Program-made: the position numbers and the translations under genes
Origin: Catajapyx aquilonaris
Lineage: Eukaryota
Direction of reading: 5' to 3'
Assembly (NCBI GenBank): GCA_000934665.2
Contig: KZ538454.1
Span: 62,001-126,000, forward strand
Length of the DNA stretch: 64,000 bases
The notes under the pieces: generated by a model
Databases searched by the model: none
Told to the model about the DNA's origin: nothing
Seen by the model: the letters and a program-made list of their open reading frames with translations, nothing else
Shown here: positions 1-64,000 of the stretch, one piece after another
How the letters are laid out: every line of letters starts with the position of its first letter
How positions within the stretch are numbered: the first letter of the stretch is position 1

Positions 1-138
1 TCATCCAGGTCACTCGCAATCGACAAAGTCGATTGACGTCAAAATGACGTCGCCAATTCTCCTCGCCCTGCCCTGGTCATCATTGGCGACGTCATTTTGA
101 CGTCAATCGACTTTGTCGATTGCGAGTGACCTGGATGA
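1..138. mobile_element. Fold-back (MITE-like) element, probably cut by the window edge
   Basis: Perfect 57-bp inverted repeat, 1-57 versus 82-138, with a 24-bp loop. Confidence 0.7.
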
Positions 139-1216
139 GTATACGCCTCTTGATGAACTTACAACCCTGATACAAACTGGAGCTTTAAATTGCTTAAATA
201 AAGAAAAATCCCACCTATAGCAAATACTCATATTGATTAGTTTACAACGCTCTTTTCTTTGGATGTGGAAAGCTGATATTAATCCTTTTATAAAGGAGGT
301 CATAACGATGGGGAATATAATCTTCTTACAAGCCGCCGTTATCCCGCACTCCTAAATCTCTTTTGATCTTTCCCGGCGCTTACAACTGCGTAATATCGAA
401 AGCTGTCTGATATCAGTTGGGGATGTGCAAATACTGTAATACATGTAATTATCGGCTGCTCACCTGTTCAGTTTTTTTTTAGTTCCTGCTTTTCAGAGCC
501 CTAGGTGGATTATTCCTAATTAGTCCAAGCCAAGAGTTATGTATAGGAACCGCTTGGCAACCAGTCTCAGTGTGAAGAGTCTTATTCCAGAATAGGACAA
601 AAACCAGTTGGCCAAAAGGCAGATCTCTAATTATCAGGCGCCTAGGCCTGATGTCTGGATCTAAAGGAAAGGCAGCAGAAACGGCGGTTGGCTTTTGAGC
701 CAATAAACATAGCGAATTGATTTATGCTGCAGGAGCGAATTAGTGGAGTATAGGCTCATGATAGCCGCTTATGAAATCAGTGATTTATAAGACATCCTGC
801 CGCTTCTTGCGGCGGCTCTTTGTGCATTCAAGAGGGGGGAGAGGAGGGTAGATGGGTGGGAGGCAGTAGATTACTAAAAGGGCCCTTCAATGGCGCCGAA
901 GAAGTTTTGGGAAGCAGGAGGGATTGATTTTAGGACGCAGAGAGGGGCCAACACCAGAAGGGGGAAGTAGCACATCTGCACCGTATATCTCAGAAACCGA
1001 CTAATTGACTTTGGAGTACAAGCTGACACTCTTTTCACCAACGGTGCGAAATAAGTTCGTCGAATTAATGCCCCGTGCGACTTTGGTATCTAAATATTAG
1101 CTCAATCCGATCAGTAGATACCAAGATATTAGTAAGGTCCGTCACGCTGATTTTTGCCTTTAAAAATTTCACATAGTCACGCACAGTGACGCACATTCAG
1201 GTTTTCCCTTTCAATT

Positions 1217-1356
1217 TTATTTATTTATTTATGTCACGTTTTCCTGTATTTAATTTCATTAATTTATTTATTTCACGTTTTCCTATATTTAATTTTATTA
1301 ATTTATTTATTTCACGTTTTCCTATATTTAATTTTATTAATTAATTAATTTTATTA
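1217..1356. repeat. AT-rich minisatellite, 39-bp unit, about 3.5 copies
   Basis: tcacgttttcc recurs at 1234, 1273 and 1312; unit atttatttatttcacgttttcctatatttaattttatta. Confidence 0.85.
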
Positions 1357-1358
1357 TA

Positions 1359-1919
1359 CAGGGTGTAAATGAATTCGATCGACAAACTTGTAGGGGTAAT
1401 AGAGGGGACCAAGACAAGTATTTTTGACATAGGAACCCGTGTCCGGAAACGCCATCTAGAGGGGGTTCATAGACGAGGAACGGGTGCGCTCAGACGCTCC
1501 ACGCGGGAGGCGCTAGGCGAGCGGACTGACTTGTTGATAGATAGCGCTCGGATAGTAAACAAAGGTGAGATGTGCCATAACCTGGCAACAACAGAGCCAT
1601 CTGGCAACTAAAGTACGCCTCCTAGGAAACGCGTGGAGAGTAAACAACGGCTCTGTTGTTGCCATGTTATGGCGTATCACATCGTTGTTTGCTTACGACG
1701 ACGCGATATGCCATAACCAGGCAACAACTGCGCGTCCTCTATCAACAAAACAGTCCGCTCGCCTAGCGCCCCCTCCTGACGCGTCTGAGCGCACCCGTTC
1801 CTCGTCTATGAACCCCCTCTAGATGGCGTTTCCGGACACGGGTTCCTATGTCAAAAATACTTGTCTTGGTCCCCTCTATTACACCTGCAAGTTTGTCGAT
1901 CGAATTCATTTACACCCTG
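1359..1919. mobile_element. Non-autonomous Tc1/mariner-type MITE (561 bp) with very long inverted arms
   Basis: TA|CAGGGTGTAAATGAATTCGATCGAC ... GTCGATCGAATTCATTTACACCCTG|TA. TA duplication at 1357-58 and 1920-21. Arms are near-perfect for about 135 bp and stay imperfectly inverted towards the centre. No transposase. Confidence 0.92.
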
Positions 1920-1925
1920 TATATG

Positions 1926-1973
1926 GATAAAAACGTGAAATAAATAAATATTTATTTATTTCACGTTTTTATC
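1926..1973. repeat. Perfect 48-bp palindrome built from the neighbouring minisatellite motif
   Basis: gataaaaacgtgaaataaataaat|atttatttatttcacgtttttatc, with no loop. Confidence 0.9.
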
Positions 1974-3106
1974 AATTTATTAAATTAATTAAATTACGTT
2001 GTTACACTATATGTTTATTTGAAATGGTTGAGTGATGTTGGTTGCATAGTTTCAGGATATCCCTGGCCGAAACTTCTTTTGGCAAGCTGAAAAATTCTTC
2101 CATCAAGATGACCACGATTTGCGCAAATAGAGACCAAAATAAAGTATTCATTTTGTCACTATTAAACCCTCCTTGGAGGTGAGAAAAAAACCTGCTAGCG
2201 GTTCGAGTGTGAAGGGAGTCACGCCTAGTCGTGATCGCTTCCAGATGATGATGATCCTCAGATGCACCTGCTCTCCAATGACCGAAGCAGCGCACACGAA
2301 GAAGAGACATCCGATAGGTGAGGAAAGGTGTTTGTCCCCGAAAGGAGTGTGGGAACCTTACCTCTAGTCGGCTTGGTACAAAGGCATGGACCCCGATTGG
2401 AGCCTCCAGCTACAGGACATGAGGAGAAGGGATGTACCAAACCATCATGTTCTTCAGGGATGTGATCCTGTTACTCGTGTGTGTAGCTCAAGAAATAATT
2501 ACCTGCACCAGTAGCTCTCCTAGCTTTTGACACGCAATTTAAAGCCTGGAGCTGGGAAATAATAAATTCCAGACCGTCGGTTTGAGATGGCTACTGACCA
2601 CGGAAGAAACTCAGGAGCCCACAAACACTATTTATTTATTCCACCCCCCCCCCCCCCAAAAAAAAACTACCTGCACCTGAGATTTAGGGTAAAAGTGGGG
2701 GCTTTTCCGGTGAAGGATTGAAAAAGGGTTCGGCCCCCTCCACTTGGGTGCTGTCCCGAGGCTTTTACCCGGACCTGACTAACGTGCACCTATCTACACC
2801 CGCCAGCCAGCCACAGATCGTTTGTGAAATGTACAAATGAGCATTGGCATTGGGAGATTGCACCAGGCCGAACCTGACTGTGGTACCAGAAAAAAAAAGG
2901 AGCTGTCGTAAATTCAGTGCACTGAAACGGCCTAATAAGCTCATTTACCTCTTCCTGTGGCCTGATATGCAAAAAGGTTGCTTCCCCGTAACCGAGAGCG
3001 GAAAAAGGCAGGACTCTAGTAGCACGCCATCCGTCTATAATCACACTTATCAGCCTGCCAACCTTTATTATTCAACCTGCTGGTCATTTTTCCCATATCT
3101 GCTAAT

Positions 3107-3262
3107 GCCTTATGCGCAGGAACAGTGCGCAGGAACACTGAAACGCACAGTTCCTACCCAATGCGGTGCGCAGTAGCAACGCGCAATGGTCAAACGCACA
3201 GTTTCTGCCTAATGTGGTGCGCAGTGGCAATGCGCAGTTGTTTAAACCGCATATTTCTGCAG
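3107..3262. repeat. Degenerate ~51-bp tandem repeat rich in TGCGCAG
   Basis: aaacgcacagtt at 3141 and 3192 with a decayed copy at 3244. Begins with ccttatgcgcag(g)aacag, which also occurs in the 8.5-9.1 kb element. Confidence 0.7.
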
Positions 3263-6200
3263 ATATGTCGTTCCCAAATGTACTGATGGCATCGTAGATC
3301 ATCTGAGCAAAATAGCGACACTATTTATGCTGTGCCGACACAGCGTGCGTGTCGCAGAAGCCGAGTGGGAATCGATATCGCTTCTGCGAGATCTAATTGA
3401 ACATTTATTTGCCAATAAATGGCCAGATATGGTTTCATTTTGCTTCGTTAGGCGGCTTGTGTAGCACGAGTGGCTCTCTGATAACGCGGCGGGAAATTAT
3501 GGTTATGGCTGGTGGCAGATGACAATTAATTGAAACTTGAGGGAATTGGCGCTGTTAGGAGGAGGGGAAATTAGCGCCAGGACAAAGAGAGAAAAATTGG
3601 CTTTATTAGCCCCATCGGCTGGTGTTACAGATACGTGTTTCTGGAAAGTATCAGTTGTTGGCTTCGAGTTGCTGGTACCTGAGGGAATGTTGCTCTACAT
3701 GTACTATATGATACCGTGCTAGCATATATATCTGAATTTTTCAGAGCGTCTCTTGAGTAATTCATTGCGAAATGGCAGGGGCCCAAAGAATGGATCATTT
3801 CCCTGCGTGCCTATCGTCTATCGATCACCTGTTGGTAGTAGGGGAGGTGGGGTGTGGCTCATTTCTGCGAAAACTATATAGCTGGCATAACAATTAGAGT
3901 GCATGTAGTGGCTGCGGGGCACGAAGGTCAGCGTTTGTCTCATTCCATTTGACACCGGGCGCGGGCATTATTGTCTCTGGCCCTTATCTGTCAGCATGTG
4001 ACAATGTCTTTCCGTTGGCACAATTTGCAAAACGCCCAATTTCCGCGTATCTGCGCTCCAAAAAAAAAATTTCTTTTGTAAGGCGATCCAGCCCGGGTTG
4101 AGGGAGCAAAAAGCTGGGCTTTTGTTGTGCCTGGTTGCAACAATGGCGAAATGGAATATTTTAGTAATTACCTCCCACTCCCATCGCGAAATGTCATCCG
4201 CAGTTTCTATTTTTTAGGGAGGGAGGAGAAAAGCCAGGAAACTGAAGCCTACAGAAATATAATATTGACCTTTAGCACTTTTATTTGTGTATGCCAGCCT
4301 ATTGATTTGCGGCTGTTTTCTCTCTGTCGCTGGTGGGAGGGAGGGGGGGAGGGAGTTGTCCCATTGATTCACTATTGTAAAGTCGCTTATTGGTTTTGTG
4401 CGGCTGCTGTTGTTGCTCTCATTTATTGTTCTCTATTGTATATGAGCCGCTGGTCCATTGTCTCCAAGAGGCATTGTTGCCTCTGCTTTGGTCAGTTTGT
4501 GCCTCTCATTGACCTTGTCAAAAAAATTTCAGCTCATTTCTCCCGCAGACGTATCCAATTTGCTCATAAAAAAGTGGACTGCAAGAAACTTTATAACTCT
4601 ATTATTAACAATTTTTTGAAGCTCAGAGGTCACGTGAACAGCAGGTGTTTTGTTACAATTGTGCAATACATCTCCTGGCGTTTGATCTATGTCTAAGTGT
4701 TCGTGTTTGGCCTGATGTATAGCATATATGAATAAATAAGGATAGGTAATCGATGGGAATTAAGCAGAGTCCACCTAATGATCCTAGAGGCCGATATGTC
4801 AGTCACTGCTTAATGACCCAAAAAAGGGGGATATGGAGTAAAAAAGCATAACGTAAAAACAGTCACGGAGCCTCGTCAAACGAATGTTGCTACTTTTTAA
4901 TTTTTGGTTCGTGCCCAATCAGCAGTCAGATCGCTTTACATGAGACATGTGAGAGGTATAGAGTCCGATCTATACATTATTGAGTGCTATCAAGAGTACA
5001 TGAACTTGCACTATGTACAATGATTCATGATTCAACGCATAAATGTCCCAATTGTCGTTTGTCGATGCCAACGTCAGATAAGGATATAGTAAAGTCAAGT
5101 GAAAAATAGCGGGTTTTATCGACATCCCCTCCCCCCCCCCTCCTATGGACATCCGGTGACTGTTGGAGGGAAGTAGGGGCCTCACGCAATAATCCATCGA
5201 ACATCAACTTTCAACCGACCAGCTGGAATTACCCTTTGGCATGCAACGGATTGACCAACACCCATTGACCCTGCTGCTGCGGGGGTGTCTTCCTCCAACC
5301 GCCTCCAACGCTTGACTTCTTCGGGGGTTCCTTCCTTCCCAGTGTCATCCAACACACCAATCTGGAGAGACGCTCCTGAGTTGGCAATGAGTCCCAAATA
5401 ATTTGGAACTTGTCTCTCCTCTGGTCCGCGGCCATCTGGTAATGAAGTGCTATTACCTTTCAACTTAATTAATATCCCCGTTGGGATGCCAGGACCAGAA
5501 GGTGCCTCCGTGACCAGGCAAGTTCACGGAACCAAGGATCCCCAAATTAACTCCTGTACAGAGCATAAGCCTCCCCTCTCCCCTACCTCTCCCCCTTTTC
5601 CCCCATTCCTACCTCTCCTCCTCCCCGGTCCATAACCTTGTTTCCAGTAGGATGGGGATCGCAGGAAGCTGGGTTTTCGCAAAGTCCGGATTACTGTACG
5701 CCCTGTCTGCTGCTGCTCTCCTGGCGCGGAATTTGGTGCCATGCCAGCACCAGGGATTGCTCTTCTGCTTCTACTCCTGCTCCAGCAACCACCGCCCAGA
5801 GAGAGAGAAATTTTGCTCACAAACACTAATCCTAAGTCCACTCGGTGCAAATCGGCAAGTTTGCGCATGCGCAAAACTTGCCGTGGAAAATACATTTATA
5901 ATTTGTAGCTGACAAGCTTTATGAGACCTCGTGATGAAGCTATTCTGGCCGTTGGACGTTCATCATAATCTTCATTGTCCCCGGTTCCATCCGGCCACTT
6001 TTTCCCCCCCTTGATCTGCATGTAATATTCACTTATTAATGTTGGGCCAATGGCAGCGGCCGCTTTGAAGTCGCTACCGTGGCGCTCTTGTCTGCAAAGG
6101 AGCCCGCCAAGGAAAAGGGAAGCCCGGATTGCTCCTCGCCAAGGAGTAAATACTCACTTGCCCCACTCAATTGCTCTCACCAGGGACGTCCAACTTTAGT

Positions 6201-8482
6201 GTTTGGACAACACAAAATTGCGATCAGGCCTGTCAGTTGGAATTACCACGCGGTTTTGCATCGCTCGTCTTAGATGATTTCTCCGGAGGTATAACCGCGA
6301 GACTCCGGAGAGGCTCCGGATGCTTGATTTCTCATGAGAACATCCCAAGCATCCATTTGACCACCAGCTTTCTTCAGGTGACAAATCGAATGCATGGCTG
6401 GCCCGATGTCCTGTGGTGGTATGTCTCTTTTAAAAATGGTGGCTCGACGCAATCAGGAGGGGTTTGGAGCTCGAGATTGGACATCCCTGTTTGTGGTCTG
6501 AGTTTGCCTCACGATCTTGTTGAGAAGGCTGGCTGCTGCTGGGGGTAAAGGAGTAGCGGGGGAGGAAGGTGGGGGTAGGTATAGAGGGGGGGGTCTCTTC
6601 CCACCCCCTTCTTAGCGGTCTCTGCGGTTCCCCTTTGAACTAGAGGAAGGCTCAAGTTGGAAGCTGCGAGACCGGATTTCCTTGCTCCTTACTTCCGTTC
6701 CTATATATCGACACTAGCACAATTTTTGGGCCCAAAAAACAGTATCGAAACCATCCAACTGGGTCCAAATTGTGAAAGTGGTGGCGGCACTATAAAATGC
6801 CCAGGTGGTCTACCCCTGGCTGGAAACACATTGGTGCCGAAGGGCCTCCCGAATGGGTAGGAGAGGAGCCGACCGAAGGTGTAAGAAAAAGCAGGGCTAC
6901 CCGGTGATTGACGGCATTAATGTCACCACGTTGCCAAATCAGGACCGTGGGAGACTGGCCTCCAGTTTGTTTAATTAACTCGCTCGGTTCTTTGCCACTA
7001 GCCATATGTTGCAATTTGGCCTACACTAAGCCAATGACCGATATGGTCACTCAAAATAGCGCTACTATTAAATTGGACAAAAATTTTATTTATGAAGAAT
7101 AACCAAGTCGTGGGAGCCTGAAAGATGAGCGGAGTTTTCGATATCTTGGCGTATATAAACGAGAGCTCCTTAGACCAGGAGAGAGGATCCGCATCGCGTT
7201 TCGAATTTGCATATCAATTAAAAGAGCCATTTTCTCTCCCCGCCCCCCTGTATTTTTTGCATGGTGAAGAGGTTAGGATCGGCAGTTGTCGAGTATCTCA
7301 GCTTCCTATCGTCGACCCCTACGAAAATAACAAAAAAAAAAGGAACCGTCGCCATATATTAGCCCTGCCGAACTCTCGGGTTTAATCATGTGACGCAACA
7401 GATGCCCGATTTGCATACCAATCTCAAGAGCTTTTAATGGCTTTTGTGGGTATCGCAGCATGTGATGAGACACATGAGCGTCTGACCAAAATTTCTAGGT
7501 AGAGTAGCCACGGAGTTGAAGCCTGACTGCACGAGATGAGTGAGTTTTGCATATTGATAGTTAGTGGTCTTGACGTGTAACTGTAACCGTGTAACACGTT
7601 ACCGGTACGCTTAAAAATTACCAGTGTTGTCATATATGGATTTAAACAGTTTTGCAGGCCAATGACCAATGGCGGAGGTCGTGTGATTGGCGGCGGTAAC
7701 GCTACGTTATGGAAAAGCCGGTCGTGACGCTTGTCTTTTTAATGTAGACGTGAGAGGGACGGAGCTTGAAGAATAAAGATGGAAGAAAAAAAAAGCACGA
7801 CCAGGTTTCTTAAGAATGCTTATTCCACTCGATCACGAATGGGAGTTATTTTTCATCGGAACTGAATTCCAGTGTGATGGTTGCAATCAAGGAATTTGTA
7901 GCCTTGGAAGCCTTGAGATTCCTACCAGTCCACATGGCGTGTACGACACGTCCAGTATGTGGTGGAGACGAGGCAACGCTGTTGCCAAGTGAGCGATATG
8001 ATTGAAAAGTCTTTCTCCCCAGGAGGTGAGGCGTAATTAGGCGACTGGAATCATTAGGCTTGGGCTGAGCAAAGACAGGATGGTAAAAAACGGTGTAACG
8101 TACTCGGCGCCAGACTGGACCCGGGAATCCCTTCCAGGTGATAAATCCCGACCCATCTGAAGTCTAGGGTCAAGGTCACTCTTCACACGTGTCCGGAAAT
8201 TTTTGTCATTTTGATCAAAAATTGGATATTAATAAATGGTCAAATTCATCGCTAATCAACACTTCAGTTATTCAGTAACTGATCATAAGATGGTCCAGCA
8301 TTCTTGATGCGCTCAAACAGCATCCTCTACTCCACAAATCATAAGACCTGGATGGGCTTCGGCGCTCCAGGATTTATATGCACGTAAATCTCCCTGACGT
8401 TTACACCTTTGCGCCTTCTTCCAACCCGCTCTCTCCTCCAACACCTGCCTTCTTACCTTACCCACTCCTTTCATTACTTGCT

Positions 8483-9128
8483 AGTGCTCTAGATGAATAT
8501 TTTCCACGCTTTATATTGGAAAATTGAGAGTTTCAGCCCTCGTGCGCAGAACTCGCAATCCAAAGCTGTTCTGCGCATAAGGGCAGAAATCGTATATTTC
8601 ATTCAAATTTTTCAGTAATTTCTGGTATATATAAGTAGGATAAGTGCCAGTGTTCTAGATGGATATTTTCTTCGCTTTATATCTAGGTCCATGCGCAGAA
8701 CATGTTTTCCTAAGCCCTTCTGCGCATAGAACCAGATATAAAGTGAAGAAAATATCACTTGCACTTATTCTAGCTATATACACCAGAAATTACCTAAAAA
8801 TTTGAATGAAATAGACGAATTCTGCCCTTATGCCGTTATGCGCAGAACAGCTTCGGGTGGCTAGTTCTGCGCATGAACATGTCTTCCCAAGCCATTCTAC
8901 GCATGGAACCAGAACGATACAGGTAGAACGCTATGCCACCTACTGGTCAGAAATTACCGAAAAATTTGAATAAAGAGAGGGTTTCTGCCCTTATGCGCAG
9001 AACAGCTTTGGATGGCGAGTTCTGCGCATGTGAATGATTTTTCGGTAATTTCCGGTGTGGCTTATGTTTTAGTTGAATATTCCGCGTGATGCGCAGAACA
9101 GGCTTGGTCATCGCCTATTGCGCGTCAC
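8483..9128. mobile_element. Modular fold-back repeat element made of TGCGCAGAAC...GTTCTGCGCA hairpin units
   Basis: 8543-8588 is the reverse complement of 8983-9028 with 1 mismatch. A nested palindrome centred near 8710 pairs gatattttcttcgctttatatct with agatataaagtgaagaaaatatc. Five or more hairpin units. Outer boundaries are approximate. Confidence 0.7.
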
Positions 9129-10211
9129 AATTTTTTTTGCTATTATTCGGCGGGGATGCTCATCAGGTGAGACGGCAAGTATAAGGTGGCAGGTCCTGAT
9201 GGTGCGTGGGGGCGACTGGTGGCGGCACCGGAGCAGGCTCGGGCCCGAAAATAAAGTGACGGACGCGGCTCCTGATGAAATTATCTCCCAGCAGCAGCCT
9301 CACAATCGCCATTGTTCCCGGGCAAAGTGACGAGGAAAAATGACGCGACCGCGAGCTGTCTCTTGTGCCGCCACGGTAATTAGGCATGGGGGGCTACCGA
9401 AACGGTTAATGGATTCTAAGGAAGCAATTAAGTGCTGGTCACGGGGTACCCCATCATTGGGTGGGCCCATACCCCGAGCAAACAGAAGCGCTTCAATGTT
9501 GCAGAGTTGACCTGGTAGAAAAGAAGCATGTCGCAAAGCAGATAGATTTCTAGCAGTTTGTAAGGTTGCATTGTTGCAGACCCCCAGCTCTCTTAATTAG
9601 GCCCCTAAGGCCCGAGCCTGAATGTGTTCCAGGACCACCTTTTCATTATCCGGGCCTAGCTCGTGCAAGTTTGATCCGGCGGGCTGGTCCCGGAAAAGAA
9701 ATGGCGGGGATCGGCACAAGTTTTAATTGTGCGAGCTGGGAAACAGAATGGAAGGTAGAAGGGGTGCGCTGCCGGCGCGACCTTATCGAGCATGCATGTA
9801 GGTACCTTTGTCAGGCATTCTTGTGCACAACCCATTGCTGGGGATGACCACAAAGGAACGGCCATGTTTAAGTCAAGAGCCCCAGGCCAGAGCGGGTCCC
9901 TTTTATTTTCCAATTCCTCAATGTTGCTTGAGATCTGAGGCGGTGGCCGTTATTCCTAAGGAGCAAGTAGCCATTGTCAGCAGCACCCGGTACGCCTGCG
10001 CAACCCTTTAATTTTCAATCATCAATTAGTTCGCTCAAGAAGGGGAATTTTAATTCTGGGCTCATTAATCATAATCTAGGCGGCCCCGTCAAATGAGTGG
10101 GAATTGCTGCAGGCTGGGGAAGATGAGGCTGCAACCTGGTACGGCCATGGTATGGGTACCGGCTCAATTTTTACTCGTTTTTAGTGACAGGCTGGAAGAC
10201 AACGGACGTCC

Positions 10212-10317
10212 ACTGCCAGCGACATTTTCCGAAGCGGCAGATCCTTATCGTCGATTCCTTCTCCTGCCGCTTCGGAAAATGTCGCTAGGAATATGCCTCG
10301 ATTTATGTCCAACACTG
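10212..10317. mobile_element. Truncated Tc1-type MITE, same family as 51576-51781
   Basis: Perfect 23-bp inverted arms 10218-10240 and 10264-10286. Right end ...ATTTATGTCCAACACTG|TA (a CAGTGTTGGACA terminus on the other strand). Left terminus is missing. Confidence 0.75.
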
Positions 10318-11671
10318 TACCGAGATATTTAGGTAAAATCGAGAGGAATGTGTAGTCTAATGTGATGGTGGCGTCTCGGGTTGCACACAGGTCCTTCTTC
10401 TGGTTGTTCACAGCGAGGAGTCAAACGGGTTTGCTGCTGGGGAGGGATCGGGAGGCCATATTTCAGGCATAAAATGTATCGGGGCGAGGTTGTCAAATGG
10501 GGCCATTGTAGGGGGATGCCCCGGGGGTAAAGGAGAGATATGGGCCGGGGTTGGGCCATAAGAAAGGGCGCCCACCCGCATTTGTGGGGACCTGAGCCTC
10601 TATTGAGCATTTTGGAAAGCTGTCTGTCAAGAGTAGAGGCGGCGGCAGATAGCTCAGCGGCCTCTCCACGGGGCTACCACCTACCTGCCCCATTACTTTT
10701 CATATGCGGTATGCACTGGCTCGTAAAAGTAGACACAACTGACTTGTGTCATCCCACTACCAGCCACCACCGTGTGACGTCACACAATTTTAGACCGGGA
10801 TCATTGGGATTCACTGGGATCGATTAGCTGGCGGCACACCCCGACCTGTTGCTGGCCCAAAAGTGCGTTTGTTACATATCGTCAGTCCCCTAACAGGTGT
10901 CAGCATTCTTCCCGCTCATTAGGATTCAGATGGACAGCTCATTATCTCCTGCATTCGATAAACACGGCACATTGTCAGCACATTAGGACGCACAGGGTGA
11001 GCCAAAAAGTATCCTTGCAGTTAGGCCATCTCAGGACATGAAACAGGTTTGGGAGCACCTTCACACGAGGCTTTGGATTCCAAGTTGGCAGATGACCAAA
11101 TCCACCACCTCGATACGTGACGAGAAGAATTTTTTTTTAAACATCCTATGGTCCGTTTTTTTTGTGGTTCAGACTCGGTTTTTTAGAAGCCCAGCTTGAA
11201 AGCCCAAGCTGGCTGATGAATAGGAAGATGGGTCCTGAAGAAACTTGTTTGCACGTTGCAGGTGATGAGCCTTTTCCTTCGGCTTATTACCACTGCCGGA
11301 ACAGTACCCAGAAAAATAAATATACAGCTTGTCTCGTCATGCCCAGGTGCGACCAAATTTTTGCTTATTTCTAAGCGAAAAAAAGGGGGGCCTTAGGATC
11401 TGTAATCCGCTAATACTGGGAGTGGGCCTCTCTCGTAGGGACGGTCTTGGGAGTGGTTGTAATCGGGGCCCGAAGAGCAGCTGAGCCCTTGTGGTGGCAT
11501 CGGAGCGGATTTGCCCAGACCGCCATCGCATATACAGTACCGGAGAGCCTGAGTTCCGAGCATGGCATCCCTCCCATGCAAAACACTACGGCTTCGCCAA
11601 TCCCACGAATTAATCAGCCTTGTTTACGCCACATAGATCGGTCCATTTCACTATCTTCTCTCTATTTGCAG

Positions 11672-11739
11672 AACTGACAATCAACCAGCTGAGAGAGAGG
11701 CTCCAACAGTATGAAGATGAGATAGAAGAAGCGTTACAG
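11672..11739 (+). CDS. CUX1: Internal coding exon of a cut/CUX1 (CASP) family gene, N-terminal coiled coil: (E)LTINQLRERLQQYEDEIEEALQ
   Basis: Acceptor ttctctctatttgcAG (11670-71) and donor CAG|GTAAGA (11740). Length 68 nt, phase 1 to phase 0. The peptide aligns by eye with human CUX1/CASP [23 protein letters not shown] (recalled) and splices in frame to the next exon. Confidence 0.88.
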
Positions 11740-14700
11740 GTAAGATCCGATAGATGGTACTACCCTAGTCCACCGATCCAGTAGCAGCTTGTGCCCAATA
11801 ATAGAAGGAGGCCCATGCCAACACATTAATTAAAGGATGGTGTGCACTCTGTGGGCAAGGGCTGAAGGAATAAGGAAGGAAGCGGTGTGGCGGCGCAGCA
11901 AGCGCGAATATAGTGCGGTTGGTGCGGATCCGCCAGCGAAGAATAGGAATGATCAGAGTTGTCATTCTGCGGTGGGCCAGGAATCCGGAGAAAGAGTCGG
12001 CACTGCGCCTTCTAATTATTAATCCGGGATTAGAAGGCGGCTTGTGGCGTATAGAACAGAGCGTTTAATTTTTAAACCACCCTACCTGCTCCCGCCGAGC
12101 AGGGTTTTCGCAGTCGTGCAAAACGGATCTGTAATTGATTTGAACACGTGTAAAACTGGAAATAGGGCCCCGTTTTGCCATTCGTGGGCTACTTGTCTTT
12201 TGGTCAAACCCTACGTTTATACCCATCCCTTTGTGTTTTCCCCTCTCATTCCATGGCTCCGGGTTGGGTCGCTTCAAGTCGATCAATCCATTCTCATAAA
12301 AGTCTCCGTAATTGCGCCAAACATGTGGCGAGGAAACGTGGCTGCGGTGGTCTTGGGAGGAGGGAAGAAAGGTTAGGGACCGGGTTTATAGATTATGAAA
12401 ATTGTGTGGCCGTAAGTCTTGGTCTCTCCGCGGGAGGCAGCCTTGCAGAGGGCTTTAGGGCTCGCCCAATGGAATCGGAAAGGCAGGTTTCACCATTACC
12501 CCGTTCTTTGTCTCCTCCTGGCCCTTTTTCCACTCCTCATTGTTTCTCTTTCCACTCTGTAATAATGGCCGCCTTGAATTTCCCGCCAGGCATTAAAATG
12601 TTGGACTAGTCACTGCGCCTGTCTGGTTAGTTTCTCTCCAAGGAAATTCAGGGCTCTTGCTAGCTCGTTCTTTTTGTCGTACTGTCTACGCTGTATCTGC
12701 GTCGATAAACTAACTCGGCGATTGGAATAAGTCAATATCAGTTTCGTCTTCAGGCGGTGTTTCACTGTTGCTAATGGAGCTGACCAGTATGGAACAAAAG
12801 ACGGTTAATGAGCGTTAGGGGGAAGTCAGTCATCGATTGGGTATCGGCTGGGTCAGATTCCCAGCCCTTAGGAACAATTAGGGGGTCCTAGCTGGGCGGC
12901 TCCCGAAGAGCCTGATGGACGAGAACGAGGCCTTAATTCCCCCCTGTGCGCGGCCATTACATAAATCATATTCCTAATATCGGGCCCGCATCCCTTGTAA
13001 ATCATGATTGTGGACCTTGCAGTGCCGCGCTGAGGTATTTCTAATCAGCTGCGATAGCCTTCGCCAACAGGAGCCGGGCCTTGTGCCCACGAACAAAAGG
13101 GCCAAGGCGAGGCCTTTGTTTTGTTAATGAACTCTTCGCTGCCCTGGGGCAGATTTGGCGGTGGAGAGTGGGGGGAGGAGGGGGATGGGGGAGTACAAGA
13201 CAGCATCCAGCAATAAGCAGGCCTGTGGGGGAATTTGCTCTTTGAGTCCAACCATGCATTTGCAATGGCGGCAGGTGAGAAGAGTCGATCTCCGCTTTAA
13301 AGAATCTTCTATGGTTATCATGGAAAAAAAAGAAGTCAGGGAGGGAAAAAGAAGACAGGAATTTATTCAGTTGGCAAGTGACATTTACTCGTCGAAGACC
13401 TCCTCCGAGGGTCCTCAGCGCGCTTGCAGGGTGGTCCCCTTAGGAACAGACCCATAATTCTGCTCCTTTTGGACATTCTGCTTCCAAAAGTAGGAAGACG
13501 AGATGGAGGGAAAGATAGGTGGAGTAGGCAGATAAAAAGGCAGGCAGGAATTATGGGGCAGCACCGCAGCTAACTCTTCCCGGACCCATATCACTCAGAA
13601 ATCATATTTCCTCCAGCCCTTTTTCTGCCGGCTGTCTAACTCCCTGCACTGGGACTTTTTTGTGCCTCATTTCGCAACTTTCGCTTTCCTGAAGAAAGAA
13701 AAAAAATTCCACCACTTTTACGGAGGATCCAGCAGGTGTATCCGGGAGAGGCAAATCACGCAACTCCTTCCGCTAACTTTTTCTACCCCCTTCTTACTTC
13801 ATAATGTCTTGGCAGGTGCTGGCAGGGTCAACTGATTGCGAATTTTGGTGGCTCGAAATATTGTAGGGAAGCTGTAAGCGCCATGTGGTACCCGCTGTTG
13901 GGGTGTAAACCCGGCCGATACTGGGCCATTGATGGCCAATTTGGATTTTATATTGACACTGATCGGCCAGCTTGGTTTTGTGGGGAGGGGAGTTTGTTAC
14001 CGCGGTTGTAATTAAATTATTGTAACGGTACAGTGGTTTAGAATCTGTTTGTATATGTATAGATGGCCACTGCTGCCATCTATCAGCCAATTTGTTTTTT
14101 AAAAACCATATATGTACACGCTTTTGGTTAGATTACATGATTATGCAGTTGCGTGTATAACATTGGGAGGGGGACATGACAGTGGTAGGACACCGCCTTG
14201 GCAAAAATTATTGATACGCCACTGGGAATTGCGATTTATGACCCATCTTCATAAACACGTTTTTGGTATGTGCTGAGATGCGGAAACAATTTTCGGGGAA
14301 ACCGTTGGATTTTCGGGTTGCGTTGTCATGAAAATAATGTGCGAGGATCCTATCGGTATCTCTCCTCGTCTCGTGATGCGCCCCACAAGTCAACAGTAAT
14401 AAATCTTGGGGCGAGTCGACATGTTTCTATGCAAGGTAAATGAAATAAGAAAGAGCGGCAAGGTGGTAATTATTCGGGAGATAAGTGCAGTCGAGGTAAC
14501 CCGCTATTTTTCCCGCCTTGGTCATCATGTATCGCTGTAGATAATTGGATACTTCGGCACTTGGGGGTCATACCCACCCGTTAGGGCGCTGTCAAAGGGG
14601 TCAAGAAGGAATTGCTATTAGCATTTATCGTGGACGTGCCCGTTACTCGTCCCGGAAACTTCTTTGGCCGAATGTTTGGAAAAGGCCGAGGCTTGGAATT

Positions 14701-15272
14701 TACGAGATAGCGGCGATTGTTCCCGAACAGATTTGTGCGAATCGACTTGACTCGCAAGACAATAAGCAAGCGGAGCCTTATGGAGCGGTGCCAAACGACC
14801 CAGGAATTTTTGTCGCCTTCTTCCAGCGCCCAAGCCATCAGACACAACCTGTTGAAAACTAGTGTGGTTGGTGGTCGTGGGTCGGAGGGCAAACCAAGAC
14901 GCCCCAGGGCCACGACGATTAGCATTTATTCCCAAGCCTCCATATTTCACCTCGGACCCCTCGTTTGTGCGCTGAAATCTGATTGGAAAATAATTAAAGC
15001 CGGATCCAACTAGCCTCCAGGGGTTTATAGCACCGTTTGTCCAGTTACATTGTTAGCAAATAATTGCGAGTGTTGACCGCGAAACGGTTTATCGCCAGAG
15101 AAAATCTGCATTGGATTTTTATCCAATCGTATATGATCCATGCACTAAATAATTTATATTTAAAATTGTATAAAAATATGCACCAATGATATAAAATTAA
15201 TCATTATCATAAACAATTTTATTCACATCCAACCAGCTACATTTCATCGCGTACATTGTCAAGGTATTGTCA

Positions 15273-15568
15273 GGTGTTCGAAGAAAAAATGAAAAATAGT
15301 ACCAGTAAAATTGTACCAGTAAAAATAGTAGAGGGCCAATGGCTCTAGCACGGGGTAGCAAAAATAAAAATAAAATAACTATTTTAGTAAAATATTTATT
15401 TTGTTTTTATTGTATGGCTCTATAGCACGGGGTAGCAAAAATAAAAATAATAAACATACATATTTTAGTAAAATATTTTATTTATTTTTATTTTTGCTAC
15501 CCCGTGCTATAGCCACTGGCCCTCTACTATTTTTACTGGTACTATTTTTCACATTTTCTTCGAACACC
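15273..15568. mobile_element. AT-rich MITE-like fold-back element (~300 bp) with an internal duplication
   Basis: ggtgttcgaagaaaa...aaaaatagtagagggcca...tagcacggggtagcaaaaataaaaata is inverted at 15483-15568. tagcacggggtagcaaaaataaaaataa is directly duplicated (about 15346 and 15423). No clear target-site duplication. Confidence 0.8.
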
Positions 15569-17241
15569 GATGTAAGGAATATGAATGACATTTATTTTTA
15601 TTTCGTAAAATATATTCAAGCTGTTTAATAAATTGTATGTGATTTTCTATCTATAAGTGACAAAAGTGGTGACAAATATTTGACCCAACAATATTATAAT
15701 TTTTCCTGCCTTTTTTCTTCTTCTTTTTCTCTACTGGGTTCGAAGTCCGAGCACACGTTACTGTAATCGTGTTAAAAGTGTAGTCTTGTCTAGCCCAACC
15801 GAACTTGTTTGTATAAAGGCGACAAGTCCACACCAATGGCCAAATGGACGTCAGGTTGTGGGTGCTAACGAGCCGTCACGTGGGCCACTCAAGAAATAAT
15901 TCCTGATTCCAAGGCGCGTCTCGGGTGGGAAAAAAAGCATAAGTGAGGCCTCCACCCACCCAAACCCTCCCTACATAAAACCACTGGGCAAACTGGATTC
16001 CAAGGAGAGATTTGAACGATCGGATGTCAACGCAACCCTCGCCACCCGTCGCGTCGAATTACACAGATTGGACTGAAACTGGCCATTCTAATGGGCGGCG
16101 ATTTATGCCCAAGCCCGTCATGACTTATGTGGACTAGGTCCAATCAATGACGTCAGGAGTGTAGCAGTTGCCAAGTGGATGGAAAGCAGCATAAGGGAGA
16201 TGCACCACCCACCCCCCTTTGGAACTATCATAATTGCTAGCGTCCACCCAATTTACATCCTTATTACTGTAAGCTGGCAGCAGATAGCCGCCCACCTTCC
16301 TCCCACTCATGACTCATCAATATTAAAAACATCAGGAAGGATTCCGACTGGTGGTGGTGGGGGTGGGGAGAGGGAGGAGGGGAGAGGAGGAAAAAAAATA
16401 GCACCCGCACACATATCATTTGCATCGGACAAGTAGCTCGTGTGCGCCACTCTTGCTTGCAATCACTCGCCCACTGACAGAAGGTATAGGGGGGACAAAA
16501 AAGTGCATACAGAATGTCGAAGCGGATTCGTCGTGGTAAGAATGATTTCAGAGATTGTGCAGGGGCTTGCACGTGACATGACGTGCTGGATATAGGATAT
16601 GGTTTTGTGAACTTTTTATGAGGTGCATTCAAAAAAAATGGGATTGAGGATGGGCAGTGTTGTGGTGGCTGCAAGGGCCGTCATGGGAACAAGATTGTCT
16701 CAGGGTATGGCGAATGTAAAATCATCATCATCACGACATTTTAAAGTGAATGATATTAAGCAGGACATGCAAGTTCGCAAAAAAAATGGCATACGCTTAG
16801 GCCGTATTAATATAATAATTAATTATTAATAATGAATAAAGTTGATTAAAGTAATATTGTAACTGAATACAATGCTTATCTTATCGCTTAATGGCACATC
16901 CCATTTTAGAAGATTGTATCACATACTTCACCTCAGCGACCACATCCTTTACGTTACGTTAAATTAGTGTTTGATCGTTTGAACCCCGCGCGTGCATGCC
17001 CATCCCCAGCGCCATCTGTCCCCTCGTGACAAATACCTCCAACATCACAACAAGAAAGTATGCGCAGAGCCAGGCAACAACCAATTAAGACATATCTTTG
17101 TCGCTGTGGCAAGCAATAAACGTCCTCGAGACGTAAATATTTGCCTACATCACATGACAAGATTCACGCGCTTCATACTGAATCTCCCGTTTCCGAATAC
17201 CACGAGTCATACAACACCCATGTCCTTGTTCGTTGTTTCAG

Positions 17242-17374
17242 ACAAGGAGCCGAGAAGTACAGTCGGAGTTGCTGTCCCGATTCGCGGAGAAAGAGCGAGA
17301 CCTACACCAGGAGCAAGTGGCTGTCTCGCACCAGTTGGCCGAAGCGGAGAAGAAGATTGTCGCCCTGCAAAGTG
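17242..17374 (+). CDS. CUX1: Internal coding exon of cut/CUX1 (CASP): TRSREVQSELLSRFAEKERDLHQEQVAVSHQLAEAEKKIVALQS(A)
   Basis: Acceptor tccttgttcgttgtttcAG and donor G|GTAAGG (17375). Length 133 nt, phase 0 to phase 1. Matches the recalled human CUX1 segment [35 protein letters not shown] (FAEKER, L.EAE.K, LQ.A). Confidence 0.93.
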
Positions 17375-17709
17375 GTAAGGACTAATTGACTTCGAAACAA
17401 AAAACATATCCTTATCGAGCATGATTTATTCCGCATTGTGTTCCATACTGGCCAATAATTTACAGGCACGATAAGTGATTGTCCGCAATGTTTTTGGTAT
17501 GCCGCTCCGAGTAGTGATAAGATCTGGACAAAATCCCAAACATCCTATGCATTGGAAGTGCCCCATTTCTGCTCGACCATGCCTGGTGACGTCATACATC
17601 GGCGGGTGTTATCTTATCCGGAGCAAATATTCCTCATATGTAGTTTTGCATCGTGTCGGCACGCCAGATATTATACTCATTGCGCCTTGTTTTTCGGCTT
17701 TATTCGCAG

Positions 17710-17779
17710 CCTTGGACCAATGCCAGTCCGAACTCTTTGAGCTGAAATCAAAATGTGAAGAGGAGTCTCCACAAGCCAA
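17710..17779 (+). CDS. CUX1: Internal coding exon of cut/CUX1 (CASP): (A)LDQCQSELFELKSKCEEESPQA(K)
   Basis: Acceptor ttttcggctttattcgcAG and donor AA|GTGAGT (17780). Length 70 nt, phase 1 to phase 2. Matches recalled human [23 protein letters not shown]. Confidence 0.92.
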
Positions 17780-17820
17780 GTGAGTACATGGGGGGGTTCC
17801 GGGGGTCCTCCCTCAATATT

Positions 17821-18119
17821 TTTTGCTTGCTTAAGGGCAATACATTCCGTGTATGTAATCTGGATGTTGTACCTTACAAGGGCGCGGCACAGTCGTTTTA
17901 CGACATCGGTTGTCCCGTCGGATATTATTGGGCCATTATTCGTGGACCCCTGTGGCGCGCGCTGAAAACTAGTCGGATGGTTTTGCGGAAACGCCTGGGC
18001 TAGGGTGACCTGTCGAGGAGGGAGTGTCAAAGGTCACGGCGCGGTTGGGGAGCGACATCTGGTCCCACCAGTCTTGTTCGGGTCATTTGGTTAGGTTGAG
18101 GGAGGGTAAAAGGATGGCA
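17821..18119 (-). mobile_element. Possible decayed Penelope-like retroelement fragment (RT thumb/linker region)
   Basis: Minus-strand peptides CHP, SLPNRAVTFD, LAQAFPQNHPTSFQRA and KRLCRALVRYNIQITY...LKQ occur in the order of the recalled PLE motifs (S.HP, L..RA..IC, L...F..NGYP..F, L.R.L..YNI). Frameshifted, and judged by eye only. Confidence 0.3.
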
Positions 18120-18638
18120 CCTGCCAAAGGCCAAGGGGACAACTCGTTACTGGGAAGATGCATGGTTTTTAATGCCTTATTTTGTAAATTGAATTGCGCT
18201 GTACCGGTACATACTGTGTGAGTCAGGTGTTGCTCCTGCTCCTATCAGTAGATAGCATGTACAGTTATTACCCTGAACGATTAGTCAGAGAATTAACGGG
18301 CGATAGTGACAAATGTTCGTATTGCCAAAAAGGAGTTGTGGACTTGTTTGACCTCCGTTGAAAGGAGGCGTGTGACAATTCGGCCTATTTGTCACATTCG
18401 GCTCTCTCCATGGAATGAAGAAACCGATTGCCCCGCTGCGACCATAGTGTACGGGACGTGGGCACTGGAAGAACCAGTTCCATTGAAAAAAAGAACCGTT
18501 GATTGTCACTCGGAGTTCATTATTCCCATCACCATTATGACGCAAGTGGCATACCCCCACATGGGGGGCTGTTGGAAAATCACTTCCGCGACTGGATTGA
18601 CACAGGTCTTCGGTGTCACCAAAAAGCTGATCACGTGT

Positions 18639-18672
18639 CGTGGGAAGTAGGTCTCGTGCCGGGGTTCTCACG
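18639..18672. promoter_or_regulatory. Head-to-head pair of consensus Su(H)/CSL sites (SPS-like, 18-bp spacer) next to a CACGTG E-box
   Basis: CGTGGGAA at 18639-46, TTCTCACG at 18665-72 and CACGTG at 18632-37. Confidence 0.35.
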
Positions 18673-18884
18673 CCTTCTTCGACCTCAGGAATTGAGGACT
18701 GCAGTCTCATTCATCTTAAGCAGACTCGCTAGAATTAATCAGTTCACGCCCTATGTGGCGGTTGTCGTGACGGGAGTGACCTGCTCTAAAAATATTATAT
18801 GAAATCAGCACTACATTTCGCCAATATTGCTATATAGAACATCTGCAGTGCCAATAATGGTAGTCAGCCCCCTATATTATTATT

Positions 18885-18956
18885 AAGCTTACTCGATTTG
18901 CGAGGCGGGGGGGCTCTGCCCCCCCACACCCCCCTCGTGGGGGCTGCGCCCCACTT
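18885..18956. mobile_element. Short GC-rich double-hairpin insert between TATTATTATT direct repeats
   Basis: gggggggctctgccccccc and gtgggggctgcgccccac hairpins; tattattatt at 18875-84 and 18957-66. Confidence 0.5.
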
Positions 18957-21830
18957 TATTATTATTTTGGAGCCTAAAAGTTGGCGTGCGCCTCCAATCA
19001 ATAGGCAGCTCACCTGTCAGGTAGCAGCTTGCATGCGGGGGGCTAACTTTTTTCTCTCATCTTGTTTTTGTGGCACACCCTCCCATCACCTTACCCCATC
19101 GTGTGATGATCCGAAGATATCAGATTGGACTCGGCTGCCAGCGCCCGATCCCCCATCGGCCCTGGTCAAGGGCAGCAAAACTCCTTAATGAAGCAGCAAA
19201 CGCAGGCCTTTGATTGACAGCGCTAATGTTCTTCTTGTAGGGACGGTATAACTCTCCTTGCCCTCCAGGCTAACACACTGCAGCAGTGTGGAACAAGAAA
19301 TTCCAATATCCAGGGTGTATAGAACTCTCGATCATCTGCACAAGTGCTCTGACAAACGGGGAGTAAATTTATATCATATTCAGTATAATTAGTGTGGGAA
19401 TGAGGGACCAGTTTTGTGGGCTTTTTTTAAAAAATATTAGTAAAAATAATTAGGCCTATTCGCGGGATCATACGATTCTGGGCAGCCAAAGCTACTGATG
19501 TTTTACTATAAACTCACAGAGCTATAGCTTTTGAATAATAAGGTTCTGTAAATTTATTTGGAGTGGTTTTGCAGTATTTTTACGATTCAAATTGAAATTG
19601 AAATTGGCTCGAAACCATTTTACGTCAGATTTGATCTCCACGAGTCCTGACCAAACGGCCGGTTCCAACAAGCTGTCACACGACTGGTTACAACGCCAGC
19701 ACCAACGCCATCTCCTGACGAGACTCCCAACTCGCAGGCGGGTGGCACAATAATTGAAGCAGTTGGGGATATTTTTATCAAACGTTAGAAAATTATATAG
19801 TGTATAACGTTGATTATGGTAAATCTACTTGAATATTCGAGGCGCTTGGCACCATAATTATGCATTTTTTTCACGATTTGATATCGGAATATTTTCGGTG
19901 ATAATTACAAAGATAAGTGTGCATACATTCCACAGCGGTTTTCTGATACACCAGTAGCCGCATGTGGAAATTGGTCATATATTCCAAAAGGCGATAAACC
20001 CCACGCCTATTGTCTACAGCTGTGTTTGGTGTGTGTGTAGATGCCGGGTCCCGGAAATCAAACTCGTTATTGGCTGTAATTCGGCGGCTTAATTTCGTTC
20101 AGATGGGGATAAAAGTGGCGCCATTTATGGCCGAGAGAAATGATGGAGCCATAGAAGGGCGCGGATGACGAGATGATATTTTGGTGGGGGGGAGAATATC
20201 GCTCTTGGGCCAGCAACTGCGATGGATGGTCACCCCCCAAAAAAGCATCAGCAGCTAACGAATGGACCACAATAACCATTGACCCTGCTTCTTCCTACGT
20301 GATCGGTTCCAGGGGTCTTAGTCCCGAGACAGCCAACAACCGACTATATAAAAAAACAGGTTTTATCTACTGACCAATTACAGCAGAGGCACAGTATTGG
20401 TTAGCCGCGTTAGTGTGTTTGTTCGTGAACGGCATCAAATGGATTCGGCTGCTGCAGAGCGGATGCGTGCAAAATGTCATCCGCATGGACTTTTCCCAAA
20501 GTGCCGCATATACACCACTTTGGAAGCCGAAATGTAGTCGGCGTTAGGCATGCCATAAATTAATCCAAAAAATTAAGTGCGCTTTCGCAGCGACTTTTAA
20601 TATTAATCTTGCGCCGGGGCAATAATTTATAGTTATTTATTTGTTTACCGTATCCGGTGTGCTGTATGACAGAGGGAATAATTAGGCCCACAGCGTATGT
20701 CACAGCCGCGGATACTCACACAAGGACAGTAATGTTAATAAAACAAGACATAAACCGCAAAAAAAGCTTAGTGTGCTCTCGGGGAGCCCCAAATGGATGC
20801 ATACACGCCCAACCGCTCATGCCCGCCTATAGATATGTATGCAGCAATGTATACACTACACCTGCATGCACTACATACTTTGGCCCAAGACCCTGTCCAT
20901 TTTCACACATCCAGGCACTGTACTGCGCTAGGTAAATAAGTCCGAGTATATAGAACCAGCAGGCTGATCGAGAACCGAGCTCATTCACGTGTAGTTAACA
21001 AATATGCATCAAGCTAAGTGGGGGGTCAGTAACTTCATACTATATAAACGATATTATTTACATATCCAAAATTTCATATAGCACTTAAAATTTTCAACAA
21101 ATATTATTAAATAAAGAAAGATTGCTTTTCTCATATAAATAAGTGGCAAATGTAACGAAAAATATTTTACGATATCCCCACTATTCCCATCCTTACCCCA
21201 TACCGGAGTCAGAAGAAAAAATTATAGAAAAATTGAAGGGTGGTGGTATTTCACCCCCCTAATGACCCTATCACGTGGTAACGTAAAACGAAATATAATT
21301 TTTACGATATGTACAAAATTATTTTTCATTATTTTTATGCAAATTTGATTTCATTGCCAGTTGGCTCCCCCTAGTGAGGACTAATTCAAACGTGGCGCCA
21401 AATTTGAATTCTGATCTTGACTTCACGTGAGATGGAGGCTCCATCAGGTCATCTAGTCTGATAGAAGCTCCCATGGCCGTTAACTGTGTACTATAGGTCA
21501 GGTTGATCGAGAAGCGAGCCTTATATAGAGCCCTGGCGGTATATAGTGCACTATAGTACAGCCGAGTTATTGTCGGAGGGAGAAGAGAGCCACCGAAGGG
21601 AGGAAATGGGCAATCGCCAGAGGATCACCCGTAAAGTAGCTGACCACCACTCATAAATATCCGCTAATGGATGGTAGACACGGTTTCGTGTTCATCAGAG
21701 CGCCTTTTCTGCTTCGGGGGGGTCACTCAACTCGATACTAGATGATGATAGAGATACCCTATTTCTTCATAGAAAAAAAATCATCTAAAGTGTATGATCA
21801 CCCTCAAATCACTTTTTTCTATATGTGCAG

Positions 21831-21897
21831 GTCAGATGAAAGTGAGCCCGTCACCAGCAGTGATCAGCAAGAGCAGCAGCAGGAGAGCAGCAGTAAG
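21831..21897 (+). CDS. CUX1: Internal coding exon of cut/CUX1, diverged: (K)SDESEPVTSSDQQEQQQESSSK
   Basis: Acceptor acttttttctatatgtgcAG and donor AAG|GTAAGC (21898). Length 67 nt, phase 2 to phase 0. Its first base completes the AA|G Lys codon from the previous exon and gives K-S-D-E (human K-A-D-E); the rest is low-complexity. Confidence 0.75.
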
Positions 21898-24800
21898 GTA
21901 AGCCTCACCTGTAGTCTTATATCTCGATTTTTGTGTAAGGCCGTCAATCTGTTGTTGGACACCTTGAAAGGTTGGAGGTTGCGTGCTTAGATGGAAGTGA
22001 ATATGGACGAGTCGGCTTTAGGCCCCTGTCAACGTCTCTTCAAACTGCACTCGTAATCCCGAATCAGCGTGTTGCCTGCAACATTCAAAGTAATGCTCGA
22101 TCACTGACACTATCGCCATCACTTAGGTCTCAAGCCTTTGGAAAGATGAAAAAAAAAAAATGTAGGCATTTTTTTTTTTCAATTGGTCAGGCGGTGTCAT
22201 AACACGGAATGCGGCTTTTAATAATTTGGAGGTTAATTTTGGGGTTGTACTATAGAATTTATGAATATTACCAGGGCTATTGCTAAAATTATCCTGCCAA
22301 TATATCCTTCGCTTGACAAAGTGTGTGACAATTAACGTGAAACCAATGTTGGCGCCCATATTATCGGTTATGGTATTCACTAAGTGCTAATATAGTACCC
22401 ATACTATGGCACAAAAGCTTTTCGTATTTTGCCAATTTTGTCGCTTTTGACCGTTAGTTACATTATATCGAAGCGCAAAAAAAATTGTCCATCGTCGATA
22501 ATGCAATGAATCACTAGGACTGTGCAAATTGATGTTACAGTGGAATTACCTTCTAAGGGTAATAGGCTATTTTAGCCACATCCGGCTCAATTTTATTTTA
22601 TATATGTATTATTAGGCAAGGCGATATGAGAGATAAGTGGTTACGCCACTAAGCATATTCGTGGCGTCATGGCCTATATATCGCAGAAGGAAATTATGCC
22701 TCTTGCTATTAGTGAGTTGACGAAGAACGCTACACTGTCCAATAAAGCCATAGGACTAATTATTGCTGTAATTGGCTAATTGAGGCAGCGCTTCGCAGAA
22801 GGCAAGCATGTTAGAGGAAAGGAGGAGGAGGGGGGGGGGGTCTTGTGATAAGCCTCTCTCTTTTTTAAAAAACCAAGCCCTCGACGTAATTGGAGTCGGA
22901 TGACGCAAATTGACCGCAGAGAAATGACGAATCAGTGTCGATTATCTAGGAGGACTATTTATATGGGGGTGTATTTATCCTCAGGTGGAATTGCGTGATT
23001 TATCCAGGAACTGTGTATCCCCTCGGCTTTTCCAGGCCCCCTTTTGATGCGCTTCCTACTTCCACGTCCCCATGCCCTCGGGCCTCCGGGGGTTAATCAC
23101 CCATTCGCACACATACCCCCCCACACACACACACGGTCGAGTATATACACTGAGCAGAAGCCGCCTACTTTACAGTAATTAAAAATAAAAATAAAAACCG
23201 CTTCCAGGGATGCTAACATGGCGTCTGGAGTTTTGACTGACAGCGTCACATGCTGGGCACCACTCAATTTGGAGTACGTTGCGAGGAACGCTATACACTA
23301 CAACAGGACTGTGGAAAAAAAACTATTGGAATTTCTAGGGAGTAGTGTGACTCGTATGGTGTCATTTTTTAAAATAGAGTATGACTGGGAGTTGGGAAAG
23401 TGTTATTTATTGTTTTGCAGCATGCGTGCGGTAGGTGCTGATTCACACTTTTTTGGCCAAGCATGCAAACACGGGAGGGGAACGGTTTATAAATAAAAAA
23501 CATAGAACACTCTCGGGTGATCCTTATCAGGTCAACAATCGCTAAAAATTTTGAAAGGTTTTTTAAAAAAATTTCGGTGAGTCCGCTTGGGGGCGCTATA
23601 ACTATTGACGAGCCATCTTGTGGCGACATACAGTCACCTGGGGAAGCCTTGTAATTCCGGCTCGTGCTCGTATGATCCCAGCCCGTACAGAAACAATCAT
23701 CTCAAGTTTCCTCCCCGGAATCCTCGCTTCTCCAACCTCCCCATCCCCCCACCTCTCCCCACTCCCTATCTCTCCCTCTCTCTTCTCAGTTCACCGTTAT
23801 TTATGAAGACAGAGTAATCATTGACGCTTGGCCTACACAAATTAAGGGCTTCATAGACTAATTATTTACTTATCTGCACTCGCGAAGAGACTTGTCCTGG
23901 AAAGGAAAGGAGGAAGACTGTTGCGGGAGCCGGGGAGGGTGGGAGGGGGAAGGAGAAGGGTTCAAGAAAGGAGATGTTGCGAAAGTGTGAGCTAACTAAG
24001 CGTGAAGGCATAAGATTTGCCTTGTTGTTTTATGCCTTTCTGTTTGTTTATTGCCGAATAGAGGAGGGGGGGGGGGGGGGAAATTGTGCAATTTTTACTT
24101 AATTTGTTTGGTATTCTGAATATTTTTTAAGATACTTTTTACGTAGCCTAATGGTCAGCGTTCATACTGGTCATATGAAAATTTGACACCTGCCTTTGTA
24201 AAACATGGGGGTTTGCCCCCGTGGGTCCCAAACGCATGGGAGCCCGCATGAGCAGTTCATGATTTACGGATGAAGCAAATCCGATTATTAACGCACAACT
24301 CGCTGCCGACAGGTAGAATAGAAAGAATATGGACCAGTGTTTGGTCAGCATCTGTGCTGCAAGCTGAAAATATTTTTAAAAGGGTGCTCCATACATAAAA
24401 AGTAGCACATACTGTACATTGTTGAGGATTGGAATGCAATAATTTGAATGGGCCCTATTTCCTGTTGACCCGTCGGAGCCTCTCTTCATGGCGGATGATT
24501 TGATGATGATGATGTCGGTCGGCGGATGGGCGGGGACGCTTTTCTTCTGACGCGACTTGTGGAGTCACGCAAGTTATGATTATATTGGTGCGTTGGTGAT
24601 GCCAGCTGGCGGAAATGGCTCGTATTTTTCAAGACTGCTTGTTCGACTGGGGGGTAGATTATGTGTAAAAAAGGGCCATCCCACTAGCGACCTTCCCACG
24701 TACTAGACATGGGATGTGTCACGACATTAAATAAACACGCATGAAATAGGCCGATGATGATAAATTCGATTAAATTGATAAATGAGCCACAGGGTGATGT

Positions 24801-27800
24801 TTCCAAATGAGGCTGAATTAGTCAGTCAATCGCCCGCTCCGGATGAATCATCACCCCCACTTTTATATAAGTGGTGGAGGAGCAAACCAATGACGTCACT
24901 GACTGTAACTGCCAGAGCCATGCCGCCAATTAGGAATCGTCGTCTTAAGAGGCCCAAAAGCATCAAGTGAAGGAATCGCGTCGACTTGAAGGCGCCGGCA
25001 ATATAATTTTTTTTAAAAGCGAAAAAAGACATTCGGTGGACGTCCTAGTGTGTCAACACAAGTGATGTAACCGCAATTTTCTGCCACAGTGGACCCGAAG
25101 ACAAATTCGGAGCACTTTTTCAATTTGCCTAATGACATTCATGGAGGCCAACAGTCGTCCATAGAAAATTTCTCGACGATATGGATATATTTATTTTTTT
25201 TGTTGTTATTTGCGCGACATGGGGACAGGGACTACATATGGGAAATGGATGGGCTTGGGGGCTTGTTGTGCGGGGGCAAAAACAGGCCCTGTGCTTGAGT
25301 GGGCTTTGCAATTGAGATGGCTGCGTCCTAACAACTCTGATTTACTTGGGCCCGACGTGTGCTCGCCATGACGCCAATATTTTCTCGGGGGCGACCAGCT
25401 CAGATGGGCTCAAGTACGCGGACCTACATGCAAATCAATGCGCGCCTCGACAGCACGCCCAGTCGCCCATTATGTACTTGTGGTGGCCCCCACAAAGACT
25501 ACGCCTCCAGACCATCCTGTCGATGTCACGCGACAAATCTCGGGGACATCCGCGTCATCCAATTGGCTAGAATTTTCAGTGATTGGATCGGGGGCAGGGC
25601 GCATTCCTGCGGATGTGTACCGGCCTGATGATGATATCCAACATGGAAAAGGATGTGAATCGAACTCAAGGTCTTTTTTCAGTGGGTGGGAGGAGTAATG
25701 ATAATAATATGTGTGTGTGTATGTAGTCATCTTCTTGGTTGCATATATGGCGACTGGGTTCTAAAAATATGGTCACGTGACAGTGACTCTCAATGGGGTT
25801 AATAAGCAACAAAGGCCACGTTTGATTATTAGCCGGCGTTTTTAGTGTTATTTCCGGCCGTTTGAGGCGTGGACCAATTGGAGGGATTCTAGTATGATCT
25901 AGGTTCCCACGACCCCTCCTTTTGCTTCTCTTTTCAACTGCCTCATATTGCCTTCATTAGGTGCTCATGTGTATGGCCACACACACTCAACATTTGCAGA
26001 CACAATTTTCACTTGCTCATGCATACCAAGCTAATCAAATAGGGCAGCGGGCAAAGCTGCTCACTGAGAGCACTGGCAATGTACAACTCCACATAATTAT
26101 GTATTATTTACCGTTATGCTCCGCGCCTAATAAGCTTTTTGTTCTGGTGGGCAAAAGTTGTATGTACCTGATGCCGTCATTGTTAGTCCCTTTATACCTG
26201 TCTCTTGCCGCATAATAGGAGCAACCCCCGCCTTTGTATTGAATAGGAGGGAGCCATTAAATTGTTTATCATTGCTGTCACAAAGGCTGGGGGGGTCACA
26301 TGGCAAAGGAGAACACTGGCCCCTGGAAGGCCGCAAAGTGTCAGCCAGGTCAAGTGTATAGGTTATCTAGCACCCAGGATATTGAATACATACTATGTAA
26401 GTCCTTCCCTATTCAACGCCTAGTCATTACTTCCGCTTGTCCGGCTCTTTTTAGACTCCAAATTGCCTGTATAGAGAGGGCCCTGATTGCAGACAATTCA
26501 AAGGGTCCAATCCATATTGCGCCTCACACGTATCAAAGATCGTTTGCGCCAAAATTGATCATCCTCTCTGACAATGCGGACTTTGAAGTCTAGCCTGATT
26601 CAAGAACCAATAAATTCCAGATATTAGAACCCTATTGATTCATCGTGCAACTTTCATCATATCCTGCTGCTGCTGTTTCTCCTCGTTTCATATTAGTGCA
26701 TGGAATGCAATTCAGCCAGCTAGTACTATAACTATAGACCCAATCTCCCACTCACTCGAACCCTCTCGTCAAGCAAAGTTCCATAATAATTAATAACAAA
26801 GAATCTAGACTATTACAAAATGATATCATTGAGACGAATTGAAATTTTCTTGCTAATTTGGGCACATTTTCTTTCTAAAAATTAATAAAGATTTGAATTA
26901 ATCATATGCATATCCCGCGAGTTTGAGATCAATTATTTTTGCAGTCAGTTCCTTCAATGGTGTCATGATCAGCGATCATGCAAGCTCGTAATAATGATAA
27001 GCACCGAGTCAAGAATCTGAATGGATAAGAGGCAGGAATCCATAGAGTGCAGAGTTAATGAGCAGTGATTTTGAAAGGAGAGGAAGAGCTGCCTTTTTTT
27101 ATCCTAACCATGTCGAGAAAGTGCACTCTTCAAGTGGGCCATAATGTTTTTGGGGAGTTTTATATCAACGCAGGCATATACAGGGTTGGGTGTATATACA
27201 CATGGAAAAAGGGGGGGTTCTGGCCTCCCACCAAAAAATGAGAGAAAAGAAAGACGAAGGCGGCTGATCCACAGATTCTGGTCCACCGAGCTGGCCCTTT
27301 TGCCTGTTTCCGACACTTCAGAAATCGGTGGCGTTTGATCCAGAGCTGATGAGTAGCAGCTCCCGTTCTCTGTGGCCACAAGATCAAAGTCGGCTTTGAT
27401 GTGAGCACTTAAAACGACATGCTAGTTAAAAAGCATCCCCCCCTACTCCCTCCGCCTGCTGATTACAATTTGAACCGAAAAAAACGCGATCATAAAAATC
27501 GCCGCGCATTGAGGATCACAGACGTGTGAGTGATCGGTGGGTCTTTTTCGCCCACTTTTCCTACCAAGAGAGTTTTTTTGGATGGTATGAATCGGGCTTC
27601 TTCATGCAAACCCTTTTCTTTTTACCGACCCATCCAGAAGAGTGAAGAGCTCCAGCTTTTGAAGGAACACTTGTGTCTTTTCCCTGGTTTTACAGCAAGT
27701 CGATCCCCATTTTTTTTAGGAGCGTACATTTATCTAGATATCTACCAAGCCTACGCCCCAGTTTCCCTTTTGGAGAGATTGATAATAAGCTGTATGTAAA

Positions 27801-30800
27801 CCAAAACCTCGGCTGGCCCACTTCAAAGATGTAATGTAATCGTATCGAGCAACCCGTCTGCTAACCCCTTCCCCTCCTAAAAGATCCCTCTAGCAGACCA
27901 AACTCCGTCACTCATTTCACCTTTACCAGCAGGGCATGGGGCTTCAATCCATCAAAGCCTCGTGTTGCTTGCAGAAAAGTGGGAAATGGAACAAAAATTT
28001 CCGCAGCGACGGTTCTCCCAAAAAGTGCGTTTTTTATATATTTCCAACCAACTTTGTTGCATCTCCAAACTCTACATTGAGGAACTTGCTTTTGATCGTG
28101 GTAAACTTTATTTAATACCTATGGCCACCCTAGGTTGCCATGTTGGACCACTTTTACATACGATATATGTATTCTCACGATGGTGATTGTTACCCTTTCA
28201 CCGCCGCGCCGTGTCCGTCCTCAGCGGACTGAGAATTTTTGTTGCAAAATATCTATAAATCATAAATATGTGCAGTTTTCAGCAGTCCTTTACACCTGAG
28301 GGAGTTGAGGATAAATAAAGGAGGTTACACACTCTTTGATCAGGAATTTATATGGCATGTGGCATGCTTTTGACAGCAGATACAAATATGCCCAGTTTCC
28401 GCATTACACAGTTATCGTCACTATAATTATGCGAAGAGTAGTTCCTTTCGTGCTGAATAATTTTTACGGGATCCTAACCCCCCCCCCCCCCTCCTCCAAG
28501 TCTTAAAGTGGGAGGAATGCACGCCTTTTTCCGCAGCCAACCAGCAGAAGGATTAAATAAGCTTAATAATTCCAATTAAGAATGTGGGAGTCGTAGAATG
28601 AGGTCGCTTAAATAGAAGGATGTGGCAGCCAGCCTTGGATCGAATACTTCTTTGGACACACCTAAAAAAACCGGGCCTATAAATCGTCACCGGTCAATGG
28701 GTTGATCGGTCAATCGGTCACGACTGAAACCGGTGTGTGGGAGGGGTCAAAGGTTGAGGATCAGGTGTGATCGTAAGCAAGCCTGTGGGGCGGTGGTTTA
28801 AGCATTTCCTCCATAACGGTCGAGTCATTCGAGACAAAGGTGGCTTCGCACAGGAAATCAAGTGCGTGCATAGGAATCGGTTTCAAACACGAAGGCTTAG
28901 AAAAAGGGTTGAGGTTCGGTTGGTTCTGGCGCCGGATGGTGCTGGTTATCGTAGGAAATCGGGATCTAGTCTTTTCCCGTCCGAAATCCTTTTCTTGACC
29001 GGACATATATGCATGCGTCACCTGCTCATTTTATTGCTACTAATTGATAAGAAAATAATAGGCAACTCGGGGAGGACAGGAAATCATTTATTGTGTACCT
29101 CCTTCCTTTTCGTGCGCCAAAGAGGCTTGGATTGCGAAATAATTTGGCGGATGGCCATCCACTAACTCACTTTTGATGATGTTCCACTTACTTCCACAAA
29201 TTAGTCCTAACTGACAACCAAAGGGACGCCTAGTAGCTCTACATGACGCTCTAATTGCTACGTCAAAGCATACAGGTCATTATTACACACTATATGAATT
29301 ACGCATGTTTGCTGGGGTATTGTTGTGTCACTGACTTTTGTGCCGGTGTCAATCTTGCCTCGTGTGATATGAATAATAGAGTCATATCTGCTGGTGCCCC
29401 ACTCTGTATATGTGTGAGCACATTTTCTCTCACAAGTTAGCTGATGAGAGAAGCTGTTCGATCCATATACAGCGTGACGGTCCGTGACAGGTCAATCTGA
29501 ACAATGTAAATCGGTATACGTGCTGACAAATTGGATGCAACACTTTTTGAGTAAAAGTGTGTGGTAATATTATTTATACGTCACAATTTCCTCCTGTGTA
29601 TTCCCATTCTATTTGGATGGGGTCTTCCGGGTGGGATAATCTGGAAGATAAACGGGGCTCCTTTTCAGTTCCAAAGGAAATTTCCACACTGTTCTTGATT
29701 GACGTGAGTTCCTCTTCCTGCCTCATCATTGTCTGCACCTGAAAACGCAAAGAAAACCTTCAATACAAATTAATTGCACGGATTGCTATTGTCCTTGTTT
29801 TCCTCCTCCCTCCACGAAAAAAATGCTTTTTTTCCCCCCGGTTTTCTCAAAGAGAACCCGTGAGAAAGTGCCAACTTGCTTAATTGTTAGTTTCCTGAAA
29901 AAAAAAATCAGGGTATGCCAATTAAGGTAGGTGGTGGTTGACTTTTTAACTGGAGTGTACTGGCGATAAGTACGTTATTTAAAGAGTCCAATTGGATCAG
30001 GCCCTGGACGATTGTACATTAACCATTGACCTAGGGCTGCTTTCATCTCGATCAATTGATTTACACCCGAGCGGAGCAGCATTGTCAACCATGAACAAAC
30101 TACGCGGTTACGTCCTGCAAAGGGAATTACACCTGATCGCTCGAATTTTGCGGCCGCGGATTCAGCGGGTGACATGTTGATCATTTTTGTTGATTAAGCA
30201 CCCTAATTGGCAAGTTTTGATTGATTTAAAGTGGGGGTCGAATTTTTTTGTTGCGGGTTTTTTTGAAGTCGTTTGACCTCACTGGTGGTCGTGTGTGGCA
30301 GCTTGGAATACTATATAACACGATTCGTGTTTTTTAAGCAGAATGGTTCAAAGGTCGATAACACCTAAGGTTGAATATTTCCTGGTGTGTACCGTAATAC
30401 TTATGGGTGTATATTTATAAGTTGCATGAGTACTGTTCATGTAATACAATGCTTTAGTTGCGTATCTTGAAAACAATAGGGGCCACTTATGCAAATGAGT
30501 TGAAACCGAGGGAATATGCGGCTGGAAGAATGGTATGTTGAGGTAGGCTGTGCAGGTTGCTTGCAACATAATGATGTCGAAACACTATTGGATCAAGACG
30601 CCATTTTAAAAAATGGAAGTATTTGCTGTAGTGTAACCATTTTTACCATAGTGTACACCAAGCGGTTTTGGTTATGCCTGAATATGGTACAGCGTTAATT
30701 AGTGCTGACTGTACAGTACGTAGTCCATTGAAACGTCAGACGCAAATACTGTATTGTTTATGTAACCTGCTAAGCACTTACGGCTGAAAATTTAGATCGC

Positions 30801-31641
30801 CAATGATAATAGCATTAATAATTGTTACTCCCCGTTGTAAACTGGTCGGAATGGCGTCATACGTCATAAACCAAGTCTGATGACGTAATTCTAACACCAT
30901 TTCTCCGGGTAATAAGTATTGACGCACAAATGAACGGTACCATGTCCCCCACAAGCTTGGTGTCGAGTCAACCCAGGTATCCTCCGAAGTTTGGACGATA
31001 CAGTAGTAAATTAGCATCGTCTGAGTCGTCGTGGGAATGCCGGTCGCTTTCTAGAGCAGCATCCCACCATTTCCAAGTATTGGGAAGGCTGGATGAAGTG
31101 AGTTGGCGGTGCCTGCTCATTGCCTCACAAATTGGGAGGCCAGCTCGCCTGGGAATCACAATAGGGCCAAGCAACGTCCTCGCCTTTCCGTGCAGCCGAG
31201 CCCAATCCCTCCGCACGGGATAATTGCCGGTGTTCCCTAATTAATTACAGCCTTTCCTAACATGCATAAAGTTGTAATGTAACATCGTTTGTCTTGTGTC
31301 ACACGGTAGCCCGTGGTTTCCATGTTTGCACAGTAAAGTTGCGCTCTCCCAAATCCTCCTAAGCATCCTGATCACAACACCTTGAGTTTGGCACCACTGC
31401 CAGTAAAGCAGCAATAGAACGTGTGATTGAGAGAGTTGGCCGGATCTCCCTCGATAGGCATCTTCTGTAGAATTCCTTCCCTGGAAAAGCACAGTTGGTG
31501 CAACGGCTGCTTCCTTTCATTAATGAAGGGGACGTGAAGTGGGTTCCTCACGCGAGATGATGATGCCTGCTGTTTGTTGCAACTTCCGCGTCAACACTCT
31601 GATGTTACGTCACAAGTCACGACGACATTCCAAATTGGCAT

Positions 31642-31709
31642 AGGTGCTTGATATTTTTTTTTTAAAGGAGGTACGTTTCGTACCTCCTTAAAAAAAATAT
31701 CAAGCACCT
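31642..31709. repeat. Near-perfect 68-bp hairpin with a 3-nt loop
   Basis: aggtgcttgata(T10)aaaggaggtacg-ttt-cgtacctcctt(A8)tatcaagcacct; the arms differ only in homopolymer lengths. Confidence 0.85.
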
Positions 31710-34317
31710 GTTTGCACGTCCGTGATTGGCACGCTTTGTGAGCTTTGCGTGTCCCTCTAGGTCTCTTACACAACAATGGCTGAACAGATTGGCAGCTTTC
31801 TATCGAATCTCCCTCCCCTTTTTAGGGGTATAATTAGACCACAACCGATTCCAATTATTGTGTAATTACCTCCGGGTCTTGTACACCCTCCTATATGTCT
31901 TCTTTTTATCGCTTGAACTACCTCATACACGTGGATGGTGAGGGCAATGATTTCAATCATATTTGCAGATTAGGGCTACATTATTTCCGTGTGTTGGATC
32001 GGAAGCATGCAGTGGAGCAAAAGAGTTGGAATAAGCCAAGCCTGGAAAGAGCTGCGAGAGAGCTTTTTAGGTGGTGGTTGGGGGGGGGGGGGGNNNNNNN
32101 NNNNGGGGGGGGGGGGTGCTCCCCGGAAATAATAAATAGATTGCCGGATGCAAAAGTTGGGCGGATGGATCCCCCCGGATCCTCCGGGGAGCGACGGTAG
32201 TAGGAAGACGGCCTGGGTAATTGCATCACGGACTCTTTTTAATTTTTTAAGAAATCGTAATGAGTTGATGCAGGAGGATTCTTTGATCCCGCCTAATTTC
32301 AATGGCGGTGCGATAACTCGGGCAGGGCCACAAGTGCAAGAGGAAGCCACTTTGCAACTCTTTGCCAATATATTTTAACGAATATTTTTATAGGGGAGGA
32401 GGCTCTTTGGGAAAAAATAACTCTTTAGGCTCCAATTAGAAAAGGCCCGGGGCTTCCATCATTTTGCCATCAGACTCTACCATCATATAAAGTGGACCCC
32501 CCAAAAACTCTCTTTCCCGCTCTTTTTTTTAATGATTTATTAAACAGAAGAGAACGAGCCAGGTAGCAGAGATGCATCCTGGGTAATTAGACCAGCAAGC
32601 TCCTAATGGCTCCAAATGGATTGACTGGGGATCGGGCTCGGTTCCAGCATGGGTTGGGCTTTACTCGTATGGATGTAACCTACCTACTTTGGGCTTTGGA
32701 AACCCACGGGTAGAGTAATTGCATAGCCATATGCTGGGGGTAATGCAATAACATGGTACAGGGAAGAAACGGCCCAAGGCACTAGCAGCACGCTTGTTCC
32801 TTCCTTTTTAGAACCATTTTGTTTGGGTGAACAGGTCCAACTGGTTAATTTGTAGGCGGGTTTGTAAAGGTGGCTGCCAGACAAGGCGATGGGAAACCTA
32901 GATAAACACCTTCTTCCTTATTGACCCTATTTCAATTAGGGATGCTCCTGGCCACTGATTTGTCAACTCGAATTTTCTCGTGTTGTTTTTTGTGTGTAAA
33001 ATAGGTTCAGAAAGTTGTAAATGGCGTTTGCTGGAGCAACTAATTCGATCCGGGATCTTAGCCAACACGAGCATCATCAATGGAACAGATCTTATCTGGA
33101 AGCCTAATGGAGGCCAAATCTCTTCCCTGCGCCTCCGTTTTCCCTCCACCCCTTATGACAATTTCCCATCGATCCCTATCGCCTGGATCACATTTCTGTG
33201 CCAGGCCATTAGATGCTCCCAAGAGGATTTTGCTCCCCCAGCTTCTTCCAAGAGCAGCATCCCCATTCGGCCCTTTTATTGCTTCTAATAGCCTATGGCT
33301 CGAAGTCTGGGACATTTGTTTGCACCTTGCCAAACAGGTTTGAAGGCTTCGGCATTTGTTTCAAGACCCCCCCACTTCCCCCCCCCCCCCCCCNNCCCCC
33401 CCCCCCCCCTTCAGTCCAGTATAGGTTTCCAACCTTGGAACAGACAAAAACCGGTTAGAATTATCCGAATTTCTTAATTGATTATTGTGTGAATCACATT
33501 ATCCATTATATGGCGTCACTCCCTGCATCATAATTATCTTCCAAGCCGCATTCTTGCCAATAAGCACGTGAAAGGCAAAGAGTGTATAAGGGTCTTGGAG
33601 TCTGACATGTGAACGTGTGTGACTTGTGCTAAGTCGCCTTTCGGGCTGGCTCACAGCATTCCAAAGACCAAGCTCAATCAGTCTTTTAGCAAGAGAAGGG
33701 AAATTGTGACTTTATTTATATGTCCTCTACACCTGTCGTAAATTTGTCTACACGGAACTCCACTTTAGGTAATGCTATTGAGCTTCGATAAAAACCGGCC
33801 GCCAGCATATTGGTCCTTTTAGAAAGCCCGATTTTTCTGGCCAACTTGTGCGCACATACACATGTATGCGTGATCAGCACACGCTGCCAACTCGGAGCCC
33901 ACCCAACCATAGCTGTCTGTGGATTAGTCAAAAAAAACTGGAAGAAAAAACATTAGGGGAGGCATAGACAATATTATCCTGGCGAAGACGGCAACCCGCA
34001 TGACTTGCATGTATAGCTGGGCGGTATAGGGTTTTGACGGACTCGTCGAATCCCGTAGAATCGAATAGTCGATGGGACGGCGACGGCGCCAATGGAACGG
34101 ATCCTCCCACGAAGTTTGGCTTGCCGAAGCTGCGCCAATACCCAATCGGGGGGGTTGGTAAAGGGGTGGCGGCTCCCAAAAACGGCTTCTTCCAGCTCGA
34201 TATCAGAAGGAAGTGGGAGGGCAGAAAGGTAAGGACTCCCGGATGATACCCCCCCACAAACTGTTCGATCCAATATTGCCTATAACACCAGCCAACTCGC
34301 TCGCGAAATCCGATCAA

Positions 34318-34680
34318 GGTGGAGCCACTTACGAATTTATTGGCTGGAAAATTGACGCAACATGTAATCACTGGATGGAAAATTGACACTACTTGTAAAT
34401 ATAGATTCAGAAAATTAATATTTGTTGAAAAATTGACACTACTTGGAAATATAAGAAGGTTCGAAGGTCCGGAAATATTTGTTAGAAAATGTATGAATCT
34501 CGTAAATATTGTGACGCTCCTCACTATAGGGCAGTTGCATCTGGGACCGGGTCTTGTTAGTCGTGAAACGGCCTGACTGCAGGCCGGTCTCAATAAATGG
34601 GAATATTTCCTTTAAAATCACCAGATGGAGCCACTTGCAAATATTGGTTGGAAAATGGACAGAAGGTGTCGACACTTTGG
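34318..34680. repeat. Degenerate minisatellite-like repeat
   Basis: aaaattgacactacttg(t/g)aaatata at 34379 and 34429 (period 50); ggagccactt...attgg.tggaaaat.gac at 34321 and 34627. Confidence 0.6.
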
Positions 34681-35432
34681 AGGGGTGCAAAAATTAGAAG
34701 AGGGGTGCTTTTCTCGGCTTGTATATGGAAAATGACGAAACGAAATGCGACATTTCCCCCCCAGTCGTCCCCCTTTTACCTGCCCCCCCCCCCTTCCCCC
34801 TCCCCCAAAAAAGTGTGCAGTTGTGCGAGTGGGATTGGAGCGCAACGTTCCTTCACCCCATCGCAACAGATGGCCATCAATCTCGTCGTGGATGAAATTG
34901 TTGTATCGCTGCCTCGTCGGATCCGTCTAATTAGTGCCGCTCTGTTGTGGAAATGGGGATGGGGTGGTATAGTGGGTGGGAAAGGGACCAGAGGGGGGGA
35001 GAGATCTAACTTGGCGACCGTGTCAAGCAGGGGACATTTTTGGAATAATTTGCATGTCGGTACGGGTGTGGTTTTTTTTGGCACTAGTATGTTTTTTTCG
35101 GTCTGCAGATGTGGCAGTGATGCGCGTGTTATTAGTAGGCCTTGCATCTCAGGTATTCCTCGGAAAGTACGCGCATCCCCCCCATCTATCCGCATGTTGT
35201 GAAAGGAAGGGGGATTCCCCGTGGGGAGTTGAGCCGGCGAAAGCCAATAAAGGGGCATCTTGGGCTGAAATGATGCGGAGGCCATCAGGAGTAGTGGGCG
35301 CAGGCAGTCAATTGCGGTTCGCCGCCGCTAATCCTGCCAATACCCCAAAATGTAAGGCGCACATAACGACCAACCGCCTTCCTTTCCCGGGGGCAATTCC
35401 CCCATCTTCTTTAATGGAGCCTAGGTATAGCA

Positions 35433-35461
35433 GAAGAAGAAGAAGAAGAAGAAGACGAAGA
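35433..35461. repeat. (AGA)n microsatellite
   Basis: gaagaagaagaagaagaagaagacgaaga. Confidence 0.85.
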
Positions 35462-35715
35462 CCTTTTCCTTCCTCCCCCACCCTATCACCAACATACCCT
35501 ATTACCTACCGTATACTACATTGTTGTTTAGACTTTCGATCAGCCAAGGGGCTTTATGAGACCGGAGGATGCCCGCGGAAGGTTATTTCAGGAGGTCGAT
35601 CCTTGCTTCTTCCGGGTCTACTGACTCTTACTATATTTCAACCTGATAAAACCTAGATTCGTATTGTTGGACAGTGAGAATGTGACTAACAATTAATTTT
35701 TACAAATTGCTTCGC

Positions 35716-50666: not shown

Positions 50667-50893
50667 NNNNNNNNNNNNNNNNNNNNNNNNNNNNNNNNNN
50701 NNNNNNNNNNNNNNNNNNNNNNNNNNNNNNNNNNNNNNNNNNNNNNNNNNNNNNNNNNNNNNNNNNNNNNNNNNNNNNNNNNNNNNNNNNNNNNNNNNNN
50801 NNNNNNNNNNNNNNNNNNNNNNNNNNNNNNNNNNNNNNNNNNNNNNNNNNNNNNNNNNNNNNNNNNNNNNNNNNNNNNNNNNNNNNNNNNNNN
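50667..50893. other. Assembly gap (N run) between a poly-C run and a (GA)n run
   Basis: 227 consecutive N bases. Confidence 0.98.
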
Positions 50894-50947
<54 letters not shown>

Positions 50948-50953
50948 GAGAGA
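50894..50953. repeat. (GA)n microsatellite abutting the gap
   Basis: About 30 GA units with one interruption. Confidence 0.95.
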
Positions 50954-51575
50954 AGCAAGGCAGTCGGCAGGAGTGTCTATGCAGATATGCCCCTGGGTTT
51001 AAATAAATAATAAGGCGTATTAGACAGCTTGAAAGGCATGCGGGGCCCGAATGATCCGTCCGGGGGCCTTGCCGGCAGGAAAATTTGCATATTTTACGAT
51101 GCGCTGGTGAGGTGGCTGAGGCCCCTTGATCAAAGCTTTCCCAACAACCGAGTCGGATGGCATATAAATAGTTCGTTACTGCAAATGGCTCTCCCCAGTA
51201 CAGGCTGCCACGGCGTCGGAGGAGGAATGGGAGAGTGTAATTCAGCTTCGGTGGCATTATATTCCGAGAGAGAGAGAGAGAGGACGCTGGCATCACACAC
51301 ACAGCCAGCAAGAAGTGAACAGGGAGCCTCGTGTAGCTCTTAATTCATCTGGTCCAATGGGGCCGAAATGGGCGCCGCCACTGCCGCCAATAAAGTCCTC
51401 TGGCCTTATGTCTTGGCCCCGCATTCATTTCCTCTCCTTCCAAGAAGCCATTCATTCCCCCCTATAGCAGCATCCTTCTAAGCTCGAGTCATCATATGCA
51501 TCCTTCATTTCCATCACAACCGCCATCCAAAAGTGCCACTTGAACCGAAATTGCAAGAGGTCAGTACTCGATGTA

Positions 51576-51781
51576 CAGTTCTGGACATTAATTCCATCAT
51601 ACTGCTAGCGACATTTTCTGATGCGGGATAAGTCCAAATCGAACCCGTGCGAGTAAGAAATGGTAGCCCTTAGGTGACGTCAGTCAAGGCCTACCTCTTC
51701 TTACTCGCACGGCTTCGATTTGGACTTATGCCGCATCAGAAAATGTCGCTAGCAATATGACGCGATTAATGTCCAACACTA
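51576..51781. mobile_element. Tc1-type fold-back MITE (~205 bp)
   Basis: TA|CAGTTCTGGACATTAAT ... ATTAATGTCCAACACT. Arms of about 85 bp (gctagcgacattttctgatgcgg.ataagtccaaatcgaa.ccgtgcgagtaagaa and its reverse complement). The right TA is not intact. Confidence 0.85.
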
Positions 51782-54190
51782 GTGCAATGCCGGGTACAGA
51801 CGCGGAAAGGGGGTAGTTAAAAAAAATTGGGGAAACTATGATAGAACGATAAGGTGAAGCAAAAAGTGATCGAGCTGTGTGGTCCGTATGCAAATATGCT
51901 GGGGGAGATGTGCAGTAGGGACTAGGGAACCCCCAATAAGTTTGCCTGTAGGCAAATGGGGTATCGGATGTCCTCAGGTGCTTGTGGCCTCAAACGGTAT
52001 TGGGGAGGGTAGAATAAGAGAGGAGATGAGGGGGATGGATGCAGAATAAGGAAGGGGGTCGGTCAGGTGATTTGCATCATAGTTGCTGCTTCTGGGCCTT
52101 AAGAAAGGTATCGGTGGAAGGTTCCCATCGTTGCAGCTGCCCAAACTTTGCACGTCATTTTGCATACCTTTGCCTAACCCTTCGTTTTTTACCCGCCTTT
52201 ACCTGCACGCATCTGTTCCCAGGCTTTTCCTTTGACTTTCTACACGCAGTGCACCTTTCTACTTTGGAACAAGTACACAGCTATATTGGCCTACCAAGTT
52301 GGGGATTCATCTGCATCTACGCCTTTTCTTGTCGATGGAAGGATGGATGGTCGCCTCAAAGAGAAAAAGAAACCTTCTCATGTTGGATGAAGGGGGGAGA
52401 AGGAAGAGGAGGCCAGTGTTTATTCTGCGGCTTGGAAAAAGCGAGGATGGGCCATATGCGAGGACCAGCGAGGTTGCAACATTATGATGTTTGCTTGTGA
52501 ATATGCGAGAAAAGTGCGCAATATTTGCAGAATATTCCAACTAATGGAAGTGACATGGTCATACAGCCAGGTCCTAGAATTTTAATGAGAGCGGGAGAAA
52601 AAAAAGCTGATTATTTTTTCATTCGTATAATTGTGCAAAAAAAACATGATTTAATTCCAAGCATTTCTTTATAATGTTATCATCACTGAGAAAACCACTA
52701 TCAGAAAGTACGTGTCATAGGCTAAATTACATATCCTGTCATAATACATACTCATAAAAATGCCAACCTAAATACATAACGGATTAATTTGGGGCCGATG
52801 CATTATCACATATTGCTATGTATATGCACGGTGATAGATGACAGTGAGAAATTGCTGTGTTTGTTTAGGTTTGGTTCGGCAGCCAAAGCAAACCTCAGAA
52901 TAGTGCAAGTTGGGTCCCAATCAATGGACCCCAATAACAAAGGCCTGTGGGCTCCTAACAATACTGCAGCAGCAACTGTGCGGCAAGGAGGGTTGAAGGG
53001 GACTTTCGAATTGCTCCTGTATACAAACGTGTCAAAATCTGAACTGGAACATGGCATGTGATTCGTGAAATAAATATGTGGATTGTCTCGAAGGGAAAAT
53101 GGGGGGTTGGAGAGATGGAGCTAAGGAGGCATGGCTGGCTGGCTGGACCAAGGCCCTGGCATGGTCCAACCAACCAGCCAACCAGCCATCCATCCTTCTA
53201 TCCATCCATCTATCCCTGTAAAAAAGAAGTCATGTGTTTTGATGGGAGGGTGGGTGGACTACAAGGCGGGATCCAGTAACCTTGGCAACTCAGACCCCGC
53301 CTCCATCTAAAATGCTGCTGCTACCTGGACCTGGCCCAGGTATAACATGGCTCCACATATGCTTCACACACATGCAACTAGCAGTCACACCTTTCTTACC
53401 ATGTGGCACATGCGATCAATACCAAATATGCTGTCGGTGGTGACATACCGGTACATCCCTCATATCAAAAATCAACAAAAGATACATTGTCCATTAAAAA
53501 TCATAATTTCAATGAAAACGTTTCATAATGAAAGGTGCACCTCACATGTTATATTCCGGTCAATTACTGGGTTAATTTTTTGTTCTTTTCAGTGAGTGAC
53601 TGGGTTGAACGGAATATAAGTGACATTGACAGCGGTTTTGTTCCGGTGTATGTGTAGGGCAGTGACTCCATTCTCGGGTATTAATAGCGCGGGTTGAGAT
53701 GTGCTAGCCCCTGGCCAGCATATTGCACGCAACACAAGAGAACCGCAGAGGTTGACCAACCCGTTAGGATGAAAAGAGTCGCCTCCAAGGGTCATTTCAT
53801 CCTATTCTCATCATTTAACGCAGCTTCGGGCAAAGCTTTGAATTGCTGATATTTTGTCCTTTCTATTAAATTTAAGTTACTTCTATATAAGGTTGAATCG
53901 GTTAATACCCATTTCGTGCCCATATTACGCCCAGCTTTGATAGGTAGCAACAGTAATTTTGTGACATATATCAACGTAAGGGACGAAGAAGGAAGGGGAA
54001 AGGGGTGGTCTTTTGACCGCAGCACAACAGCTGGTTGGTACAAAGGGAAGAAGAGAAAGGAGGGAGGGGACCTTTTCTGGGCTCACTAAGGACAATTGCT
54101 TTTGAATCCCACCCGATATTGTATGACAGTCCCAAGGGTCGCATTGAAAAATTGCTGTTTGTTTATCTAGGCAACCTCCACGTCCCTTGC

Positions 54191-54262
<72 letters not shown>
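54191..54262. repeat. (AAT)24 microsatellite
   Basis: 72 bp of perfect AAT repeat. Confidence 0.98.
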
Positions 54263-54263
<1 letters not shown>

Positions 54264-54457
54264 CTTAAAATGAGCAGGTCAAAAGGTGATGGCCAACATT
54301 TCAGTTGGAACACCTTGTAGGCCTTCATGGCATAATATTTCGCATTTGCAATGACTCATAACACGCTCAATCAAATAGTGGGTATGGTTGGCATACATCA
54401 TGTGTACTGTACGTGTACAGAAGCAGGTGTAAGTTAAATTTGAATGTTATGCATACG

Positions 54458-54528
54458 TACTAACACTGTATTTTATATTTCTAGGTGAGTACACCAGATT
54501 TTGTAACCCATCTGTGATGGCAGTAAGT
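54458..54528 (+). other. Candidate recursive splice site (ratchet point) with a 38-nt cryptic RS-exon in the long cut/CUX1 intron
   Basis: TACTAAC at 54458-54464, then an AG-free tract actgtattttatatttct, AG at 54483-84 directly followed by GTGAGT (54485-90), and a second donor GTAAGT at 54523-28. Same strand as the gene. Confidence 0.7.
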
Positions 54529-55519
54529 ACACATTTTTTACTTGTTATTTTGCATGGCATCGACTGTCACTTACACAATGTGGGCGGCAATTTCAAATGA
54601 TGTAAAATCGAAAATTCATTTTTATAATTGCATAATTGGATTTTTAAAACAATATTTGCCAAATATTTCGACTAGCCCTGATGGACCCACAGTAAGGAGT
54701 CCAAAAGTGCTATCCTGTAGACCTCAACTGGCAGATGAGAATGCGTGTAGTGCGGATTAGTTGAGTTATTTGTAGGGAGACTCCAGAAGTGACAAAAAGT
54801 GGGGAAGGCGGGGAGGATTAAAAAGCGGCAAGGTTGACGTGAGCAAGGGGTGGAAGGAGGGGAAAGGGGGGGAGATGACAATTGTTGACATTCGGCTGGG
54901 TAAGCGTTCATTGCACCTGTTATTCAAGGCTAGGGCTCTTTGTCCTCCAGCCAAGGGATTTCTTGAGCGATGATGTTTCTGAAACGGAGCGAAAAGGGCC
55001 AATGTTTTACTATATCTTTTTTTTTGTATATGTGTGTACTGGGTAGCTGGCCTTCTGCATTGGAAGCCACCCCTTGTACCCTCTGGCTTTGTGATGCAGA
55101 TGGCCCCTCTGTTGAGGGAAGGTTTGGCGGATATTGTCTCAAGATTTCCGTTGGTTACACGGCAGGCTTTTTGACGGCAACACTATATCCCGGTACCGGT
55201 TTTGCGTCGTGCGCATTTTTGCATATCGCCCTCTCCGGCCCACGGTGATGGAAAGTTGCGCCCGATCTGTCTCCATCCCACACGATGGATGTTCCTCCCC
55301 AAATGCCTCCCTTGCATGGTAAATAATCATTTCCCGAGCTGTGCTCCGGTCCTGACAATAGATTGCCTTTGCGGATATATCGTGGACCGATTCACTATTG
55401 CGTAGATACTACTATGCCACGCCTGGGATTTTTCTGAAATATTTCCCACGCTGCCACCAGGATGTAACCCTTATTAGTTATTACCAAGCTGAGTTGTTGT
55501 AGATTTTTTTTTAAATATA

Positions 55520-55705
55520 TAGGGTGTTCCATATTCGTGGGTCGTTTTTAAAAAATCTAACTGATATCGTCCGATAGCAGCTTGCTGTGCCCCTAACCAG
55601 TTGCTATAAATGGGGCTCCTAGTTAGGGACATAATAGGCTACAAATAATAAAACTATCGGGAGATATTAGTGACAAAAAACGACCCACGAATTTGAAACA
55701 CCCTG
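55520..55705. mobile_element. Short Tc1/mariner-type MITE (186 bp)
   Basis: TA|tAGGGTGTTCCATATTCGTGGGTCGTTTTT ... AAAAACGACCCACGAATTTGAAACACCCTG|TA. About 30-bp TIR with few mismatches and TA flanks; shares the CAGGGTGT terminus with 1359-1919. Confidence 0.85.
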
Positions 55706-58700
55706 TATTATAAATTCAAAAAGGTTTATAAATTTTCATAATATTCGACGACTCAGAACTTATGTATAATATAATTCTAAAAATAGTTTTTAAAAAAATG
55801 TGGGACTCAAAATGTGAAAATAACGAGCAAATTAGTTTCCAAATTTGAGACTAGAAAATATGCTCATTTCCCCGCATTACTGCCATTTAATTCTTTCCTG
55901 AAAAAAATCCTGGGTTTATGTAACCAACCACTAAGAACAGGCCACACATGCAAAAAATACTCTCTGATTGGCTGCAAATGTGGTCAACCCGAAGCGCCCC
56001 GAGTTCATACGTCTGAATTTGCGGGCCTCTGATGATAATATACCCAGGTAATTATCACAATGGAGTAACCGTGTCTCAAATAATTTCTTGGTAATAGTGG
56101 GGTGTACAGCCTGGGTCCGGAAAGTATTAAAATTTACCGAGCATAATGCGTGTATCAGGATGTTGCGTAATAAGGAGAAGTGACACGGAAGCCCCATTTT
56201 AGCATAATTTTCCCTCGGATAGAAAAAGAGCCCGGTTACAAAATAGTCCCCCCCTCCCATAAATAGGAATAATGTAGTAAAAAGTCGGTAAAATGTAATA
56301 ACGGGGCTATAATTGGTGTTGTTACGCGAGTTAAAGCGTTAACGCGCTTGGTCCAGCATCTGGCGGCATCTGGTGAAGGGCTCAAAGAAGCAAAAATGTT
56401 AGTGCGAAAAGAGGCAGTCAATATGGCCAGGTCCCCAGTTTCCTTTCCATGTTCCTCTTCCGTCGAATAGCGAGAGAGAGAAGCTGCAAATGCGCTATTT
56501 CTCCCCCACCTCCCCCCTCTTCATTCCCTCTCCCCACTGCTCCATCCCCCTCCTCTTGGCGCAGGACATAGCCGACCGGAGGAAATTATCTTTGTCCCGG
56601 AGAGAAGAAAAAGGCATGATTTACACAGGCTGCCTTAATTTCCACAATTAACGTAATGGAAATCATATAATTTGAACTTGTGTTTATGGGGCCCAAAGCC
56701 CCATCCAATTACACGTTCAAAGCGCCGTTAAGTTTCGTTTTTGCTCGTTCGGACGTGGCCATTATAGGGCCTGTAAATAAAGGGACAACAAATTGAATTA
56801 ATTCTGTTTTATTTACCGTATTATTACATTGGGTGAGTACCGCCGTCCCTGCTATTGCTTGTCACAATGGTCGCTTATACAGAGCAGAGCCTGGCGAGCT
56901 CATTGCCGGAGTGCGACGGAATACCAGGGCAATACCATTCCGCTAATCGTCGCATGCAGGGGATATTCTTCTCGCCGGAGTCAAGATGGCATTTGCGCTG
57001 CCGCCGACGATGGGAAGGGGGGTGGGGGGGGGGTTGTGTTCAGCTGAGGGGGGGAGAACCTAATGGACTCTATATGCGAACGCTTTCCGACAATTAGCTC
57101 CTTCCTTTTATACGGCACCAGCATAGGCCAGTTCAGAACCCGGCTCTGAGGGGGTAGGGGGATAGCCCCCCAAAAAGAGAGAAAGAGAGAGCCATGTGTC
57201 CACTATGCATTGGCCTTTACGGCTTGTCGCGTCCCTTGTTTCACACTGGCGCGTCGTAAAAATGTACAAGTCACTACTCAAATTGGGGGAGTGGACATGG
57301 AGGATTTATGTACCTATGATCTGATGTCTGAGATGTGTGGATTTTTGGCAGTTAAATAGCACCAAAGGTTAACCATATTGGCCATAATTATACAGTACAC
57401 AGCAGGTGTAAATGATTTTTTTGACAGTTATTTTACAATTTAAAATTGCAGCGAAATGTTGACGTAATGACTGGGAAGTTTTCAGTTCGCTTGGTAGCAC
57501 TGCCAGGCAGGTACTTATAAATTATGAACGTTAAGTACAGTATTCTCACACGGCTTTTACCGCACACAACTTGGACTTTTCAAATCTTGAAGACTTTTGC
57601 TAATGAAGTGTACAGAGTGTGGAGGAGGAACTAATGTGTTAAAATTTTGTACGTAAATTTGTTAAGCAATGATGTGTCGAATTATTACTTGTTGTAGCTC
57701 CATTCTGTGACTGTCGCTGCTTTTTTTTGGGAAAATAATTTATTTTATTACATAAATAAGGGTTAAGCTAGCAGGTTACCACAGCATGTTCAAATTCTGA
57801 AGAGGTGTCAAAAAATCCGGATATTCCGGTTCAAAAAGAACTTCTATATGATATTCTTCACACTCAGAAGTCAAGTGTTATGAAGATTTAAGTGGATGAT
57901 CCGCAGATAATCCTAGCTTTTACGCTGCCAACAACTGCAACGGCTATTTTTTTGTGTGAGCACAAGGCCATAACAATTTTTATGTTGTTTTCTTGTTACT
58001 TTTAAATTTTTTAATTAGACGCGCATTTTTGGGAATAAATATTGGCATGTAGATAGCAGATTTCATAACTTACTGTAGGCCTACACTTTGAGTCTATGAA
58101 TATAGAGAGCAGGAATTTCGTTCCACAATTTGAGACCACTCATCTGAAAATTAGCAAGAAACATTTTTTTTCATTTCCACTTTCTCTAATTGCATTTATT
58201 ATATTGCCTTCAATGGCGTGCCTTATCAGTTATGGAAATATAATTCACTTTTGCCCTGTACCTTACACAGAAGCATGAACACCCGAGGTCAGTAGATGGT
58301 TGCATCTCATGCCCGACGACCTGTACATAACATGTGCAAAACCATACAGACTGAAAGACGCATGATGTGAAGTAATTTTTTTACCCCAACAATATTTATT
58401 TGGCCGGAAAAGTTCATGTAACCTCTCCTCACAATCTAGTTGCATGCCTCAATTTATTCACTGGCTGTTGTCTTCTGCTTGAATATGAAATATTTTGCAT
58501 TATTGCTGTGCAGTATATACTCCAGCTTTCTTCTGCTAGAGATGAGCAGCATATTGTCACAAAATTATTTCAAGATAATCGCCATATGTTAAAATATATC
58601 CGCCAAAAAATAAAAAATTAGTCACCAATGATAATGTTCAATTAAAACATTCTGGTTCCGCATCGGAGGTGCACGTTAACAAAATCAACTCTTGATCATG

Positions 58701-61700
58701 GCCTGAACGAATTACTGCACAGGTAAACAGTGGTCCACATCATCATGTAATAATAAAGGAGCCCCCCATATTTCCTTATATTCCACATTAAGCTATGAAA
58801 GCAAACCAGCCTTATTTACAAAGATACTAAAATAATTTCCATACACATACAGCGTATCTATTCTGCCAGATTACTTCAACCGAGCATGATGTTATTTGAG
58901 AGCCTTGTCGGTGTGAATACATCAGTAGAAAAACAAGCTGCGGGTTTTTGAAGCAGCAGGTGCACATTACCTCTCTCACGGCATGCTAGCTACAAATGAA
59001 CCACGAAATCGTGGAGAAAAATGGCGAGTGGACTTTTTAAAACAACCCCAGCTGATGGGATAGATTTTACTTGCAAATTGCCTTGGCAATGCACCCGCAA
59101 TAAATGAAATCATTCCTCTAATGTAAATATTAGTGTACTACATTGGACATCCGTTCGCATTCGCAGCCGGGCCCAGGATATATTCCTTTTGCCTGAATAT
59201 TTTTCGCTGGAAGCTACTGTGTATATATACGGTGGATGGTCGCTAATTATTTGAGCGGATGACACGGACACTGTTTTTTTCTGGCTTTTTTAAACGGGCT
59301 CTCTAAAAGATAGAGTTTGCAGACTGAATCAATAATTGGTGATTTGACACGCTATCTTTGGCCGGCAGGCAATTGGTCCGACTATGTGCTCTGCTTGGCC
59401 CCTAATCAAGGGACAATTCATCTCGATTTGCAGCAAATGCTGGTTTGACCAATCATTGGGCGCCGCAGGTGGTGTGTTACAGCAAAAACTCTCTCATCCT
59501 ATACCCCCACACTCACACACATACATTTGGAGGGGCGTATATAACTCCCAGCACGTACTCTACCCCCCACCTACTTAATTGATGCCTGGCTCATACATAT
59601 GTTCATGTTTGTATGAGCTGCGATTCCCAATGAATTCCTGATTGGTAGGCGCGAAATAAGTGCCTGTCGTCAACAGCGCACATCCAATTTCAAAATCGAT
59701 AAGTAAGCAAATAAACACACATAACTGCAAGCGGCATGCAACGGGCCCATATGTATGTAGTTAAGATTACATTATGCAACTACACTCCAACTATTTTTGT
59801 ATACAATCATGAGTTAGTGTGATTAAAGGCTGTTTTTTTTCTGAAACCGAGTGTTTTATGAATTGCGTTAGAATTTTTCGTAAGCGAGTGCACGTACCTT
59901 TATCGCATGCAGGGGTGTAGCTATAAATAAATAAAACGTAAATACATTTTCGTCACATTGTTGCACAAGTTCATAGCCGGTTGTATATTTCGGAAACTTT
60001 TTTCCGTGTAACCTCAATATTGTCACCGATGCGACAGAAAGAACCTTTTCATATCAGTGTGAAGTTGTCAGGAATTACTTATGTCCGGTGCACGCAAGAT
60101 GTAATACCCTGAGCCTCCTGCTTCTGTGAAACTGGGATGTAAAATCAAAGGCTTTGTTTCAATTTCCTGATACCCTGAGTTGTGTTCAAACTCTTGGTAT
60201 ACTTTTTTTTTAAATCACAAATATAGGCTGAATGCATATCTTTGGAAGGAAAATTACTTACAAGTGAAAGTCACGGTCATGATTTGTCACAATGGAAGTT
60301 TAATATTCTTTTCAGTTTTCAAGGAAAAGATTTTCTCTGGATATCTTTTTATGTATAAAAGTAGGAGATTTTGATCCACACTTTGTTATAAACGCAATGG
60401 AAATGCTTTTAGCCAGCTGTACGAAGCCTTCATAAAATTCAGAAGTTAAGTTACTTATGCATGTGTATTCAACTCCGGATTTGTGGTCTGTAAAATCCTC
60501 TGACATAAGGGCTTCATCCTCTGCCAGCATGATGTGCATACAGTATGTACCGTACTGTATAGTCCAGCCTCTTGTATTTCCCCCGTGTAAGGAAGCTTAC
60601 GTTATATATTTTTGCCAAACAGCGTTGCACCAAGGCTGAATGTCTTGTATAATCATGATAATGCGATGCGGACAGTGTGTCCTGTATGACTACTTATTTT
60701 TTCCCTGAAAAATGCAGAACTGTAGGTTTCCAAGCGCGAATAATAATCTTGAACAATATTATTATGCGCATAGTTGGTTAAAATTAGTAGTTTAGAATTA
60801 CTAATAAGTAGCTTACACGTCGCAATGAGCACGTTATTTTTACCCTATCATGTAAGAGGAGAACTGGTTGCTTTTTTATATACATTATTTAGGAAATGAG
60901 GTTTCATCAAATTATTCGCCAGAACGCAAAATAATCACACATTTGGAAAAATTACATCCAGCCATAATCAAACAGATGCTCCAAATTGTTTTAATTAGGT
61001 AGCCTACCATAATTGTGGGGAGTATACAAATTTATGGAAAACTCTAGGGACTTTGTGCAACCCGCGAATTATTCATGCCTATAGGTAGTTATATTTTTAT
61101 CAAATTTGCTTTTTCCCGATGATAATAATATCAAAAGTAGGCAGCTTTTGATCACATTACCCCTGCAACTAGGCTTTCAGGTGTACCGAAGAGCCATACC
61201 GGTCCCGGCCCGTTCCAAGACCATTTGAAATTCAGTAATCCCCCGTTCATAACCTGCCTTTATGATACGATAAAATATTTAGAGGACAGGTTATGCTAGC
61301 GGGGAGCTCGCCGCCATAGATGTTTAATTGTTCCAGTGTGTCAAGACGTGATTTTCAGTCAAAAAGTTTGGAGAGCAACGAACAACCCCATGTTTACACA
61401 TGTACCTAGCTAGGTATGGTAGGGATTCTAGCAGCGTCACTTTGCATCTAGCTGAAGTAGGAGGAGGAAACGACATTCTCCTGGTTGTTGCTGCAGATGA
61501 TTATTGTTAGCCCCCCCGTAGCTAGGGGGTTTAGAAGTGGGCATTTCGCACTAATGGGGGAGCAAACTGGATGGAAAAGTGTGTGCGTGCAGGTCGTCAA
61601 ATAGGCAGCAGAAAAGAGTGCGGGCCTCGTCTGTCCCACTGCGGTTTGCCTGCGGGTGTTGCTGCCCTGGGGTCAGAAAAAATGCCCACCTCCGAATGAC

Positions 61701-63014
61701 ATGGGCTGGCGGGCATGCACACAACTACAGACTGGGCATAACTCGTCGGACCCCCTGCAAAACCACTCCTATTTAGGCCTTTCTAGTTTTTTTTCCCCCA
61801 CTTCTTAGTACTGACTTCCACCTGAGTATGCCACCTGCCTCCAAATTAGCCCAGGATTTCCGCATGATACATGCCCCTTACACGCAACATAACATGCTCG
61901 AGGCCCTTGCGTCATATCGGATTAGACGCGTGGCAAACCCCTTCTGAAGAAAGTTGAACCATATCTGAAATTTTCCAAGTTCACGCGGTTGTGTGGTTGT
62001 TGCAAAAAAACAAAACAAAAAAAATGTGGACCTCAAATCAGATTAAAAGTTTGCATAAGAAGTATGTGCATAGAGCTGACCTATAGTCAAGATGACCTGT
62101 ACTGATACGCTGTGTTTGTTCAAATAACGTGTACAGGAGCGTGTTAACTGAGCGTGACAGACTGTGACATGGAGGGTGGTGTTCAAAAATGTAATCGAAA
62201 CTATTAAAATTTTGACATGGACGAAATTTGCCAATTTAAACAAATATTTTGTCATAAATTGACATGGGTGTCATTTGTCGTAACTATTACCTAGAAGTCC
62301 TTTATTTTGATGGAGCATCTGCTATATGTTTACCTCGCAAGAAAGTGGGGGTCGATGCAAACACTGCATTTCTCCTCCAAAATTGCAGATGAAATAACTG
62401 CGACGATGATTGTACGTCTCCATTCTGGCAAATTTACCGTGCTGCCGTTGAAATAACAGTCTTGGAAAACTGCTAATCATTAAAGCCCGTAATCCCGACC
62501 CAGCTTGAGCCTTGGATGTGTTATATCTCCCCACTCCTTAGTGCACTTAATCTCCGGTTGACATTTAAAGTTAAAATAGATTAAATGGTGCTGAGAATGG
62601 AACAGATAACACCGTCGCTTTTTTTTCCTTCAACATTGGTTCATATACAAATACTGTAGGGGGTTGCATGGCTGACTTTCTGACGTCATATGTTCCATGC
62701 CGGCACACTGTATAGTCCCTCGAATTGTGGAAAGAGCAGACATGCGGCTATACCATACTGGGGGTAATGGCAACTACAAGAATTTTTATTCCATCTACCC
62801 GTCCGAATGGGCAGGGACAAGGGAGCGTTTTTTTTTTGTGAAACAAAAAAAAGAGGGTAGGATGCAAGAGGGAAAAGTACTGAAAGTGATAATTAATTCG
62901 GTTCTAAGCGCACGGCCAACCCCGATTTGGCCTTTTGATGAATGGGAAAAGAGAGGGTAGGAGTTAGTAGGCCTATCGTTGTGTGTCTGTATACCTACCG
63001 TATATATGTCATCA

Positions 63015-63069
63015 CATCCAGCCAGCCAACCAACTCAACCAACCAAACACCCATCCGTCCATCCATCCA
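63015..63069. repeat. Compound CCAG/CCAA/CCAT tetranucleotide repeat (a similar one lies at about 53166-53215)
   Basis: catccagccagccaaccaactcaaccaaccaaacacccatccgtccatccatcca. Confidence 0.7.
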
Positions 63070-64000
63070 GAGAGGGAGAGATGGAATAAAAATTAGAGAG
63101 TAAAAAAATATACTGAGCGAAATGCATAGGCAACACTGGCGGCACATTATTTTCATGTTCGCAGCACTTTGATTCTGAATGCAAAAGTCTGCAAGTTATT
63201 TTTAAAACCCTATGTATTCAACGTGTAGGAATAATGGCCACATAATGGCCCCGCCATTGTTAATAATCAGCTTTTTTCCTAGTCGCTTCCCTTGAAAGAC
63301 AAATGGAAAAAAAAAAAAATCATTTCATGTTATTCGTCCATCCCTGACTGTTTACGTTTGGATTTGGAAGCTCATGCACGAATAATAATTATTACCGAGG
63401 CCCCAGCATGAAAAGTTAAAAGTGCCGTGTGTTGCTAATAGGTTACTGTAGCATATTAGCCTGAAGGTATTTGAATGTATTAGTACAAGTGCATATATAT
63501 GGACTTGTGAAGCGTACACAGCAGGATGGAATCATGAAAAGACCCCCAACAACAGGGTTATTATGTGGTTCCGGATCTGTTTTGCATGGCACGGATGGAG
63601 CGAGGGAGAGAGGGAAAGGGGGGGAAAGAGGGGGGGAGGGAAGAGCTAGAGAGAGAGGCCTCCGTATAATCCCGGTGGCGTTTCTCTAGTGCCCTGCCCT
63701 GACTGGCCTGCCCCGCCCCGACACGCCCCGGGGCCAACAAACCATACACTGGCAGGTGGACAGTGTATACACACACACATTCAATGAGTGTCGTCGATGA
63801 ATGAGGCGCTAATGCTGGAGGCGCACTTTGCTATTTGCATTTGTGAGGGGGGGGGGGGGTGATTTGCNGGGGGGGGGGGGGTGAATTGCGCTGACACAAG
63901 TTGTTTGCTCCAACCGGATTTACCTAGGTTCGTCTTAAGGCGGACATTAGCTAATCACTGAAATCAGCATGCTTTTTTTCTGTGGTCCAACCCGGTGTCG

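Follow-up and report, generated by a model that had tools for sequence, protein, structure and literature searches.

We propose that positions 54458-54528 of the window, the 64-kb stretch of DNA analyzed here, form an intronic ratchet point whose cryptic RS-exon, 38 nt long, is normally skipped. The surrounding intron, part of a gene on the + strand, would measure 42-46 kb or more, and we give this reading a probability of about 0.55. A branch-point motif, a T-rich tract with its acceptor, a donor directly abutting that acceptor and a second donor shortly downstream are combined in a composite that lies far above chance expectation, and we regard them together as genuine splice signals.

The module joins a 3' splice site to a donor and a short out-of-frame candidate exon

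The site had been picked out in an earlier note, which described a perfect branch-point motif, a T-rich tract, a TAG acceptor fused to a consensus donor and a second donor behind it. All of these motifs were borne out on the + strand at the positions listed in Table 1. TACTAAC occurs once on the + strand of the window, and this copy is the one inside the module. The acceptor (tttctag) carries T at positions -5, -6 and -7, and the 50 nt upstream of its TAG are free of AG, the nearest one being found inside the GTAAGT hexamer at 54429-54434. One feature speaks against a ratchet point, namely the limited purity of the tract, in which pyrimidines reach only about 70% and A residues intervene. Read in phase 0 from 54485, the 38-nt interval gives ten sense codons (VSTPDFVTHL) and then TGA at 54515-54517, which reproduces the translation with premature stop and frameshift claimed in the earlier note. 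Read in phase 2, it meets a TGA immediately, at 54486-54488.

The module is single-copy within the window, and an origin from a repeat or transposon was rejected on the grounds that no second copy is present there. Neither the exact 20-mer across the junction nor the module written as a gapped pattern gave a match in a metagenome scan. The site had also been described as the only strong AG/GTRAGT (the slash marks the splice junction). This held with respect to strength, the site at 54484 being the only strong one on the + strand, but a second + strand AGGTRAGT exists at 36610. The latter was rejected as a ratchet candidate since it has a GAG acceptor instead of YAG and lacks both a YTRAY branch match and a second donor. 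At 45719 on the + strand, a C-rich pyrimidine tract is followed by CAG/GTATGA without a strong second donor within about 150 nt; this may be another ratchet candidate of lower strength, or it may have no significance.

Two further structures are found in the vicinity. At 54191-54263, 200 nt upstream of the module, lies a microsatellite made up of about 24 perfect AAT repeats. About 1 kb downstream, at 55504-55721, two inverted 46-nt arms that are 80% complementary lie 126 nt apart and could represent a small MITE-like element or a hairpin.

Table 1. Features of the module, the putative intron and the upstream exons. U1 pairing is a crude ViennaRNA duplex estimate with the U1 5' end.
Feature	Position	Strand	U1 pairing (kcal/mol)	Details
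Coiled-coil coding exon (LTINQLRERLQQYEDEIEEALQ)	11672-11739	+		polypyrimidine-CAG acceptor, CAG/GTAAGA donor; ends in phase 0
Coiled-coil coding exon, 44 codons (P0001)	17242-17374	+		tttcag acceptor, G/GTAAGG donor; phase 0 to 1
Coiled-coil coding exon (ALDQCQSELFELKSKCEEESPQAK)	17710-17779	+		tcgcag acceptor, CAA/GTGAGT donor; phase 1 to 2
Putative exon, 67 nt (K-SDESEPVTSSDQQEQQQESSSK)	21831-21897	+	-9.5 (donor)	good acceptor, AAG/GTAAGC donor; phase 2 to 0
Putative intron	21898-64000	+		at least 42 kb (at least 46 kb from 17780); runs off the window; holds the module
Further GTAAGT hexamer	54429-54434	+	-6.4	56 nt upstream of the TAG acceptor
Branch-point motif, perfect TACTAAC	54458-54464	+		branch A at 54463, 21 nt before acceptor G 54484
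T-rich tract and TAG acceptor	54465-54484	+		pyrimidine fraction 0.68-0.71; T-rich part 54465-54481
Ratchet-point donor GTGAGT	54485-54490	+	-12.1 with exon ending 21897; -7.1 with exon ending 17779	abuts TAG, junction 54484/54485; predicted regenerated 5' splice site
Candidate cryptic RS-exon, 38 nt	54485-54522	+		not a multiple of 3
Candidate RS-exon donor CA/GTAAGT	54523-54528	+	-7.0	GT at 54523; would define the 38-nt exon by exon definition
GT sites scored (3484)		+	-10.0	0.5th percentile

The motifs are jointly improbable by chance

The frequency of the motifs was compared with that in 400 simulated order-3 Markov sequences and in 100 dinucleotide shuffles of the window covering both strands. 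AGGTRAGT alone is at chance level, with two copies on the + strand and none on the - strand against 1.2 per strand simulated, and TACTAAC is found three times on both strands together against 4.58 expected. The sole + strand TACTAAC of the window sits 21 nt before one of just two + strand AGGTRAGT sites. A generic ratchet motif, defined as YAG with a pyrimidine fraction of at least 0.65 and at least 20 AG-free nt, is expected 0.0325 times per strand in the Markov simulations. The full module, that is the generic motif together with TACTAAC and a second GTRAGT donor, appeared in 0 of 400 simulations, while TACTAAC-N10-40-YAGGTRAGT was recovered in 0, AGGTRAGT-N20-50-GTRAGT (with the second donor downstream) in 3 and TTNYAGGTRAGT in 11 of the 100 shuffles, small figures that overstate the significance and mark its upper bound because the criteria were set after the site had been seen and the underlying scan was very large. 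As an internal control, the - strand contains no AGGTRAGT and one weaker YAG/GT candidate compared with four on the + strand.

These frequencies bear on whether the module could be a chance pseudo-exon, a fortuitous set of splice-like motifs in long AT-rich non-coding DNA that is never used. Pseudo-exons are common in long introns, which counts towards such an origin, as do the chance-level frequency of AGGTRAGT, the number of TACTAAC copies at or below chance and the post hoc choice of features at a site drawn from a scan of very many windows. Against it stand the improbable joint occurrence of the motifs in simulations and shuffles and the poorer yield of the - strand control. We consider a pseudo-exon distinctly unlikely.

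A third donor-like hexamer allows for an ordinary exon

The GTAAGT at 54429, the GTGAGT at 54485 and the GTAAGT at 54523 together span 94 nt and form the only GTRAGT triple within 150 nt in the window, which holds 22 GTRAGT on the + strand and 17 on the - strand. The first of the three, which does not appear in the earlier note, could be a decoy U1 site, a product of chance or part of another transcript. Together with the TACTAAC branch site and the TAG acceptor, it would delimit a mini-intron of 56 nt with textbook features.

The 38 nt could also be read as an ordinary alternative or cryptic exon, either a rarely included poison or cassette exon of the same gene or an exon belonging to another + strand transcript, for example a lncRNA. 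Such another transcript could use 54429-54484 as the mini-intron. In this reading, the GTGAGT with which the exon begins would be incidental. Acceptor, branch site and downstream donor do make a well-formed exon, and both the short upstream intron and the clustering of three GTRAGT, unique in the window, fit such a reading. An accidental consensus GTRAGT at the very start of an exon is however unlikely, at about 2 in 4096 by composition. In addition, the would-be exon ending at 54428 has no good acceptor before it, Pfam finds nothing in the neighboring ORFs and the known introns of this gene measure 0.3-5.5 kb and not about 56 nt. A coding join of 54200-54428 to 54485-54522 was rejected for want of a convincing open frame: two of the three frames run into stops no more than about 10 codons from the end, and the third stays open over just 35 codons or so. 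Overall, an ordinary exon appears unlikely.

The module lies on the strand of a presumed CUX/CASP homologue

Three exons between 11672 and 17779 encode heptad-like, charged sequence, and the reading frame is continuous across the 11739/17242 and 17374/17710 joins. These exons resemble the N-terminal coiled coil common to human CUX1 and CASP, and the host gene is presumably a CUX/CASP homologue. When the 44-aa exon was compared by phmmer with 1.8 billion representatives, no match was returned, and a word-index search with this exon among longer proteins at E values up to 10 was likewise empty. Pfam analysis of four exon peptides yielded nothing above cut-off and only a sub-threshold KxDL match. 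These null searches are uninformative because the exons are too short for database-wide significance, and since they gave no confirming match the gene name cut/CUX1 is used here as a tentative lead.

The exon ending at 17779 is the last one that we trust. The exon ending at 21897, which the earlier note had used as the starting point of the intron, has good splice sites and is open in the frame left by 17779, but it is a prediction and we know of no counterpart of its product, which is acidic and rich in serine and glutamine. With 67 nt it is not a multiple of 3 and shifts the phase, so that it must be either constitutive or non-productive. This putative exon also begins with GT after its acceptor (gtgcag/GTCAGA), and the donor regenerated there would be weak.

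Motif and composition scans from 17779 to 64 kb found no further coiled-coil-like exon. In 149 ORFs with a minimum length of 85 aa, taken from both strands, Pfam reported nothing above cut-off, including no CUT domain or homeobox, and sub-threshold matches to Forkhead and ThrE_2 were dismissed as chance. Rfam and ARAGORN searches of the window found no RNA families and no tRNAs, respectively. In such a protein the coiled coil makes up just the beginning, and the gene should therefore continue past 64 kb. Position 21898 (or 17780) to 64000 would thus be intronic, with the downstream exon located outside the window. As had been claimed, module and gene share one strand, and the module follows 21897 at a distance of about 32.6 kb, corresponding to 36.7 kb after 17779. 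This linkage depends on correct scaffolding because the sequence separating the exons from the module is interrupted by two assembly gaps, one of 11 N at 32094-32104 and one of 227 N at 50667-50893. The larger gap has a (GA)n/(CT)n repeat at its flanks and is located just 3.6 kb upstream of the module; N also occurs singly or in pairs at 33394, 45329 and 63868.

Base composition is in line with the assigned strand. An excess of G over C and of T over A is associated with the direction of sense-strand transcription, and the putative intron shows both on its + strand (G>C skew +0.044; T>A, AT skew -0.010), which we regard as weak evidence of sense-strand transcription. The G>C skew of the + strand persists over nearly the whole 64 kb, with the cumulative skew rising to 1.29. 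The window has a GC content of about 45% and a CpG observed/expected ratio of 0.77, indicating a genome that is not vertebrate-like. Judged by the fly protein, it is probably not that of Drosophila either, and there is little documentation of recursive splicing for lineages of this kind.

Donor competition would decide the fate of the 38-nt exon

If the module acts as a ratchet point, U2AF and U2 would recognize the TACTAAC branch site, the T-rich tract with its TT and the TAG once the polymerase has moved past 54.5 kb, and U1 on the GTAAGT at 54523 would define the 38-nt exon. The upstream exon, ending at either 21897 or 17779, would then be joined to 54485, releasing an initial lariat of some 33-37 kb with its branch at A54463. 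This junction would recreate a strong 5' splice site, xxG/GTGAGTAC, which would outcompete the donor at 54523 and serve the next step. The 38 nt would leave with the remaining intron and never be found in mRNA.

How strong the recreated donor would be varies with the upstream partner exon, which is uncertain. With the exon ending at 21897, skipping of the RS-exon is predicted because the regenerated donor pairs with U1 at -12.1 kcal/mol compared with -7.0 kcal/mol for the RS-exon donor and the published competition rule favors the former. With the exon ending at 17779, a tie is predicted from values of -7.1 and -7.0 kcal/mol.

This bears directly on the proposal in the earlier note that inclusion of the RS-exon serves as an NMD or truncation switch leaving only the coiled-coil N-terminus. 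Inclusion would bring a stop in both phase 0 and phase 2, and it could be substantial if 17779 provides the partner and the two donors are equal. Expressed RS-exons do exist, for example in Ubx (PMC8605326, excerpts). On the other hand, the same excerpts describe cryptic RS-exons as in general out of frame, little conserved and skipped constitutively, with deleterious effects upon inclusion, and the regenerated donor would be much stronger with partner 21897. For a transcript with so early a stop, degradation would also be a likelier outcome than translation into a truncated protein that is stable. Regulated inclusion is thus unsupported and seems very improbable to us, and under the ratchet-point reading the 38-nt exon with its premature stop would appear in transcripts as an occasional error product and not as a designed switch. 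We are equally doubtful of a broader idea, that stepwise intron removal is an ancient, lineage-spanning property of cut/CUX genes with an RS-exon regulated to tune CUX dosage via NMD. It would be shared by Drosophila cut, where it is published, and the present non-vertebrate gene, which is presumably not fly-like and retains the CASP-type coiled coil; it strikes us as far-fetched.

Comparison with known recursive splice sites

Recursive splicing with RS-exons is well known, recursive splicing of Drosophila cut has already been published, and in vertebrates RS-exons were reportedly described by Sibley and colleagues in 2015. The module represents a further candidate. If used, it would be a recursive site in a developmental regulator of a non-vertebrate, probably non-Drosophila animal, and a case in which the full module (branch site, TT tract, AG/GT and short poison RS-exon) can be recognized from sequence alone. 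For annotation, the 38-nt exon should be flagged and not called coding. Mutations in the GTGAGT would be expected to force the frame-breaking exon into the mRNA.

In the literature surveyed, recursive sites supported by RNA come from Drosophila and from vertebrates (human, mouse and lungfish), and beyond these groups there is one predicted locust site. The mechanism proposed here, in which RS-exon definition is followed by donor competition, is the one set out for vertebrate RS-exons in excerpts of Blazquez et al. (2018; PMC6224609) and Zhang et al. (2018; PMC6110456). This vertebrate work further reports enrichment of a branch-point motif 20-50 nt upstream of vertebrate recursive sites, a zone that includes the distance of 21 nt seen for the branch A of the module. 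Cryptic RS sites of vertebrates are small in number and become credible only when strongly conserved. In humans, intronic AGGT sites are mostly unused and conservation filters discard most candidates (Zhang et al., 2018). CUX1 was not found in the searched supplements of PMC6110456 (part of the files), PMC6224609 and PMC10156609. CUX2 is listed in the PMC6110456 table of RS-site candidates, with 3' splice-site strength and PhastCons scores.

The Drosophila Ubx microexons mI and mII are expressed RS-exons that, as given in excerpts of PMC8605326, are 51 nt long, in frame, deeply conserved and present in mRNA. The module resembles them in having a short exon that starts with donor sequence and in its proposed recursive use. 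In contrast, its exon is 38 nt long, out of frame and carries stops.

In Drosophila cut (FBgn0004198; gene name confirmed in PMC3605059), the 36-kb intron X:7503571-7539811 is recursively spliced, with two high-confidence sites at 7515893 (also in Duff et al.) and 7526792 and a low-confidence site at 7508132 (Pai et al., 2018; PMC6110457, supplementary file 5). Both cases share a long intron, with stepwise removal proposed for the one described here, and the two genes presumably belong to the same family. The sequences of the Drosophila cut sites have nothing in common with the module beyond the generic motif, and they have junction-read support whereas the module is a sequence prediction.

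The closest resemblance in architecture is to the Drosophila ratchet points as a class. According to excerpts of the Duff et al. preprint (10.1101/006163), these are conserved, have an unusually prominent pyrimidine tract and carry TT at -5/-6 in 196 of 197 cases, and they reside in introns of 11.3-132.7 kb from which segments of 2.6-63.6 kb are removed. Excerpts of PMC6110457 add that most fly introns longer than 40 kb have recursive sites. Each fly ratchet point is accompanied by a cryptic RS-exon, about 50 nt in length, whose end is set by a donor further downstream. This exon is constitutively recognized and then skipped since the regenerated donor wins; complete switching to its inclusion has been demonstrated for kuz and Bx, and forced inclusion results in loss-of-function alleles (Joseph and Lai lab; PMC8605326, excerpts). 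The fly set was defined by conservation and RNA intermediates while the module is known here from its sequence, and the pyrimidine tract of the module is less pure than the fly logo. The recursive-splicing architecture put forward in the earlier note nonetheless agrees at the sequence level with ratchet points that have a short cryptic RS-exon, as far as these are described in the excerpts of PMC8605326 and of the Duff preprint (10.1101/006163). Like them, the module combines AG/GTRAGT, a TT dinucleotide at -5/-6 and a branch site a short way upstream, carries a short out-of-frame candidate exon closed by a second donor and lies tens of kb into a putative intron of more than 40 kb. The first segment to be removed, 32.6 or 36.7 kb, would fall inside the fly range quoted from the preprint excerpts, and the regenerated donor would exceed the RS-exon donor in predicted strength, as in the Drosophila type, if the partner exon ends at 21897, but would only tie with it if the partner ends at 17779.
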